A stretch of DNA of 64,000 bases, taken from a phage. The notes beneath the pieces were generated by a model. The model worked only from the letters and a program-made list of their open reading frames with translations, ran no database searches and was not told the DNA's origin. The stretch lies in the NCBI GenBank assembly GCA_021469345.1, contig GCA_021469345.1_3049.1; one strand, written 5' to 3'. This document shows, piece after piece, positions 1 to 64,000 of the stretch. The translations under genes were made by a program, and so were the position numbers. Positions within the stretch are counted from its first letter, which is position 1, and the number at the start of each line of letters is the position of its first letter.

Positions 1-9
1 GAGATATTT

Positions 10-675
10 ATGTTCCATTACACTTATAAAATAACAAATAAAATTAATAATAAAATTTATATTGGTGTGCATTCTACCGAAAATTTAGATGATGGATATA
101 TGGGTTCTGGTAAATTATTAAAAAGAGCTCAAGATAAGTATGGTATAGAAAATTTTTCTAAAGAAATATTAGAGTATTTTGATGATAAAGAATCTATGCT
201 TGAAGCCGAGAAAAATATTGTCACAGAAGAGTTTTTAAATAGACCAGATGTGTATAATTTAAAACTTGGCGGTGAAGGTGGATGGGACCATATAAATATT
301 CCTGGGATGCTAAACCAGAAGAAAGACGCTAGTTTAAAAGGAGCTAAATCGTTTAAGTCACGTTTTAAAAATGATATTTTACTTCAAGAAAAATATCGTA
401 AACATGGTTCAAATGTATTTAAACGCTTGTGGTCAACTCCTGAATACAGGGAAAAATTTTTAAATAATAGCAGATTTTTAAATAAGCATCATACTCCTGA
501 AACTATTAATAAAATGAAAGAATCTCACGCCAGAAATAAACATCAACAGGGCGAAAAGAATTCCCAATTTGGTATGATGTGGATTCATTCATTAGATGAA
601 AAAGTTTCTAAACGTATTAAGAAAACTGACCCAATTCCAGAAGGATGGCTTAAAGGTCGAAAAATGAAATTTTAA
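10..675 (+). CDS. segB: GIY-YIG homing endonuclease, SegB-like (221 aa)
   Basis: ORF track; KIYIG...YMGSG and NLKLGGEGG motifs; sits directly upstream of tRNA gene as in T4. Confidence 0.8.
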   Translation: MFHYTYKITNKINNKIYIGVHSTENLDDGYMGSGKLLKRAQDKYGIENFSKEILEYFDDKESMLEAEKNIVTEEFLNRPDVYNLKLGGEGGWDHINIPGMLNQKKDASLKGAKSFKSRFKNDILLQEKYRKHGSNVFKRLWSTPEYREKFLNNSRFLNKHHTPETINKMKESHARNKHQQGEKNSQFGMMWIHSLDEKVSKRIKKTDPIPEGWLKGRKMKF

Positions 676-678
676 TTA

Positions 679-754
679 CGGGGCATAGCTCAGAAGGAAG
701 AGCAAGGACCTTCTAAGTCCTGGGTCGTAGGTTCGATCCCTACTGCCTCGACCA
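679..754 (+). tRNA. tRNA-Arg (anticodon UCU), CCA encoded
   Basis: Hand-folded cloverleaf: acceptor 679-685/744-750, D stem 688-691/700-703, anticodon stem 705-709/717-721 with loop CTTCTAA (TCT at 712-714), T stem 727-731/739-743 with TTCGATC loop, discriminator A751, CCA 752-754. Confidence 0.88.
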
Positions 755-755
755 G

Positions 756-1065
756 ACAAGAAGCCGGGTCGCTACCGGTAAGTCGTCGGACTGATGTTCC
801 CTGAGTAAGGACTGGTCTTAATAAATCTTTACGATTTGTTAATACCCCCTTACATCACAACAGAAACGGCGCACCGAATTATCGATTCGAGGAAATATCT
901 TTGCCGTAAGCCGAGTAGCGTTTTTGACGGAACGTTCGGATATGGTCGAGATATGGCCTTTTAAAAATATTGAGTAGCGTCAACTGCTTAATAACCGGGT
1001 TCGAATCCCGGCGTTTCGTACAAACACTTGCCTTAGCAGGTGGAACCCCGACAAGGTTGCCGCAA
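756..1065 (+). ncRNA. candidate stable small RNA(s), comparable to T4 tRNA-cluster species 1/2 RNAs
   Basis: about 310 bp with no credible ORF between tRNA-Arg and a terminator; relatively GC-rich; tRNA-like T-arm CCGGGTTCGAATCCCGG at 995-1011; boundaries not determinable by eye. Confidence 0.3.
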
Positions 1066-1070
1066 GGCTT

Positions 1071-1099
1071 AGCCCCAGCCGAAAGGTTGGGGCTTTTTG
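1071..1099 (+). terminator. rho-independent terminator (10-bp stem, GAAA loop, T-run)
   Basis: AGCCCCAGCC-GAAA-GGTTGGGGCT followed by TTTT. Confidence 0.7.
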
Positions 1100-1100
1100 G

Positions 1101-1108
1101 TATAAATA
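1101..1108 (+). promoter_or_regulatory. T4-type late promoter core TATAAATA
   Basis: exact TATAAATA about 28 nt upstream of ATG 1137. Confidence 0.5.
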
Positions 1109-1136
1109 GATGAGTTAATTAACACAGGAAATAATA

Positions 1137-1418
1137 ATGAAAACTTATGCTCAATTTTTAATGACCGAAGCATCCGCTTCAGATGTTCGCGCTGTAGCAA
1201 CTGCTGCTATTAAAGCTGGTAAATATTCTTATAAAGATGCTTCTGACGAATCTCGGTACAAGTTCTATGACGATATGAGAGCTGAAGGCTTTGTGGGTAA
1301 CTATGTTACCACCGCCTGGAAAAGCCTGGTTGCTACTGGTGCGGCTTTCGAAAAACCTTCTGGTAAACCTGCTCCTAAGGCTGACCCTAAAGCAGCACAA
1401 GAAAAAAAATATTGCTAA
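1137..1418 (+). CDS. internal-protein-like protein with capsid-targeting-like N-terminus (MKTYAQFLMTE); probably the 5' part of a frameshift-interrupted gene
   Basis: ATG with AGGAA SD; N-terminus resembles T4 internal-protein CTS MKTYQEFIAE; ends just after an A8 run (1402-1409). Confidence 0.55.
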   Translation: MKTYAQFLMTEASASDVRAVATAAIKAGKYSYKDASDESRYKFYDDMRAEGFVGNYVTTAWKSLVATGAAFEKPSGKPAPKADPKAAQEKKYC

Positions 1419-1419
1419 A

Positions 1420-1599
1420 GGAATTATCTCTAGGTATGAAGCAATTCTTAAAGAACTTTTGATAATTAAGACCGAAGGCCAGAAACTTGCACGTGCTTAT
1501 AGTTTCAAAGATAATCCACATGCTCATGACCTAGAGTATGTTGAAGACCTCCAAAAAATCATCAAAGACCGCATTTGGTCTGCTAAACAAATCAAATAA
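1420..1599 (+). other. 60-codon open frame with no start codon, likely the 3' continuation of the 1137 gene in the +1 frame
   Basis: frame open from 1291 to 1599 with no ATG after 1418; junction at the A8 tract; terminator follows at 1607. Confidence 0.45.
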
Positions 1600-1606
1600 C
1601 ATTCTT

Positions 1607-1634
1607 AGCCCTAGCCGAAAGGTTGGGGCTTTTT
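1607..1634 (+). terminator. rho-independent terminator, near-identical copy of 1071-1099
   Basis: AGCCCTAGCC-GAAA-GGTTGGGGCT + TTTT; one mismatch versus first copy. Confidence 0.7.
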
Positions 1635-1748
1635 GGTATCTAGGCCTTTCCAGACCTCTCTAGGCATCATTTAGTTTATACCCTTTATAATATATTATCC
1701 TATCTTTTAATTGCCCCTCCCTGCCCCAGAATTCCCCAAAACTTTTTA

Positions 1749-1844
1749 AAAAATTTTTTCACAAAACTGTTTACATCCCTGTTCTTCTATGGTACTATAC
1801 AACTATCAACTACTGATACAGAAAACAACTTGGAGAACGAAATG
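1749..1844 (+). repeat. repeated early promoter-leader cassette (copy A)
   Basis: about 60-90 bp shared with 43728-43813 and 62911-63005, partly with 16410-16500 and 19040-19110. Confidence 0.6.
1769..1800 (+). promoter_or_regulatory. T4-type early promoter
   Basis: GTTTAC at 1769-1774, 18-nt spacer, TACTAT -10, A/T-rich upstream. Confidence 0.7.
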
Positions 1845-2105
1845 GATAATTACGGCGAACTGTTCAACTTCTTTATGAAATGCGTTTCAGAAGATTTTGG
1901 TCGTACAGTGAATGATATTAAAGTTATCGGTCCTGATCATCCGATGTTTGAAACTTACGCAGTAATGGGTAATGAAGATGGTCAGTGGTATACTGTAAAG
2001 GTTGTGATTAACATGTTCACGGCAGAAGGTTATGTTAAACTGTCTTCTAAAGTTTACCATGATAACGATGAAATCGCAGAAGAATATTTCAATAATATGA
2101 AATAA
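1842..2105 (+). CDS. hypothetical protein (e.x region)
   Basis: track ORF trimmed from TTG 1830 to ATG 1842; GGAGA SD. Confidence 0.6.
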   Translation: MDNYGELFNFFMKCVSEDFGRTVNDIKVIGPDHPMFETYAVMGNEDGQWYTVKVVINMFTAEGYVKLSSKVYHDNDEIAEEYFNNMK

Positions 2106-2136
2106 AACGTTTACATGGGCTTATGATTGAGATATT

Positions 2137-2469
2137 ATGAGCCCTATTAATGAGAAGAATGTTATGAGTCTTTATACTGAACTGAATAAAAAATCTGAAG
2201 AATCTGCTGAAACTATTTTTAAAAACGTGCAAAGGCGTATTTTAGAAAAGATGTATAACGCTGCAGCTAAAGGTGAAAAATCTTGCCGGTTTCCGATTAG
2301 GTGTTCTTCAGATTTATGCGCAAATACTATTGAATGGCTGGAAAGTGAAGGTCTTACGGTAGAGAAAAACCCGGCGACTTCTATTGACGGCGAATCATAT
2401 ATTAGTATTTCTTGGGATAAACCTCGTACGAATGAAGGGTACTACAAGTTGTTGAGTTGGAAAAATTAA
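2137..2469 (+). CDS. hypothetical protein
   Basis: ORF track, ATG start. Confidence 0.5.
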   Translation: MSPINEKNVMSLYTELNKKSEESAETIFKNVQRRILEKMYNAAAKGEKSCRFPIRCSSDLCANTIEWLESEGLTVEKNPATSIDGESYISISWDKPRTNEGYYKLLSWKN

Positions 2470-2543
2470 AAATAATGATGTACAAACACCAAGGACGGTG
2501 TTATTATAGACTTATCAAAACAAATACAGAAACGGAGAAATAA

Positions 2544-2708
2544 ATGACTACTTTAATTATTTGGTTCGACGAAAATGAAGAAACATACTGCGTGAACATT
2601 GGCGAAAGCCCAATGCCAGAATTTGAATCTTCAGATAAAAACTCGGTTGTATCTTGGGCTGAAGGTTATAAAGCAGCAAAAGGTGATGTTGAAATAGTTT
2701 ACATCTAA
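2544..2708 (+). CDS. hypothetical small protein (54 aa)
   Basis: ATG 2544 with GGAGA SD; below track length cut-off. Confidence 0.4.
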   Translation: MTTLIIWFDENEETYCVNIGESPMPEFESSDKNSVVSWAEGYKAAKGDVEIVYI

Positions 2709-2726
2709 GTATGAAGGCGTTACTAT
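2697..2726 (+). promoter_or_regulatory. T4-type early promoter
   Basis: GTTTAC 2697-2702, 18-nt spacer, TACTAT. Confidence 0.45.
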
Positions 2727-2752
2727 AGACTTATCATCACAAGGAAAACATT

Positions 2753-3088
2753 ATGAAACGTAACTTTAGTAAAGCTTTTTGTAATAGAAATGATTATCCT
2801 GAAGAGCTTTTTGAATCTAAGGAATTTAAAGAGTTTAACGAACGTTCTCAAAACATGCCTGTACAGTGGGTATTGGATTATGCTAACCGTATCTTTGAAG
2901 GCGTACGTTTCGTTGGCCCCGATGATGAAGCTCCTTATTTTAAAAAGGCTTGGGAACTCGCCAATCAAGCATATATCAATGCTTTAGAATCTTCTAAAGG
3001 TACTGACGATGATTTTATTTTATTGGCTATCAATGATGCTGTTGTCGAGGCCATCGACGCCTTTATCGACGAGCTAGACGAAGAATAA
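2753..3088 (+). CDS. hypothetical acidic protein
   Basis: ORF track; AAGGAAAA SD before ATG. Confidence 0.55.
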   Translation: MKRNFSKAFCNRNDYPEELFESKEFKEFNERSQNMPVQWVLDYANRIFEGVRFVGPDDEAPYFKKAWELANQAYINALESSKGTDDDFILLAINDAVVEAIDAFIDELDEE

Positions 3089-3119
3089 GTTTACAATCTA
3101 TTAAAAACGTGATATTATC
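3089..3119 (+). promoter_or_regulatory. T4-type early promoter
   Basis: GTTTAC 3089-3094 and TATTAT near 3114. Confidence 0.45.
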
Positions 3120-3145
3120 TAATTGTATCAACCTAAGGAAATACT

Positions 3146-3739
3146 ATGAACACACTGAAGAAAATTGTTGAGTTTATTCGCACTAAACTTGGTTCTGCTA
3201 TGGCTAAAAATCTATCTGTTGAAGAACAGTATACTGCTGCAGCAGCAAAACTACTTGATAAAATTAAAGATCTAAAAACTGCTTCTATTAAATCTATTAA
3301 TGAAGAAAAGCGTATTCGTGAACTTATTGTCGAAAAGAATAAGCAGGCCGAATCAAAAGAGCGTGAAATTCGCAAGCTTCTTTCCGAAGGTCAAGATGTA
3401 ACAATGCATGCTAAACTCGGTTTACTATATCGTCGAACAGCTGAGCAGTTGACTACTAAAGCTGACGGTTATGCTGAAATGCGAATTGAAATTGCCAAGA
3501 AAGTAGTTGAGTTAGATGATGCTCGTCAAGAACTTGCAGTTAAATTGGAATATATCCGTGAAACTCGCGCCGCGAATGCCCTTGGAATTAGTACTGCCGA
3601 TGATGTAGTTGAAATCGCAGCGCTGACTAAGGTTGATATTGAAGATACCCTTGCTCGAGTTGAAACCTTTAACGGTAATATTTCCGGGGTTGAAACTACC
3701 TCTGCCGATGTTCAGGAATATATTAATTCTCTGAAATAA
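3146..3739 (+). CDS. hypothetical coiled-coil protein (197 aa)
   Basis: ORF track; long charged helical heptad-like sequence; followed by GC hairpin at 3745-3761. Confidence 0.6.
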
Positions 3740-3781
3740 TGATAAGGGGCTTCGGGCCCCTATTACTTGGAGTAAGTAGGA

Positions 3782-4390
3782 ATGAAAATGCAAAGTGATT
3801 TCAATTCAATGTTTGAAGAGTTCCAAAGACAGGTTGATGTTCCAGACCAATTATTACATGCTCTTAAACGCATGGCAGAAGGACGTAATTATTATTGGGG
3901 TTCTTCATATGAAACTGATGAAAGTCTTTCTGGAAGATTTTATAGAGGTAAAAAGTCTTTAATACGTCCTGGAATACTTATTAACAGTATTGAATCAATT
4001 CATTCATTGACGTGTGATTTTGATGTTGAATTTACTGATTTCATTTCTCCTGAATGGACAGTTTGTTATTTAAACGACGATTTTGATTATCTCGGTGTTT
4101 ATAGTTTAAGTGACGCATGGTTTAAACGTAACTTACAAAAGTCAAATTTATTTTATATTGATACTACGGTAAAATTTCAGGGAAAGAAATATTTCTTTAC
4201 TCTTATAGTTGATTCTGAAACGAAGCATGAAAATAAACGTATTCTTAGTAAAAGGAATATCTTGAATATTGTTGATGATCTTTTTGATAAATTCGTGGAA
4301 AATCCTAGTTTTGAAAGCGATTTATTACTAGAAAAATTTGTTAAGGAATGTAGAGAATATGTCAAAGCCATCAATGCATCTTCCAAGTAA
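3782..4390 (+). CDS. hypothetical protein (202 aa)
   Basis: ORF track, ATG start. Confidence 0.6.
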   Translation: MKMQSDFNSMFEEFQRQVDVPDQLLHALKRMAEGRNYYWGSSYETDESLSGRFYRGKKSLIRPGILINSIESIHSLTCDFDVEFTDFISPEWTVCYLNDDFDYLGVYSLSDAWFKRNLQKSNLFYIDTTVKFQGKKYFFTLIVDSETKHENKRILSKRNILNIVDDLFDKFVENPSFESDLLLEKFVKECREYVKAINASSK

Positions 4391-4751
4391 ACCCTTAAAG
4401 TATGAATCAAAGCACCAGATAATTTCTACTGATGTATTAATAGGTCCTGTAATAGCTGTATCATTTGTAATTCTACTGGGGGTTGGAATAGTTATAGATG
4501 TTATGACTGATATTGAATCTAATATAATATTTGCGTCAACATTAATTCTTCCAATGATAGTTCCATTTTTATTAGTACCTGTAAATTGGGTAGGATACTG
4601 GTATCAAGGAAGGCATTATCGTAAACGCGTACGTGATTGGAAAGCTCAGTGTAAAAAGATTAAAAAGGAACACCAGCTTAAACTTGCTGCGTATGAATTT
4701 GATGAAATTATGAAATTTGTTAAGGAATCACGATGCAAAAGCCAAAACTAA
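4359..4751 (+). CDS. hypothetical membrane protein
   Basis: track ORF trimmed to ATG 4359; two hydrophobic helices. Confidence 0.5.
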   Translation: MSKPSMHLPSKPLKYESKHQIISTDVLIGPVIAVSFVILLGVGIVIDVMTDIESNIIFASTLILPMIVPFLLVPVNWVGYWYQGRHYRKRVRDWKAQCKKIKKEHQLKLAAYEFDEIMKFVKESRCKSQN

Positions 4752-5095
4752 ATAAAGTCAAATATTCGCTTCCTGAGTCATTTTTAATTTTTGCTGTGGC
4801 GTTGGCTGCAGCTCTTGCGGGTAGTCTTTTTGGATTATTAATTGACTGTCTTATTTTAAACATCGACGGCACAGTAAATATAACAGAAGTTTGGAGTGAA
4901 CTTCACTATACTAAAATTATTTCATTATTTTCATTCTTTGGTACCATGTTATATTTTCATTATGATAATTTTAAAATAAATTGGCAAAGAAAAAAGGATT
5001 ACAAAATACAATTAAAAGAATATAATAGCTACATGTCTTATATTGAAAATGAATCAATGAAAGAGTTTGTGAGTGATTGCAGGAAATTAAAATGA
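4733..5095 (+). CDS. hypothetical membrane protein
   Basis: ORF track; N-terminal hydrophobic helix. Confidence 0.5.
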   Translation: MQKPKLNKVKYSLPESFLIFAVALAAALAGSLFGLLIDCLILNIDGTVNITEVWSELHYTKIISLFSFFGTMLYFHYDNFKINWQRKKDYKIQLKEYNSYMSYIENESMKEFVSDCRKLK

Positions 5096-5532
5096 AAACA
5101 TTATCAGCTGGTATTATCTTCATGACAGAAGATAAAGATTTATTTATGGGTCGGGTCACTGGTTCTCGTAAGCCTGGAATGATGGCGCATCGCTGGGATA
5201 TTCCAAAAGGGCGTGTAGAAAGTTCTGATTTGAATGCACTGGAAGCTGCAAAAAGAGAATGCTTAGAAGAGACCGGTTTTAGCAATTATAATCCAGACCT
5301 TCTAGAAGACCTAGGTGTATTTAAATATTCTAGTAATAAAGACTTACAGTTATTTTATTATACGATTCCAGTAGAGCATGAGATGTTTAGAAATTGCCAT
5401 TGCGAGTCTTATTTTGAAAATAAAGATGGCGTTATGATTCCAGAGATGGATGCTTTTGCTCTTATTCCTCGTACTCAGTGGCAATATGTGATTGGCCCTT
5501 CACTTTACCGAATAATGAACAGCCTCTTTTAA
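5092..5532 (+). CDS. nudE: Nudix hydrolase
   Basis: Nudix box G-x5-E-x7-REcLEEtGf; position immediately upstream of e as T4 e.1; start trimmed to ATG 5092. Confidence 0.8.
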   Translation: MKTLSAGIIFMTEDKDLFMGRVTGSRKPGMMAHRWDIPKGRVESSDLNALEAAKRECLEETGFSNYNPDLLEDLGVFKYSSNKDLQLFYYTIPVEHEMFRNCHCESYFENKDGVMIPEMDAFALIPRTQWQYVIGPSLYRIMNSLF

Positions 5533-6063
<531 letters not shown>

Positions 6064-6067
6064 AGTT

Positions 6068-6097
6068 GTTTACTTTCTCCTAGAATTGTGATAGTAT
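6068..6097 (+). promoter_or_regulatory. T4-type early promoter
   Basis: GTTTAC 6068-6073, 18-nt spacer, TAGTAT. Confidence 0.5.
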
Positions 6098-6158
6098 ATT
6101 TACAGTTACTTGAAGAGACAAATTATTAATTAAAATATTTTACATTTAAAGGAAACAT

Positions 6159-6632
6159 ATGAAAACATATCAAGAATTTATTACTGAAGCAGCTATTAAT
6201 TCTCAAATTATTGCTGAATCTTTTACTGATCTTTTGAAATTTAAAAAAGGCCAAAAAATCACTGCTGTATTGGATGATGGTACAGAAGTTGAGATGGATG
6301 TACAAGGATATAATTATGCAGTAGATGGAAAACTGTATAATAAATCTCATGCTAAATTTGATTCATTTGACGACTTTGTTAATACAGTTGAAGATGAAAA
6401 AACTCGTCGATCCATTGCAACTGGTGATGCTAAGGTTCTTATGGCACATGGTCATGAACGCATTCGCGCTAAACAGAATAAAATGGGTGAAGATAATTTT
6501 GCATTAGTTGGTTATCAATCTGGTAAACAAACCTATGGTTATCAGCGTACTGCTACCATGTATAATAAAAATGGTAAAATTGCCTTTGTGAATAGTAAGG
6601 GTTCTATTCAGTACGTTAAATCGTTCAAATAA
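6159..6632 (+). CDS. internal protein (ipIII-like) with capsid targeting sequence MKTYQEFITEA
   Basis: N-terminus matches T4 internal-protein CTS including gp21-type I-x-E cleavage context; position after e. Confidence 0.65.
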   Translation: MKTYQEFITEAAINSQIIAESFTDLLKFKKGQKITAVLDDGTEVEMDVQGYNYAVDGKLYNKSHAKFDSFDDFVNTVEDEKTRRSIATGDAKVLMAHGHERIRAKQNKMGEDNFALVGYQSGKQTYGYQRTATMYNKNGKIAFVNSKGSIQYVKSFK

Positions 6633-6785
6633 GCAAATAAGAAATATGGGAACAACCTGGACCTCATGATTCTGTGAGGGATTCCCGCCAACCTGTAATA
6701 AGGTCGAGCCCAAGTGCGGTAATGGGTAAATACAGAAATGGACAATTCATGCGCCACGGAATGGCCCAAACTTAGAGAGAATAAA

Positions 6786-7325
6786 ATGAGAACATTTTTA
6801 ACTGGTCCTTATCTATCCCTGATGAATGCTTTTACACACCATTCTGATGCTAGAGTAGAAGAAATTTGTAAAAACGATTATATCCCACCATTTGAAGATT
6901 TACTTAAAGAGTATTGTACACTTCGTATAGATGGTGGACGTCAATCTGGTAAATCAATTGCTGTGACTAATTTTGCTGCTAATTGGTTGTATGATGGCGG
7001 AACAGTTATTGTTCTTTCTAATACTTCAGCTTACGCTAAAATTTCTGCAAATAACATTAAAAAGGAATTTTCGCGTTATTCTAATGATGATATACGTTTT
7101 CGTTTATTTACTGATTCTGTGCGTAGTTTTATTGGTAATAAAGGAAGCAAGTTCAGAGGTTTATCGCTTTCGCGAATTTTGTATATAATTGACGAGCCTG
7201 TCAAATCTCCTGATATGGATAAGATTTATAGTGTCCATATTGACACTGTACACTACTGCTGTAATAGTAAATGTTGCATTGGTGGTATTACTCGTCCACA
7301 GTTTTTCGTAATCGGAATGCAATGA
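6786..7325 (+). CDS. small P-loop NTPase (Walker A GGRQSGKS, Walker B ILYIIDEP), Cys-rich C-terminus
   Basis: track ORF trimmed to ATG 6786 with GAGAGA SD; motifs read from translation. Confidence 0.6.
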   Translation: MRTFLTGPYLSLMNAFTHHSDARVEEICKNDYIPPFEDLLKEYCTLRIDGGRQSGKSIAVTNFAANWLYDGGTVIVLSNTSAYAKISANNIKKEFSRYSNDDIRFRLFTDSVRSFIGNKGSKFRGLSLSRILYIIDEPVKSPDMDKIYSVHIDTVHYCCNSKCCIGGITRPQFFVIGMQ

Positions 7326-7657
7326 TGACAGACACTCAGCTTTTCGAATATCTTTATTTTTCGCCAAAAACTATTAAAAATAAATTGGTGAATCATTTTG
7401 AAATTTTGGCAAAAATAACATTTTGAGCGAATTTTATCCTAAGCAATACAAATTACAAAAAGGCGTATTCAAAGGATGCAGAGTTTTGTGCACGGCTCCT
7501 AATGCACGGCTAATGAATAAAATTCCATATTTTACCATGGAATTTATTGATGGGCCTTTTAAAGGACTAATCACCCAAAGTTTAATGGCATATGATTCTG
7601 AGCCATTTTTAATTAAAGAACAATCTTGGATAAATTTATTTTCTAATTGAGGTTTAT

Positions 7658-8020
7658 ATGAAAGCATATCAAATTCTTGAAGGCACACACAAAGGTACTA
7701 TTTATTTTGAACACGGTATTCAAGCACGAATTATTGTCTCTAAAACCTTTAAAGAGGACTCTTTTGTAGACCCAGAAATTTTCTACGGTTTGCATGCCCG
7801 TGAAATTGAAATTGAGCAACAGCCTACAGTTAAAATTGAAGGTGGTCAACACCTGAACGTTAACGTTCTGCGTCGTGAAACTCTGGAAGATGCAGTTAAG
7901 CATCCGGAAAAATATCCGCAGCTGACCATCCGTGTATCCGGTTATGCAGTTCGCTTTAACTCTCTGACTCCGGAACAGCAGCGCGACGTTATCGCTCGTA
8001 CCTTTACCGAGAGTTTGTAA
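7658..8020 (+). CDS. autonomous glycyl-radical cofactor protein (GrcA/YfiD-like)
   Basis: C-terminal [25 protein letters not shown] glycyl-radical motif; a T4 homolog (Y06I) is described in the literature. Confidence 0.8.
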
Positions 8021-8241
8021 TGGCAAAGATAATTATTGAAGGTTCTGAAGATGTGCTAAATGCTTTCGCCGAATGGTTTAGTAATTCAGGCGAACAGCAA
8101 TTTAACGAAGCATGGAACATGGGTGATATTAATGGAATTTATCCTACTACAGAAATTTCTGTTCAGGGATATGGCATTCATGAACCTATTCGTTTAGTTG
8201 AATACGATTTATGTACTGGTGAGGAAGTCAAATATGATTGA
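8020..8241 (+). CDS. hypothetical protein
   Basis: ORF track; TAATG overlap with upstream stop. Confidence 0.5.
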   Translation: MAKIIIEGSEDVLNAFAEWFSNSGEQQFNEAWNMGDINGIYPTTEISVQGYGIHEPIRLVEYDLCTGEEVKYD

Positions 8242-8500
8242 AGATATTAAAGGTTATAAGCCACATACCGACGAAAAAATCGGTAAAGTAAATGCTATTA
8301 AAGACGCTGAAGTTCGTTTAGGACTTATCTTTGATGCTTTATACGATGAATTTTGGGAAGCATTTGATAGCTGTGAAGATGATGAACTCGCGAAGAATTA
8401 CGCCGAAAGCCTCGATCAGTTAACTATTGCTAAAACGAAACTCAAAGAAGCCAGTATGTGGGCTTGCCGTGCAGTGTTTCAACCAGAGGAAAAATACTAA
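8234..8500 (+). CDS. hypothetical protein (88 aa)
   Basis: trimmed to ATG 8234 with GAGGAAG SD. Confidence 0.5.
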
Positions 8501-8778
8501 TGGCTCAATTAAGCGCAGGGTTTGGTTATGAGTATTATACTGCCCCTCGTCGTGTATCTGTTGCTCCTAAGAAAATTCAAAGTCTTGATGACTTCCAGGA
8601 AGTAGTTCGTAACGCTTTCCAGGACTATGCACGTTATCTTAAAGAAGATTCACAGGACTGTCTCGAAGAAGATGAAATTGCTTACTATGAGCAGCGTCTT
8701 GAACAGCTCAAAAATCTACATGAGGTTCGTGCAGAAGTTTCAAAGTCTATGAATAAATTGATTAGATTTAAAGAATAA
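8500..8778 (+). CDS. hypothetical protein (92 aa)
   Basis: trimmed to ATG 8500. Confidence 0.5.
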
Positions 8779-8780
8779 CT

Positions 8781-8810
8781 GTTTACTTTTCCTCTTGACT
8801 GTGGTATAAT
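8781..8810 (+). promoter_or_regulatory. T4-type early promoter
   Basis: GTTTAC 8781-8786, 18-nt spacer, TATAAT 8805-8810. Confidence 0.7.
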
Positions 8811-8837
8811 TTTTCTATCAGTTAAGAGGAGAATAAC

Positions 8838-17945: not shown

Positions 17946-18661
17946 AAAAATATTTTACTATCTATAAAACTGAAATATTAAATTTAAAGACAGGTATTAA
18001 GAAATACTATTATGGTCGACATATAACTAATAACATCAATGATTCGTATGTTGGTAGTGGAAATTATATAGAACGTGTAAAAGTGTCAAATGACCACATA
18101 TTATCAAAAACGGTTTTAGAAGTTTTTGATAATTATGATAAAATGGTACAAGCTGAAATATTATATATCATGGCAGGTAAATTGAAATATGGAAAAAACT
18201 GTGTTAACCTGTCATACGGGGGTGAAGGAGGAAAGGTTGCAGATGAAACTAGGATAAAATGCAAAAAGCATTCTATAAATTTATGGAAAAATCCTAATCA
18301 TATACAGCATATGAAGAAAAAGATGAAAGAGGTCACATCCACGCCGGAAGCTAAATTAAACACTTCAATAAAAACTTCGCAACGATATAAGGACCCAGTT
18401 TTTGTTAGAAAAGTTAGTAATATTATTAAAAAGAAACTAAGCAATCCTACAGTAAAAGAAAAGCATATTAATGGAATTAAAGCTGCAAAGCGTTCTCATT
18501 TAACTATATGGCAGTATGAAGATGAATTATTCGAGCTTTGGAAAGAAACTAAATATGGATGGAGAAAATTTACAAAGGAAGCTATAAAACACGGATATCC
18601 AAATGAACCGTATCGTAGTATGGTATCAACTTTTCAGAAAAGACATTTAGAAGAATCCTAA
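17942..18661 (+). CDS. GIY-YIG homing endonuclease-like protein, paralogous to SegB
   Basis: KKYYYG...YVGSG...NLSYGGEGG parallels KIYIG...YMGSG...NLKLGGEGG of the 10-675 ORF. Confidence 0.65.
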   Translation: MKKYFTIYKTEILNLKTGIKKYYYGRHITNNINDSYVGSGNYIERVKVSNDHILSKTVLEVFDNYDKMVQAEILYIMAGKLKYGKNCVNLSYGGEGGKVADETRIKCKKHSINLWKNPNHIQHMKKKMKEVTSTPEAKLNTSIKTSQRYKDPVFVRKVSNIIKKKLSNPTVKEKHINGIKAAKRSHLTIWQYEDELFELWKETKYGWRKFTKEAIKHGYPNEPYRSMVSTFQKRHLEES

Positions 18662-18743
18662 GACAAAAAGGCAGTTCAGAAATAGATTATATGGACTGCC
18701 ATTAAAAAGATGACTAGAATTAAACTGGTAAACGGAGGTAGTG

Positions 18744-19046
18744 ATGTTATACTCAAAGGCTCGTGAAATTTACGAAACTAAAATTAAAGAAGCAGTATTT
18801 CAGTTCGCAACAACAATGCGATGGACAAATGACTGTGAGTATTCAAAAAATCATAAGAAGCCCATGGTGACAAGAAAGGCTCATATGTTAGTGTTAATAG
18901 ACCGCGAGCAGATTAAAGCCCGAGAAGCCCTCCAGAATCATAAAAAGGCTGCCTTTGAATGGTTTATGGATAACACTGCTCCTGAGACTAAGAAAGCAGT
19001 AAGCGCATGGTTCAGTGGAAAAAATTGCGAAAGAAGTTTCTTTTAG
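18744..19046 (+). CDS. hypothetical protein
   Basis: trimmed to ATG 18744 with GGAGG SD. Confidence 0.5.
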   Translation: MLYSKAREIYETKIKEAVFQFATTMRWTNDCEYSKNHKKPMVTRKAHMLVLIDREQIKAREALQNHKKAAFEWFMDNTAPETKKAVSAWFSGKNCERSFF

Positions 19047-19048
19047 TG

Positions 19049-19080
19049 GTTTACAAGACTGTTCCTCTGTGGTACTATAC
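19049..19080 (+). promoter_or_regulatory. T4-type early promoter (cassette family)
   Basis: GTTTAC 19049-19054, GGTACTATACAACTATCAACTAC. Confidence 0.7.
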
Positions 19081-19106
19081 AACTATCAACTACGGAGGAA
19101 CACAAA

Positions 19107-19379
19107 ATGAACGCTAAAGATATTTTCAACCTGGTAAATTACAACGATGGTAAATTTAAATCTGAAGCACAAAGCAAGTTCTTTAATGACATCTCAATCG
19201 GAGGTGAAATCACTGTTGATGGAGGACAAATTTACAAATCCCGTTGGAATTGGATCGTTATTATCGATGAGATTGGTATTGTAGAAATTTATAAAAATAC
19301 GAAAATCGTGCATTACACTGGTCTCGTGATACTAACGAACAGTACAAAAAGGATAAAGCATCTAAATTATCTCGTGTAA
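19107..19379 (+). CDS. hypothetical protein; 3' part may be frameshifted into the next ORF
   Basis: ATG with GGAGG SD; -1 frame open from 19295 through 19630 with protein-like composition. Confidence 0.5.
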   Translation: MNAKDIFNLVNYNDGKFKSEAQSKFFNDISIGGEITVDGGQIYKSRWNWIVIIDEIGIVEIYKNTKIVHYTGLVILTNSTKRIKHLNYLV

Positions 19380-19417
19380 CTCAAGAAGATATTGAGTTCA
19401 TCAAGAAAGATATTTTG

Positions 19418-19630
19418 ATGTATGATAACTTAATTGCTGAAGAGCAAGCTGTTATTGATAAATTTGATGAGATTAAAGCTTCTCGTGAAATTCCTGATTT
19501 TATGAAAGAATCAGTAAATGAACGATACACTCTCATTTCAGAGCGTATTGAAACTTACAAAAAGCAAAGAGCTGAACGCCAAAATACTCTTCGGAAGTTT
19601 GAAGAACGGTTAAAGACGGTACTCGCATAA
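19418..19630 (+). CDS. hypothetical protein, possibly the C-terminal part of the 19107 gene
   Basis: first ATG in a frame that is open for 41 codons upstream. Confidence 0.4.
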   Translation: MYDNLIAEEQAVIDKFDEIKASREIPDFMKESVNERYTLISERIETYKKQRAERQNTLRKFEERLKTVLA

Positions 19631-19685
19631 CCGCTTTATACCAAGGATGGTATAATGGTTCTAAGCCCTTTTAACTGAGATTATT

Positions 19686-19925
19686 ATGAAACAGTTGATA
19701 ATTAAAAGATTGAATTTATTGATATGTTGTTTATGTATAGTAATTGCATATGGTTATTACGCAATTAATGATTATATGCATTATAAAGATTATGATGTTA
19801 CTGTAGTTAAACCCTTACAGGAACTCAAGGAAAGGGGTCTAGTTTATCGTTTATTGCTGTATATGAACTCAAAGACGGTTATAGATTTAGCGAATATATT
19901 TCGCCAGAGATGTATTCTTCAATAG
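19686..19925 (+). CDS. hypothetical small membrane protein
   Basis: ORF track; hydrophobic N-terminus. Confidence 0.35.
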   Translation: MKQLIIKRLNLLICCLCIVIAYGYYAINDYMHYKDYDVTVVKPLQELKERGLVYRLLLYMNSKTVIDLANIFRQRCILQ

Positions 19926-20099
19926 AAAAAGGTGATAATATTACTGTAAGTTTACGTCCTTTCGACGTAAAACAGACATTGTTTGATAATATTGTTTGGT
20001 TCTTTGGAATGGTATTAGTTCAATCTATATGTGGTGCTTATATAGTCTGTTCCATCTTATTCTGTATATTTAGTAAAATTGAAATTGAGTGAGGAAAAT

Positions 20100-20987
20100 A
20101 TGTCAGTAGTAATTAATAATGTCAATGCAGTAATTAAATCTTTAGTTAATAAAAAATCAAATGAATGGACTGTACTTCAACACGACGAGTCAGATAAATT
20201 TTTTCATAAATTTAACCCAGTACTAAATTTAAATGTTATTGATAAAGATGTTCACGCCGAAATTTTAGATAAGTTTAAAGTTGATATTGGATTTGGATTA
20301 GAAAAACATTTACAACGAACAAACGGGTCTGGAATGCTTTTATCTAATCGCATTATGAAAGCCCTTAATAAAATTGGAGCATTGTCTCGTATTAACGCGA
20401 GTGAAATCCTTCGTAATTATAATAAAGGATATGACCTTTATGGTCGACTAATGCCGAAATTATCATTTGACCAAATGATCGCAGATTTGTGGGAAAATCA
20501 ACGACGATTATTAGCATTAGGCGCTCGATTGGCTAAAGGTCTAGATAAACAAATGATTTTTAAAACTAATAATACAGAAGACCTTAAATGCTTTAAATTT
20601 AGCACTCGTGGAGATGATTATTACGTCAGAGCTCACTCTACAGATTATGCTAATATGGGTCATCATCTCTGTTTAGCTTTTGAAGTTTTAAAAGAAGCCG
20701 GAACATTAGAATATGTGTCTGGTGCAAAATGCCCTATTGGTTCAAGTTGTATTTTAATTTATCGCCCGGATGAATCCAGTTCAACTAAATTGCCTACAAA
20801 ACCTGTACCAGTTCGCAGTAACGAAAAACATTCTGAACAAATTGATTATTTTAATAAGCAAATTGAAGAGCTGAATATTTCTATTCAACAATATGACGAT
20901 GAAATTTTCAGACTATCTGGACTGAGTAGTAAAGCTAAATCTGAGCGTGAAAAGTTAATTAAAATTGTTGATTTACTTAAATCTTAA
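20100..20987 (+). CDS. hypothetical protein, first of a tandem array with C-terminal coiled coil
   Basis: trimmed to ATG 20100 with GAGGAA SD; C-terminal coiled-coil tail. Confidence 0.6.
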   Translation: MSVVINNVNAVIKSLVNKKSNEWTVLQHDESDKFFHKFNPVLNLNVIDKDVHAEILDKFKVDIGFGLEKHLQRTNGSGMLLSNRIMKALNKIGALSRINASEILRNYNKGYDLYGRLMPKLSFDQMIADLWENQRRLLALGARLAKGLDKQMIFKTNNTEDLKCFKFSTRGDDYYVRAHSTDYANMGHHLCLAFEVLKEAGTLEYVSGAKCPIGSSCILIYRPDESSSTKLPTKPVPVRSNEKHSEQIDYFNKQIEELNISIQQYDDEIFRLSGLSSKAKSEREKLIKIVDLLKS

Positions 20988-20995
20988 GGAACACT

Positions 20996-22024
20996 ATGAA
21001 AACTCGTTCTCAAATTGAAGATATGGTTCGTAATGCCAGTTATACTCGTGATGTTATGACATTTTTGTGTGAAAATAATTTAGACCCTGATAAAGTTAAT
21101 CGTGTTATTCATCACTTTAAGTATACGAATAGCAGTGAATGGGTGCGTAATTTTAGTAAAGCAGGGTATATTACACAAATGACTGCTCGTGAACAGCTCA
21201 CCGATTTCTGTAAAACTATTGATTATAAAAATCCTTTGATTGTTCAAGGCGTTGGTCAGAGTAAGGTTGATTTATCAACAGGATTTTTTAATCCAAATCA
21301 TTATCGTCTTGAATGGAGATTTATTGCTCTATTCCGTAAACAATTAAAGCAAATTTTGTCTACTGCTAGTCGATTAAAAGGTTCTGATATTAACTTAAAG
21401 AATCTGAAATTTGATGGTTATACTCTTCAGATGGAAGTAAGACCGTTAAAAGAAAATAATAGAACTGCACGAATTAGCTTTAAGCCTAATACAAAAAATT
21501 CTCTTTCAATTTGTGAATGCCTTAAATCACAGTTGACAGAAGCATTTAAGTATATGGATGTTGTTGCTGCTGTTCAATCTAAGATTTTACCTCGTTTTGA
21601 GCGAAATTGGGAACATACAACAACGTATGAACTTGATATGATCGTTTCATTTAAATACGATTTTTTGAGAAAGGACGAAGTCACGCAAGAGAAAAAGCAG
21701 GAAGTACAAGATAACTTAAATTTAAATTTATCTAATTACTTATCAAACGATCCTAAATTTTGGATGTATAGTTCAGGTAATAAAGATGCATGGAAATTCA
21801 ATAAAGTGAATTTTCTTCCTATTGAAAATCCGAGTCTTAAACCTGTTGAAAAATGGCACGCGGATGCGATTGAGAAGTCCCTTAAGGCAGTAGATGATGA
21901 ACTCGTTAAAGCGACCAATGAAGTGCTAAAAGCTGAAAAGGTGTTAGAACAAGCTCAGTCAAGGGTTCAAAATCTGACAAAGCAACGTTCTAAACTGAAC
22001 AATGCACTAAATGCACTAAACTAG
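20996..22024 (+). CDS. tandem paralog family member (342 aa)
   Basis: MKTR start, KQILSTASRL and YMDVV motifs shared with the 22082 and 23136 ORFs. Confidence 0.65.
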   Translation: MKTRSQIEDMVRNASYTRDVMTFLCENNLDPDKVNRVIHHFKYTNSSEWVRNFSKAGYITQMTAREQLTDFCKTIDYKNPLIVQGVGQSKVDLSTGFFNPNHYRLEWRFIALFRKQLKQILSTASRLKGSDINLKNLKFDGYTLQMEVRPLKENNRTARISFKPNTKNSLSICECLKSQLTEAFKYMDVVAAVQSKILPRFERNWEHTTTYELDMIVSFKYDFLRKDEVTQEKKQEVQDNLNLNLSNYLSNDPKFWMYSSGNKDAWKFNKVNFLPIENPSLKPVEKWHADAIEKSLKAVDDELVKATNEVLKAEKVLEQAQSRVQNLTKQRSKLNNALNALN

Positions 22025-22053
22025 TTTACTTTGCCACAAGGATGTGGTATAAT
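22024..22053 (+). promoter_or_regulatory. T4-type early promoter
   Basis: GTTTAC 22024-22029, 18-nt spacer, TATAAT 22048-22053. Confidence 0.65.
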
Positions 22054-22081
22054 GTTCTTACTTTCTACTGAGGAGATTAAT

Positions 22082-23083
22082 ATGACTCGTAACGAATATA
22101 TCAAATCATTCAATAGAGTTATTGATGATAAAGCTATACCGATGTTTGGCCAAAATAGCGTTCTTTCTATTATCAATCAATGGCTCAATAGTGTTGATGC
22201 AGGTATTGTTTCTTCTACTAAATTTATTCATGAAATTCGTAAAATTTCTAGCCGTGTAGATAAAGATCTTATCAAGAAAACCTTTAAAGAGTCTCGTCTT
22301 CTTTCATATTTGGTTAATCGGGATATTCTTGGTAATTTTGGGAAAGAAATTAAACGAACCAAAGATGTAGTAGGATACAATTGGTTCGGTGATGTTAATA
22401 CTTATCATCTTAATACTAAAGAAGACCCTGAGAATATTTTTACTCGTCGTTGGGTTAGTGAATTTAGGAGTTTTACGAAGCAAATTCTAAAATCAGCTTC
22501 TAAATTATGTTATGGCGATTATCGTCAAATTCATCCTTTAGCTGATGATATGATTATAGCAGAAGAATATGAACTTGATAAAAACAAAGTAGCTATTTTT
22601 ATTAATTACAGATTTTTTACACCAGAAACTAACCAAAAGAACATTAATAAATTTTTCTCAATTGCTAGCACTATAACTCGTCAATTAGAGACCGCATTAC
22701 TTTGTATGGAAACAGTAGAAAATATTCATACTTATCCTTTTAAGAATATATGCGGTTGGGAAGGATATAAACTCGTAATTAGCCTTCGTGAAGTGAAATG
22801 TGCTTATTCACCTACTGATAAAGAAATTTACCAACAAAAATGCGAAGAAATTGTGAATACTCCTAAAGAAGAAACTACCCTTGAGGAACTAATGGAATGT
22901 CTTGATGATTCGCCTGAACCGGTAGAAATTCGTCCAGAAGTTATTGCATTAGAAAAAGCTTATAAAGAAGCTCTAGAAATTTCTAATAAAGCACAGAAAG
23001 AATATGAGAAGGCTAAAAGGATTTGGGAAGAATCTGTCAATCGCTTGGATCGTCTTGAACAAGCTTTACAATTAATTAAGTAA
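22082..23083 (+). CDS. tandem paralog family member (333 aa)
   Basis: trimmed to ATG 22082 with GAGGAG SD; shares KQILKSASKL motif and coiled-coil tail. Confidence 0.65.
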   Translation: MTRNEYIKSFNRVIDDKAIPMFGQNSVLSIINQWLNSVDAGIVSSTKFIHEIRKISSRVDKDLIKKTFKESRLLSYLVNRDILGNFGKEIKRTKDVVGYNWFGDVNTYHLNTKEDPENIFTRRWVSEFRSFTKQILKSASKLCYGDYRQIHPLADDMIIAEEYELDKNKVAIFINYRFFTPETNQKNINKFFSIASTITRQLETALLCMETVENIHTYPFKNICGWEGYKLVISLREVKCAYSPTDKEIYQQKCEEIVNTPKEETTLEELMECLDDSPEPVEIRPEVIALEKAYKEALEISNKAQKEYEKAKRIWEESVNRLDRLEQALQLIK

Positions 23084-23135
23084 TTTAAAGCCAAGGATGG
23101 CTCGGAGTATAAACTATTAACCAAGTGAGAAGAAC

Positions 23136-24068
23136 ATGAAAACTCGTAAACATTATATTGATTATTTTGACAGTCTTATTACTAAACACCGTAATTATCA
23201 GATCGGGCACAGAGCAGTAATCAATAATATTCTTCGTGATTTCCTTCAATATGTTGGTCAGGAAAATCATATCTGTAAAGATACTCAAAACGCTTATTCT
23301 CATTCGTTAGGCAATTTGCTTGAATGGTTTAAACGTTCTCGTATGTTATCTTCTACTGTAGCTCGTGATAACATTAAAAACTTTATGAAACCGAGCTTTA
23401 TTAAATCTGTGACATCTAAAACCGATTTGGTTGAATTTACTATTATTAACGATGTTAAAAAGACTCATTTAGCTGATTGGTTATCTACCATTCCTGAAAC
23501 TAAATTTGCTGATAAATTTGCTTGTGAATTCAATAAACAAGTTAATATGCTTTTTAAACATTCATGTAAATTATTCACAGGCGGCGATGATCGTACAAAT
23601 AAAGTTCATGTTAAAGATTGGGTTACTGCAGTGTTCAAACCAACTGGTAATGGTAACGCATCATTATCAATTGATATCCAGGTTCCTTATTACTACTCAC
23701 GTAATCTCGGTACTATGAAAGCCGAAGAAATTAATAAGCGCAACAAAACCGTTCGTTCTCTGTCTTATAAACTTCGCATGATGTTACAGACTATGGATGT
23801 TGTTGAAATGTTCGACGAAACCGAAGATAACGGTTCAATGTTATATAGTTCTCGTACCCGAATTAAGTTGAAGAACCCTAACGAGTATAAACTTAAGACT
23901 ATTAAAGAACCTAAAGTAGAAAAGGTTGATAACTTGAGCGAAGAACGTGAATATCTCAATTCTCGTTTGATTGAAGTTGAAGCCCAAATTGCAGAACACA
24001 CCAAATTGTTAAAAGCTCTTAATGCAAAAGCAAATGGTTTACGTAATGCTATTGAGGTATTGAAATGA
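23136..24068 (+). CDS. tandem paralog family member (310 aa)
   Basis: MKTR start, NKQVNMLFKHSCKLF and TMDVV motifs, coiled-coil tail. Confidence 0.65.
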   Translation: MKTRKHYIDYFDSLITKHRNYQIGHRAVINNILRDFLQYVGQENHICKDTQNAYSHSLGNLLEWFKRSRMLSSTVARDNIKNFMKPSFIKSVTSKTDLVEFTIINDVKKTHLADWLSTIPETKFADKFACEFNKQVNMLFKHSCKLFTGGDDRTNKVHVKDWVTAVFKPTGNGNASLSIDIQVPYYYSRNLGTMKAEEINKRNKTVRSLSYKLRMMLQTMDVVEMFDETEDNGSMLYSSRTRIKLKNPNEYKLKTIKEPKVEKVDNLSEEREYLNSRLIEVEAQIAEHTKLLKALNAKANGLRNAIEVLK

Positions 24069-24379
24069 AAAAGCGTCTATTAGAAGACATTGCAGCTTCA
24101 AGTAATTCCAGTTTAATTAAAATTATTATGGCCGGTGAAGAAGACGATTTGGAAATGCGTGGAAAGATTCATGGTTGTGATGATTATAGCCCTCCTGTTA
24201 ATTGGGATTCTGTAATGGTCATGGTTAAACGTCGCGAAAGGGCTTCTAAAAACGTTCCTAATTGTCCTGAATGCGGTACTGAACAGGTACAATTAGTTCA
24301 TTGGCAGACTAGTAATCTTCGTTATAAATGTCGCCATTGTAAACACCGATTTGACCGAGAAGAAAATGACCAAGCGTAA
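24065..24379 (+). CDS. zinc-ribbon protein
   Basis: CPECG...CRHCKH four-Cys motif. Confidence 0.55.
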
Positions 24380-24608
24380 AGAATATATGGAGGCTGCTGA
24401 AAAGGCAGTCCGTGAATTAGCAATAGCTTATTATAATGAACATGGTAAATTTCCTGATAGATATAGCGTGCTTAAATCTGCTTTAACTCGTTCATATAAA
24501 AATATGCTATCAGAAGTAAGTGATATTATATACAAACATAAAGAACAAACGGGCCAAAGTCTTGATTACGACGAGACTTTTAAACAAGTACTAGGAATTA
24601 AGGAATAA
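24351..24608 (+). CDS. hypothetical protein
   Basis: ORF track. Confidence 0.45.
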
Positions 24609-24609
24609 T

Positions 24610-24873
24610 ATGTTTAAAGTATATGGTTATGATAGCAACATCCACAAATGCGTGTATTGCGATAATGCAAAACGTCTCTTGACTGTGAAGAAACAGCCGT
24701 TTGAATTTATCAACATTATGCCGGAAAAAGGTGTTTTTGATGATGAGAAAATTGCTGAGCTTCTGACTAAACTAGGTCGTGATACTCAAATCGGCTTAAC
24801 AATGCCTCAGGTATTTGCTCCTGATGGAAGTCATATTGGTGGATTTGACCAATTGCGGGAATACTTTAAATGA
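24610..24873 (+). CDS. nrdC: T4 glutaredoxin/thioredoxin NrdC (87 aa)
   Basis: CVYC active site; translation matches T4 NrdC as recalled. Confidence 0.9.
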   Translation: MFKVYGYDSNIHKCVYCDNAKRLLTVKKQPFEFINIMPEKGVFDDEKIAELLTKLGRDTQIGLTMPQVFAPDGSHIGGFDQLREYFK

Positions 24874-25085
24874 TGCTCGAAGGAACTGATTATATCCATG
24901 ATTATCGTGGAAGCGCGGTATATGTAGGTGATGAAGTTGCAGTTTACTATGGGTATGGAGCTTTGATGACAGCTAAGGTTATTCAAATTAAAAATAACCG
25001 TGCTAAACTTGAAGTTTATTATTCTAATGGCGAAAAGTCTATTTCTAAGTGGAAATATGGCGATTGTATGGTTAAACTGGGGTAA
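24870..25085 (+). CDS. hypothetical protein
   Basis: ORF track. Confidence 0.45.
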   Translation: MMLEGTDYIHDYRGSAVYVGDEVAVYYGYGALMTAKVIQIKNNRAKLEVYYSNGEKSISKWKYGDCMVKLG

Positions 25086-25087
25086 AT

Positions 25088-25258
25088 ATGATTTACGATA
25101 TTAATGTAGCAAGAACTCCATTAATGGTTACTATTCCAGCTGAAGAATTAGATCGTCTTCAGAAAATTGAAGAACTTCTTTGGGAAATTGAATCTGATTT
25201 GCCATCAGGACTAGAATCCTGGATTGATTATGAAGAACTTAATAAGCTTCGGGGTTAA
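25088..25258 (+). CDS. hypothetical small acidic protein (56 aa)
   Basis: ATG 25088. Confidence 0.35.
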   Translation: MIYDINVARTPLMVTIPAEELDRLQKIEELLWEIESDLPSGLESWIDYEELNKLRG

Positions 25259-25380
25259 ACCCTGGTGGGCGGTTAGATGGGAAACTGTAGAGCCAGAGCC
25301 GGAAGAACCGGTTTACACTGATGAAGAAACAGTATATAATGAACCTACAATAAATGACTTAATTGATATGGAGATGGGAC

Positions 25381-25866
25381 ATGATTACAGTAGATAAGTG
25401 GTTTAGAATTAATCGTGCTGATACAGGGCTGTGTAATTACTGGCCGGAACTTAGTGCAGGTACTGTCTTTAAGGTTCGTGAACTTGCAAAAGAATGTGAA
25501 GATGATATAGAGCCTGATACTGGAATTATTGAAATTGAACTTTCCGACGGAAAGATTATTAACATCTATGATAAGCCAATTACGTATTGGTGCTTGTGGA
25601 ATACTGAATCAGTCGCAACTGGCGAAATTGAAGAAGTCGTAGAACGAGTTGATCAAGCTATTCATAAACCTAAAGCCGATTTTCAAGGTGAACGTATTTC
25701 ATACGCATTAGCTAAATTAGCTGCACAAGAAAATAACGATGGCTATGAAGGTAACCTGATGCAAGCTGCCGCAGAGTACATTGAATGGCTTGAAACTCAA
25801 ATTTCTTTTTCTGACCAAAAGATTCGGCAATATAAGCGATTGAATCAAATGTTTTACAATACTTGA
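25381..25866 (+). CDS. hypothetical protein, possibly Pin (Lon protease inhibitor)
   Basis: trimmed to ATG 25381 giving 161 aa; name from position between nrdC and 49 and size only. Confidence 0.45.
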   Translation: MITVDKWFRINRADTGLCNYWPELSAGTVFKVRELAKECEDDIEPDTGIIEIELSDGKIINIYDKPITYWCLWNTESVATGEIEEVVERVDQAIHKPKADFQGERISYALAKLAAQENNDGYEGNLMQAAAEYIEWLETQISFSDQKIRQYKRLNQMFYNT

Positions 25867-25907
25867 AAATAATAAATACCCTTATCTATTTAAGGTAAGG
25901 GTTTATT

Positions 25908-26381
25908 ATGTTATTGACTGGCAAATTATATAAAGAAGAAAAACAGAAATTTTATGATGCACAAAATGGTAAATGCTTAATTTGCCAACGAGAACTAAAT
26001 CCTGACGTTCAAGCTAATCACCTCGACCATGACCATGAATTAAATGGACCAAAAGCAGGAAAGGTGCGTGGATTGCTTTGTAATCTCTGCAATGCCGCAG
26101 AAGGTCAAATGAAGCATAAATTTAATCGTTCTGGCTTAAAGGGACAAGGTGTTGATTATCTTGAATGGTTAGAAAATTTACTTACTTATTTAAAATCCGA
26201 TTACACCCAAAATAATATTCACCCTAACTTCGTTGGAGATAAATCAAAGGAATTTTCTCGTTTAGGAAAAGAGGAAATGATGGCTGAGATGCTTCAAAGA
26301 GGATTTGAATATAATGAATCTGACACCAAAACACAATTAATAGCTTCATTTAAGAAGCAGCTTAGAAAGAGTTTAAAATGA
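25908..26381 (+). CDS. 49: endonuclease VII (Holliday-junction resolvase, 157 aa)
   Basis: translation matches T4 gp49 as recalled, including Zn-binding CxxC...CxxC region. Confidence 0.9.
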   Translation: MLLTGKLYKEEKQKFYDAQNGKCLICQRELNPDVQANHLDHDHELNGPKAGKVRGLLCNLCNAAEGQMKHKFNRSGLKGQGVDYLEWLENLLTYLKSDYTQNNIHPNFVGDKSKEFSRLGKEEMMAEMLQRGFEYNESDTKTQLIASFKKQLRKSLK

Positions 26382-28195
26382 CAATTGAAAAAGAAATTGA
26401 AGGATTGATTCATAAAACTAATAAAGACCTTTTAAACGAGAATGCTAATAAAGATTCTCGTGTTTTTCCAACTCAACGGGACCTTATGGCTGGTATTGTG
26501 TCTAAACACATTGCCAAAAATATGGTCCCGTCTTTTATTATGAAAGCACATGAAAGCGGAATTATCCATTTCCACGATATTGATTATTCCCCTGCTCTTC
26601 CATTTACTAATTGTTGTTTAGTAGATTTAAAAGGAATGCTTGAGAACGGGTTTAAGCTCGGTAATGCACAGATTGAAACTCCTAAATCAATTGGCGTTGC
26701 TACTGCAATTATGACACAAATTACTGCACAGGTTGCTTCCCATCAATACGGCGGAACGACTTTTGCTAATGTAGATAAAGTACTTTCTCCTTATGTTAAA
26801 CGCACCTATGCAAAACATATTGAGGATGCAGAAAAATGGCAAATCGCTGATGCGTTGAATTATGCTCAATCTAAAACAGAAAAAGACGTATACGATGCAT
26901 TCCAAGCTTATGAATATGAAGTAAATACTCTCTTTAGTTCAAACGGACAAACGCCTTTTGTAACAATTACATTTGGTACGGGAACTGACTGGACTGAACG
27001 AATGATTCAGAAAGCAATTCTGAAAAATCGTATTAAAGGCCTTGGTCGCGATGGGATAACTCCTATTTTCCCTAAGCTTGTTATGTTCGTTGAAGAAGGT
27101 GTTAATCTTTATAAAGACGATCCAAACTATGATATTAAGCAGCTTGCTCTAGAGTGTGCAAGCAAAAGGATGTATCCTGATATTATTTCAGCTAAGAACA
27201 ATAAAGCTATCACTGGTTCATCTATTCCTGTTTCTCCGATGGGATGCCGTAGTTTCTTGAGCGTATGGAAAGATTCGACTGGTAATGAAATTCTTGATGG
27301 ACGTAATAATCTTGGTGTTGTAACATTGAATCTTCCTCGCATCGCGTTAGATTCTTATATTGGAACACAGTTCAATGAACAGAAATTTATCGAATTGTTT
27401 AATGAACGAATGGATTTATGTTTTGAAGCTTTGATGTGTAGAATTAGTTCCTTAAAAGGAGTTAAAGCGACTGTTGCTCCTATTCTTTACCAAGAAGGTG
27501 CATTCGGGGTTCGTCTTAAACCTGATGACGACATAATTGAGTTATTTAAAAACGGTAGAAGTTCAGTGTCCCTAGGATACATTGGTATTCACGAATTGAA
27601 TATTCTTGTCGGTCGTGATATTGGACGAGAAATTTTAACTAAAATGAATGCTCATCTTAAACAGTGGACTGAAAGAACTGGGTTTGCTTTTAGTTTGTAT
27701 TCTACTCCTGCTGAAAACCTGTGCTATCGCTTCTGTAAACTTGATACCGAAAAATATGGAAGTGTAAAAGATGTTACCGATAAAGGCTGGTACACTAACA
27801 GTTTCCATGTTTCAGTAGAAGAAAATATCACTCCATTTGAAAAGATTTCTCGCGAAGCACCGTATCATTTCATTGCAACAGGCGGTCACATTTCTTATGT
27901 TGAACTTCCTGATATGAAAAATAACCTAAAAGGTCTTGAGGCTGTATGGGATTATGCTGCACAACATTTAGATTATTTTGGTGTTAACATGCCGGTAGAT
28001 AAGTGTTTTACGTGCGGAAGTACTCATGAAATGACTCCTACTGAAAATGGATTTGTTTGTTCTATCTGTGGAGAAACTGATCCTAAAAAGATGAACACAA
28101 TAAGAAGAACATGTGGTTATTTGGGAAATCCGAACGAACGCGGATTTAATCTCGGCAAAAATAAAGAAATCATGCATAGGGTTAAACACCAATGA
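26378..28195 (+). CDS. nrdD: anaerobic ribonucleotide reductase NrdD (605 aa), intron-free
   Basis: continuous ORF ending in glycyl-radical motif RRTCGYLG; no group I intron or I-TevII ORF. Confidence 0.95.
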   Translation: MTIEKEIEGLIHKTNKDLLNENANKDSRVFPTQRDLMAGIVSKHIAKNMVPSFIMKAHESGIIHFHDIDYSPALPFTNCCLVDLKGMLENGFKLGNAQIETPKSIGVATAIMTQITAQVASHQYGGTTFANVDKVLSPYVKRTYAKHIEDAEKWQIADALNYAQSKTEKDVYDAFQAYEYEVNTLFSSNGQTPFVTITFGTGTDWTERMIQKAILKNRIKGLGRDGITPIFPKLVMFVEEGVNLYKDDPNYDIKQLALECASKRMYPDIISAKNNKAITGSSIPVSPMGCRSFLSVWKDSTGNEILDGRNNLGVVTLNLPRIALDSYIGTQFNEQKFIELFNERMDLCFEALMCRISSLKGVKATVAPILYQEGAFGVRLKPDDDIIELFKNGRSSVSLGYIGIHELNILVGRDIGREILTKMNAHLKQWTERTGFAFSLYSTPAENLCYRFCKLDTEKYGSVKDVTDKGWYTNSFHVSVEENITPFEKISREAPYHFIATGGHISYVELPDMKNNLKGLEAVWDYAAQHLDYFGVNMPVDKCFTCGSTHEMTPTENGFVCSICGETDPKKMNTIRRTCGYLGNPNERGFNLGKNKEIMHRVKHQ

Positions 28196-28662
28196 ATTAT
28201 GATAGATTTTATCCTTGCGATTTTGTGAATGGCCCTGGATGCAGGGTCGTTCTTTTCGTTACAGGTTGTTTGCATAAATGCGAAGGGTGTTATAATAAAT
28301 CAACATGGAATGCTAGAAATGGCGTTCCATTCACTGGTGAAACACTGGAACAATTAATTGAATGTTTGAATAATGATTATATAGAAGGATTAACTATAAC
28401 TGGAGGAGACCCTCTCTATCCTGATAACCGAGATGTTGTTCATTGCATTGTTCAAACAGTAAAAAATCTTTATCCCAATAAAAGCATTTGGTTGTGGACA
28501 GGATATAAATTTGAAGATATTAAACAACTAGAAATGCTTAAATATGTTGATGTTATTATTGATGGGAAGTATGAGAAAAATCTTCCGACTAAAAAGCTGT
28601 GGCGAGGATCAGATAATCAGCGACTTTGGTCAAATACCGATGGGGTGTGGACACATGATTAA
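28192..28662 (+). CDS. nrdG: anaerobic RNR activating protein NrdG (radical SAM)
   Basis: Cys-rich N-terminus; ATGA overlap with nrdD. Confidence 0.88.
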   Translation: MNYDRFYPCDFVNGPGCRVVLFVTGCLHKCEGCYNKSTWNARNGVPFTGETLEQLIECLNNDYIEGLTITGGDPLYPDNRDVVHCIVQTVKNLYPNKSIWLWTGYKFEDIKQLEMLKYVDVIIDGKYEKNLPTKKLWRGSDNQRLWSNTDGVWTHD

Positions 28663-28777
28663 ATTGAATTACATTATGGATACTATAAATGATATGATTT
28701 TTCATTTTGGTCCAGAATTTTATTCCCAATATAGTTTAGTGCTTATCAATGCTTGGTTAATCAATTAAGGGTAAAAT

Positions 28778-28993
28778 ATGTATAAATTTCGTAAAGGTTT
28801 AGCTGATTTTCTTACAACTGTAACATTCTTTCTGTTTATGGCAGTTGGAGCTATTTTCCTTATTCCTTTTATTGCTATATTTTTCGTGATTAGCTTAATT
28901 TCTCCAGAAAAAGGCTTATCTTCTAGTGAGTTTAATGAGCGTCTGGATAAAATTACTAACAAGCTGAATGCTGTTCTTGATAAAAAGGCTTAA
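28778..28993 (+). CDS. small membrane protein
   Basis: ORF track; central hydrophobic helix. Confidence 0.5.
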   Translation: MYKFRKGLADFLTTVTFFLFMAVGAIFLIPFIAIFFVISLISPEKGLSSSEFNERLDKITNKLNAVLDKKA

Positions 28994-28995
28994 TT

Positions 28996-29307
28996 ATGAT
29001 TAGTTTTGAGCGGTATGTAGTAGAGAGTTGGAATGGTTTTGATATGTTCGGTAATGACTATTATTTCTATGAATGTAGTCTGAACCCAAGCTTCTGGGCT
29101 GGACGTGAACAAGACCTCGAAGAAATCAACGCTCGTGCCGATTTGTTAGGTGAACTGCCTACTACTTATTTCACCTTTGATGAATCCGGCTTCGTTATCC
29201 AGGTTTATTTTCCTGAAGAAAACTCTGGTGAGGATTCTGTTAACCCGCCATACTGGGCTTATCAAGGAATTATTTCTCGTGGAACAAAACTCGAACTTAA
29301 AGAATAA
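28996..29307 (+). CDS. hypothetical protein
   Basis: ORF track. Confidence 0.5.
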   Translation: MISFERYVVESWNGFDMFGNDYYFYECSLNPSFWAGREQDLEEINARADLLGELPTTYFTFDESGFVIQVYFPEENSGEDSVNPPYWAYQGIISRGTKLELKE

Positions 29308-29308
29308 G

Positions 29309-29602
29309 ATTGAAATCTATGGCATCCCCGAAGAAGTAGGTCGTTGTCCTGGATGTCAATCAGTTACAAAACTTCTAAAGGAGCTCAATGCTCCTTTTAC
29401 TTTCTATAAAGTTCTTACAAATAACGGTAAGATTGAGTATGATCGTCCACTGATTGTATCTCTTGCTAAACGCGCTGGATTCACATCTCTTAACATTCGT
29501 TATCCAGTCATTTTCATTAATGATTCCAGACAAAAGAACATTAAACACTTCAAAGAAACCCTCATTTCACTTGGATATGATAGAGATATCATAGAAGACT
29601 AA
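29309..29602 (+). CDS. glutaredoxin/NrdH-like redoxin domain (CPGC) with no canonical start codon
   Basis: redoxin-like KIEIYG-x6-CPGC; no ATG/GTG/TTG in frame after upstream stop; start given is first codon (ATT) after 28996 ORF. Confidence 0.4.
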   Translation: MEIYGIPEEVGRCPGCQSVTKLLKELNAPFTFYKVLTNNGKIEYDRPLIVSLAKRAGFTSLNIRYPVIFINDSRQKNIKHFKETLISLGYDRDIIED

Positions 29603-29606
29603 GATG

Positions 29607-29629
29607 GGCCCTCTGGGCCTTTCTTTCTT
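29607..29629 (+). terminator. possible terminator hairpin
   Basis: GGCCC-TCT-GGGCC then T-rich TTTCTTTCTT. Confidence 0.4.
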
Positions 29630-29700
29630 ACATTCTGTATATTACCATTCTAAGCTATCGTTCCCTTCTTATCATTCCCTAAAATATTTTTCACAAAGTT

Positions 29701-29730
29701 GTTTACAACAAGTTCAAACCGTGGTATTAT
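29701..29730 (+). promoter_or_regulatory. T4-type early promoter
   Basis: GTTTAC 29701-29706, 18-nt spacer, TATTAT. Confidence 0.6.
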
Positions 29731-29760
29731 TAACATATGAATTGCCTTTGAGGAATTGAT

Positions 29761-29937
29761 ATGGTTGATAAAGAGATTAAAAGGGATCAGTATTATCGTG
29801 TTAACGGACATATCGTTATTGTTACAGCAGTCGATGATTTAGATGTTCATTATACTGTGATTAAATGGAACAAACGCATGATTTGTGATCGTGCTGTATT
29901 TAGTTCAGTTGCTAAGGAAATTAAACTCCATGGGTAA
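29761..29937 (+). CDS. hypothetical small protein (58 aa)
   Basis: ATG 29761 with GAGGAA SD. Confidence 0.4.
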   Translation: MVDKEIKRDQYYRVNGHIVIVTAVDDLDVHYTVIKWNKRMICDRAVFSSVAKEIKLHG

Positions 29938-30223
29938 AACGTATCGTCGTAAAGACTTGAAAGTTCGTGATTATGACTATTTCGGAAAGCGTAAAGCTCC
30001 TGATGGGGTAAGTCATAAAGATATGGTTGAAAACATTTTTCGCTCAGATAAATGGCGTAGAATGAAAGGTATTGATTCAGAAGTTAAAGATGAGCTAAAT
30101 CGTCAATTACGCGGTGAAGTAAGAAAGTTGAAAAAATCAGTTTACATTGACGATGATTTTGATTATAATACTTCTCAACGAGTTGCTAAACGTAAATCAA
30201 ACGAGTGTTATCGTTATAGCTGA
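29930..30223 (+). CDS. hypothetical basic protein
   Basis: trimmed to ATG 29930. Confidence 0.45.
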   Translation: MGKTYRRKDLKVRDYDYFGKRKAPDGVSHKDMVENIFRSDKWRRMKGIDSEVKDELNRQLRGEVRKLKKSVYIDDDFDYNTSQRVAKRKSNECYRYS

Positions 30224-30230
30224 GGAAAAT

Positions 30231-30362
30231 ATGAATATCAAACGAATGCTTTTTAAGCAGGGGTTATATACTTTAAATGTTACTCCAAAAGGCGATACAA
30301 CTAAGTGGTCAGTAAATGACTGGATTAAATTTATTGATGAAAATGGTAATTGGGAAATTTAA
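30231..30362 (+). CDS. hypothetical small protein (43 aa)
   Basis: ATG 30231 with GAGGAAAA SD. Confidence 0.3.
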   Translation: MNIKRMLFKQGLYTLNVTPKGDTTKWSVNDWIKFIDENGNWEI

Positions 30363-30563
30363 ATGAATCCTGAATCTAAATTATCGCAGCGAATTGCTGA
30401 AGAACGCGCCAAATTTTTCCAGAACATGAAACACAATGGTATTGAGGATGAAGTTTTTCTAAATTGGTTCTGGAATAATAAGTATGCAGCATGTGAAGGA
30501 GCTTTGTCATTGTCAGTCGCAATGATGTACGAAGGCTGGAAGGGTGCCAAAAAGTTTAGCTAA
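30363..30563 (+). CDS. hypothetical protein
   Basis: ORF track. Confidence 0.45.
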   Translation: MNPESKLSQRIAEERAKFFQNMKHNGIEDEVFLNWFWNNKYAACEGALSLSVAMMYEGWKGAKKFS

Positions 30564-30582
30564 GGGCTTCGGCCCTTTTTTT
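30563..30582 (+). terminator. rho-independent terminator
   Basis: AGGGC-TTCG-GCCCT + T7. Confidence 0.75.
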
Positions 30583-30617
30583 GGATAATAAAATTTTAAC
30601 GTAATTGAGGATAATGT

Positions 30618-30944
30618 ATGACTATTCAAATTAAAAACGTCATTAATTCTTACGCATATGATAAAGTAGTTTCTTTGCTAGAAAAAGGCGATATTGTAAC
30701 TCCTCAAATTTTGGATAAATGGGAAAAAGAGCTTCATCAGATGATGAAACAGAATGATCAGAAGATTGGACGCAATACTGTCCGTGAATTGTTGGTTCAA
30801 TATATCTTGTCAGAATTTGATGTTAAAGCTTTTGGTGTAGAATCTAAAGCTTATCAAAAGCATGAAATTTCCGATAAAACTATTCGTCGCATGAAAAATC
30901 AACGCAAGAAAAAATTTGCAGACCTGAAAATTACTAAGGTATAA
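30618..30944 (+). CDS. hypothetical protein
   Basis: ORF track; GAGGA SD. Confidence 0.5.
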   Translation: MTIQIKNVINSYAYDKVVSLLEKGDIVTPQILDKWEKELHQMMKQNDQKIGRNTVRELLVQYILSEFDVKAFGVESKAYQKHEISDKTIRRMKNQRKKKFADLKITKV

Positions 30945-30946
30945 TT

Positions 30947-31162
30947 ATGAACGAAGCTCTTATTAACGATTTGCGTCTTGCTGGATATGAAGTAAATACA
31001 AATGGCATTGGTTTAACTCAAATTGAAGGAAATGGATTCATCCTTGAGTATGAATTTAGCCAATGGTGGTTATATGCCAATTATGGCGAATTGATTGAAT
31101 ATGTTGACCAATTTGATTCACTAGATGCAGCTCTTGAAGCGGCTAAGTTGATGAATGTATGA
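30947..31162 (+). CDS. hypothetical acidic protein
   Basis: ORF track. Confidence 0.45.
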   Translation: MNEALINDLRLAGYEVNTNGIGLTQIEGNGFILEYEFSQWWLYANYGELIEYVDQFDSLDAALEAAKLMNV

Positions 31163-31428
31163 AATTAATTAATATTTCTATTGCTATTGAAAATTTTGGT
31201 ATTTTCTATGTTGACCAATACATGAAAATTTCATTTTTCCCAAATAAAACTGGTGTTGGATATTGGGAAAGCCATGTTTCTGAATTAACTGGAAGTAAAT
31301 ATTCTAATACCCATAAAAAGTTTTTAGACTTTTTATATCGCGCTGATATTAATGATCATTACATAGATATTCATGAATTTAAAAAGATGATGGAGAAAGT
31401 ATTCCAAGCATACTGTTTACTTAGATAA
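31159..31428 (+). CDS. hypothetical protein
   Basis: ORF track. Confidence 0.45.
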   Translation: MKLINISIAIENFGIFYVDQYMKISFFPNKTGVGYWESHVSELTGSKYSNTHKKFLDFLYRADINDHYIDIHEFKKMMEKVFQAYCLLR

Positions 31429-31440
31429 CTGATATCCTCT

Positions 31441-31469
31441 ATGCTTTAAGATAGATCTTCAAATATTAT
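31441..31469 (+). promoter_or_regulatory. candidate T4 middle promoter (MotA box + -10)
   Basis: ATGCTTTAA at 31441-31449, 13-nt gap, TATTAT 31464-31469, upstream of gene 55. Confidence 0.4.
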
Positions 31470-31506
31470 GATATAATAGATCTATGAATTGAGCTAAGAG
31501 GTGAAA

Positions 31507-32064
31507 ATGTCAGAAACTAAGCCTAAATATAATTACGTAAACAATAAAGAGCTTTTACAAGCTATTATTGATTGGAAAACAGAATTAGCAAATAATAAAG
31601 ACCCAAATAAAGTAGTTCGTCAGAATGATACTATCGGATTAGCCATTATGCTTATTGCAGAAGGCTTATCTAAACGTTTCAACTTTTCAGGATACACCCA
31701 GTCTTGGAAACAAGAAATGATTGCAGATGGTATAGAAGCTTCTATTAAGGGGCTTCATAATTTTGATGAAACGAAATATAAAAACCCACATGCGTATATA
31801 ACTCAAGCTTGTTTTAATGCATTCGTCCAACGTATTAAAAAAGAACGTAAGGAAGTTGCAAAGAAATATAGTTACTTCGTTCACAATGTCTATGACAGCC
31901 GTGACGACGATATGGTTGCGTTAGTAGATGAAACTTTTATTCAAGACATCTACGATAAAATGACGCATTACGAAGAATCAACCTATAGAACACCGGGGGC
32001 TGAAAAGAAAAGTGTTGTAGACGATTCTCCTAGTTTGGATTTTTTATATGAGGCTAACGATTAA
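31507..32064 (+). CDS. 55: late sigma factor gp55 (185 aa)
   Basis: translation matches T4 gp55 as recalled; trimmed from GTG 31501 to ATG 31507. Confidence 0.9.
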
Positions 32065-32266
32065 CCTCTCCGGATTCTTGGAAGAAATACCTGAAGTTGA
32101 AGCTATTCCCTATTTACTTAAAATGTATCTCAGGGAAGTTTTAGCTCTTGACATTGATATTGATCCAGAAAATCCGTATGATACCGCTTTTAAATCTAAT
32201 GGTGTAGAATTAAACTATCGGTATCATTTAACAGATGATGATTTTTATTTTATATTAGAGAAATAA
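32048..32266 (+). CDS. hypothetical protein
   Basis: ORF track. Confidence 0.4.
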
Positions 32267-32267
32267 T

Positions 32268-32585
32268 ATGACTGATAAACCCGAAATTAATGATGAAGTG
32301 GAAAAGCTTATTTCTTCTATTGAAGAAAAGAACCGTCTTGAAGCAGAAAGAAAAGCAAATAAGTTATTGTCTAAAAACAAACGCGAACTGAACCGTCTTT
32401 ATAAACACGCTCAGATTGCAGCTGAAAACAATAATTTTGCTCAATACGAATATGCTATCAAGAAAAGTCGGGATATTCTAAAACAGCCATATAATGATGA
32501 ACTCATTAGTATTCTTTGGAAGACTACTAGATCACAGATTGAGGATATGATTGATGCTTACACACGTAAAATTCAAGCGTCTTAA
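32268..32585 (+). CDS. hypothetical coiled-coil protein
   Basis: ORF track. Confidence 0.5.
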   Translation: MTDKPEINDEVEKLISSIEEKNRLEAERKANKLLSKNKRELNRLYKHAQIAAENNNFAQYEYAIKKSRDILKQPYNDELISILWKTTRSQIEDMIDAYTRKIQAS

Positions 32586-32757
32586 AATTAATGCAGGATT
32601 TACTGAATCTTTGAATGGTCATCTTTGTGTGAAAATTTCTGAAAAAGAATACCATGATAGTTCAATTAAAGAAGTTAATCCTCCTATTGTAAGAGCAGAC
32701 CCTAATATGAAAGTGTGGGTTGATTCTTATCAAGTCAAAAAATGGTGGCAACTGTGA
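32554..32757 (+). CDS. hypothetical small protein
   Basis: trimmed to ATG 32554 with GAGGA SD. Confidence 0.35.
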   Translation: MLTHVKFKRLKINAGFTESLNGHLCVKISEKEYHDSSIKEVNPPIVRADPNMKVWVDSYQVKKWWQL

Positions 32758-32933
32758 AAGATGAACACCAGACTTCTGAAATAGATTATAATAAAATTCG
32801 TTCCTCTAGAGAGGAAATGATGAGACGCTTTAAAGAGTCTCATGATAAAGCTAAAGCAGAAGGAACTATAACATATAAGCGCATAAAATTTAGAAGCTCT
32901 AATGAGCCTCTGTATGGTGTATTATGTGGATAG
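32742..32933 (+). CDS. hypothetical small protein
   Basis: ORF track; followed by GGAGC-TTCG-GCTCC hairpin. Confidence 0.4.
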   Translation: MVATVKDEHQTSEIDYNKIRSSREEMMRRFKESHDKAKAEGTITYKRIKFRSSNEPLYGVLCG

Positions 32934-32999
32934 GAGCTTCGGCTCCTATATTGCTTTATAAATTTTTGGTAAAATAAACCAAAACAATGAGGATATTAA

Positions 33000-34202
33000 A
33001 TGAAAGTATGTATTTTTATGGCTCGAGGTCTTGAAGGTTGCGGTGTAACTAAATTTTCTCTTGAGCAGCGTGATTGGTTTATTAAAAATGGTCATGAAGT
33101 AACTTTGGTTTATGCTAAAGATAAATCATTTACCCGTAATTGCGCGCATGATTATAAATCATTTTCAATTCCGGTTTTATTGGCAAAAGAATACGATAAA
33201 ACACTTAAGCTGGTAAATGATTGTGATATTCTAGTTATCAATTCAGTTCCTGCTACTTCAGTTGAAGAAGACACTATTAATAACTATAAAAAAATTATTG
33301 ATAACATTAAGCCTTCGGTTCGTGTTGTAGTTTATCAGCATGACCATTCTTCTCTTTCTTTGCGTCGAAATTTGGGATTAGAAGAAACTGTTCGTCGAGC
33401 TGATGTTATTTTTAGCCATTCTGATAATGGTGATTTTAATAAAGTTTTAATGAAAGAATGGTATCCGGAAACTGTTTCTTTGTTTGATGATATTGAAGAA
33501 GCACCGACCGTATATAACTTTCAGCCTCCTATGGATATTGCGAAGGTTCGATCAACCTACTGGAAAGATGTTTCTGAAATTAACATGAATATCAACCGTT
33601 GGATTGGTCGTACTACTACATGGAAAGGTTTTTATCAGATGTTTGATTTTCACGAAAAACATCTTAAACCCGCAGGACTAAGTACTATTATGGAAGGTCT
33701 GGAACGTTCTCCAGCGTTCATTCCTATTAAAGAAAAAGGAATTCCATACGAGTATTATCGTCTTCATCAAGTAGACCAAATTAAAATTGCTCCTAATTTG
33801 CCAACGCAAATTCTTGACCGTTATGTAAATAGCGAAATGCTTGAACGCATGAGTAAATCCGGATTTGGTTATCAGTTGAGTAAGTTGGATAAAAAATATC
33901 TACAGCGCTCTTTAGAATATACTCATCTCGAGCTTGGTGCATGTGGAACAATTCCGGTATTTTGGAAATCTACTGGCGAAAATTTAAAATTCCGTGTTGA
34001 TAATACTCCGTTAATTTCACATGATAGCGGTATCGTTTGGTTTGATGAAAATGACATGGAATCAACATTTGAACGTATTAAAGAACTGTCATCTGACCGA
34101 GCTCTTTATGACCGTGAACGTGAAAAAGCATATGAATTTTTGTATCAGCATCAAGATTCAAGCTTCTGCTTTAAAGAACAGTTTGACATTATTACAAAAT
34201 AA
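33000..34202 (+). CDS. agt: DNA alpha-glucosyltransferase (400 aa)
   Basis: translation closely matches T4 alpha-gt as recalled. Confidence 0.95.
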   Translation: MKVCIFMARGLEGCGVTKFSLEQRDWFIKNGHEVTLVYAKDKSFTRNCAHDYKSFSIPVLLAKEYDKTLKLVNDCDILVINSVPATSVEEDTINNYKKIIDNIKPSVRVVVYQHDHSSLSLRRNLGLEETVRRADVIFSHSDNGDFNKVLMKEWYPETVSLFDDIEEAPTVYNFQPPMDIAKVRSTYWKDVSEINMNINRWIGRTTTWKGFYQMFDFHEKHLKPAGLSTIMEGLERSPAFIPIKEKGIPYEYYRLHQVDQIKIAPNLPTQILDRYVNSEMLERMSKSGFGYQLSKLDKKYLQRSLEYTHLELGACGTIPVFWKSTGENLKFRVDNTPLISHDSGIVWFDENDMESTFERIKELSSDRALYDREREKAYEFLYQHQDSSFCFKEQFDIITK

Positions 34203-34241
34203 AGGGCTTCGGCCCTTTAGCTTTATACGGAGTTTGATATA

Positions 34242-34382
34242 ATGATATTTCTTGGATATGTGATACTTTTTCTAGCGTTTTATTTGTTCACCAGAGCATG
34301 TTGGATTGGGTTCTTTAGCACTCCAGATGGATTTATTTCAATAATTTTATTTTGCATTTCAATGACGGTTCTTGATATATGA
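34242..34382 (+). CDS. hypothetical small membrane peptide (46 aa)
   Basis: ATG 34242; hydrophobic; stop overlaps gene 47 start. Confidence 0.3.
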   Translation: MIFLGYVILFLAFYLFTRACWIGFFSTPDGFISIILFCISMTVLDI

Positions 34383-35398
34383 AAATTTTAAATTTAGGTG
34401 ATTGGCATTTAGGCGTTAAAGCTGATGATGAGTGGATTCGCGGTATTCAAATTGATGGAATTAAGCAAGCGATAGAATATTCTAAGAAAAATGGAATTAC
34501 GGTATGGATTCAATATGGTGATATTTTTGATGTGCGAAAAGCAATCACACATAAAACTATGGAGTTTGCCCGTGAAATAGTTCAAATGCTTGATGACGCT
34601 GGAATCACATTACATACTATTGTAGGAAATCACGATCTCCACTACAAAAATGTAATGCATCCAAATGCTTCTACTGAGCTTTTGGCTAAATATCCTAATG
34701 TTAAAGTATATGATAAGCCTACTACAGTAGATTTTGACGGATGTTTAATTGATTTAATTCCGTGGATGTGCGAAGAAAATACTGGTGAAATTCTTGAACA
34801 TATCAAAACTTCATCTGCTTCTTTTTGTGTTGGTCACTGGGAACTGAATGGATTTTATTTTTATAAAGGAATGAAATCTCACGGTCTTGAACCTGATTTC
34901 CTTAAGACTTATAAAGAGGTGTGGTCTGGTCACTTCCATACTATCTCTGAGGCTGCTAACGTTAGATATATTGGGACACCATGGACACTAACTGCAGGTG
35001 ACGAGAATGACCCTCGCGGGTTCTGGATGTTTGATACAGAAACAGAACGAATGGAATTTATTCCAAACAATACTACCTGGCATCGTAGAATTCATTATCC
35101 ATTTAAAGGAAAAATTGACTATAAAGATTTTACAAATCTATCAGTACGTGTTATAGTAACTGAGGTAGACAAAAATCTGACGAAGTTCGAATCTGAACTA
35201 GAAAAAGTTGTGCATTCATTACGAGTTGTGTCAAAGATTGATAACTCTGTCGAGTCAGATGACAGTGAAGAAGTTGAAGTTCAATCGCTTCAGACGTTGA
35301 TGGAAGAATACATTAATGCAATTCCAGACATCACTGATTCTGATCGCGAAGCACTTATTCAATATGCAAATCAGTTATATGTAGAGGCAACACAATGA
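34379..35398 (+). CDS. 47: recombination endonuclease subunit gp47 (Mre11-like)
   Basis: phosphoesterase motifs GDxHL, GNHD; position upstream of gene 46. Confidence 0.9.
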   Translation: MKILNLGDWHLGVKADDEWIRGIQIDGIKQAIEYSKKNGITVWIQYGDIFDVRKAITHKTMEFAREIVQMLDDAGITLHTIVGNHDLHYKNVMHPNASTELLAKYPNVKVYDKPTTVDFDGCLIDLIPWMCEENTGEILEHIKTSSASFCVGHWELNGFYFYKGMKSHGLEPDFLKTYKEVWSGHFHTISEAANVRYIGTPWTLTAGDENDPRGFWMFDTETERMEFIPNNTTWHRRIHYPFKGKIDYKDFTNLSVRVIVTEVDKNLTKFESELEKVVHSLRVVSKIDNSVESDDSEEVEVQSLQTLMEEYINAIPDITDSDREALIQYANQLYVEATQ

Positions 35399-35658
35399 CT
35401 TTTGATGAATTTAAAAATGTTATGATGAGTCAGCATTTTGAATGCGAAGTAAAAGATGATATTGGACATAAAGAAATTATTGAATATTGGTTTGAACCAC
35501 TAGAAGTTGAAGATAATTGTATTAAAAAGGTTACAGTCTGCACTGACTGGGCAGTATCTTTTAACTTCAACATTTTAGATAATGACACACCTAAATCATT
35601 GCGAGATATGGCCGTATCTTGTATTAAGGATGCATACTGTGAAGTTTTCGACATTTGA
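35395..35658 (+). CDS. hypothetical protein
   Basis: ORF track. Confidence 0.45.
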   Translation: MTFDEFKNVMMSQHFECEVKDDIGHKEIIEYWFEPLEVEDNCIKKVTVCTDWAVSFNFNILDNDTPKSLRDMAVSCIKDAYCEVFDI

Positions 35659-35845
35659 TATTAATGATGAATTCATAGCAAACATTGATTACACCGAAGA
35701 AGATTCTAGATATGTTGGAATAATTTATATTACATCAAAAACAGCACAAGGTGTTGTTTGCATGGCTGAATTTGATGAATACTTTTTAGATTATGATGAT
35801 ATGATAGAATGGTCTAAAAGATACATTAAAAGGAATCTTTTGTGA
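35630..35845 (+). CDS. hypothetical protein
   Basis: track ORF 35582-35845; start uncertain. Confidence 0.35.
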   Translation: MHTVKFSTFDINDEFIANIDYTEEDSRYVGIIYITSKTAQGVVCMAEFDEYFLDYDDMIEWSKRYIKRNLL

Positions 35846-37524
35846 AGAATTTTAAACTAAACCGAGTTAGGTATCAAAATATAATGTCAGTAGGTGGAAA
35901 TCCTATTGACATTCAATTAGATAAGGTTCAAAAAACTCTTATTACTGGACGAAATGGCGGTGGTAAGTCTACTATGTTAGAAGCCATCACATTTGGGCTT
36001 TTTGGTAAACCATTTCGTGACGTAAAGAAAGGCCAATTAATAAACAGTACAAATAAGAAAGAACTTTTAGTTGAACTGTGGATGGAATATGATGAGAAAA
36101 AGTACTATATCAAAAGAGGACAAAAACCGAACGTTTTCGAAATCACCGTTAACGGTACACGTCTTAATGAATCTGCCAGCAGTAAAGATTTCCAAGCAGA
36201 ATTTGAACAGCTTATCGGAATGTCATATGCCAGTTTCAAGCAGATTGTTGTCCTTGGTACAGCAGGGTATACCCCTTTCATGGGTTTGTCGACCCCTGCG
36301 CGAAGAAAGCTTGTGGAAGACCTGCTCGAGGTAGGAACATTAGCTGAAATGGATAAGCTTAATAAAGCACTAATACGTGAATTAAATTCACAAAACCAAG
36401 TGCTTGATGTTAAAAAAGATAGTATTATCCAACAAATTAAAATATATAATGATAATGTTGAACGCCAGAAAAAATTAACGGGTGACAACCTTACTCGTCT
36501 GCAAAATATGTATGATGATTTGGCAAAAGAAGCTAGAACGCTAAAATCGGAAATAGAAGAAGCTAATGAAAGATTAGTTAATATTGTTTTAGACGAAGAC
36601 CCGACTGATGCATTTAATAAAATCGGTCAAGAAGCAGTTTTAATTAAATCAAAAATTGACTCGTATAATAAAGTCATTAATATGTATCACGAAGGTGGAT
36701 TATGTCCAACCTGTTTGTCACAATTAAGTTCCGGTGATAAAGTTGTTTCTAAAATTAAAGATAAAGTTTCTGAATGTACGCATTCATTTGAACAGCTTTC
36801 AACACACCGTGATAATTTAAAAGTTCTTGTTGATGAATACCGAGATAATATTAAAACCCAGCAGTCGTTGGCAAATGATATTCGCAATAAAAAGCAATCT
36901 CTAATCACGACGGTAGATAAAGCTAAAAAAGTTAAAGCAGCTATAGAAAAAGCATCATCTGAGTTTATTGACCATGCTGATGAAATAGCACTGCTTCAAG
37001 AAGAACTTGATAAAATTGTTAAGACAAAAACTAATTTAGTAATGGAAAAATACCATAGAGGAATTTTGACTGATATGCTCAAAGATTCTGGTATTAAAGG
37101 CGCTATTATTAAAAAGTACATTCCATTATTTAATAAGCAGATTAACCATTATCTTAAAATAATGGAAGCGGATTATGTGTTTACATTAGATGAAGAATTT
37201 AATGAGACAATTAAATCCCGTGGTCGTGAAGATTTTAGTTATGCTTCATTTAGTGAAGGTGAAAAAGCACGAATTGATATTGCTCTTTTATTTACTTGGC
37301 GTGATATTGCTTCTATTGTATCTGGTGTTAGTATTAGTACATTAATACTCGATGAAGTGTTTGATGGGTCATTTGATGCCGAAGGTATTAAAGGTGTAGC
37401 TAATATTATAAATTCAATGAAAAACACTAATGTTTTTATAATTTCGCATAAAGACCATGACCCACAAGAGTATGGTCAGCATCTTCAAATGAAGAAAGTT
37501 GGTCGATTTACTGTAATGGTTTAA
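35842..37524 (+). CDS. 46: recombination endonuclease subunit gp46 (Rad50-like ATPase, 560 aa)
   Basis: Walker A GRNGGGKST, coiled coil with CxxC zinc hook, Walker B LILDEVFD; GTG start. Confidence 0.9.
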   Translation: MKNFKLNRVRYQNIMSVGGNPIDIQLDKVQKTLITGRNGGGKSTMLEAITFGLFGKPFRDVKKGQLINSTNKKELLVELWMEYDEKKYYIKRGQKPNVFEITVNGTRLNESASSKDFQAEFEQLIGMSYASFKQIVVLGTAGYTPFMGLSTPARRKLVEDLLEVGTLAEMDKLNKALIRELNSQNQVLDVKKDSIIQQIKIYNDNVERQKKLTGDNLTRLQNMYDDLAKEARTLKSEIEEANERLVNIVLDEDPTDAFNKIGQEAVLIKSKIDSYNKVINMYHEGGLCPTCLSQLSSGDKVVSKIKDKVSECTHSFEQLSTHRDNLKVLVDEYRDNIKTQQSLANDIRNKKQSLITTVDKAKKVKAAIEKASSEFIDHADEIALLQEELDKIVKTKTNLVMEKYHRGILTDMLKDSGIKGAIIKKYIPLFNKQINHYLKIMEADYVFTLDEEFNETIKSRGREDFSYASFSEGEKARIDIALLFTWRDIASIVSGVSISTLILDEVFDGSFDAEGIKGVANIINSMKNTNVFIISHKDHDPQEYGQHLQMKKVGRFTVMV

Positions 37525-37579
37525 TTTATAAGAGATTATGCTTTAATTTATTAGAGTATAATCTCTGTGGAGGAAAAAC

Positions 37580-37768
37580 ATGGAATATTCAACTGGACAA
37601 CATCTATTAACTATTCCTGAAATAAAACGATATATTCTGAGAAATAATTTTTCTAATGAAGAGCATATAGTTACTGAATCTATGCTTAAGAATGCATTTA
37701 AATCAGAATATACGAAAATAATGTCCAACAGAAATGAAGCTTGGACTGTTACTGATTATTATGACTAA
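37580..37768 (+). CDS. hypothetical small protein
   Basis: ORF track; GGAGGAAAAA SD. Confidence 0.45.
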   Translation: MEYSTGQHLLTIPEIKRYILRNNFSNEEHIVTESMLKNAFKSEYTKIMSNRNEAWTVTDYYD

Positions 37769-37777
37769 AGGTGTATT

Positions 37778-38167
37778 ATGACTAAAATTACTGTGAATTA
37801 TACTGTTGATGTAAAAGATATTCAGCCAAAACACGTGCGTTCTGAATCAAATCCACAAAACCAAAATAAAATTCGTCGCGCATGGGTTTTGTCTCTTTCT
37901 GATAACGCAATGGAAGTTATTCAGAACAAAATTAAATCTGCACCTGCTCGTCATGCGTATTATGAAGCTATCGATCGTGAAGTAAGTAATAAATGGATTG
38001 AACTAATGCGCAAACATACTACAGAATCCCTAAACGCCGGTGCTAAATTTATTATGACTTCATGCGGTGAACGTTTAGAAGATGAATATTGCGGTAATGC
38101 AGATGAACGTCTAATTGCTGCTGCTCAAATTGTTGCGAAAACAATTGCGGCTGATTTTAATCGTTAA
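37778..38167 (+). CDS. rpbA: RNA polymerase binding protein RpbA-like (129 aa)
   Basis: position between genes 46 and 45 and size as in T4. Confidence 0.7.
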
Positions 38168-38168
38168 T

Positions 38169-38191
38169 TGCTTTATTAAATTAGTTATAAA
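38169..38191 (+). promoter_or_regulatory. candidate T4 middle promoter upstream of gene 45
   Basis: TTGCTTTAT MotA-box-like at 38168-38176 and TATAAA -10 about 11 nt downstream. Confidence 0.45.
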
Positions 38192-38222
38192 ATTAAATCT
38201 CATTTGAATTGAAGGAAATTAC

Positions 38223-38909
38223 ATGAAACTGTCTAAAGATACTACTGCTCTGCTGAAAAATTTCGCTACTATTAACTCTGGCATTATGCTTAAATCCGGT
38301 CAATTTATTATGACTCGCGCGGTTAATGGTACAACTTATGCAGAAGCAAATATTTCTGACACTATTGATTTTGATGTAGCAATTTACGATTTGAACGGTT
38401 TTCTCGGTATTCTGTCTCTAGTTAATGATGATGCAGAAATTTCGCAATCAGAAGATGGAAATATCAAAATTGCAGATGCTCGCTCAACAATTTTTTGGCC
38501 AGCAGCCGATCCGAGTACAGTAGTTGCTCCTAATAAACCAATTCCATTCCCGGTAGCATCTGTTGTTACTGAAATTAAAGCTGAAGACCTTCAACAGCTG
38601 TTGCGTGTATCTCGTGGTCTGCAAATTGATACAATTGCTATCACAGTAAAAGAAGGTAAAATCGTAATTAACGGTTTTAATAAAGTAGAAGATTCTGCTT
38701 TGACCCGTGTTAAATATTCTTTGACTCTTGGTGATTATGATGGTGAAAATACATTTAATTTCATTATCAATATGGCAAATATGAAAATGCAACCAGGAAA
38801 TTATAAACTTCTGCTCTGGGCAAAAGGTAAACAAGGTGCTGCTAAATTTGAAGGTGAACATGCGAATTATGTAGTAGCTCTTGAAGCTGATTCTACCCAC
38901 GATTTTTAA
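38223..38909 (+). CDS. 45: sliding clamp gp45 (228 aa)
   Basis: translation matches T4 gp45 as recalled. Confidence 0.95.
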   Translation: MKLSKDTTALLKNFATINSGIMLKSGQFIMTRAVNGTTYAEANISDTIDFDVAIYDLNGFLGILSLVNDDAEISQSEDGNIKIADARSTIFWPAADPSTVVAPNKPIPFPVASVVTEIKAEDLQQLLRVSRGLQIDTIAITVKEGKIVINGFNKVEDSALTRVKYSLTLGDYDGENTFNFIINMANMKMQPGNYKLLLWAKGKQGAAKFEGEHANYVVALEADSTHDF

Positions 38910-38960
38910 TAGAGGGCTTCGGCCCTTTATAATTTACACTAAAACTTGAATGAGGAAATT

Positions 38961-39920
38961 ATGATTACTGTAAATGAAAAAGAACACATTCTTGAACAGA
39001 AATATCGTCCATCTACTATCGATGAATGTATTCTTCCCGCCTTTGATAAAGAAACCTTTAAATCTATTACAAGTAAAGGTAAGATTCCACATATTATTCT
39101 TCATTCTCCTTCTCCAGGAACAGGTAAAACAACTGTAGCGAAAGCATTGTGTCATGATGTAAATGCTGATATGATGTTTGTGAATGGGTCAGATTGTAAA
39201 ATTGATTTCGTTCGTGGTCCTTTGACTAATTTTGCTAGTGCAGCTTCATTTGATGGTCGTCAAAAAGTAATCGTTATTGATGAATTTGACCGCTCAGGAT
39301 TAGCAGAGTCTCAGCGACATCTTCGTTCCTTTATGGAAGCTTATAGTTCAAACTGTAGTATTATTATTACTGCTAACAATATTGATGGTATTATTAAACC
39401 ACTTCAGTCACGTTGCCGAGTTATTACATTCGGTCAACCAACTGATGAAGATAAAATTGAAATGATGAAGCAGATGATTCGTCGATTGACTGAAATCTGC
39501 AAGCATGAAGGAATTGCTATAGCTGATATGAAAGTTGTAGCAGCTTTGGTTAAAAAGAATTTTCCTGATTTTCGTAAAACTATTGGCGAGCTCGATAGTT
39601 ATTCATCTAAAGGTGTTTTGGATGCTGGTATTTTATCACTGGTTACTAACGATCGTGGTGCTATTGATGATGTTCTTGAGTCTCTCAAAAATAAAGATGT
39701 TAAACAACTCAGAGCTTTAGCACCAAAATATGCAGCCGATTATTCGTGGTTCGTGGGTAAACTTGCAGAAGAAATCTATTCACGTGTAACTCCACAGAGT
39801 ATTATTCGTATGTACGAAATTGTCGGCGAAAATAATCAGTATCATGGTATTGCAGCTAATACTGAATTGCATCTAGCTTATCTTTTCATTCAGTTAGCAT
39901 GTGAAATGCAGTGGAAGTGA
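38961..39920 (+). CDS. 44: clamp loader large subunit gp44 (319 aa)
   Basis: matches T4 gp44 as recalled; trimmed from TTG 38946 to ATG 38961 with GAGGAAA SD. Confidence 0.95.
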
Positions 39921-39921
39921 T

Positions 39922-40485
39922 ATGAGCTTATTTGAAGATGATATTCAATTAAACGAGCATCAAATTGCTTGGTATTCAAAAGATTGGACAGCTGTCCAAT
40001 CCGCTGCTGATTCTTTTAAAGAAAAAGCTGAAAATGAGTTTTTTGAAATAATTGGAGCTATTAATAATAAAACTAAATGCTCTATTGCTCAAAAAGATTA
40101 TTCAAAATTCATGGTTGAAAATGCATTATCACAATTTCCAGAGTGCATGCCAGCTGTATATGCTATGAATTTAATCGGTTCTGGATTAAGTGATGAAGCT
40201 CATTTTAATTATCTGATGGCTGCAGTTCCTCGTGGTAAAAGATATGGTAAATGGGCAAAACTGGTTGAAGATTCTACCGAAGTATTGATTATTAAGTTAC
40301 TTGCTAAACGGTATCAAGTTAACATAAATGATGCAATTAACTATAAATCAATTCTTACTAAAAATGGAAAACTACCTTTAGTATTAAAAGAACTAAAAGG
40401 TTTAGTCACGGATGATTTTTTGAAAGAAGTGACTAAGAACGTAAAAGAACAGAAACAACTCAAAAAACTAGCATTGGAATGGTAA
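39922..40485 (+). CDS. 62: clamp loader small subunit gp62 (187 aa)
   Basis: matches T4 gp62 as recalled; trimmed to ATG 39922. Confidence 0.9.
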
Positions 40486-40486
40486 A

Positions 40487-40855
40487 ATGATTGAAATTAC
40501 TCTTAAAAAACCTGAAGATTTTCTGAAAGTAAAAGAAACTCTGACTCGTATGGGAATTGCTAATAATAAAGATAAAGTTCTGTATCAGTCCTGTCATATT
40601 CTCCAGAAAAAAGGACTATACTATATCGTTCATTTTAAAGAAATGCTTCGTATGGATGGTCGCCAGGTTGAAATGACAGAAGAAGATGAAGTTCGTCGTG
40701 ATTCGATTGCATGGCTGTTAGAAGATTGGGGACTGATTGAAATCGCTCCCGGTCAAAGAACTTTTATGAAAGATTTAACTAATAACTTCCGAGTTATTTC
40801 TTTTAAGCAAAAACATGAATGGAAACTCGTTCCTAAATATACGATTGGTAATTAA
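40487..40855 (+). CDS. regA: translational repressor RegA (122 aa)
   Basis: matches T4 RegA as recalled; ATG overlaps gp62 stop region. Confidence 0.9.
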   Translation: MIEITLKKPEDFLKVKETLTRMGIANNKDKVLYQSCHILQKKGLYYIVHFKEMLRMDGRQVEMTEEDEVRRDSIAWLLEDWGLIEIAPGQRTFMKDLTNNFRVISFKQKHEWKLVPKYTIGN

Positions 40856-40933
40856 GCAAGGGGCTTCGGCCCCTTATTTGGAGTATAATATATCAAGAGC
40901 CTAATAACTCGGGCTATAAACTAAGGAATATCT

Positions 40934-43630
40934 ATGAAAGAATTTTATATCTCTATTGAAACAGTCGGAAATAACATTGTTGAACGTTATATTGATGAAA
41001 ACGGAAAGGAACGTACTCGTGAAGTAGAATATCTTCCGACTATGTTTAGGCATTGTAAGGAAGAGTCAAAGTACAAAGACATCTATGGTAAAAACTGTGC
41101 TCCTCAAAAATTTCCATCAATGAAAGATGCTCGAGATTGGATGAAGCGAATGGAAGACATCGGTCTCGAAGCTCTCGGTATGAACGATTTTAAACTCGCT
41201 TATATCAGTGATACATACGGTTCAGAAATTGTTTATGACCGAAAATTTGTTCGTGTAGCTAACTGTGACATTGAGGTTACTGGTGATAAATTTCCTGACC
41301 CAATGAAAGCTGAATATGAAATTGATGCTATCACTCATTACGATTCAATTGATGATCGTTTTTATGTTTTCGACCTTTTGAATTCAATGTACGGTTCAGT
41401 ATCAAAATGGGATGCAAAGTTAGCTGCTAAGCTTGACTGTGAAGGTGGTGATGAAGTTCCTCAAGAAATTCTTGACCGAGTAATTTATATGCCATTCGAT
41501 AATGAGCGTGATATGCTCATGGAATATATTAATCTTTGGGAACAGAAACGACCTGCTATTTTTACTGGTTGGAATATTGAGGGATTTGACGTTCCGTATA
41601 TCATGAATCGCGTTAAAATGGTTCTCGGTGAACGTAGTATGAAACGTTTCTCTCCAATCGGTCGAGTAAAATCTAAACTAATTCAAAATATGTACGGTAG
41701 CAAAGAAATTTATTCTATTGATGGCGTATCTATTCTTGATTATTTAGATTTGTACAAGAAATTCGCTTTTACTAATTTGCCGTCATTCTCTTTGGAATCA
41801 GTTGCTCAACATGAAACCAAAAAAGGTAAATTACCGTATGATGGTCCTATTAATAAACTTCGTGAGACTAATCATCAACGATACATTAGTTATAACATCA
41901 TTGACGTAGAATCAGTTCAAGCAATTGATAAAATCCGCGGGTTTATCGATCTAGTTTTAAGTATGTCTTATTACGCTAAAATGCCTTTTTCTGGTGTAAT
42001 GAGTCCTATTAAAACTTGGGATGCTATTATTTTTAACTCATTGAAAGGTGAACATAAGGTTATTCCTCAACAAGGTTCGCACGTTAAACAAAGTTTTCCA
42101 GGTGCATTTGTGTTTGAACCTAAACCAATTGCTCGTCGATACATTATGAGTTTTGACTTAACGTCTCTGTATCCTAGCATTATTCGTCAGGTTAACATTA
42201 GTCCTGAGACTATTCGTGGTCAGTTTAAAGTTCATCCAATTCATGAATATATCGCAGGAACAGCTCCTAAACCGAGTGATGAATATTCTTGTTCTCCGAA
42301 TGGATGGATGTATGATAAGCATCAAGAAGGTATCATTCCAAAGGAAATCGCTAAAGTATTTTTCCAGCGTAAAGATTGGAAAAAGAAAATGTTCGCCGAA
42401 GAAATGAATGCCGAAGCTATTAAAAAGATTATTATGAAAGGTGCAGGGTCTTGCTCAACTAAACCAGAAGTTGAACGATATGTTAAGTTCAATGATGATT
42501 TCTTAAACGAATTATCAAATTACACCGAATCTGTTCTTAATAGTCTGATCGAAGAATGTGAAAAAGCAGCTACACTTGCTAACACAAATCAGCTAAACCG
42601 TAAAATTCTTATCAACAGTCTTTATGGTGCTCTTGGTAATATTCATTTCCGTTACTATGATTTGCGAAATGCTACTGCTATCACAATTTTTGGTCAAGTT
42701 GGTATTCAGTGGATTGCTCGTAAAATTAATGAATATCTGAATAAAGTATGCGGAACTAATGGCGAAGATTTCATCGCAGCAGGTGATACTGATTCGGTAT
42801 ATGTTTGTGTAGATAAAGTTATTGAAAAAGTTGGTCTTGGCCGATTCAAAGAGCAGAACGATTTAGTTGAATTCATGAATCAGTTCGGTAAGAAAAAGAT
42901 GGAACCTATGATTGATGTTGCATATCGTGAGTTATGTGATTATATGAATAACCGCGAGCATCTGATGCATATGGACCGTGAAGCTATTTCTTGTCCTCCG
43001 CTTGGTTCAAAGGGCGTTGGTGGATTTTGGAAAGCGAAAAAGCGTTATGCTCTAAACGTTTATGATATGGAAGATAAGCGATTTGCTGAACCACATCTAA
43101 AAATCATGGGTATGGAAACTCAGCAGAGTTCAACACCAAAAGCAGTACAAGAAGCTCTCGAAGAAAGTATTCGTCGTATTCTTCAGGAAGGCGAAGAGTC
43201 TGTCCAAGAATACTATAAGAACTTTGAGAAAGAATACCGTCAACTTGACTATAAAGTTATTGCTGAAGTAAAAACCGCGAACGATATAGCGAAATATGAC
43301 GATAAAGGTTGGCCAGGGTTTAAATGCCCGTTCCATATTCGTGGGGTGCTAACTTATCGTCGAGCTGTTAGCGGTCTGGGTGTAGCTCCAATTTTGGATG
43401 GAAATAAGGTAATGGTTCTTCCGTTACGTGAGGGAAATCCATTTGGTGACAAGTGCATTGCTTGGCCATCAGGTACGGAACTTCCAAAAGAAATTCGTTC
43501 TGACGTACTATCTTGGATTGACTACTCAACTTTGTTCCAAAAATCGTTTGTTAAACCGCTTGCGGGCATGTGTGAATCGGCAGGTATGGACTATGAGGAA
43601 AAAGCTTCGTTAGACTTCCTGTTTGGCTGA
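40934..43630 (+). CDS. 43: DNA polymerase gp43 (family B, 898 aa)
   Basis: exonuclease and polymerase motifs (DxE, YGDTDS); size and position as T4. Confidence 0.97.
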   Translation: MKEFYISIETVGNNIVERYIDENGKERTREVEYLPTMFRHCKEESKYKDIYGKNCAPQKFPSMKDARDWMKRMEDIGLEALGMNDFKLAYISDTYGSEIVYDRKFVRVANCDIEVTGDKFPDPMKAEYEIDAITHYDSIDDRFYVFDLLNSMYGSVSKWDAKLAAKLDCEGGDEVPQEILDRVIYMPFDNERDMLMEYINLWEQKRPAIFTGWNIEGFDVPYIMNRVKMVLGERSMKRFSPIGRVKSKLIQNMYGSKEIYSIDGVSILDYLDLYKKFAFTNLPSFSLESVAQHETKKGKLPYDGPINKLRETNHQRYISYNIIDVESVQAIDKIRGFIDLVLSMSYYAKMPFSGVMSPIKTWDAIIFNSLKGEHKVIPQQGSHVKQSFPGAFVFEPKPIARRYIMSFDLTSLYPSIIRQVNISPETIRGQFKVHPIHEYIAGTAPKPSDEYSCSPNGWMYDKHQEGIIPKEIAKVFFQRKDWKKKMFAEEMNAEAIKKIIMKGAGSCSTKPEVERYVKFNDDFLNELSNYTESVLNSLIEECEKAATLANTNQLNRKILINSLYGALGNIHFRYYDLRNATAITIFGQVGIQWIARKINEYLNKVCGTNGEDFIAAGDTDSVYVCVDKVIEKVGLGRFKEQNDLVEFMNQFGKKKMEPMIDVAYRELCDYMNNREHLMHMDREAISCPPLGSKGVGGFWKAKKRYALNVYDMEDKRFAEPHLKIMGMETQQSSTPKAVQEALEESIRRILQEGEESVQEYYKNFEKEYRQLDYKVIAEVKTANDIAKYDDKGWPGFKCPFHIRGVLTYRRAVSGLGVAPILDGNKVMVLPLREGNPFGDKCIAWPSGTELPKEIRSDVLSWIDYSTLFQKSFVKPLAGMCESAGMDYEEKASLDFLFG

Positions 43631-43643
43631 TAGAATAAATCTA

Positions 43644-43664
43644 GGGACCTCCGGGTCCCTTTTT
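43644..43664 (+). terminator. rho-independent terminator after gene 43
   Basis: GGGACC-TCCG-GGTCCC + T5. Confidence 0.75.
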
Positions 43665-43727
43665 CATACAAGTAATATAAATCTATACTTAGGAAAAATA
43701 GATGATTCTAGGTCCTGTAAATTCATT

Positions 43728-43813
43728 AAAATTTTTTCACAAAACTGTTTACATCCCCGTTCTTCCATGGTACTATACAACTATCAACTGATACGGATTT
43801 GGAGAATGAAATG
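43728..43813 (+). repeat. repeated early promoter-leader cassette (copy B)
   Basis: about 62 bp near-identical to 1750-1811 (2 mismatches) plus similar SD-ATG leader. Confidence 0.6.
43747..43778 (+). promoter_or_regulatory. T4-type early promoter
   Basis: GTTTAC 43747-43752 and GGTACTATACAA. Confidence 0.7.
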
Positions 43814-44191
43814 AAAATCGCTATTTTGGTTATTGCATTAGGTCTTACTGGTTGTGTAGCTCAAGGACCAGTAGTAAATCAGTCTGATGTAGGAAAAATT
43901 GTAAACTGTTCAAGCAAATTTTATAATCCTAATGTCAAGTGTTATAAAGAAGCTCCAAAGCAAACAGTAGAACAAATGCAGGCGAATTTTGACGAAGCTA
44001 TTCGTCCAGATGAATCTGCTCAAGCATATCGTAATTCTGATGTAATTACACGCAAAGAAAAAATTGAAAACTACTGCGCCGAAATTTGGGCTAATTGGGC
44101 TAATAATTATCAATGGCGTACTGGTAAAAATGCTCCGATGGAGTATGTAGTGAATTCTTATAATTCATGCGTAAAAAATTTGACTAAGTGA
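43811..44191 (+). CDS. lipoprotein (lipobox LTGC), imm.1 position
   Basis: trimmed from TTG 43799 to ATG 43811; signal peptide MKIAILVIALGLTGC. Confidence 0.55.
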   Translation: MKIAILVIALGLTGCVAQGPVVNQSDVGKIVNCSSKFYNPNVKCYKEAPKQTVEQMQANFDEAIRPDESAQAYRNSDVITRKEKIENYCAEIWANWANNYQWRTGKNAPMEYVVNSYNSCVKNLTK

Positions 44192-44198
44192 GGAAAAC

Positions 44199-44450
44199 AT
44201 GGAAACTTTAGTAGCAGGTTCAATTTTTATGGTTTTAGTTTCAGGTGTGTTGGCTATTATTATATACATGCTTCCATGGTTTATCGCCTTGATGCGTGGG
44301 TCAAAATCGACAGTAGGAATCTTTTTCACATCTTTACTGTTTAACTGGTCAATTATTGGTTGGTTTATTACATTTATTTGGTCAATTGCAGGTGAAACTA
44401 AAAAGTCTGCACAACCAAATCAAGTAATTATCATCAGAGAGAAGGAATGA
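44199..44450 (+). CDS. imm: superinfection immunity protein Imm (83 aa, membrane)
   Basis: two hydrophobic helices; size and position between genes 43 and 42. Confidence 0.8.
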   Translation: METLVAGSIFMVLVSGVLAIIIYMLPWFIALMRGSKSTVGIFFTSLLFNWSIIGWFITFIWSIAGETKKSAQPNQVIIIREKE

Positions 44451-44596
44451 AAAGCAAAATTATAACAGTGTTGCTTTTAATCTTGATGATTATAATAAGT
44501 ATATACTATAGTGTAACGGTTCCTCTTATGATTCCAACTATTATTTTAGGTTGGGGTTTATTACTGTTACAAGTTAAATATGAATGTATCAATTGA
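44447..44596 (+). CDS. hypothetical small membrane protein (49 aa)
   Basis: ATG overlaps imm stop; hydrophobic. Confidence 0.4.
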   Translation: MKSKIITVLLLILMIIISIYYSVTVPLMIPTIILGWGLLLLQVKYECIN

Positions 44597-44603
44597 GGTT
44601 TAA

Positions 44604-45344
44604 ATGATTAGTGACTCTATGACAGTTGAAGAAATCCGTCTTCGTTTGGGGCTTGCATTAAAAGAAAAAGATTTCGTAGTTGATAAAACCGGTGTTAAAA
44701 CTATTGAAATTATTGGCGCATCATTTGTAGCAGATGAACCGTTTATTTTTGGCGCTCTTAATGATGAATACATTCAGCGTGAACTTGAATGGTACAAGTC
44801 TCAAAGTCTGTTTGTTAAAGATATTCCAGGTGAAACACCAAAGATTTGGCAGCAGGTAGCATCTTCTAAAGGCGAAATTAACTCGAATTATGGCTGGGCT
44901 ATTTGGTCAGAAGATAACTATGCCCAGTATGATATGTGTTTAGCTGAACTTGGTCAAAATCCTGATTCTCGACGTGGTATCATGATTTATACTCGTCCAT
45001 CCATGCAATTTGACTACAATAAAGATGGTATGTCAGATTTCATGTGTACTAATACAGTACAGTACCTGATTCGTGATAAAAAAGTCAATGCAGTAGTAAG
45101 CATGCGCTCAAATGACGTGGTCTTCGGATTCCGTAATGATTATGCATGGCAAAAATACGTATTAGATAAATTAGTATCTGATTTGAATGCCGGCGATTCA
45201 ACTCGTCAGTATAAAGCAGGTTCTATTATATGGAATGTTGGAAGTCTTCATGTATATTCTCGTCATTTTTACTTGGTTGATCATTGGTGGAATACTGGCG
45301 AAACTCATATTGTGAAAAAAGATTATAACGGTGAGTGGAAATGA
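44604..45344 (+). CDS. 42: dCMP hydroxymethylase gp42 (246 aa)
   Basis: thymidylate-synthase-like fold motifs; size and position as T4. Confidence 0.93.
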   Translation: MISDSMTVEEIRLRLGLALKEKDFVVDKTGVKTIEIIGASFVADEPFIFGALNDEYIQRELEWYKSQSLFVKDIPGETPKIWQQVASSKGEINSNYGWAIWSEDNYAQYDMCLAELGQNPDSRRGIMIYTRPSMQFDYNKDGMSDFMCTNTVQYLIRDKKVNAVVSMRSNDVVFGFRNDYAWQKYVLDKLVSDLNAGDSTRQYKAGSIIWNVGSLHVYSRHFYLVDHWWNTGETHIVKKDYNGEWK

Positions 45345-46183
45345 TTCAATTCGTAATTCCAAGCTATCAGCGTGTTGGGGCAGTTTCTGCCCTTGATATG
45401 TTTCCAACTGATTATGAACCTCATATTGTAGTGCGTGAACACGAAGAAAAAGCTTATTATGATGCCTATGGGTCTAAAGCTAAAATTGTAACTATTCCTG
45501 ATGATGTAAACGGAATTGCCGGTACTCGTAAAGCAATTACTGATATGTATGCAGGTCAACGAATCTGGATGATTGACGATGATACTACTATTCGTATGAG
45601 TTCAATGCGAAAAAGAGATGATCGTCGTTGCGTAGATAAAGTCAATCAATTAACCCGTGAACAATTCTACGAATTGATTCAATACGTTGAAGATGCTATG
45701 GATTGCGGGTATTATCATGGTCATGCTCGTCTACCTATTTTTAAAATTACTTCATCTTGGGGTAATTATCGTGAAAATTCATATGGATTCACGAATACAT
45801 GGTATGACCTTGGAAAACTTACGACAGAACAAATTGGGTATGGAAAAATTGATTTGTGCGAAGATATGTATGCATTTCTCAATTTAATTAATCAAGGTTA
45901 TCCGCATTTGGCTTTGTTCAAATATCTGGTTGTATCTGGAAAAGCACAAGCTCCTGGCGGGTGTAGTTCAATTCGTAGTAATTCTAAACATAATAGAGCG
46001 CTTGAGCAAATCAATAGAGAGTTTCCAGAGCAAGCTCGTTGGAAAACATCGAATATTGAAAAACGAAAATCGTTGGGTGAAGAAGACGAGCCATTAAAGG
46101 TTCTTCGCATGTGTGTTTCGCGTAAAGAAAAATCAGAAGCATTTCATAAGTTTAATGCTATTCATCCAATAGCAGTTGATTAA
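45341..46183 (+). CDS. putative glycosyltransferase with DxD motif, at the beta-gt locus
   Basis: trimmed from GTG 45335 to ATG 45341; IWMIDDDT motif; not similar to T4 beta-gt as recalled. Confidence 0.55.
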   Translation: MIQFVIPSYQRVGAVSALDMFPTDYEPHIVVREHEEKAYYDAYGSKAKIVTIPDDVNGIAGTRKAITDMYAGQRIWMIDDDTTIRMSSMRKRDDRRCVDKVNQLTREQFYELIQYVEDAMDCGYYHGHARLPIFKITSSWGNYRENSYGFTNTWYDLGKLTTEQIGYGKIDLCEDMYAFLNLINQGYPHLALFKYLVVSGKAQAPGGCSSIRSNSKHNRALEQINREFPEQARWKTSNIEKRKSLGEEDEPLKVLRMCVSRKEKSEAFHKFNAIHPIAVD

Positions 46184-46260
46184 TGCCTAAATTTATTGTG
46201 TTATAATTACTCTATCTTTAACCAGTGAGGAAAATATAATGATGCCTATGGAAAAAATGA

Positions 46261-47442
46261 ATGTCTATTGCAGATTTAAAATCCCGTTTGATTAAAGCTT
46301 CCACTTCTAAAATGACTGCTGAACTGACTACATCTAAATTCTTTAATGAAAAGGATGTAATCCGTACAAAAATTCCAATGCTCAATATCGCTATTTCAGG
46401 TGCGATTGACGGTGGTATGCAGTCTGGTTTAACTATTTTCGCAGGGCCTTCTAAACACTTTAAATCAAATATGTCTTTGACTATGGTTGCGGCATATTTG
46501 AACAAATATCCTGACGCGGTTTGTCTATTCTATGATAGTGAATTTGGTATTACTCCAGCTTATTTGCGATCCATGGGAGTTGACCCGGAACGAGTAATTC
46601 ATACGCCAATTCAGTCAGTTGAACAGCTGAAAATTGATATGGTGAACCAGCTTGAAGCTATTGAGCGCGGTGAAAAAGTCATTGTATTCATCGACTCAAT
46701 CGGTAATATGGCTTCTAAGAAAGAAACTGAAGATGCCTTGAATGAAAAATCTGTGGCAGATATGACTCGTGCTAAATCACTGAAGTCATTATTCCGTATT
46801 GTTACTCCTTATTTTAGTATTAAAAACATTCCATGTGTTGCGGTTAACCACACAATTGAAACAATTGAAATGTTTAGTAAAACCGTGATGACAGGTGGTA
46901 CAGGCGTAATGTATTCGGCTGATACCGTATTCATTATCGGTAAGCGTCAGATTAAAGATGGTTCTGATCTTCAGGGGTATCAATTTGTTCTAAATGTAGA
47001 AAAATCTCGTACCGTTAAAGAAAAAAGTAAATTCTTTATTGATGTTAAATTTGATGGTGGTATCGATCCTTATTCTGGATTGTTAGATATGGCTCTAGAA
47101 TTAGGATTTGTAGTAAAACCTAAAAATGGCTGGTATGCTCGTGAATTTCTTGATGAAGAAACCGGCGAGATGATTCGCGAAGAAAAATCTTGGCGTGCAA
47201 AAGATACCAATTGCACTACATTCTGGGGTCCTTTATTTAAGCATCAACCATTCCGAGATGCTATTAAACGTGCTTATCAGTTAGGTGCTATTGATAGTAA
47301 TGAAATTGTTGAAGCTGAAGTTGATGAATTGATTAACTCAAAAGTTGAAAAATTTAAATCTCCAGAAAGTAAAAGTAAATCAGCAGCTGATTTAGAAACT
47401 GACCTCGAGCAGTTAAGTGATATGGAAGAATTTAATGAATAA
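46261..47442 (+). CDS. uvsX: UvsX recombinase (RecA-like)
   Basis: Walker A GPSKHFKS; close match to T4 UvsX as recalled. Confidence 0.95.
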   Translation: MSIADLKSRLIKASTSKMTAELTTSKFFNEKDVIRTKIPMLNIAISGAIDGGMQSGLTIFAGPSKHFKSNMSLTMVAAYLNKYPDAVCLFYDSEFGITPAYLRSMGVDPERVIHTPIQSVEQLKIDMVNQLEAIERGEKVIVFIDSIGNMASKKETEDALNEKSVADMTRAKSLKSLFRIVTPYFSIKNIPCVAVNHTIETIEMFSKTVMTGGTGVMYSADTVFIIGKRQIKDGSDLQGYQFVLNVEKSRTVKEKSKFFIDVKFDGGIDPYSGLLDMALELGFVVKPKNGWYAREFLDEETGEMIREEKSWRAKDTNCTTFWGPLFKHQPFRDAIKRAYQLGAIDSNEIVEAEVDELINSKVEKFKSPESKSKSAADLETDLEQLSDMEEFNE

Positions 47443-47779
47443 AGATGATTTAGACTTAGATCTAGAAATTATCGATGAATCCCCCTCTTCGGAGGGGGAA
47501 GAAGAAAGAAAAGAACGTCTTTTTAATGAGTCTCTTAAGATAATTAAATCTGCCATGGAAAATGTTATCCAGGAGATTGTCATTAAACTAGAAGATGGTT
47601 CTACACACATTGTGTATGTGACAAAATTAGATTGGGTTGATGGAAAAGTCGTAATGGACTTTGTTGTTCTTGACCAAGAAAGAAAAGCTGAGTTAGCTCC
47701 TCATGTAGAAAAATGTATTACAATGCAACTACAAGATGCATTTAATAAAAGGTCAAAGAAAAAGTTTAAATTCTTTTAA
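47435..47779 (+). CDS. 40: gp40-like protein (114 aa)
   Basis: trimmed from GTG 47417 to ATG 47435; position between uvsX and 41. Confidence 0.55.
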   Translation: MNKDDLDLDLEIIDESPSSEGEEERKERLFNESLKIIKSAMENVIQEIVIKLEDGSTHIVYVTKLDWVDGKVVMDFVVLDQERKAELAPHVEKCITMQLQDAFNKRSKKKFKFF

Positions 47780-47788
47780 GGAGTAAGT

Positions 47789-49216
47789 GTGGTAGAAATT
47801 ATTCTTTCTCATCTTATATTTGATCAAGCTTATTTTTCAAAAGTTTGGCCATATATGGATTCAGAATATTTTGAAAGTGGTCCAGCTAAAAATACGTTCA
47901 AATTAATTAAATCTCATGTTAATGAGTATCATAGCGTTCCATCTATTAATGCGTTAAATGTTGCATTAGAAAATAGTTCATTTACTGAAACAGAATATTC
48001 TGGTGTAAAAACACTTATTTCAAAACTAGCTGATTCTCCGGAAGACCACAGCTGGTTAGTAAAAGAAACAGAAAAATATGTTCAGCAAAGGGCGATGTTT
48101 AATGCTACGTCTAAAATAATCGAAATTCAAACTAATGCTGAGCTTCCTCCGGAAAAACGAAATAAGAAAATGCCGGATGTTGGTGCTATTCCTGACATTA
48201 TGCGTCAAGCATTATCAATTTCATTTGATAGCTACGTTGGTCATGATTGGATGGATGACTACGAAGCACGTTGGCTATCTTATATGAATAAAGCTCGTAA
48301 GGTTCCATTTAAACTCAGAATTCTAAACAAAATTACTAAAGGCGGAGCTGAGACTGGAACGCTGAACGTTTTAATGGCTGGCGTTAACGTTGGTAAATCA
48401 TTAGGACTTTGTTCATTAGCAGCAGATTATTTGCAGCTTGGTCATAACGTTCTTTATATCTCCATGGAAATGGCAGAAGAAGTCTGTGCTAAGCGTATTG
48501 ACGCTAATATGCTTGATGTTTCTCTTGATGACATTGATGATGGACATATTTCTTACGCTGAGTATAAAGGAAAAATGGAAAAATGGCGTGAGAAATCTAC
48601 TCTCGGTCGTTTAATTGTTAAACAGTATCCTACTGGTGGAGCAGATGCTAATACATTTCGATCACTTTTAAACGAATTGAAGCTCAAAAAGAATTTTGTT
48701 CCAACAATCATTATTGTCGACTATCTAGGTATTTGTAAATCTTGCCGCATTAGAGTTTATTCAGAAAATAGTTACACAACTGTTAAAGCTATTGCAGAGG
48801 AATTGCGGGCTCTGGCTGTTGAAACCGAAACTGTTCTTTGGACTGCAGCGCAGGTTGGTAAACAAGCTTGGGATTCTTCCGATGTTAACATGAGCGATAT
48901 TGCAGAATCTGCCGGTCTTCCAGCGACAGCCGATTTTATGCTTGCGGTCATTGAAACCGAGGAGCTAGCAGCTGCTGAACAACAACTCATTAAGCAAATC
49001 AAATCACGATATGGTGATAAGAACAAATGGAATAAGTTTTTGATGGGTGTTCAAAAAGGAAATCAGAAATGGGTAGAAATTGAACAAGATTCTACTCCAA
49101 CTGGAGTGAGTGAAGTAGCAGGTTCACAACAGATTCAGGCTGAGCAGAATCGCTATCAAAGAAACGAATCGACTCGAGCTCAGTTAGATGCTTTGGCAAA
49201 TGAATTAAAATTTTAG
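47789..49216 (+). CDS. 41: replicative helicase gp41 (DnaB-like, 475 aa)
   Basis: Walker A GVNVGKS; size and position as T4; GTG start. Confidence 0.95.
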   Translation: MVEIILSHLIFDQAYFSKVWPYMDSEYFESGPAKNTFKLIKSHVNEYHSVPSINALNVALENSSFTETEYSGVKTLISKLADSPEDHSWLVKETEKYVQQRAMFNATSKIIEIQTNAELPPEKRNKKMPDVGAIPDIMRQALSISFDSYVGHDWMDDYEARWLSYMNKARKVPFKLRILNKITKGGAETGTLNVLMAGVNVGKSLGLCSLAADYLQLGHNVLYISMEMAEEVCAKRIDANMLDVSLDDIDDGHISYAEYKGKMEKWREKSTLGRLIVKQYPTGGADANTFRSLLNELKLKKNFVPTIIIVDYLGICKSCRIRVYSENSYTTVKAIAEELRALAVETETVLWTAAQVGKQAWDSSDVNMSDIAESAGLPATADFMLAVIETEELAAAEQQLIKQIKSRYGDKNKWNKFLMGVQKGNQKWVEIEQDSTPTGVSEVAGSQQIQAEQNRYQRNESTRAQLDALANELKF

Positions 49217-49245
49217 TTTACAAGCTGACGAGACTATGGTATAGT
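49216..49245 (+). promoter_or_regulatory. T4-type early promoter
   Basis: GTTTAC 49216-49221, 18-nt spacer, TATAGT; imperfect inverted repeat around -10. Confidence 0.6.
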
Positions 49246-49274
49246 AGTCTTGTTGGTTAAATGAGGAGATTTTT

Positions 49275-49457
49275 ATGGAATTGGTAAAGGTAGTTTTTAT
49301 GGGGTGGTTTAAGAATGAAAGCATGTTTACTAAAGAAATCACAATGATGAAAGATGACGTTCAATGGGCTACTACTCAATATGCTGAAGTTAATAAAGCA
49401 TTAGTTAAAGCTTTCATTGATGACAAGAAAGTATGTGAAGTGGATTGCCGAGGATAA
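49275..49457 (+). CDS. dmd: Dmd antitoxin (60 aa)
   Basis: size and position first after gene 41; sequence recalled as T4 Dmd. Confidence 0.8.
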   Translation: MELVKVVFMGWFKNESMFTKEITMMKDDVQWATTQYAEVNKALVKAFIDDKKVCEVDCRG

Positions 49458-49458
49458 T

Positions 49459-49716
49459 ATGCATATTGTTTTATTTAAACCTACACCGTATAACATCAGG
49501 AAAAATACTCAATTCAAAGCACTTATTGCAGATACGTGGGAATTGGTGTTAGATATTCCACCAGAAGAAAGTCCTCCATCTGGTCGAGTGGAATTTATTA
49601 AGTTTGCTGTACGTCCTACGAAACGACAGATTCGTCAGTGTAAAAGGTATTTTCGTAAGATCGTTAAGCTAGAGAAACAGTTTGTAACATGTGATTACGC
49701 AAAAGTTTTAAAATAA
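49459..49716 (+). CDS. hypothetical protein (61.4 position)
   Basis: trimmed to ATG 49459; this T4 position is reported in the literature as tifA but identity not verifiable here. Confidence 0.4.
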   Translation: MHIVLFKPTPYNIRKNTQFKALIADTWELVLDIPPEESPPSGRVEFIKFAVRPTKRQIRQCKRYFRKIVKLEKQFVTCDYAKVLK

Positions 49717-49718
49717 CT

Positions 49719-49748
49719 GTTTACTTTTATTGGAAATTGAGATACTAT
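49719..49748 (+). promoter_or_regulatory. T4-type early promoter
   Basis: GTTTAC 49719-49724, 18-nt spacer, TACTAT. Confidence 0.55.
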
Positions 49749-49777
49749 ATAAACATAAACTACTGAGGAGATTAATC

Positions 49778-50071
49778 ATGAAAAAATTTATCTTTGCTAC
49801 AATTTTTGCTTTGGCTTCTTGTGCTGCTCAGCCTGCTATGGCAGGTTATGATAAAGATTTGTGCGAATGGTCTATGACTGCGGATCAGACTGAGGTTGAA
49901 ACTCAAATTGAAGCAGATATTATGAATATCGTTGAGCGCGATCGTCCTGAAATGAAAGCTGAAGTGCAAAAACAACTTAAGTCTGGTGGTGTAATGCAGT
50001 ATAATTATGTTCTGTATTGCGATAAAAACTTTAATAACAAAAATATCGTAACCGAAATCACAGGTGAATAA
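49778..50071 (+). CDS. sp: Spackle periplasmic protein (97 aa)
   Basis: trimmed to ATG 49778; signal peptide; size and position as T4 sp. Confidence 0.75.
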   Translation: MKKFIFATIFALASCAAQPAMAGYDKDLCEWSMTADQTEVETQIEADIMNIVERDRPEMKAEVQKQLKSGGVMQYNYVLYCDKNFNNKNIVTEITGE

Positions 50072-50072
50072 T

Positions 50073-50705
50073 ATGATTTATTATATGCACAAAAATCCAC
50101 CGTTTAAATACGGTAAATTTCCTGATGCACAATGTTATAATATAACGCCTGATGAAAATAACCGTGGATATCTTATTGGCACAATTTTTGTAATTGTTAA
50201 AGATAACGAAATCGTTGCCTGGGCAGATTTTAAAGGTACAACACATGATGTTAATCCGGTGCCTTTCACATATTACAATATAATGGATTTGGCATATGAT
50301 TATAATTGGTTTAATCATGACAATTTAGTTCATATTGAAGGCGTAGGATTTGACATCTCTTATTCTAGTTATTCGTTGTGCCCTATGAGCCGAGCTTATA
50401 AAGAGCCTGAATATTTTTCATTTCGTCGGCGTGTAGACTTTAAACGCAGTACAGAGTATGTCGGTGGAATCTTTGTTAAAGATAATCGAATTACTCGCAT
50501 TATTTATCCTTTGGGCTTTGGTCAAAAAGATATTGATGTTGATTTAGACTTTACTGAAAACAGCATTAATCATATTGCTTCTGTGTATTTTGATATTGAT
50601 CACAAAATTGTAATATGTGGATATGAATTACCATCCGAAAAACAGTCTAAAGTAAATGTTTCTATTGATGACCAAATTTTTAATGCTTTTATGAATAGAG
50701 GTTAA
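50073..50705 (+). CDS. hypothetical protein (61.2 position, 210 aa)
   Basis: trimmed from GTG 50064 to ATG 50073. Confidence 0.55.
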   Translation: MIYYMHKNPPFKYGKFPDAQCYNITPDENNRGYLIGTIFVIVKDNEIVAWADFKGTTHDVNPVPFTYYNIMDLAYDYNWFNHDNLVHIEGVGFDISYSSYSLCPMSRAYKEPEYFSFRRRVDFKRSTEYVGGIFVKDNRITRIIYPLGFGQKDIDVDLDFTENSINHIASVYFDIDHKIVICGYELPSEKQSKVNVSIDDQIFNAFMNRG

Positions 50706-50706
50706 T

Positions 50707-50871
50707 ATGAAAACATTTAAAGAATTTATCAAAGAAGATATGGTCGCTGGAGATTCAGGTGGTAATCCTGAAAATATCTCTACTGGAACAACATCAGGTG
50801 CTGTAGTAAATAAAGGTCCTGAACAGATTCCTAAAAAGAAAAAAGAGGAATCTAAAGAAAAAGAAGAGTAA
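50707..50871 (+). CDS. small protein with capsid-targeting-like N-terminus MKTFKEFIKE (54 aa)
   Basis: ATG 50707; N-terminus resembles internal-protein CTS with I-x-E cleavage context; Lys/Glu-rich tail. Confidence 0.45.
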   Translation: MKTFKEFIKEDMVAGDSGGNPENISTGTTSGAVVNKGPEQIPKKKKEESKEKEE

Positions 50872-50873
50872 AA

Positions 50874-51902
50874 ATGTCATCAATACCTTGGATTGATAAT
50901 GAGTTTGCATACCGTGCATTAGCTCATTTACCTAAATTCACACAAGTAAATAATAGTTCAACTTTTAAATTGCGGTTTAGATGCCCAGTGTGTGGAGATT
51001 CAAAAACCGACCAAAATAAAGCCCGTGGATGGTATTATGGTGATAATAATGAAGGAAATATTCATTGTTATAACTGTAACTATCATGCACCAATCGGAAT
51101 ATATTTAAAGGAGTTTGAACCTGATTTATATCGTGAGTATATCTTTGAAATAAGAAAAGAAAAAGGTAAAAGTCGTCCAGTAGAAAAACCTAAAGAACTT
51201 CCTAAACAACCTGAGAAGAAAATAATTAAATCTCTTCCGTCATGTGTTCGATTAGATAAACTGGCGGAAGACCATGCAATTATAAAATATATAAAAGCTC
51301 GTTGTATTCCAAAGGATAAATGGAAATATCTTTGGTTTACAACTGAATGGCCTAAATTAGTTAATAGCATAGCACCGGGAACATATAAAAAGGAAATACC
51401 TGAGCCTCGTCTTGTTATTCCAATTTATAATGCTAATGGAAAAGCTGAGTCTTTTCAAGGACGTGCATTAAAGAAAGATGCTCCTCAAAAATATATCACC
51501 ATCAAAGCTTATCCTGAGGCAACAAAAATCTATGGAGTCGAACGAGTTAAAGATGGTGATGTATATGTTCTAGAAGGACCTATAGATTCACTTTTTATTG
51601 AAAATGGTATAGCTATTACGGGCGGTCAATTAGACCTAGAAGTTGTTCCATTTAAAGATAGACGTGTGTGGGTTTTAGATAATGAACCTCGTCATCCTGA
51701 CACTATTAAGCGAATGACTAAATTAGTTGATGCAGGAGAAAGGGTTATGTTTTGGGATAAATCTCCCTGGAAATCAAAAGATGTTAATGATATGATTAGA
51801 AAGGAAGGTGCAACCCCTGAACAAATTATGGAATATATGAAAAATAATATTGCCCAGGGGTTAATGGCTAAAATGCGGTTATCTAAATATGCTAAGATTT
51901 AA
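50874..51902 (+). CDS. 61: DNA primase gp61 (342 aa)
   Basis: zinc-ribbon CPVCGD...CYNC and TOPRIM region; size and position as T4. Confidence 0.9.
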   Translation: MSSIPWIDNEFAYRALAHLPKFTQVNNSSTFKLRFRCPVCGDSKTDQNKARGWYYGDNNEGNIHCYNCNYHAPIGIYLKEFEPDLYREYIFEIRKEKGKSRPVEKPKELPKQPEKKIIKSLPSCVRLDKLAEDHAIIKYIKARCIPKDKWKYLWFTTEWPKLVNSIAPGTYKKEIPEPRLVIPIYNANGKAESFQGRALKKDAPQKYITIKAYPEATKIYGVERVKDGDVYVLEGPIDSLFIENGIAITGGQLDLEVVPFKDRRVWVLDNEPRHPDTIKRMTKLVDAGERVMFWDKSPWKSKDVNDMIRKEGATPEQIMEYMKNNIAQGLMAKMRLSKYAKI

Positions 51903-52099
51903 ATTAACCCAACTAAAGCAAATGCTAAATCTACAAATGTATCAAGAGTAACTACTGGAATACTAACGCCATGAGCAATAGCAACTGGCGATAAAACAAA
52001 ATTCCAAAGTAAAATTCCTACCATAGCAGAAATAGTAAAAGCTATACGCTTTTTATTACCTTTGATGGCATTAACAAGTGCCATTAATTTTTGTACCAT
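51899..52099 (-). CDS. small hydrophobic membrane protein (66 aa), antisense to flanking genes
   Basis: ORF track; AAGGAGG SD 4 nt before ATG on minus strand; GATAAATA late-promoter-like element upstream; two predicted TM helices. Confidence 0.5.
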   Translation of the reverse strand: MVQKLMALVNAIKGNKKRIAFTISAMVGILLWNFVLSPVAIAHGVSIPVVTLDTFVDLAFALVGLI

Positions 52100-52201
52100 A
52101 TGTCCTCCTTTAAATTAATATTTATCGCAAAACGTGTTAGTATTACTATCAAATACATATGATGAAGAATTGTATAATTCGTTTTTTGCTGCAATAAATG
52201 A

Positions 52202-52990
<789 letters not shown>

Positions 52991-53050
52991 TTGCTTACAT
53001 ACTCAAATGATATAATTATTTAACTTATTAATGAATTGAAAGGAAAACTA

Positions 53051-53569
53051 ATGGCTCACTTTAATGAATGTGCTCATTTGATCAAAGGTGTTGATAAAGC
53101 AAATCGTGCATATGCTGAGAATATTATGCACAATATTGACCCACTGCAGGTTATGCTTGATATGCAGCGGCATTTACAGATTCGTTTGGCTAATGATAAA
53201 CCAGAAACAAATCGTCATCCCGATTCACTTGAAACTGCAGGAGAAGTTCTTGCTTGGCTGCGAAACCAAGACGATTATATCGCAGACGAAACTCGCGAGT
53301 TATATACTTCTCTTGGCGGTATGAGTAATGGCGAAAAAGAAGCTTCTGCTGTATGGAAACCTTGGAAGAAACGTTATTCTGAAATGCAATCCAAGAAAAT
53401 TCAAGATTTATCTCCTGAAGATCAGCTTGAAATTAAATTTGAACTGATTGACCAATTTCACTTTTTCATGAATAAATTTATTGCTCTTGGAATGTCAGCT
53501 GAAGAAATCTTTAAACTTTATTATCTGAAAAATGCCGAGAACTTTGCTCGTCAGGACCGAGGTTATTAA
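53051..53569 (+). CDS. 56: dCTP pyrophosphatase gp56
   Basis: trimmed from TTG 53036 to ATG 53051; size and position as T4. Confidence 0.85.
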   Translation: MAHFNECAHLIKGVDKANRAYAENIMHNIDPLQVMLDMQRHLQIRLANDKPETNRHPDSLETAGEVLAWLRNQDDYIADETRELYTSLGGMSNGEKEASAVWKPWKKRYSEMQSKKIQDLSPEDQLEIKFELIDQFHFFMNKFIALGMSAEEIFKLYYLKNAENFARQDRGY

Positions 53570-53769
53570 TGGCTCGTTTAAATAAACGCCAGCTCAAGAA
53601 AGCCCATAAGAAACGTATTGACCAGCTATTTAAAGATTATAACAAGGAGCTCGTATGTGAGCTCTTATCTAATCAGCTTCGTATGGTTGATTGGATTGTA
53701 GAAAAAGGTCCTGACGAAATTTTTGTCAGTGAAGAAGCCTTAAAATTAATTATAGAGCATTCAAAATGA
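53569..53769 (+). CDS. hypothetical basic protein
   Basis: ORF track. Confidence 0.4.
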   Translation: MARLNKRQLKKAHKKRIDQLFKDYNKELVCELLSNQLRMVDWIVEKGPDEIFVSEEALKLIIEHSK

Positions 53770-53939
53770 AAATATCCAAAGAAGAATTTATTAGACGTCA
53801 AAAAGCTTTAATTAATTTACATGAGTGGTATGCTTATCAACTTAAAGTAGATAGCTCTAACATAAATGCTGTAATGGCTTTATATAAACAAATTCAAGAT
53901 GAGCATGAATTCCTGGCACAAGTTTTCATTGAAGATTGA
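53766..53939 (+). CDS. hypothetical small protein (57 aa)
   Basis: ATG 53766 overlapping upstream stop. Confidence 0.3.
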   Translation: MKISKEEFIRRQKALINLHEWYAYQLKVDSSNINAVMALYKQIQDEHEFLAQVFIED

Positions 53940-53947
53940 TATAAATA
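53940..53947 (+). promoter_or_regulatory. T4-type late promoter core TATAAATA upstream of soc
   Basis: exact TATAAATA about 30 nt before soc ATG, then AAGGAG SD. Confidence 0.55.
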
Positions 53948-53978
53948 CACCTGTAATTAAACAATAAAGGAGTTTATT

Positions 53979-54215
53979 ATGGGTGGTTTCGTTAATATAA
54001 AGACCTTTACTCATCCAGCAGGTGAAGGCAAAGAAGTTAAAGGTATGGAAGTTTCTGTTCCGTTTGAAATCTATTCTAACGAGCATCGTATTGCAGATTC
54101 TCATTATCAGACCTTTCCTTCTGAAAAGGCAGCATATTCTACTGTAGTTTCTGATGCAGCTGACTGGAAAACTAAGAATGCTGCAATGTTTACGCCTACA
54201 GCAATAGGTGGTTAA
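53979..54215 (+). CDS. soc: small outer capsid protein Soc homolog (78 aa)
   Basis: VNIKTF and HYQTFPSEKAAYSTV segments match T4 Soc as recalled. Confidence 0.85.
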   Translation: MGGFVNIKTFTHPAGEGKEVKGMEVSVPFEIYSNEHRIADSHYQTFPSEKAAYSTVVSDAADWKTKNAAMFTPTAIGG

Positions 54216-54223
54216 TAATTCAA

Positions 54224-54247
54224 GGACTCCTTCGGGAGTCCTTTTTT
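54224..54247 (+). terminator. strong rho-independent terminator after soc
   Basis: GGACTCC-TTCG-GGAGTCC + T6. Confidence 0.85.
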
Positions 54248-54256
54248 CATTTTATG

Positions 54257-54286
54257 GTTTACATATCAAAATGAGTATGGTATAAT
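54257..54286 (+). promoter_or_regulatory. T4-type early promoter
   Basis: GTTTAC 54257-54262, 18-nt spacer, TATAAT 54281-54286. Confidence 0.65.
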
Positions 54287-54312
54287 AGAATTATCTTATA
54301 GAGGAGAGCACT

Positions 54313-54519
54313 ATGTTAAATCGTTGGATTAAACCGAATGAAGATTTAGATATTATCATTTCACGACATGTAATGAAGAAATATGAACTACAACCATGGT
54401 CTACAGAAGTTGTTGTGCATTCATTTATGATGTACGCAGATGGTTCTGTCGAATTTAATGCAGAGATTCGATATGATTATGGTGAAAAGCAAGTCGAATT
54501 CAAAAGAGGCTTTTTGTGA
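54313..54519 (+). CDS. hypothetical protein
   Basis: ORF track; GAGGAGAG SD. Confidence 0.45.
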   Translation: MLNRWIKPNEDLDIIISRHVMKKYELQPWSTEVVVHSFMMYADGSVEFNAEIRYDYGEKQVEFKRGFL

Positions 54520-54857
54520 TGTTTATCTTTAATTGGTTTAAAAGTTTCTTTACGGATTTTTTCTCTACAGTTCCTGGGGAAGGTGTAGTTCCTATTTCAA
54601 ATGACTACCTTCCTTTAACTGTAGTTGAGTATGTTTATATGGGAGATGGAACAGTAGAAGCAGTTACTATGACTTATGAAGAAGCCCAGGAATATTATAA
54701 AAATCCTTGGCGCTGGTCAACACCTACATCATCTAATACGCAGAATACACAGTCTAGTTCTGATTCATATGATACTAATGTTCCTGTTCATGTATGGACT
54801 GGCGATTCATGTGGAAGTTCTTGTGATTCTAGTTGTTCATCTACATCTTGTGATTGA
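54519..54857 (+). CDS. hypothetical protein with Ser/Cys-rich C-terminal tail
   Basis: trimmed from GTG 54516 to ATG 54519; tail [18 protein letters not shown]. Confidence 0.5.
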
Positions 54858-54865
54858 GGAAAATT

Positions 54866-55351
54866 ATGGAAGCGATTTTGTTTGAAATGTATATTAGCAG
54901 TAATAGTTTGTCGTTTGCTAAAGACGTTCCAATTACCGTAGCAGTAATGATTGATAAGGGTTATTGTGACCCAATGTATCTCGTAGAAAATTTTGTTTCA
55001 ATGCCAGTTCCAGAAGATGCTGAAATAAAACTTAAAAAGATTGGTATTATTGAAACTGTACCAAATATTCCGTTTAGAGCAATTGAAGCATTTACTAAAT
55101 CCGAATACATTAATGTTAGCGCAGAACAATATAATGATAAACCTTTATCTTTTTATTCGTACGATTCAGTATATAGTTGGAAAATAGATAAAGGAAATAA
55201 ATTTATAATTGTGGACGAAGATGCTTTATCATACTTTATTTCTTCTGTATGGAATAGTTTACATCCAAATTTGCTAAAAATTCATGAATTTGATGATGCT
55301 CCTACTGTTGTTTTAGGTAAAACAAATGAAAGTTCTGAAGAAAATGCTTGA
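54866..55351 (+). CDS. hypothetical protein (161 aa), possibly Mrh
   Basis: trimmed from TTG 54854 to ATG 54866; name from size and approximate position only. Confidence 0.4.
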
Positions 55352-55529
55352 ATGGTTCAATAGACCAAACTCAATGTATATTGATGACGGTTGGGTTGAA
55401 CAGGCAAATAAAGAAATGCAGAACGAATCAGAAGAATGGATGAAATCAATGATTAGTGCTGAGAAAGAAAAGAAATTAGAGCGCTCAGCGCTTAGATTGA
55501 TGAGAGACATCTATGGAGATAAATCATGA
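55326..55529 (+). CDS. hypothetical small protein
   Basis: ORF track. Confidence 0.35.
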
Positions 55530-55690
55530 ACAGATATATGACGCTAGAAGAGGCTAAAGCTAAAGCAAATGAAGCAATGGATTTGCTTCTTAAAATTGGC
55601 AGTAAAATGATGGAAGAAAATGAGAAATATATCCAGGAAAACAAAATTCCTGACGGTCCATTAGTAGGCAAAAGGAAATCACATGATTGA
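55526..55690 (+). CDS. hypothetical small protein (54 aa)
   Basis: ATG 55526, overlaps neighbours. Confidence 0.3.
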
Positions 55691-56153
55691 AGTAGCAAAA
55701 CACTATTCAATAGAATTTATGTCTAAAGAAGGTAAATCAGTAAATACACTTGATAAAAAGTGCTCATTAATTATTCCTTTAGCAGAAAATCCGGATCTTT
55801 TAATTAAAGATATAAAAGAAAGAAAATATCCAGAAAATATTATTCTAATTATAAAGCATACTGAAGATATTTTGCAGAATACTGATTCACCGTTTTCTTC
55901 TTCTGAAGCTTTAACTATTAAAGGCTATAAAAGAGCCCATGAATATGGTCTTTTTGACATGTTTGAAGACGATAAAGTTAAATTAGCGAGTCAACCTTCT
56001 AAAAGTAAAACATTCATTATTGAAGATATTAAAGATATAAATGCATTTGTTAGGATGGTCTGGGCTCATTTTGATGTTGGACTACGCTGGAGAATGTCCG
56101 AAGAAGAAAGAAAGATCATTGAAACTAATCGTAAATTTGGTTTTTATCGCTAG
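55683..56153 (+). CDS. hypothetical protein
   Basis: ORF track. Confidence 0.5.
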
Positions 56154-56161
56154 GAATTAAT

Positions 56162-56344
56162 ATGGATTTATTTGAGATGTTAGAAGATAATCATTCTACG
56201 AATAACCAGAATGATTCTAGTGATTATAAGAAAGAATACCGTATAGTATTACAGAATTATGGAATTGAAGCCCCAGATGCTCTTCTAGAAGAACTAGCTT
56301 CATACCATCTTGACCCTCCGCCCTGGGCTCCCTGGGCAAAATAA
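56162..56344 (+). CDS. hypothetical small acidic protein
   Basis: ORF track. Confidence 0.4.
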   Translation: MDLFEMLEDNHSTNNQNDSSDYKKEYRIVLQNYGIEAPDALLEELASYHLDPPPWAPWAK

Positions 56345-56355
56345 TTCAAAAAGTT

Positions 56356-56385
56356 GTTTACTTTCCTTTCTAACGATGATATGAT
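56356..56385 (+). promoter_or_regulatory. T4-type early promoter
   Basis: GTTTAC 56356-56361, 18-nt spacer, TATGAT. Confidence 0.55.
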
Positions 56386-56411
56386 AGCTTCTGAAGTATA
56401 CGGAGGCTATC

Positions 56412-57035
56412 ATGATTATTAATCTTGCAGATGTTGAACAGTTATCTATAAAAGCTGAAAGCGTTGATTTTCAATATGATATGTATAAAAAAGTCTGTGA
56501 AAAATTTACTGACTTTGAGCAATCTGTTCTTTGGCAATGTATGGAAGCCAAAAAGAATGAAGCTCTTCATCGGCAATTGAATAAAATCATTAAAAAGCAT
56601 TTAACTAAATCGCCTTATCAGTTATATCGTGGTATATCAAAATCAACAGAAGAACTTATTAAAGATTTACAAGTTGGAGAAGTGTTTTCAACGAACAGAG
56701 TAGATTCATTTACTACTAGTTTGCACACAGCATGTGGTTTTTCTTATGTTGAATATTCCACTGAAATAATATTTCGCTTAAAAACTGATAAAGCTTTTAA
56801 TTATTCTGACCATATCAGCGATATTATACTTTCTTCTCCTAATACTGAGTTCAAGTACACGTATGAAGATACTGATGGGCTAGATTCAGAGCGTACTGAT
56901 AACTTAATGATGATTGTGCGTGAACAAGAATGGATGATTCCAATTGGAAAGTATAAAATAACTTCTATTTCAAAAGAAAAATTACACGATTCATTTGGAA
57001 CATTTAAAGTTTATGATATTGAGGTAGTTGAATGA
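56412..57035 (+). CDS. modB: ADP-ribosyltransferase ModB-like (207 aa)
   Basis: R-S-E signature: LYRG, FTTSL, EQEWMIP; tandem with paralog. Confidence 0.75.
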   Translation: MIINLADVEQLSIKAESVDFQYDMYKKVCEKFTDFEQSVLWQCMEAKKNEALHRQLNKIIKKHLTKSPYQLYRGISKSTEELIKDLQVGEVFSTNRVDSFTTSLHTACGFSYVEYSTEIIFRLKTDKAFNYSDHISDIILSSPNTEFKYTYEDTDGLDSERTDNLMMIVREQEWMIPIGKYKITSISKEKLHDSFGTFKVYDIEVVE

Positions 57036-57634
57036 AATACTCAGTAATGCAACTAAAAGATTTTAAAATAAAATCAATGGATGCATCGGTGCGTGCTTCT
57101 ATTCGTGAAGAATTACTTTCTGAAGGGTTTAATTTATCTGAAATTGAACTTTTAATTCATTGTATTACTAATAAGCCAGATGACCATACTTGGTTAAATG
57201 AAATAATCAAATCTCGTTTGGTTCCAAACGATAAACCTCTTTGGAGAGGTGTTCCAGCTGAGACTAAGCAGGTGTTAAATCAAGGAATTGATATTATTAC
57301 ATTTGATAAAGTCGTATCAGCTTCATATGATAAAAATATAGCTCTACATTTTGCTTCCGGTTTAGAGTATAACACACAAGTTATTTTTGAATTCAAAGCT
57401 CCCATGGTATTCAATTTCCAGGAGTATGCTATAAAAGCTCTACGCTGTAAAGAATACAATCCAAACTTTAAGTTTCCGGATAGCCATCGTTATCGTAATA
57501 TGGAATTAGTTTCAGATGAACAAGAAGTAATGATACCAGCTGGAAGTGTATTTAGAATTGCAGATAGATATGAGTACAAAAAGTATTCAACATATACTAT
57601 CTATACTCTTGATTTTGAAGGATTTAATCTATAA
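57032..57634 (+). CDS. modA: ADP-ribosyltransferase ModA-like (200 aa)
   Basis: R-S-E signature: LWRG, VSASY, EQEVMIP. Confidence 0.75.
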   Translation: MKYSVMQLKDFKIKSMDASVRASIREELLSEGFNLSEIELLIHCITNKPDDHTWLNEIIKSRLVPNDKPLWRGVPAETKQVLNQGIDIITFDKVVSASYDKNIALHFASGLEYNTQVIFEFKAPMVFNFQEYAIKALRCKEYNPNFKFPDSHRYRNMELVSDEQEVMIPAGSVFRIADRYEYKKYSTYTIYTLDFEGFNL

Positions 57635-57691
57635 TGGAAGGACTTAGATTCATTATACCATGAAATTTTTAAAGCATTTTTACATAAAGTT

Positions 57692-57721
57692 GTTTACAAT
57701 CTGAAGTAAAAATGTTATAGT
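57692..57721 (+). promoter_or_regulatory. T4-type early promoter
   Basis: GTTTAC 57692-57697, 18-nt spacer, TATAGT. Confidence 0.6.
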
Positions 57722-57757
57722 ATAAGTAGTTAACCGTCCGTAAGATGTGAGAAAAAT

Positions 57758-58507
57758 ATGAAACTGTCTAATAATCAAATTCGTAAAATTAAACGTCGTT
57801 TAGAGCATACTCAGGCATCTGCCAAAAGACGTTCTAAAGATTTTAACTTAGACTTCAATTACATTAAGAACATTTTAGATCAGAAAGTTTGCGCTTACTC
57901 GGGTGAATCTTTCAATAACTCTGTTGAAGGTGAGAAATTATCCTTAGAACGTTTTAATAACGATATCGGCTACATTAAAGGTAATGTTATCCCAGTTAAG
58001 AAAAAATATAACACGGCTCGTTCTGATTTAACATTAGAAGAACTTATTGAGAAACGTGATGCCATTGCAAGACGTATCGCTAATCCTTCTGCCCGTAAAG
58101 TAGAGAAACTTAATCTCGACGAGAAGAAGTGGGCCCAAATTAAAAAGGTTTATGGCACTATTTTAAAAATCCGAGCAAAACGTGAAAATCGTGTTAAGCA
58201 TATGGCGAACATGATGAAAAATCAACCTTTATCTAACGAATCTAAACTTAAAATTGTTGCTTTGAAAGCACGCATTAATGGCTCACATCAAGCAGAAGGT
58301 CATGAACTTACTAAACTCAACGTTCTTCTTAAAGGCTCTGACTGGAAAACTAAAACTAAATTAACTAACGCTGAATCGCTTTTCGAAACATATGATAAAG
58401 TTATCCAAGGTCTGCAACGTTTTGAAAAGATTGGTTTCATTGGTAAATTAAAATTGAAACGTGGCTTACCACTTAGCGCATCATTATTCCAACTGATTAA
58501 AGGTTAA
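57758..58507 (+). CDS. srd: Srd-like protein (249 aa)
   Basis: basic helical protein at the T4 srd position between modA and dda.1. Confidence 0.6.
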   Translation: MKLSNNQIRKIKRRLEHTQASAKRRSKDFNLDFNYIKNILDQKVCAYSGESFNNSVEGEKLSLERFNNDIGYIKGNVIPVKKKYNTARSDLTLEELIEKRDAIARRIANPSARKVEKLNLDEKKWAQIKKVYGTILKIRAKRENRVKHMANMMKNQPLSNESKLKIVALKARINGSHQAEGHELTKLNVLLKGSDWKTKTKLTNAESLFETYDKVIQGLQRFEKIGFIGKLKLKRGLPLSASLFQLIKG

Positions 58508-58509
58508 TT

Positions 58510-58821
58510 ATGGTTTATGTATATGCAATAGTTTATCGAGATATGGAAGGATTTACTGTCCCGGTTCCACTTGATGAGCATCGTCCTGCAGTATTTTTTA
58601 GAAAGGATATTGCAGATAAAGTTTTCGATACTTTGAAAACGCAGTATAAAACAGATTTAAAAATGGGAGTTCTAAGAATGGTCGAAACTCCGCGTAAGTT
58701 CTGGTTTAATAAGCTTGAAATGAAACACGTTAAACTAGATGCGGAGACACAAAGATTATATCAGCGAATTTTAGATACTGGGCGTATTGTTAGTATTCCA
58801 ATTGCAGGGACTTTCCGATGA
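58510..58821 (+). CDS. hypothetical protein (dda.1 position)
   Basis: ORF track. Confidence 0.5.
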   Translation: MVYVYAIVYRDMEGFTVPVPLDEHRPAVFFRKDIADKVFDTLKTQYKTDLKMGVLRMVETPRKFWFNKLEMKHVKLDAETQRLYQRILDTGRIVSIPIAGTFR

Positions 58822-60137
58822 CATTTGATGATTTGACAGAAGGCCAGAAAAATGCCTTTAACATTGTTATGAAGGCTATTAAAGAAAAGAAACATCATGT
58901 AACTATTAATGGACCTGCCGGTACCGGTAAGACTACTCTTACTAAGTTCATCATTGAAGCTTTAATATCTACGGGTGAAACTGGTATTATTTTAGCAGCT
59001 CCTACGCATGCGGCTAAAAAGATTCTTTCAAAACTATCAGGGAAAGAAGCGAGTACTATTCACAGTATTCTTAAAATTAACCCAGTTACGTATGAAGAAA
59101 ACGTTCTTTTTGAACAGAAGGAAGTGCCAGATTTAGCTAAATGTAGGGTATTAATCTGCGACGAAGTGTCAATGTATGATAGAAAGCTATTTAAAATTCT
59201 GCTTTCAACTATCCCGCCGTGGTGTACTATAATTGGAATAGGTGATAATAAGCAAATTAGACCTGTTGATCCAGGAGAAAACACTGCTTATATTAGTCCA
59301 TTCTTTACACATAAAGATTTTTATCAGTGTGAACTCACTGAAGTTAAACGCAGTAATGCTCCTATTATTGATGTAGCTACTGACGTTCGTAACGGTAAGT
59401 GGATTTATGATAAAATTGTTGACGGGCATGGAGTACGTGGATTTACTGGTGATACCGCTTTACGTGATTTTATGGTAAATTATTTTTCAATCGTCAAATC
59501 TCTAGATGATTTGTTTGAAAATCGCGTAATGGCATTTACGAATAAATCTGTTGATAAGTTAAATAGCATTATTCGTAAAAAGATTTTTGAAACTGATAAA
59601 GATTTTATTGTCGGTGAAATTATTGTAATGCAGGAACCATTAATTAAAACATATAAAATTGATGGAAAGCCTGTGTCAGAAATTATTTTTAATAACGGAC
59701 AGTTAGTTCGTATTATAGAAGCAGAGTATACATCAACCTTTGTTAAAGCTCGTGGTGTTCCTGGAGAATATCTAATTCGTCATTGGGATTTAACAGTAGA
59801 AACTTACGGCGATGATGAATATTATCGTGAAAAGATTAAAATAATTTCATCTGATGAAGAACTGTATAAGTTTAACCTATTTTTAGGTAAAACGGCAGAA
59901 ACTTATAAAAATTGGAACAAAGGCGGAAAAGCTCCGTGGAGTGATTTTTGGGATGCTAAATCACAGTTTAGTAAAGTGAAAGCACTTCCTGCATCAACAT
60001 TCCATAAAGCTCAGGGCATGTCTGTAGACCGTGCTTTCATTTATACGCCTTGTATTCATTATGCAGATGCTGAATTGGCCCAACAACTTCTTTATGTTGG
60101 TGTTACCCGTGGTCGTTATGATGTATTTTATGTATGA
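58818..60137 (+). CDS. dda: Dda DNA helicase (SF1B, 439 aa)
   Basis: Walker A GPAGTGKT, Walker B LICDEVSM; size as T4 Dda. Confidence 0.95.
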   Translation: MTFDDLTEGQKNAFNIVMKAIKEKKHHVTINGPAGTGKTTLTKFIIEALISTGETGIILAAPTHAAKKILSKLSGKEASTIHSILKINPVTYEENVLFEQKEVPDLAKCRVLICDEVSMYDRKLFKILLSTIPPWCTIIGIGDNKQIRPVDPGENTAYISPFFTHKDFYQCELTEVKRSNAPIIDVATDVRNGKWIYDKIVDGHGVRGFTGDTALRDFMVNYFSIVKSLDDLFENRVMAFTNKSVDKLNSIIRKKIFETDKDFIVGEIIVMQEPLIKTYKIDGKPVSEIIFNNGQLVRIIEAEYTSTFVKARGVPGEYLIRHWDLTVETYGDDEYYREKIKIISSDEELYKFNLFLGKTAETYKNWNKGGKAPWSDFWDAKSQFSKVKALPASTFHKAQGMSVDRAFIYTPCIHYADAELAQQLLYVGVTRGRYDVFYV

Positions 60138-60158
60138 TTAAATTTGAGGAAGCTATTC

Positions 60159-60404
60159 ATGGAAATAACTAAAGATCAGTTTTATCTTCTTCAGGATAAA
60201 GTAAGCGAAATTTATGAAATTGCTTATAGCAAAAATCGTGAAACTGTAAAAATAGAATCTAGTAAGTTGAGGCTTCAATTAGAAGAAATTGAACGAGATT
60301 TAATTGCGTTAGAATTCTTTTGTGGTGAAGTGAAAACTGTTACAATTAATGATTATGTTTTAGGCGAAATTAGCTATCTTTATGAGGCGATTATTAATGA
60401 TTGA
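60159..60404 (+). CDS. hypothetical small protein, tandem paralog 1
   Basis: trimmed to ATG 60159; LEEIERDL...INDYVLGEI shared with next ORF. Confidence 0.5.
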   Translation: MEITKDQFYLLQDKVSEIYEIAYSKNRETVKIESSKLRLQLEEIERDLIALEFFCGEVKTVTINDYVLGEISYLYEAIIND

Positions 60405-60639
60405 GTTGAGTTGGTACCAGTTTAAATCTCTTATGACAAATGTTAAAGCTGTCATTGAAGAAAATCCAGGTCCTGAAAATATTACTATTCGCGAAAAAGC
60501 TTTAAAGATAGTATACAGTCTTGAAGAGATACAAAAAGATATTGAATCTATGGCAAAATTTATTGACGAGCCTATTAATAAAGTTTATATCCAAGACTAT
60601 ACTGTAGGTCAAATTCGCGATTTAGCAAGGAAAATTTAA
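60397..60639 (+). CDS. hypothetical small protein, tandem paralog 2
   Basis: trimmed to ATG 60397; LEEIQKDI...IQDYTVGQI. Confidence 0.5.
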   Translation: MIELSWYQFKSLMTNVKAVIEENPGPENITIREKALKIVYSLEEIQKDIESMAKFIDEPINKVYIQDYTVGQIRDLARKI

Positions 60640-61322
60640 TGTTTGATTTTATTATAGATTTTGAAACAATGGGAAGCGGTGAAAAGGCAGCTGTTATTGA
60701 TTTGGCTGTTATTGCCTTTGACCCTAATCCAGAAGTAGTTGAAACATTCGATGAACTAGTTTCACGTGGCATTAAAATCAAATTTGATTTAAAAAGCCAA
60801 AAAGGACATCGTCTTTTTACTAAAAGCACTATCGAATGGTGGAAGAATCAATCCCCTGAAGCTCGAAAAAATATTGCACCATCAGATGAAGATGTAAGCA
60901 TCATTGATGGTATTGCAAAATTTAATGATTACATCAATGCACATAATATCGATCCTTGGAAATCTCAGGGTTGGTGTCGTGGAATGTCGTTTGATTTTCC
61001 AATTTTAGTCGATCTCATTCGCGATATTCAACGTCTTAATGGCGTTTCTGAGAATGAGCTTGATACATTTAAGTTAGAACCGTGTAAATTTTGGAATCAG
61101 CGTGATATTCGTACCAGAATTGAAGCACTTCTGCTTGTTCGTGATATGACCACGTGTCCTCTTCCAAAAGGAACCTTAGATGGATTTGTTGCGCATAATT
61201 CTATTCATGACTGTGCGAAAGACATCCTGATGATGAAGTATGCTTTGCGATACGCTATGGGTCTTGAAGATGCTCCATCAGAGGAAGAGTGCGATCCTCT
61301 ATCTCTTCCAACAAAACGATAA
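60639..61322 (+). CDS. dexA: exonuclease A DexA (DEDDh 3'-5' exonuclease, 227 aa)
   Basis: DFET motif near N-terminus and HNSIHD near C-terminus; size as T4 DexA. Confidence 0.88.
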   Translation: MFDFIIDFETMGSGEKAAVIDLAVIAFDPNPEVVETFDELVSRGIKIKFDLKSQKGHRLFTKSTIEWWKNQSPEARKNIAPSDEDVSIIDGIAKFNDYINAHNIDPWKSQGWCRGMSFDFPILVDLIRDIQRLNGVSENELDTFKLEPCKFWNQRDIRTRIEALLLVRDMTTCPLPKGTLDGFVAHNSIHDCAKDILMMKYALRYAMGLEDAPSEEECDPLSLPTKR

Positions 61323-61327
61323 AAAGT

Positions 61328-61358
61328 TGTTTACTTCCTCAGTTAGTTGTGGTATTAT
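61328..61358 (+). promoter_or_regulatory. T4-type early promoter
   Basis: GTTTAC near 61328 and TATTAT -10; coordinates may be off by 1. Confidence 0.55.
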
Positions 61359-61385
61359 AACACCATAGCTACTGAGGATAATAAA

Positions 61386-61886
61386 ATGAAAATTTATCGT
61401 GTTGAATCATCGTTTAGTATTCTTAATTATGAAGATGCTATAACAATACGTCGAAATCTTTGTGTTCAAATAACGCCGTACAGGAGTATAATAGATTCAT
61501 GGAGCGAAGAGTGGCTATTACACGTAGGTTATGACAGACCTAATTTTATGCATCATAGCGATAATAATAAAAGAATTCCTTTACCACACGAAGATAAACT
61601 ATTAGTTAAAAACGCTAATAAAGTAATTAATACTAAGTTCAAGAAAGATTATGTTGGAGTAGAATATCATATTCCAGGATGGTTTATAGGTCTTTATCAT
61701 TTTGCTTTCGCTAGCGAATATGATATGATGAGATGGTTCACGCGAGAAGAGCGGGAAGAATTATCTTCTAAAGGATTTTATCTCGCTGTATACGAAGTTC
61801 CTGAAGATGAAGTTATCATTGGTGGGCACCAAGTAATGTTCCGCAAATCGCATGCTGAATTAAAAGGCTTTATTACTTTAGATTAA
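61386..61886 (+). CDS. hypothetical protein
   Basis: track ORF 61347-61886 trimmed to in-frame ATG (MKIYRVESS). Confidence 0.5.
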   Translation: MKIYRVESSFSILNYEDAITIRRNLCVQITPYRSIIDSWSEEWLLHVGYDRPNFMHHSDNNKRIPLPHEDKLLVKNANKVINTKFKKDYVGVEYHIPGWFIGLYHFAFASEYDMMRWFTREEREELSSKGFYLAVYEVPEDEVIIGGHQVMFRKSHAELKGFITLD

Positions 61887-61896
61887 AGAGAAAATC

Positions 61897-62334
61897 ATGA
61901 TTAAAAATAATGCTGTTTATCAATTGAAAAAATTTGATGAAATTAAGAATTTTTCGGTACTGTCTAATACAGCTCATAATAAGTTTTGTGAACTTCTTGG
62001 TTTAACTGGCGGATATCCTTTTACTGTTATTAGTGTTAATAGCGGAATTCTTATCGATATGATGTATATTGAAATTAGAAACTATTATGGAATGGTATCA
62101 CCGCTTATTATTTATGAAAAAGATTTTAGTCTATTGACAGAAATTGAAAAACCTGAAGATCCAACTGATCTACTGTGTAAGGCAGTTTATATTCGTCGTC
62201 CATTCGCGAATCCTGTGGGTGGATGGGTGACTGATCAGTGGATTGAAGATGGTGTTGAACTTCTGAACGTAGTTCATGCTGGAGAGTACTCTGTAGTTCC
62301 TCGCAGCGCAGTGATTAATGTTCGTGTAAGCTAG
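61897..62334 (+). CDS. hypothetical protein, paralog of the 62408 ORF
   Basis: C-terminal GWVTDQWIEDGVELLNVVHAGEYSVVP matches AYITDQWVEDGVKLYNAVFLGTYKVIP. Confidence 0.5.
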   Translation: MIKNNAVYQLKKFDEIKNFSVLSNTAHNKFCELLGLTGGYPFTVISVNSGILIDMMYIEIRNYYGMVSPLIIYEKDFSLLTEIEKPEDPTDLLCKAVYIRRPFANPVGGWVTDQWIEDGVELLNVVHAGEYSVVPRSAVINVRVS

Positions 62335-62363
62335 TTTACAAACTCTTGGGACCAGAGTATAAT
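62334..62363 (+). promoter_or_regulatory. T4-type early promoter with stem-loop around -10
   Basis: GTTTAC 62334-62339, 18-nt spacer, TATAAT 62358-62363 flanked by GGGACC/GGTCCC. Confidence 0.6.
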
Positions 62364-62407
62364 GGTCCCGTGGAGTATAAAATCTTTTTAACAAGTGAGA
62401 GATAACT

Positions 62408-62905
62408 ATGATTATTAATATTGGTGAATTAGCTCGTGTATCTGATAAATCCCGTTCTAAAGCAGCAGGAAAATTGGTCGAAATTGTAAGCATTCAGCTT
62501 AAACACGGCGTTAAAGATGAAGATTCTGAAGTAAAAGTGCGTATCATTCCTAAAGATGGAAAGTCTAAACCTCAGTTTGGTTATGTTCGCGCGAAATTTC
62601 TTGAATCTGCGTTTTTGAAAGCTGTTCCCGCTAAAGGAATTGAAACGATTGATACTTCGCATGTAGGTGTAGACTTTAAGTGGAAACTCGGTCAGGCTAT
62701 TAAGTTCATTGCTCCTTATGAATTCGAATTTACCGAAGATGAGGAAGGGGTTGTTCAAAAACATCGTACTCGTGCTATGTGTGCATACATTACCGATCAA
62801 TGGGTAGAAGATGGCGTTAAGTTGTACAACGCGGTATTTTTAGGAACATACAAAGTCATTCCTGAAAGTTGGATTAAACACTATAGCAAAGCTCGCTGTG
62901 CATAA
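62408..62905 (+). CDS. hypothetical protein (165 aa)
   Basis: ORF track; paralog of the 61897 ORF. Confidence 0.5.
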   Translation: MIINIGELARVSDKSRSKAAGKLVEIVSIQLKHGVKDEDSEVKVRIIPKDGKSKPQFGYVRAKFLESAFLKAVPAKGIETIDTSHVGVDFKWKLGQAIKFIAPYEFEFTEDEEGVVQKHRTRAMCAYITDQWVEDGVKLYNAVFLGTYKVIPESWIKHYSKARCA

Positions 62906-62910
62906 AGTTT

Positions 62911-63026
62911 AAAATTTTTTCATAAAACTATATACATCAGTAGTTGATTATGGTACTATATCAATATCAACTACTGATACAGAAAACAACTTGGAGAATA
63001 AAATGGAAATTCGCCAAAGGTGCTGA
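62911..63026 (+). repeat. repeated early promoter-leader cassette (copy C) with truncated 7-codon ORF
   Basis: leader CAACTACTGATACAGAAAACAACTTGGAGAA identical to copy A; ATG at 63003 followed by stop after 7 codons; degenerate -35. Confidence 0.55.
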
Positions 63027-63076
63027 TACTCTTCTGAAACGCATCGCTCCAATGTTTAATTAATGAGGAAATTGTA

Positions 63077-63292
63077 ATGAAACGTAAAATTGTTCAGAAC
63101 TGCACTAATGATGAATTTGAAGATGTATTATTTGATCCAAATTTGGTAGTAGTTCAAAAGGAACATACTAGCAAGTTTACTCACTTGACTTCGGTTTATG
63201 TGTATGAGAAAGTCGGTGATAAACAGCCAATTTACGGTGTATTTCGTGAAATTACTGAAGATGGCACAACTTACTGGAAGGAAATTTATTAA
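63077..63292 (+). CDS. hypothetical protein
   Basis: ORF track; GAGGAAA SD. Confidence 0.45.
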
Positions 63293-63711
63293 TGGCTATT
63301 AAATTTGAAGTTAATAAATGGTATCAATTTAAAAATAAACAAGCTCAAGAAAATTTTATTAAAGACCATACTGATAACGGAATCTATGCACGACGTTTAG
63401 GTATGGAGCCTTTTAAAATTTTAGATGCTGATTATCTTGGGCGTCCTACTAAAATTATGACATCCATAGGTGTGCTCAAACGTTGTGCCGGTGGTGATAT
63501 CCTTGACGAAAACTTTATCTGGCTCTCTACTAACGAAGCTGGGTTCTTTGATGAAGTTGAAAATCCATATCAGGCTGCTGAAGAACAAGAGCAGGAAGAG
63601 CAAGAACAAATAGAAGATTTCACAGAATTCCCGGTAATGAAAGTTACTATTGAAAATAATGAACAAGCATGGTCCTTGTATCAAATGTTGAAAGCCCACT
63701 TTAAGGAATAA
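63292..63711 (+). CDS. hypothetical protein with acidic [10 protein letters not shown] stretch
   Basis: ORF track. Confidence 0.45.
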
Positions 63712-63713
63712 TT

Positions 63714-63890
63714 ATGCCTCTTTATGATTATAAATGTCAATCCAAAGACTGCGCAAAAGAATACGAAAAAATCAAGAAAATTTCTGAAATGGATACTGAT
63801 GTATGTCCTGATTGTCATCGGATTGCTATTCGGTTAGTTTCCGCTCCTAAGCATGTGAATGGTGGTTTTTACGACTTACTTAAAGGGTAA
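63714..63890 (+). CDS. FmdB-type zinc-ribbon protein (58 aa)
   Basis: MPLYDYKCQSKDC...CPDCH pattern typical of FmdB zinc-ribbon family. Confidence 0.5.
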   Translation: MPLYDYKCQSKDCAKEYEKIKKISEMDTDVCPDCHRIAIRLVSAPKHVNGGFYDLLKG

Positions 63891-63892
63891 TT

Positions 63893-64000
63893 ATGTTTAA
63901 AATCGGTAAGAAATATCGTATTCGCGAAGGCGAAGAAAAGAAATATCTAATGTCTGCTATTTATAGGAATGGTTCTATTAATGCTGTAATATCTACAAGC
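63893..64000 (+). CDS. hypothetical protein, 5' fragment truncated by window end
   Basis: ATG 63893 after upstream stop; open to window end. Confidence 0.3.
   Translation, partial: MFKIGKKYRIREGEEKKYLMSAIYRNGSINAVISTS

Follow-up and report, generated by a model that had tools for sequence, protein, structure and literature searches.

The small protein gp61.1 of T4-like phages resembles the cleavage-site and N-fist segment of gp23, the major capsid protein, behind a capsid-targeting-like N-terminus

Results

Gene 61.1 and its neighborhood

The DNA analyzed here is a 64,000-nucleotide stretch of phage sequence (GenBank assembly GCA_021469345.1, contig GCA_021469345.1_3049.1; hereafter, the window). 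The whole window derives from a T4-like phage of the genus Tequatrovirus, and its 41–61 region is approximately 96 to 97% identical to phages such as SG1 and PE37. On the plus strand, positions 50707..50871 hold an ORF of 54 codons followed by a stop codon, which is included in the end coordinate. This ORF is the ortholog of T4 gene 61.1 (phrog_1823): 53 of its 54 residues are identical to T4 gp61.1 (NC_000866, 18966–19130), and a profile search matched residues 1–54 to phrog_1823 with an E value of 6.8e-34. The ORF also matches positions 108–154 of the phrog_2086 profile (E = 2.1e-16).

The genes of this region are ordered 41, dmd, 61.4, sp, 61.2, 61.1, 61, and dam. The first-pass annotation of the window, made from the letters alone, had placed the ORF in the 61.x region and outside the loci of the internal proteins (ip), and the gene order bears this out. 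The ATG of 61.1 lies one base downstream of the stop codon of gene 61.2 (TAA, plus strand, 50703–50705) and is preceded, at a spacing of 5 nt, by the Shine–Dalgarno sequence GAGG (50698..50701, plus strand; read from the sequence). At its other end, the stop codon of 61.1 lies 2 nt upstream of the ATG of primase gene 61. A search of positions 50300–51100 against Rfam gave no match, and hence there is no sign of an RNA element behind the conservation of 61.1 described later.

Three ORFs with capsid-targeting-like N-termini

Three ORFs had been singled out in the first-pass annotation because they start like the capsid-targeting sequence (CTS) of T4 internal proteins, MKTYQEFIAE. To put a number on this resemblance, every ATG-started ORF of at least 20 amino acids on both strands of the window (approximately 1,100 ORFs) was scored against the CTS. 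ORF 6159 is identical to the CTS at 9 of 10 positions, ORF 50707 (61.1) at 7 of 10, and ORF 1137 at 5 of 10; among the remaining 1,098 ORFs, 10 reached 4 of 10 and none scored higher. Because the background does not exceed 4 of 10, the three CTS-like N-termini are real and not a product of chance, and the scan confirms that all three ORFs start on the plus strand at the positions that name them, with the N-termini that had been quoted for them.

ORFs 6159 and 1137 are ordinary CTS-bearing members. The first of these (6159..6632, plus strand) is an internal-protein gene that starts with MKTYQEFITE↓A (here and later, the arrow marks a cleavage site) and directly follows lysozyme gene e, that is, it occupies the ipIII position. 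Its profile matches are phrog_3155 (annotated “internal virion protein,” E = 6e-102) and the Pfam family DUF7412 (E = 5.7e-96), in agreement with the canonical position claimed for it earlier. ORF 1137 (1137..1418, plus strand; phrog_2280) lies beside the tRNA region and is a CTS-bearing late gene with the N-terminus MKTYAQFLMTEA..., MKTYAQFLMTE↓A. Its CTS-like start and its location were described correctly, but the ORF itself is truncated: an additional A in a poly-A run at about 1402–1409 (eight A residues here vs. seven in RB18) cuts it short, and the longer orthologs read on in the frame of ORF 1291–1599. These orthologs start with MKSYAQFLNE (RB18), MKTYNEFLTE (WG01), and MKFKEFLAE (KP1).

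ORF 1137 is preceded by a T4-type late promoter, TATAAATA (1101..1108, plus strand), the last base of which lies 29 nt before the ATG, and the same box is found 34 to 44 nt before the ATG in three orthologs. Upstream of 61.1, the sequence TATAAATA is absent; the region contains one-mismatch variants only, and these are badly placed. A scan for σ70 promoters at 61.1 performed no better than chance. The absence of a late promoter before 61.1, unlike ORF 1137, weighs against packaging.

The CTS-like decapeptide of 61.1, MKTFKEFIKE (50707..50736, plus strand), ends in a predicted site for the prohead protease gp21, I-K-E↓D, with the cut after codon 10; at the sequence level, the (L/I)-x-E motif is present as I8-K9-E10. 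Targeting by the CTS depends on its positions 4 and 7, whereas processing depends on positions 8 and 10 (Mullaney & Black 1996, as relayed in PMC9026906). At these four critical positions, gp61.1 has Phe4 (Tyr in IPIII), Phe7, Ile8, and Glu10. The product predicted after cleavage at Glu10 comprises 44 residues, including 6 Gly, 4 Ser, 7 Lys, and 7 Glu, which matches the earlier description of a Gly/Ser/Lys/Glu-rich remainder of roughly this length.

Published T4 data on gene 61.1

Time-resolved omics of whole T4-infected cells place the 61.1 RNA in the early class, and the protein is undetected (“NA”) in these data (PMC9697503 supplements). The same supplements class ipI, ipII, ipIII, and gene 40 as early-RNA/late-protein, and for this reason the early RNA of 61.1 is compatible with packaging. 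The protein is not mentioned in the text or the supplements of a mass spectrometry paper on the T4 head (PMC5694885).

In HIDEN-SEQ, all 13 of the 13 insertion sites in 61.1 were tolerated, genes 67 and 68 were essential, and gene 61 was scored as “Intermediate” (bioRxiv 10.1101/2025.11.20.689424). Knock-down of 61.1 by CRISPRi-ART was scored as “Not Fit” (PMC11879866). Gene 61.1 is, like the internal proteins, dispensable on laboratory hosts. In the searchable literature, we found no paper discussing the function of gp61.1, the only hints being automated names such as “major capsid domain-containing protein.”

gp61.1 resembles the cleavage-site and N-fist segment of gp23

When gp61.1 was compared with all PDB sequences using phmmer, gp23 was the sole family returned (residues 58–94, E = 0.0039), with residues 3–39 of gp61.1 as the homologous segment. 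Profile–profile alignment (hhalign) of the 61.1 family with the N-terminal part of gp23 gave a probability of 98.5% and an E value of 3.3e-15 over 43 columns. Conversely, a hidden Markov model (HMM) of the 61.1 family scored 49 to 53 bits on six gp23 proteins (those of T4, a Mosigvirus, Marfa, a Klebsiella phage, an Aeromonas phage, and KVP40), compared with 8 bits for the next ORF in the window. In none of six phage pairs, which range from T4 to KVP40, does the alignment of 61.1 with gp23 require a gap.

For T4, the alignment pairs AFGSFLTE↓AEIGGDHGYNATNIAAGQTSGAVTQIGP of gp23 with TFKEFIKE↓DMVAGDSGGNPENISTGTTSGAVVNKGP of 61.1, the arrow corresponding to the gp21 cut after Glu65 of gp23. The N-fist-like module, residues D11–P38 (DMVAGDSGGNPENISTGTTSGAVVNKGP; 50737..50820, plus strand), is thus delimited by the phmmer, hhalign, and family HMM matches to gp23. 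It is identical to T4 gp23 at 14 of 28 positions, and across the six phage pairs, 14 to 18 of the 28 post-cleavage residues are identical. The pattern common to 61.1 and gp23 is hydrophobic-x-E↓xx[IV]xGDxG(x5)IAxGxx[ST]Gx[IV]xxxGP. The similarity extends to the residues before the cut: the gp23 octapeptide AFGSFLTE carries the key residues of the CTS (F-x-x-F-L-x-E) and is the counterpart of the CTS-like start of 61.1. In the record of the KVP40 capsid protein, the annotated mature peptide begins at residue 63, after L-N-E, which is the aligned position. The module is followed by a charged tail (EQIPKKKKEESKEKEE; 50821..50868, plus strand), and a Lys/Arg run is found after the module in almost every homolog of the family table.

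Judged from these alignments, the homology of the 61.1 region to gp23 residues 57–99, a stretch that comprises the 25-residue N-fist of gp23* and, ahead of it, the cleavage site FLTE↓AE, is robust. The 44-residue remainder described in the first-pass annotation is therefore no arbitrary sequence: it is a paralog of a segment of the major capsid protein, which that annotation had missed. The HK97-fold body (A, P, and I domains) is absent from 61.1, which has 54 residues, matches no Pfam family, and is similar to gp23 within residues 57–99 only. Several GenBank records, as well as UniRef, name 61.1 homologs “major capsid protein.” We ascribe these labels to the homology with the gp23 arm; lacking the HK97-fold body, the proteins are misannotated.

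A decoy role toward Lit/Gol was considered and rejected: the Gol region of gp23, which we take to be roughly residues 93–122, begins where the similarity to 61.1 stops. A CmdTAC decoy role was rejected as well, since titrating CmdC, which binds gp23 (PMC11618068), would activate the system and not block it.

The N-fist consists of the 25 residues that follow the cut in gp23* and touches four subunits belonging to two capsomers (PMC9958956). Before the head expands, residues 66–105 of gp23 lack order, face inward, and probably contact the scaffolding core; after expansion, they are shifted outward and contribute to the Soc site (PMC9546572). The substitutions A66D, A94V, and G97S alter head length (PMC9546572).

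These properties bear on one alternative to a packaged peptide, namely that gp61.1 is a cytoplasmic mimic of the gp23 junction and N-fist that is made before gp23 and never packaged. Such a mimic would compete with the gp23 N-termini for a common partner, possible candidates being the scaffold gp22, the gp21 zymogen, the gp20/gp40 initiator, or a chaperone. It would thereby tune the timing or fidelity of head assembly (head length, polyheads), or it would plug vacant N-fist sockets from outside. Homology over 43 columns far exceeds what a protease site needs, the three head-length substitutions fall in the very segment that is copied and that probably contacts the core, the RNA is early, and non-essentiality fits a fidelity factor. 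On the other hand, phage-specific covariation of 61.1 with its own gp23 was not seen in the six pairs, where the gp23 closest to most 61.1 sequences is that of KVP40.

Two architectures of the 61.1 family

By tblastn, 61.1 was found in at least 1,439 phage records, ranging from Escherichia phages to phages of Klebsiella, Acinetobacter, Aeromonas, and Vibrio. No cyanophages are among the organisms listed for these matches, and the gp23 of cyanophage P-SSM4 is devoid of the GDHGY...IAxGxTSG motif. A profile search of 1.84 billion representative proteins yielded 53 family members with two architectures: (i) a short form (phrog_1823) of 50 to 70 residues and (ii) a long form (phrog_2086) of approximately 125 to 165 residues, in which the C-terminal module stands behind a conserved helical N-domain of approximately 100 residues with the motif F..W.A.K.GIID..G...K.P.T..EK..Y..FH..VR..K. 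The long form occurs in 609 records. It corresponds to the annotated gp61.1 of Aeh1 and RB43 and is also present in Mosigvirus, Bragavirus, Ceceduovirus, and KVP40; in most genera, the N-domain takes the place of the short N-terminus. In an AlphaFold model of one long form, the module is disordered (pLDDT <50). The idea that the N-domain is a copy of the gp23 delta-domain was rejected (hhalign probability 0.07%). For the extra C-terminal domain of fused forms of 240 to 250 residues (P0036 and P0052), no match was found in cultured phages.

All 69 members examined carry the Glu that aligns with gp23 E65, and the P3 position is L, I, V, M, or F in 64 of them. Since the sequences before the site otherwise differ, this Glu would be readily explained only by a gp21-type site or by binding to the same partner. 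We also searched for a CTS-like amphipathic motif, defined as [KRNSTG]-[FY]-x-x-[FYWLV]-hydrophobic. Of the 37 short forms, 25 have it at the N-terminus, compared with 0.26 expected after shuffling, and three further short forms without an N-terminal motif carry it after the module; of the 36 long forms, none has it in the 25-residue stretch preceding the module and two have it after the module, all these counts including related sequences and thus events that are not independent. The short CTS-like peptide and the N-domain are nearly mutually exclusive and look as if they were interchangeable. On these points the earlier CTS idea gains ground: the resemblance is non-random, the Glu of the (L/I)-x-E motif is invariant, and the motif is distributed over short and long forms as for a portable docking peptide.

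A cytoplasmic mimic of the gp23 arm would leave unexplained both the cleavage-type Glu with its hydrophobic P3 and the replacement of the N-domain by a CTS-like motif. Taking both sides together, we consider such a mimic somewhat unlikely.

Among individual genera, the CTS-like start is kept in the 61.1 of Tequatrovirus and Jiaodavirus (MKTYKEFVTE↓M in the latter). The short form of Dhakavirus starts with MKSFKEVMNE↓DM, a weakened CTS, and that of Krischvirus with MIGFKQFVEENKLKE↓DM, which contains the CTS variant MIGFKQFVEE...; the short form of Marfavirus (Marfa), which starts with MTLLDQYKQSLSE↓M, lacks a CTS. Orthologs from Mosig-, Pseudoteven-, Braga-, Cinqasso-, Ceceduo-, and Schizotequatrovirus have no CTS-like N-terminus, and neither has any long form. 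The first-pass annotation had named orthologs without a CTS as one observation that would speak against its proposal; the outcome is mixed, the CTS being absent in the six genera just listed and retained in Tequatrovirus and Jiaodavirus. JS98 has five internal-protein-like ORFs starting with MKTY[QKN]EF[IL]xE within 30 kb, of which two are annotated as internal proteins; its own 61.1 starts with MKSFKEVMNE. A tblastn search with a 20-mer for other Krischvirus ORFs sharing MIGFKQFVEE, an insensitive test, returned 61.1 alone.

At the DNA level, the first 30 nt of 61.1 are identical to those of ORF 6159 at 25 of 30 positions. Gene conversion from an ip gene was considered as the source of the 61.1 N-terminus and rejected, as the linker of the TP13 long form can be aligned with these nucleotides, too; descent and convergence therefore suffice to explain the 25 of 30 identities. 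In Mosigvirus, the linker of the long form reads ...QKEIFKELPLFE↓DMV, and its DNA is homologous to that of the CTS-like decapeptide: ATG-AAA-ACA-TTT-AAA-GAA of 61.1 aligns with AAA-GAA-ATA-TTT-AAA-GAA. The FKE...E core of the T4 N-terminus was therefore inherited and not simply borrowed, and by this alignment Met-Lys-Thr arose through point changes toward the CTS consensus. Two observations weigh against a strict CTS role, namely the divergence of the 61.1 N-termini of JS98 and Marfa and the partial inheritance of FKE...E from the linker.

Constraint and position of 61.1

Within T-even-like genera, the dN/dS ratio of the module is 0.06 to 0.2, with synonymous sites near saturation, and it rises to at most approximately 0.5, in the most distant pairs. 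By this measure, the module is under strong purifying selection.

All genera examined (represented by T4, Aeh1, RB43, Marfa, AS-yj, TP13, KVP40, JS98, Mineola, Makalu_003, PM2, and phi1_146007) have gene 61.1 upstream of the primase gene, either adjacent to it or separated from it by at most two small genes. The gene order is simplest in Aeh1 (40-41-61.1-61), and the presence of the head-assembly gene 40 in the same cluster would also suit a gp23 mimic that is made ahead of gp23. The gap between 61.1 and 61 amounts to 38 to 150 nt in JS98, Mineola, TP13, Aeh1, AS-yj, KVP40, and RB43; in Makalu_003 and phi1_146007, the two are separated by other small genes. Sinorhizobium phage phiN3 encodes, again upstream of primase, a protein (gp354) with the N-domain, an I-V-E site, a basic tail, and a degenerate module; a tblastn search with this basic tail, aimed at a possible mimicry of the phage's own capsid protein, found no second locus in phiN3/phiM12. 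The fixed position between 41 and 61 could point to replication, which weighs against a role in the head.

A primosome-linked peptide, with a role in replication or in setting primase expression and with the gp23 similarity as a relic of an old partial duplication, would account for the position upstream of primase in every genus, even in the distant phiN3, for the 2-nt spacing to gene 61 in the window, and for a Lys/Arg-rich tail on a protein with early RNA. We regard this explanation as very unlikely because the spacing is variable, the close arrangement not being kept in the phages with the larger gaps or intervening genes listed above, and because the module is too constrained for a relic: neither the 14 to 18 identities among 28 N-fist positions nor the cleavage Glu would then be retained at a dN/dS of about 0.1. 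The essentiality scores diverge as well, 61.1 being non-essential and gene 61 “Intermediate.”

Conservation and position also bear on the proposal of the first-pass annotation that the packaged 61.1 peptide is extra CTS cargo, injected with the DNA to block a host defense. IPI, for comparison, blocks GmrSD. The CTS-like N-terminus with its predicted cleavage site and the dispensability of 61.1 on laboratory hosts are compatible with this proposal. There is also a precedent in unrelated CTS-bearing proteins that are anti-restriction factors, such as Bas37_0260, an inhibitor of McrBC that has nothing but the N-terminal signal in common with IPI–III (bioRxiv 10.1101/2025.11.20.689424). However, internal-protein loci are hypervariable and patchy, whereas 61.1 is syntenic from coliphages to vibriophages, occurs in nearly all Straboviridae, and is strongly constrained by purifying selection, and its conserved part copies a capsid segment and holds no inhibitor fold. 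In a multi-host T4 screen, 61.1 is absent from the main text and one host comparison is non-significant (bioRxiv 10.1101/2025.11.20.689424). Because 61.1 is conserved, syntenic, and capsid-derived, and not variable, we find an anti-defense payload quite unlikely.

Discussion

Our preferred reading, held tentatively, is that gp61.1 is a paralog of the gp23 N-arm that docks in the prohead, is cleaved by gp21, and contributes to the structure or assembly of the head. That it enters the prohead, that it is cut there, and that the mature peptide has such a role are inferred. The protein has a short putative propeptide, a predicted gp21 site, a segment corresponding to the gp23* N-fist, and a Lys-rich tail. 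The protein would be made from early transcripts, as are IPI–III and gp40, and would dock on the assembling scaffolding core via its CTS-like peptide, a task that the helical domain of approximately 100 residues would perform in other genera. The gp23-like segment may strengthen this docking, given that its equivalent in gp23 is turned toward the core of the prohead. Cleavage by gp21 would then occur after Glu10, in register with Glu65 of gp23, and would release an intrinsically disordered peptide of 44 residues that begins at Asp11 (DMVAGDSGG...KGP plus the charged tail; peptide DMVAGDSGGNPENISIGTTSGAVVNK). Uncut gp61.1, as expected in 21-am proheads, would instead give MKTFKEFIKEDMVAGD.... 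Rather than being a variable anti-defense effector, the mature peptide might occupy gp23 N-arm sites or compete for them.

A more specific proposal is that gp61.1 supplies a free-standing N-fist. The cleaved peptide would either fold onto the capsid lattice in the manner of a gp23* N-fist, filling sockets that stay vacant where a hexamer adjoins a capsomer unable to provide an N-fist (for instance, at the portal vertex or at the gp24 pentons), or vie with the N-arms of gp23 for the scaffold and thereby determine the geometry of the head. We consider this proposal unlikely.

Few morphogenetic pathways have been studied as thoroughly as T4 head assembly, and yet 61.1 is still listed as a “hypothetical protein.” If gp61.1 is docked in the prohead and cut by gp21, a conserved, non-essential component would be added to the T4 head, and a CTS would be seen to stand in for a folded docking domain, which is relevant to the engineering of T4 heads for protein delivery. 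If gp61.1 is a mimic of the capsid protein, the phage would, unusually for a virus, encode the assembly arm of one of its structural proteins a second time, as a separate copy. A free-standing N-fist would be an unrecognized capsid-associated component that is encoded in the replication cluster of essentially all Straboviridae and whose propeptide has been swapped between a 100-residue domain and a 10-residue CTS. The analysis also corrects a recurring misannotation of 61.1 as “major capsid protein” in GenBank.

Comparison with known systems

With IPI, IPII, IPIII, and other CTS head proteins, 61.1 shares the decapeptide MKT[YF]xEF[IL]xE, the aromatic targeting residues at positions 4 and 7, the processing residues at positions 8 and 10, and the (L/I)-x-E site, and with IPI–III it also shares the early RNA class and dispensability on laboratory hosts. 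The likeness in sequence ends at the predicted cut: the mature part of IPI–III is variable, basic, and globular, whereas that of 61.1 is a conserved copy of a gp23 segment. The genes of IPI–III lie in hyperplastic ip loci, whereas 61.1 is fixed in the 41–61 replication cluster and has no late promoter; its mature part is kept from T4 to KVP40, and the variable loci are exemplified by the five different CTS-ORFs within 30 kb of JS98. Most 61.1 orthologs, moreover, carry a domain of approximately 100 residues in place of the CTS.

Other gp21 substrates, gp24, gp67, and gp68, resemble the proposed 61.1 in that short propeptides or peptides are removed by gp21 inside the prohead. In the case of gp24*, residues 11–20 reach a neighboring hexamer after expansion, in a role similar to that of the N-arm. 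These proteins have no sequence similarity to 61.1 and are encoded by late genes in the head cluster, and gp67 and gp68, unlike gp61.1, are essential. The adenovirus proteins pre-Mu (pX) and pVII are packaged as small basic precursors, which the virion protease trims afterward. They are an analogy only, from an unrelated virus with an unrelated protease and unrelated sequences, and illustrate a possible mechanism without being evidence for it.

The closest counterpart is the propeptide junction of gp23 together with its N-fist/N-arm (approximately residues 57–99), a segment that is, as in 61.1, disordered unless locked into the expanded lattice. The two differ in detail, GDHGY of gp23 corresponding to GDSGG in 61.1 and AVMGMVRR of gp23 to the Lys/Arg run, and in what follows: in gp23, the arm is joined to an HK97-fold body and the Gol region, whereas 61.1 carries its version of the arm without either.

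Genes related to 61.1 and their annotation

The small 61.1 gene is labeled "major capsid protein" in the GenBank records of Roth80, Cronus, Minot, Ec_Makalu_003, and W115, and its homologs appear in UniRef as "Major capsid domain-containing protein." These names are a propagated misannotation, which arose because of the similarity to the N-fist.

A 61.1-like gene has been retained two genes upstream of the primase gene in phiN3, phiM12, phiM7, and phiM19, which are distant T4-superfamily phages of Sinorhizobium. Its product (gene region 183122–186328 in phiN3) has no AGDSGG...TSG motif but comprises the N-domain known from long forms of the family, together with an I-V-E site and a basic tail. 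Hence either the N-domain and the synteny predate the N-fist-like module, or the module has decayed in the Sinorhizobium phages.

Downstream of 61, the 61–dam gap of the window holds a hydrophobic 66-aa ORF on the minus strand (51899–52099), which overlaps the 3′ end of the primase gene on the opposite strand by 4 nt. A minus-strand ORF is annotated at the equivalent place in Lutter, Marfa, and O157 typing phage 13, accompanied in the Lutter record by a late-promoter feature; the corresponding 309-nt gap of T4 carries no annotation.

The tRNA-proximal locus

ARAGORN identified a single tRNA, Arg-tct (679–754), between segB and ORF 1137, the late gene bearing a capsid targeting sequence (CTS). 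Positions 836–1113 contain only short overlapping ORFs; this segment may be the counterpart of the small stable RNAs that T4 encodes in its tRNA region. Within 30 kb of JS98 (55001–85000), five ORFs (orf112, orf114, ipIII, orf135, and one unannotated) start with MKTY[QKN]EF[IL]xE. One of them adjoins the tRNA cluster, as ORF 1137 does in the window, so in T-even relatives the site beside the tRNA genes appears to be a regular location for internal-protein genes.

ORF 1137–1418 is truncated by an extra A in a poly-A run (within 1395–1415; A8 in the window versus A7 in RB18). Its orthologs read on in the frame of ORF 1291–1599 and exceed 120 aa, a lower bound because the stretches compared stop at that point, and the phrog_2280 profile is 178 positions long. 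The extra A could be genuine, making this a frameshift or pseudogene, or it could stem from slippage or an error in sequencing. Since the best database match, Pu-Krd-SF4, covers all 93 residues, the variant may be shared.

Additional CTS-like motifs in the 61.1 family

Several 61.1 homologs, namely KVP40 gp61.1 (1501–1977 of the KVP40 stretch L009) and the proteins P0038, P0055, P0059, and P0064, end, past the basic tail, in a K-x-F-x-x-[FYW]-type motif (KKFRHFD, KTFDEFVKGS, KSFLEFDSK, MSFSEWVES), so that the CTS-like amphipathic peptide can also be placed C-terminally. In the metagenomic proteins P0036, P0052, and P0054, a second CTS-like motif (NFKQFVE, DFKQFVE, and GFKAFME) directly follows the Lys-rich tail and precedes an extra domain of ~100 aa, for which no match was found among cultured phages. 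With its two protease-type sites, this layout is reminiscent of a small polyprotein.

Follow-up and report, generated by a model that had tools for sequence, protein, structure and literature searches.

Outside its own family, the closest described counterparts of the gene considered here are small membrane proteins. Phage T4 already has a holin, T, while RI and RIII are small, non-essential proteins that act late on a membrane protein. RI has an N-terminal membrane anchor and a periplasmic C-terminus, and it combines a folded periplasmic domain of approximately 70 aa with a releasable SAR anchor. Imm and Sp, which are small envelope proteins of the same phage group, are products of early genes on the early strand and act early. 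Small holins and pinholins, such as S68 of phage 21 and gp17.5 of T7, are hydrophobic proteins of 60-70 aa that are expressed late, and AcrZ and MgtS are single-pass peptides without enzymatic domains that bind larger membrane proteins. The gene dam.1 resembles each of these systems in a limited respect. It shares size, hydrophobicity and probable late expression with the small holins, membership of the same phage group with Imm and Sp, and its proposed mode of action with AcrZ and MgtS, to which it is not homologous. Its proposed layout is like that of RI, and its likeness to RI and RIII is one of mode only; compared to RI, the dam.1 product has only approximately 24 residues past the transmembrane (TM) helix, and a profile search shows no sequence similarity between the two. 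The same kind of search shows no homology to Imm or Sp, even though sp lies only 2 kb away from dam.1 in the DNA analysed.

The window examined in this study, by which we mean the whole 64,000-nucleotide stretch of phage DNA (contig GCA_021469345.1_3049.1), is a segment of a T4-type (Tequatrovirus) genome with its early genes on the + strand. The + strand carries 66 of the 70 open reading frames (ORFs) with 110 aa or more, and the other four, on the minus strand, lie inside + strand ORFs, in agreement with an earlier note, made from the sequence alone, that nearly every gene in the window has the same orientation. That note also singled out a 66-aa minus-strand ORF between gene 61 and dam, which was recovered at 51899-52099, and described it as antisense; the opposite orientation stands, but the wording is loose in that the coding overlap with gene 61 amounts to only 4 nt. 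The features of the locus are as follows.

47789-49216, + strand: gene 41
49275-49457, + strand: dmd
Between dmd and gene 61, + strand: 61.x/sp cluster, with sp at 49778-50071
50874-51902, + strand: primase gene 61
51899-51902: convergent stop overlap of 4 nt between gene 61 (+) and dam.1 (-)
51899-52099, - strand: coding sequence of the dam.1 orthologue, 66 aa plus TAA stop, ATG start, product MVQKLMALVNAIKGNKKRIAFTISAMVGILLWNFVLSPVAIAHGVSIPVVTLDTFVDLAFALVGLI
51902-51973, - strand: residues 43-66, a turn of conserved pattern (H/Q/Y)G..(L/I)P that leads into a short hydrophobic helix (52-65)
51974-52045, - strand: residues 19-42, TM helix predicted by hydropathy and AF2, with invariant W32-N33 and P38
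52046-52099, - strand: residues 1-18, basic N-tail (K4, K13, K16, K17, R18), predicted cytoplasmic
52062-52087, + strand: terminator-like hairpin (ATGGCA..TGCCAT plus T-run) from a pattern scan, inside the 5' coding part of dam.1 (first 13 codons)
52104-52110, - strand: Shine-Dalgarno sequence AAGGAGG, read from the sequence, 4 nt before the ATG
52119-52126, - strand: late-promoter-like box GATAAATA, which agrees with TATAAATA at 7/8 positions and differs at -13
52211-52990, + strand: dam
53036-53569, + strand: gene 56

The length of the dam.1 ORF is by itself poor evidence of coding, since an M-ORF of at least 64 aa was obtained in 2.2% of shuffles of the 308-nt gap; what settles its status as a gene is conservation, both in dN/dS and in the protein across genera. 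The ORF in the window differs from that of T4 at 14 nucleotides, 11 of which are at codon position 3, giving a dN/dS of 0.07 and products that are 95% identical (3 residues differ), and dN/dS across within-genus pairs was 0.07-0.22. Homologues were identified by tblastn in 696 phage records, or in 946 when a distant family member was used as the query, and are restricted to T-even phages of Enterobacterales. As a locus scan of IMG/VR yielded 7 loci, GenBank phage records were used for the locus comparison instead. The homologue loci inspected belong to Tequatro-, Mosig-, Gapriver-, Kanagawa-, Dhaka-, Jiaoda-, Moon- and Gelderlandvirus, and at every one of them the homologue faces the 3' end of the primase gene in convergent orientation, with a far-side neighbour that varies among dam, gene 56, a homing endonuclease gene and a small ORF. 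Across nine genera the amino-acid identity drops to 30-55%; in the cross-genus alignment W32, N33, P38, G44 and P48 are invariant and an acidic residue is kept at position 53. In the enterobacterial T-even phages (Tevenvirinae), dam.1 is a real accessory gene that encodes a protein and is under purifying selection. The earlier note had staked its proposal in part on conservation of the ORF in close relatives, and close and distant relatives alike keep it.

The 4-nt overlap between the stops of gene 61 and dam.1 is also found in T4, JB75, Manna, Bas37, APCEc01, Moon and UTK0003. Other phages have a different arrangement: in VR20 the two genes are separated by a gap of approximately 200 nt (locus L012, 2192-2396), in JD18 by a gap of 18 nt (L016, 1692-1710), and in ZX14 they overlap by 24 nt (L013, 2154-2177). 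In IME08, where the homologue is unannotated, the stop arrangement also departs from the 4-nt overlap (L015, 1698-1701).

The family to which dam.1 belongs is already catalogued and uncharacterised, and is not a discovery of this study. The product matches the profile of PHROG 2024, function unknown (E=5.4e-31, residues 2-66 against positions 1-65 of 65), and the T4T record HM137666 annotates the gene as dam.1 (hypothetical protein, T4Tp032; ADJ39749.1). The orthologue in RB69 is RB69ORF029w; these family members are 63-69 aa long and occupy an identical place, convergent with gene 61. Hundreds of records list the product as 'hypothetical protein' or 'putative membrane protein'. In T4, dam.1 is intact at 17738-17938 of NC_000866 (locus L001, 3239-3439) and is unannotated in NC_000866, AF158101, K03113, X01416 and MT984581; the RefSeq and AF158101 records leave a 309-bp stretch around it empty. 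Because the T4 reference annotation omits the gene, it is skipped by the T4 CRISPRi-ART and HIDEN-SEQ libraries. Two annotation-driven genome-wide screens of T4, the reference phage of this group, thus never scored dam.1. With the gene added, the T4 reference would lose a minor gap in its annotation, and a conserved, probably late membrane microprotein would be listed as a candidate for what is unexplained in T-even lysis timing, lysis inhibition and envelope biology. dam.1 is otherwise ordinary, with a catalogued family, non-essentiality in the one relative tested and no sign in its sequence of a new mechanism. A literature search, including searches by gene names, found no paper discussing dam.1, and neither of two other phage Tn-seq preprints deals with the gene. 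In Nolan et al. 2006, RB69ORF029w is placed with the novel ORFs of RB69, those without a T4 match, although T4 has an orthologue.

Both of the expression signals described in the earlier note were found where it had placed them, and both are conserved in nine genera. A Shine-Dalgarno sequence of the form GGAG or GGAGG occurs at the place equivalent to that of AAGGAGG in all nine genera examined, and in 9/9 genera the ATG is preceded, at a distance of 18-27 nt, by the TAAATA core of the late-promoter-like box. The box takes the following forms.

Tequatrovirus: GATAAATA
Mosigvirus: AATAAATA
Gaprivervirus and Jiaodavirus: CATAAATA
Dhakavirus IME08 and Kanagawavirus ZX14: TATAAATA, a perfect match
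Moon and Gelderlandvirus: ATTAAATA

The base of the box that varies between genera is the one at -13, which is the least constrained position of T4 late promoters; among 50 listed T4 late sites, 32 match perfectly, nine differ by an A at -13 and the others have single deviations (PMC2988020; PMC1524935). The record of phage Lutter annotates the equivalent 8-bp site as 'promoter'; when RB69 was scanned with an HMM in 2006, the region upstream of RB69ORF029w received no late-promoter call. Late transcription of dam.1 is well supported by sequence, and the gene is probably expressed late from its own gp55-type promoter, with a predicted transcription start near 52111-52113 and a leader of approximately 13 nt. 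T4 late genes have their TATAAATA-type box approximately 6 nt ahead of the transcription start, just 5' of the gene.

A canonical late promoter is also present elsewhere in the window, where a soc-like ORF at 53979-54215 (+) has a perfect TATAAATA at 53940-53947 (+), 31 nt upstream. This box is located on the early-gene strand, and its distance from the ATG is comparable to that of the dam.1 box.

Signals for the end of transcription were considered on both strands. A scan of the minus strand to 51000, up to approximately 900 nt past the dam.1 stop, returned zero terminator-like sites, and late transcription would hence continue into gene 61 in antisense. On the + strand, the hairpin at 52062-52087 (-12.4 kcal/mol in a 40-nt fold) may end gene 61 transcripts before dam, and 'terminator' features are annotated at the dam.1 locus in the fPS-90 and SA21RB records. 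The hairpin is found in T4 and is absent from other genera; as it is confined to Tequatrovirus, the idea that it forms a conserved part of the dam.1 element was rejected.

The dam.1 product has a GRAVY of 1.28, which bears out its earlier description as very hydrophobic. All five of its basic residues lie within residues 4-18 and its only acidic residues are D53 and D57; the nine homologues compared carry 4-6 K/R in the N-tail, and 0-1 K/R together with 1-2 D/E in the C-tail. Given the positive-inside rule and this bias of K/R towards the N-tail, the N-terminus is predicted to be cytoplasmic. The AF2 model, obtained with a 20-sequence alignment (pLDDT 76), contains a helix at 2-12, a second at 16-42 with a pLDDT of 82-85, and a third at 52-65, which a loop at 43-51 separates from the second. 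The TM helix measures 24-27 residues, compared to 14 for the C-terminal helix, which begins at the conserved acid D53 and also carries D57. In distant homologues the C-tail has Pro-Pro ahead of a hydrophobic stretch of only approximately 13 residues, and TMHMM placed a single TM segment at 21-41 of RB69ORF029w (PMC1524935). Because the C-terminal helix is short and acidic, because of the Pro-Pro in distant homologues and because TMHMM called a single segment, one TM helix with a short tail is favoured over a two-TM hairpin. The earlier note had predicted two TM helices: the one at approximately 19-42 is robust, but the second appears in the AF2 model as a 14-residue acidic helix. Residues 43-66 are most likely too short to cross the membrane a second time and would form a tail that is periplasmic, interfacial or re-entrant, and the product is predicted to insert in the inner membrane as a single-pass, N-in/C-out protein. 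Hydropathy, AF2 and the charge bias all support the small membrane protein that had been proposed.

Searches beyond the T-even phages gave little from which a function could be read. The dam.1 product had zero matches in Pfam at E up to 10 and zero in NCBIfam, holin families included in both cases, and three family members had zero matches to the PADLOC defence models at E up to 10. Two word-indexed profile searches returned T-even phage proteins only, and nothing beyond the family of dam.1 itself came out of an exhaustive HMM search of 1.84 billion representatives. A profile search of PDB sequences gave nothing below E=2.4, and a BFVD fold search with the AF2 model gave one orthologue plus noise, in which matches to holins were insignificant (E >2); a 66-residue helical hairpin is uninformative for fold searching. 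As the family has no detectable relatives outside itself among these representatives, transfer of function by homology is impossible.

Direct evidence on dispensability comes from Bas37, a close relative, whose orthologue bas37_0144 has the same length (201 nt) and is likewise encoded opposite to the primase gene, which it overlaps by 4 nt. In the transposon-insertion screen of Bas37 by HIDEN-SEQ, bas37_0144 was hit at 20/24 TA sites and is classed as non-essential on K-12. Two comparisons with clinical (uropathogenic) isolates show no effect, with log2FC values of 0.33 and 0.20, each with an adjusted p of 1. By analogy, such dispensability fits an accessory modulator, as with rI and rIII.

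The explanation that best accounts for these findings as a whole, and towards which we lean, is that dam.1 encodes an accessory late inner-membrane microprotein that acts by helix-helix contacts. A clockwise transcript of the gene would start from a gp55-type late promoter of its own, GATAAATA, and its strong Shine-Dalgarno sequence would direct translation. The 66-aa product would then enter the inner membrane with its basic N-tail left in the cytoplasm, span it with a single TM helix in which Trp-Asn is invariant, expose a short acidic C-terminal segment to the periplasm, and associate through the polar Asn with itself or with a larger membrane protein. A helix-helix mode of action is proposed because the product has approximately 66 residues and no enzymatic domain. 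The target is a more tentative matter. On the basis of timing, location, dispensability and the analogy with rI and rIII, first rank goes to the machinery of lysis and of the late envelope (holin T, RI or spanin timing, or the integrity of the envelope in lysis inhibition), which is a possible target rather than a likely one. A still more specific version, and a somewhat doubtful one, is that the Trp-Asn face binds a TM segment of holin T, or the RI/spanin machinery, and thereby tunes lysis timing or stabilises lysis inhibition. If dam.1 does have a lysis-tuning role, it would have been overlooked because the T4 reference lacks the gene and because its loss gives no plaque-level defect. dam.1 sits outside any lysis cassette; we know of no r phenotype for it, and to our knowledge the classical r-mutant hunts mapped no gene at this locus.

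There are several other potential explanations for a conserved small hydrophobic protein at this position. The earlier note had raised holin- or antiholin-like, superinfection-exclusion and toxin-type roles, none of which gained support from any test. A protein of holin, pinholin or viroporin type, forming pores that depolarise the membrane and thereby set or hasten lysis, would suit a product that is small, very hydrophobic and probably late, in which a polar Asn within the TM helix could drive oligomerisation; moreover, UniProt labels OE5505, the orthologue recovered by the fold search, 'Holin', although this name is unreviewed. However, none of the holin families in Pfam or NCBIfam is matched and the holin folds in BFVD match insignificantly. 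Compared to the small holins, the dam.1 product lacks a charged C-tail, since its charged tail is N-terminal and its C-terminus (...AFALVGLI) is hydrophobic and free of K/R, and its gene has primase and dam or gene 56 as neighbours rather than an endolysin. The non-essentiality of the Bas37 orthologue also argues against dam.1 being the holin. Membership of the holins was rejected on the profile search, the C-tail, and the location and essentiality expected of a lysis cassette, and a pore-forming role is improbable. Another candidate role is that of a morphogenesis helper or virion-associated peptide, such as one that anchors prohead initiation to the membrane or acts on membranes during ejection. 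The predicted late timing is that of structural genes and the predicted membrane location would suit such a role, but dam.1 is far from the structural modules and its Bas37 orthologue is non-essential, so that we consider this explanation as improbable as a holin. A membrane factor that acts in superinfection exclusion, protects against lysis from without, or counters a membrane-acting abortive-infection system of the host is unlikely too, if less so than either of these. dam.1 adjoins a cluster rich in accessory and counter-defence genes (dmd, 61.x, sp), its Bas37 orthologue is classed as non-essential on K-12, and the family is restricted to T-evens of Enterobacterales, all of which would agree with such a factor. 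Against it, the dam.1 promoter is late-type rather than early, no PADLOC or other family is matched, and the two Bas37 comparisons show no conditional fitness effect on the uropathogenic isolates.

Two further explanations are far less probable than any of the above. It could be argued that the ORF is incidental, the region being kept as a gene 61 terminator and dam promoter, and that the late transcript serves only as antisense RNA against gene 61 mRNA. The terminator-like + strand hairpin inside the ORF, the lack of a terminator-like site on the minus strand to 51000, which would let the transcript enter gene 61 antisense, and the frequency with which shuffled sequence gives an ORF of similar length can all be cited in favour. 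On the other hand, dN/dS is far below 1 with changes concentrated at third positions, the ORF, its motif and its Shine-Dalgarno sequence persist in nine genera despite divergence of the DNA, the hairpin is absent outside Tequatrovirus, and Rfam covariance models gave zero matches at E up to 1 in 51700-52400. A purely non-coding explanation, whether terminator or antisense RNA, was rejected on dN/dS and cross-genus protein conservation, while an antisense side-effect could coexist with the dam.1 protein. The second of these explanations, a type I toxin-like small hydrophobic peptide, has the size and hydrophobicity of the product in its favour and is equally hard to credit. No antitoxin RNA feature was seen and no Pfam, NCBIfam or PADLOC family was matched; purifying selection acts across genera, and the gene belongs to a strictly lytic phage and has what appear to be a strong Shine-Dalgarno sequence and a late promoter.

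The 111-nt gap between the dam.1 ATG and the start of dam (52100-52210) holds divergent signals. The 1984 T4 record X01416 annotates a potential early promoter for dam, P(E)17.40 (locus L019, 1534-1562), the -35 region of which abuts or overlaps the dam.1 late box on the opposite strand, and the same record lists a 'potential alternative dam protein'. Read by eye, a TGCT...TATAAT arrangement at 52185-52212 appears to overlap the dam ATG. The window lacks an insertion of approximately 540 bp that is found between dam.1 and dam in many other Tequatroviruses, including JB75 (locus L002, 2000-2560), HY03 and ACG-C40. This insertion encodes a 186-aa ORF that belongs to PHROG 8706 (function unassigned) and resembles, below the Pfam threshold, the restriction endonucleases DpnII and BanI, a curious similarity beside a gene for a GATC methyltransferase.

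Follow-up and report, generated by a model that had tools for sequence, protein, structure and literature searches.

The segment between the genes motB and cef of a T4-like phage very probably consists of the motB-cef early promoter-leader cassette followed by the two ends of a gene, termed ORF89 here, the middle of which has been lost. The segment lies in a 171-bp intergenic gap in a stretch of 64,000 nucleotides from a Tequatrovirus, and we refer to this entire stretch as the window. Both components are of known kinds: a T4 early promoter of the PeSL type stands beside an ordinary microhomology deletion scar, and T4 carries the same allele. A preliminary description of the sequence had recorded a -35 hexamer TATACA, an SD, an ATG, a 7-codon ORF reading MEIRQRC and ending at 63026, and a next gene starting at 63077, and had interpreted the arrangement as a likely recombination scar in which the gene downstream of the cassette was deleted or replaced. 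Each of these features is present where it was placed, the next gene being cef. The observation is confirmed, and the interpretation is supported and essentially right, with the mechanism and the extent of the inverted repeat amended below.

The early promoter cassette downstream of motB

At the 3' end of the window, the plus strand carries dda, dexA.2, dexA.1, dexA, motB.2, motB.1, motB, cef, goF, and 39.2 in T4 order (Table 1). A 1.1-kb query around the segment matched 564 phage records, nearly all of them from T-even phages of Escherichia, Shigella, Yersinia, and Salmonella. Allele counts were taken from the phage GenBank collection of August 2025, in which 449 records cover the locus.

Table 1. 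Positions in the window of the features in and around the motB-cef gap, with related cassettes and promoters elsewhere on the same strand.
Feature	Position	Strand	Description
dda	58818-60137	+	
motB	62408-62905	+	upstream gene, 165 aa, stop TAA 62903-62905; from the ORF list; orthologous CDS named MotB in T4, T6, and teqdroes
A/T-rich, UP-element-like tract	62906-62929	+	24 nt 5' of the -35, 88% A/T
-35 hexamer TATACA	62931-62936	+	invariant in 20 of 20 sequences read
Hairpin, left arm ATCAGTAGTTGAT	62936-62948	+	13-bp perfect inverted repeat; fills the -35/-10 spacer
Extended -10	62951-62959	+	TGn 62951-62953 and TACTAT 62954-62959; apex of the hairpin
Hairpin, inner 5-bp stem	62951-62955 / 62959-62963		
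Hairpin, right arm ATCAACTACTGAT	62966-62978	+	first base is the predicted transcription start
Leader, SD, and ancestral ORF89 ATG	62979-63005	+	SD GGAG 62993-62996; ATG 63003-63005
7-codon ORF MEIRQRC	63003-63026	+	ATG GAA ATT CGC CAA AGG TGC TGA; out-of-frame read across the deletion junction
ORF89 3' remnant	63008-63063	+	last 56 nt, out of frame with the ATG; ancestral stop TAA 63061-63063
cef with SD	63065-63292	+	71 aa; SD GAGG 63065-63068; CDS 63077-63292; from the ORF list and orthologues
goF	63292-63711	+	directly after cef
Closest paralogous cassette	1750-1846	+	84% identical over 97 nt (alignment); no hairpin in this copy
-10 elements of the eight hairpin promoters	8805, 13796, 16935, 19073, 49240, 56380, 61353, 62954	+	

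Between 62906 and 63005, an A/T tract, a -35, a TGn, a -10 bracketed by a hairpin, a leader, an SD, and an ATG follow one another, a layout by which this stretch, as judged from its sequence, can be assigned to the published PeSLs, as an early promoter cassette of the T4 type. PeSLs are the promoter-early stem-loop cassettes of T4-type phages (Arbiol et al. 2010, PMC2839356; Comeau et al. 2014, PMC4122927). The cassette shares with them an upstream stop codon at an A/T-rich tract, here that of motB, followed by a predicted sigma-70-type early promoter, a stem-loop, and the SD and start of a small non-essential ORF, as well as a location in a plastic region with gain and loss of ORFs. Stem-loop subclasses of PeSLs include one “overlapping the -10 box” (PMC2839356), which is the position of the stem-loop found here, and the -10 TACTAT and the 17-bp spacer agree with the T4/PST PeSL consensus TTTACW-N17-TAYWAT (PMC4122927). 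The cassette departs from this model in three respects. Its -35 has one mismatch to TTTACW and has lost the G at -36, its stem is A/T-rich (4 of 13 pairs are G-C) as opposed to the GN-loop-CN form of PeSLs, and its stem-loop surrounds the -10, whereas T4/PST PeSLs are reported with stem-loops just upstream of the promoter (PMC4122927).

T4 early promoters are of the UP/-35/TGn/-10 type (PMC2988021). The promoter at 62911 resembles the canonical ones in its A/T-rich upstream tract, 17-bp spacer, TGn, and TAnnnT -10 (Hinton 2010, PMC2988021; Nolan et al. 2006, PMC1524935), and its sequence is identical in T4 itself (about 6594-6640, complement). Unlike them, it carries two substitutions in the very conserved GTTTAC: together with the preceding base, the -35 reads ATATACA, versus GTTTACA in the T4 consensus (G-36 to A, T-34 to A). 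Since TGn/-10 promoters can do without -35 contact (PMC2988021), the weakened -35 fits a promoter that is predicted to be active. With the last T of the -10 at -7, as in T4 early-promoter numbering (PMC1524935), transcription is predicted to start at 62966, 7 nt past that T, which corresponds to about T4 coordinate 6594 (complement). The -35 had been called degenerate in the preliminary description. The two mismatches to GTTTACA bear this out, but they do not reflect decay, as the hexamer is the same in phages with an intact gene behind the cassette.

A simple sigma-70 scan (TTGACA/TATAAT rule, threshold 9 of 12) did not flag this promoter, which reaches 8 of 12 by hand count. The scan was replaced by an inventory based on a T4-specific pattern, which lists 18 T4-type early promoters on this strand of the window; the copy at 62911 is the only one among them without GTTTAC. 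Cassettes of this family occur far more often than expected by chance, with five copies in the window (at 1750, 16413, 19030, 43728, and 62911). The closest paralogue, at 1750, has a nearly identical leader up to ATGGA, and its differences from the 62911 copy cluster in the -35 and spacer and in the 5 nt after the -10, i.e., at the positions that make the hairpin. Orthologues of the 1750 cassette in RB3 and RB69 records are located at gene e.8. The ORF behind this cassette was considered as a paralogue of ORF89 and rejected, as the proteins are dissimilar by inspection and the similarity ends about 10 nt into the ORFs.

Of 14 sequences, 11 share an identical 84-nt core of the 62911 cassette (CATAAAAC through the ATG), and each of the remaining three has one change that lies outside the promoter hexamers and hairpin arms. 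The spacer, the -10, and both hairpin arms are, like the -35, unchanged in all 20 sequences read. The differences seen in PYps14T, RB3, D5505, wV7, and two IMG/VR contigs affect the lengths of the A- and T-runs, which vary among phages, and the stretch of leader immediately 3' of the hairpin, which is where the cassettes of relatives vary. Over the 100-nt cassette, 366 of 536 records are at least 99% identical.

ORF89 and its internal deletion

The preliminary description had suggested an alignment of orthologous loci to see which gene follows this leader in related phages. In teqdroes, JoYop, RB3, and wV7, this leader with its SD and ATG is followed by the gene for the 89-aa ORF89 protein (270 bp, MENLIIIEQSF...KFAKGAATLLKRIAPLFN in teqdroes and JoYop), which ends 13 nt before the cef ATG. 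A tblastn search with this protein returned 261 records at at least 95% identity. When aligned with the intact gene, the window is identical through ATGGA at the 5' end, and its 3' remnant reads KFAKGADTLLKRIAPMFN up to the stop versus KFAKGAATLLKRIAPLFN in the intact gene, i.e., 16 of the 18 C-terminal residues are kept. The middle of the gene is absent from the window, BCPEco_001, ASO78A, and T4.

The end points of the missing part coincide with AAAATT(T) repeats of ORF89 at codon 2 and at about codon 71, where the intact gene of teqdroes reads ATGG-AAAATTT-AATT (5' end) and GATGT-AAAATTT-GCC (3' end). The T4 junction, ATGG-AAAATT-CGCT, retains exactly one repeat copy and corresponds to a frame-shifting deletion of 208 bp that spans codons 3-71. 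In the window, the junction ATGG-AAATT-CGCC has one A fewer than T4, leaving 209 bp missing; it falls at about 63007/63008, although the AAATT microhomology (63007-63011) leaves its exact position ambiguous. Neither length is a multiple of 3, and in the window the frame closes after 7 codons. Deletions between short direct repeats are familiar from studies of the T4 rII region. As in such deletions, the end points here are a 6-7-bp repeat of which one copy is left, and the T4 sequence is the exact predicted product; what differs is that the allele has spread, being found in about 40% of sequenced Tequatroviruses, and that further indels of 1-3 nt have accumulated in it. Events of this type proceed via replication slippage or illegitimate recombination (Albertini et al. 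1982, cited in PMC4122927). Of the two fates proposed earlier for the downstream gene, deletion therefore stands, given that its last 56 nt remain, and replacement does not.

Three alleles of the locus were distinguished. ORF89 is intact in about 261 records, carries the internal deletion in 177 (T4, T6, RB32, RB33, and others, counted with a 44-nt junction probe), and is completely removed in 4 (PYps14T, PYps15T, ES12, and ES26), which sums to about 442 versus the 449 records that cover the locus. The exact 44-nt junction of the window occurs in 11 of the 177 deletion-allele records. In the complete-removal allele, the stump is gone and the SD of the cassette is fused to the cef start (TTGGAGAAT joined to GTAATGAAAC). 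Only two IMG/VR contigs contain this promoter, one with the intact and one with the deleted allele. Deletion rather than insertion is the direction of change because the 3' end survives, microhomology is present, and distant full-length homologues exist; the surviving remnant and the distant homologues likewise contradict ORF89 being a recent insertion elsewhere. Deletion alleles carry both TTTGCC-type and TTCGCC-type 3' flanks, and both types are also found among intact alleles. The deletion may be either a single ancestral event or a recurrent one at the same repeats.

ORF89 could also have been lost through recombination between two promoter cassettes, the PeSL-PeSL mini-circle excision proposed for modular shuffling in T4-type phages. 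A PeSL-type cassette is indeed present in a plastic region, ORF89 travels with a cassette of its own at another locus in Klebsiella phages, and the 1750 cassette has almost the same leader. This route is nonetheless very unlikely here, as the 13-nt gap between ORF89 and cef holds no second cassette, both end points are located inside the ORF at the AAAATT(T) repeats, and both gene ends survive. The second-step deletion in PYps14T also runs between short similarities in the SD region and not between two promoters. The authors of the PeSL model themselves allow for non-PeSL events at single-PeSL loci, and they attribute indels beside PeSLs to recombination at small chance homologies (PMC4122927). 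What distinguishes the present locus from PeSL-PeSL loss is a microhomology deletion inside the ORF. The term recombination scar thus holds for an internal deletion via the AAAATT(T) repeats, and not for a cassette-to-cassette exchange.

The stump left by the deletion has continued to change. Its length is 74-77 nt, 12 phages contain 11 distinct versions with 3 indel columns, and its mean pairwise difference per site (0.077) exceeds that of the motB 3' end (0.031) and the cef 5' end (0.048), which makes it the fastest-evolving segment of the locus. In 14 other deletion-allele sequences, the peptides read from the ATG have 4, 7, 8, 11, or 20 codons in different frames: MEIR (4; fPS-2, Lutter, and one IMG/VR contig), MEIRQRC (7; BCPEco_001, as in the window), MDNSLKVR (8; CHD94UKE2), the 11-residue peptides MENSLKVLILF (T4), MDNSLKVLILF (ASO78A and T6), MENSPKVLILF (G50), MENLPKVLLLF (G4498), and MENLPKVLPLF (KNP1), and MENSLKVADTLLKRIAPLFN (20; BCPShso_001).

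A short ORF that recurred unchanged in related genomes would, according to the preliminary description, have implied a functional leader peptide. Such an ORF could regulate cef as an upstream ORF, by attenuation, by translational coupling, or by shielding the mRNA from Rho or nucleases. The GGAG SD and the ATG are kept in most deletion-allele phages, and T4 early RNAs need translation to escape polarity (PMC2988021), both of which speak for a role of this kind. A conserved short ORF was sought in the relatives and not found: the sequence, length, and frame of the peptide vary, T6 has GAAG in place of the GGAG SD, and the four phages without the stump have cef directly behind the SD. By these three observations, there is no conserved leader peptide. 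In addition, about 261 phages have the full gene at this position, the stump evolves faster than its surroundings, and the short ORF ends 50 nt before the ATG of cef, which has an SD of its own. We consider a functional leader peptide extremely unlikely and read the 7-codon ORF, from these comparisons, as a deletion scar.

The mechanical ORF list contains two further reading frames across the segment, a 39-aa ORF with a TTG start (62944-63063, plus strand) and a 34-aa ORF on the minus strand (62948-63052), and GenBank annotations include a plus-strand CDS there in fPS-2 and Lutter and a minus-strand CDS in CHD94UKE2. That one of these is the real gene is almost certainly wrong. The TTG codon is part of the promoter spacer and precedes the predicted transcription start, and its frame stays open in AAA (-1) variant phages alone. 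It spans just 20 codons in T4, G50, G4498, KNP1, and D5505 and 15-17 in ASO78A, T6, and CHD94UKE2, and in these eight phages it lacks a usable start, as it contains no start codon at all or a single ATG placed 2 codons ahead of the stop. Against the minus-strand ORF stands the fact that the neighbouring genes are all on the plus strand. The deletion scar remains our reading of the segment, and several CDS and “terminator” calls of GenBank records in the motB-cef gap are probably artefacts.

In phages with an intact ORF89, no promoter is found in the 13 nt between this gene and cef. Because ORF89 abuts cef in this manner, the cassette would act as the proximal promoter of cef-goF in every allele, which would account for its retention with an unchanged core. 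By this reading of the gene order, the cassette is not orphaned in either the intact or the deleted state. In the window, cef is the first intact gene that it serves.

ORF89 itself is an early gene that phages can dispense with and that moves together with a promoter of its own. A homologue with ~41% identity is present in ~140 Klebsiella T4-like phages. In one of them, PKO111, it is found elsewhere, with no motB or cef nearby and with its own early-promoter cassette directly upstream (GTTTAC-N17-TACTAT...GGAGAATAAAATG), an arrangement that fits the arrival of ORF89 by a “PeSL + ORFan module” route. In PHROGs, ORF89 belongs to phrog_3720, a family of unknown function. Searches against Pfam and against PDB sequences gave no match, and a large protein search returned only 2 clusters, near-identical ones. 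A single-sequence AlphaFold model of moderate quality (pLDDT 72.5, pTM 0.63) has the order strand-strand-strand-helix-strand-strand-helix, and a Foldseek search of the PDB with this model gave nothing below E = 0.1. Weak RNase-H-like or ASKHA-like matches recurred (TM 0.3-0.54) but do not count as evidence for such a fold.

The hairpin around the -10 element

The inverted repeat around the -10 had been described as 11 bp long; it comprises 13 perfect base pairs and an inner 5-bp stem (Table 1). Folded as RNA, this 13+5-bp hairpin has a predicted energy of -20.2 kcal/mol (z = -6.9), and none of 200 shuffled sequences was as stable. As the left arm is upstream of the predicted transcription start, the hairpin would be confined to read-through RNA from motB. 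The repeat and the altered -35 are not products of decay, since both are identical in phages with the intact and with the deleted gene.

Hairpins of this design recur in the window. Eight of the 18 early promoters have one of -18 to -24 kcal/mol (z <= -3), with the spacer as left arm and the transcribed leader as right arm. In four of these eight (-10 at 8805, 19073, 56380, and 61353) the right arm contains the SD, while at 62911 the SD lies 15 nt past the hairpin and is not covered by it. At the T4 lysozyme gene e, soc, gene 49, and I-TevI, hairpins separate read-through from promoter-proximal transcripts; there, the SD is sequestered in the 3' arm, and the internal promoters are late or middle ones. 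The motB-cef hairpin resembles them in that the promoter is inside the hairpin, so that transcripts initiated there do not contain the 5' arm and folding would be limited to read-through RNA. It differs in that its promoter is early and its SD lies beyond the hairpin, so that there is no obvious gating of translation.

Two observations make a classical intrinsic terminator unlikely: the stem, with 4 G-C pairs in 13, is followed by ACAGAAAACAAC with no U-tract, and a terminator scan of 61200-64000 returned 0 terminator-like sites. In one GenBank record, the hairpin carries the label of a predicted terminator. Among PeSLs, one stem-loop, that of RB49/phi1, terminated transcription strongly in a reporter (PMC2839356). 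By analogy with such tested stem-loops, we propose with low confidence that the hairpin may serve as an attenuator or 3'-cap for motB read-through RNA. An Rfam search of 62700-63300 on both strands gave no match at E <= 1. A scan of IMG/VR for covariation, with both arms set to N, recovered only 2 contigs, and the arms are identical in both.

The two arms and the sequence between them form a 43-nt near-palindrome. None of its 33 positions outside the hexamers is a variable column; by hand estimate, ~3 variable columns would be expected at flank rates (7-13% variable columns) and ~8 at the stump rate. This invariance could partly reflect promoter constraint or recent common ancestry. It is also the basis for a different reading, in which the conserved near-palindrome and the non-consensus -35 constitute a dedicated control element beyond a generic PeSL stem-loop, to which we give a slim chance. 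One variant of such an element would be an operator bound by a dimeric protein, and MotB, whose gene lies immediately upstream of the cassette, is a DNA-binding protein. The other would be an RNA or DNA structure by which cef-goF expression is coupled to transcription coming in from motB.

For the operator variant, in which the near-palindrome on the -10 would bind a dimeric phage or host regulator and the weak -35 would make the promoter dependent or repressible, one may cite that a spacer, usually free to vary, is invariant in 20 of 20 sequences next to a leader and an A/T tract that do vary, and that this is the sole non-consensus -35 among the 18 early promoters of the window. However, the analysis turned up neither a candidate binding protein nor a repeated operator, and seven other promoters in the window have hairpins at the same position with unrelated arms, which favours a structural role at the RNA or single-stranded DNA level. 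An operator in this strict sense accordingly has a very small probability, and a stem-loop acting on read-through RNA is the role we carry forward, at the low confidence given above.

A proposed history of the locus

The ancestral order at the locus was motB, cassette, ORF89, a 13-nt gap, cef, and goF. A 208-bp deletion between the AAAATT(T) repeats then joined the first 4-10 nt of ORF89 to its last ~56 nt, out of frame, and the lineage of the window dropped one more A, which leaves it 209 bp short and reading MEIRQRC before a stop. Since then the stump has drifted by substitutions and 1-3-nt indels, and in a few phages a second deletion has taken it entirely, fusing the SD of the cassette to the cef start codon.

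In the present-day window, host sigma-70 RNA polymerase would use the A/T tract, the TGn, and the -10, with a weakened -35, to start transcription at ~62966. The resulting RNA has a strong SD and an ATG, from which the 7-residue peptide is probably translated as a by-product, and cef would be translated from its own SD, 50 nt further on. In RNA reading through from motB, the hairpin would most likely attenuate or cap the upstream transcripts, if it behaves like PeSL stem-loops.

The papers on MotB, GoF, and omics do not discuss this promoter, and we found no paper that describes the ORF89 remnant. The analysis accounts for the unannotated 170-bp motB-cef gap of the reference phage T4, which consists of an early promoter and a gene wreck. 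The alleles document three-step reductive evolution in a plastic region of T4, from an intact gene through a frameshifting microhomology deletion to complete excision, with the promoter kept throughout. ORF89 is still kept by about 60% of sequenced relatives and may be a candidate host-specific accessory gene.

Hairpins around early promoters

A strong hairpin (fold energy -18 to -24 kcal/mol, z <= -3) encloses 8 of the 18 T4-type early promoters on the plus strand of the window, its left arm formed by the -35/-10 spacer and its right arm by the transcribed leader. At four of these promoters the right arm also contains the Shine-Dalgarno sequence (SD), so the ribosome-binding site (RBS) would be sequestered solely in RNA reading through from upstream. 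T4 e, soc and I-TevI follow a known logic in which the RBS is sequestered only in such read-through RNA; the logic predicted here is alike but is found at early promoters.

Hairpin-enclosed early promoters (by fold energy and z), paired cassettes and terminator-like repeats of the window
Feature	Position	Strand	SD in right arm
Early promoter	-10 at 8805	+	yes
Early promoter	-10 at 13796	+	
Early promoter	-10 at 16935	+	
Early promoter	-10 at 19073	+	yes
Early promoter	-10 at 49240	+	
Early promoter	-10 at 56380	+	yes
Early promoter	-10 at 61353	+	yes
Early promoter	-10 at 62954	+	
1750 cassette	1750-1846		
62911 cassette	62911-63007		
Repeat, copy 1	1068-1103		
Repeat, copy 2	1604-1639		

Separately, an apparent pair of duplicated intrinsic terminators consists of two 36-nt copies (97% identical, 536 bp apart) in which a T-run follows a G+C-rich hairpin (CTTAGCCCCAGCCGAAAGGTTGGGGCTTTTTGGTAT).

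Cassette copies and alleles between motB and cef

The 62911 promoter-leader cassette, located between motB and cef, shares with the 1750 cassette, the counterpart of the e.8 promoter in the RB3 and RB69 records, an almost identical leader that runs from the -10 into roughly the first 10 nt of the ORFs (ATGGATAATT at 1750, ATGGAAAATT at 62911). This near-identity, in front of ORFs that are otherwise unrelated, suggests duplication or gene conversion at the level of the cassette. The 1750-type ATGGATAATT is also read in the stump variants of ASO78A, T6 and CHD94UKE2, the stump being the two ends of the 89-aa gene ORF89 left by an internal deletion. In T6 (L010 160-170), the SD ahead of the stump ORF is GAAG rather than GGAG, which fits dispensable stump translation.

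In a third allele, seen in Yersinia phage PYps14T (L016 190-235) and likewise in PYps15T, ES12 and ES26, the whole stump is absent, leaving the cassette SD joined to the start codon of cef (TTGGAGAAT|GTAATGAAAC), so that translation of cef uses the cassette's RBS directly in these four phages.

GenBank records disagree on the motB-cef gap (L004, L007, L012, L014): in ASO78A the hairpin is labelled as a predicted 'rho-independent terminator', a 37-aa plus-strand CDS is entered for both fPS-2 and Lutter, and a 35-aa minus-strand CDS for CHD94UKE2; in T4, T6 and others the gap is unannotated. Conservation of the reading frame does not support the CDS calls.

Predicted fold and apparent mobility of ORF89

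The structural model of ORF89 (mff237c837fdf; the protein lies outside the window) is of moderate confidence, with the order strand-strand-strand-helix-strand-strand-helix. In the Foldseek comparison, folds of the RNase-H-like and ASKHA types recurred as weak, non-significant matches (E 0.1-0.8, TM 0.3-0.54), a possible resemblance that serves as a lead only. Klebsiella phage PKO111 encodes an ORF89 homologue (L015 1380-1779; 96 aa, 41% identity) at another locus, with neither motB nor cef close by. Since a T4-type early promoter cassette of its own lies directly upstream of this homologue, ORF89 appears to be mobile as a promoter-plus-ORF module.
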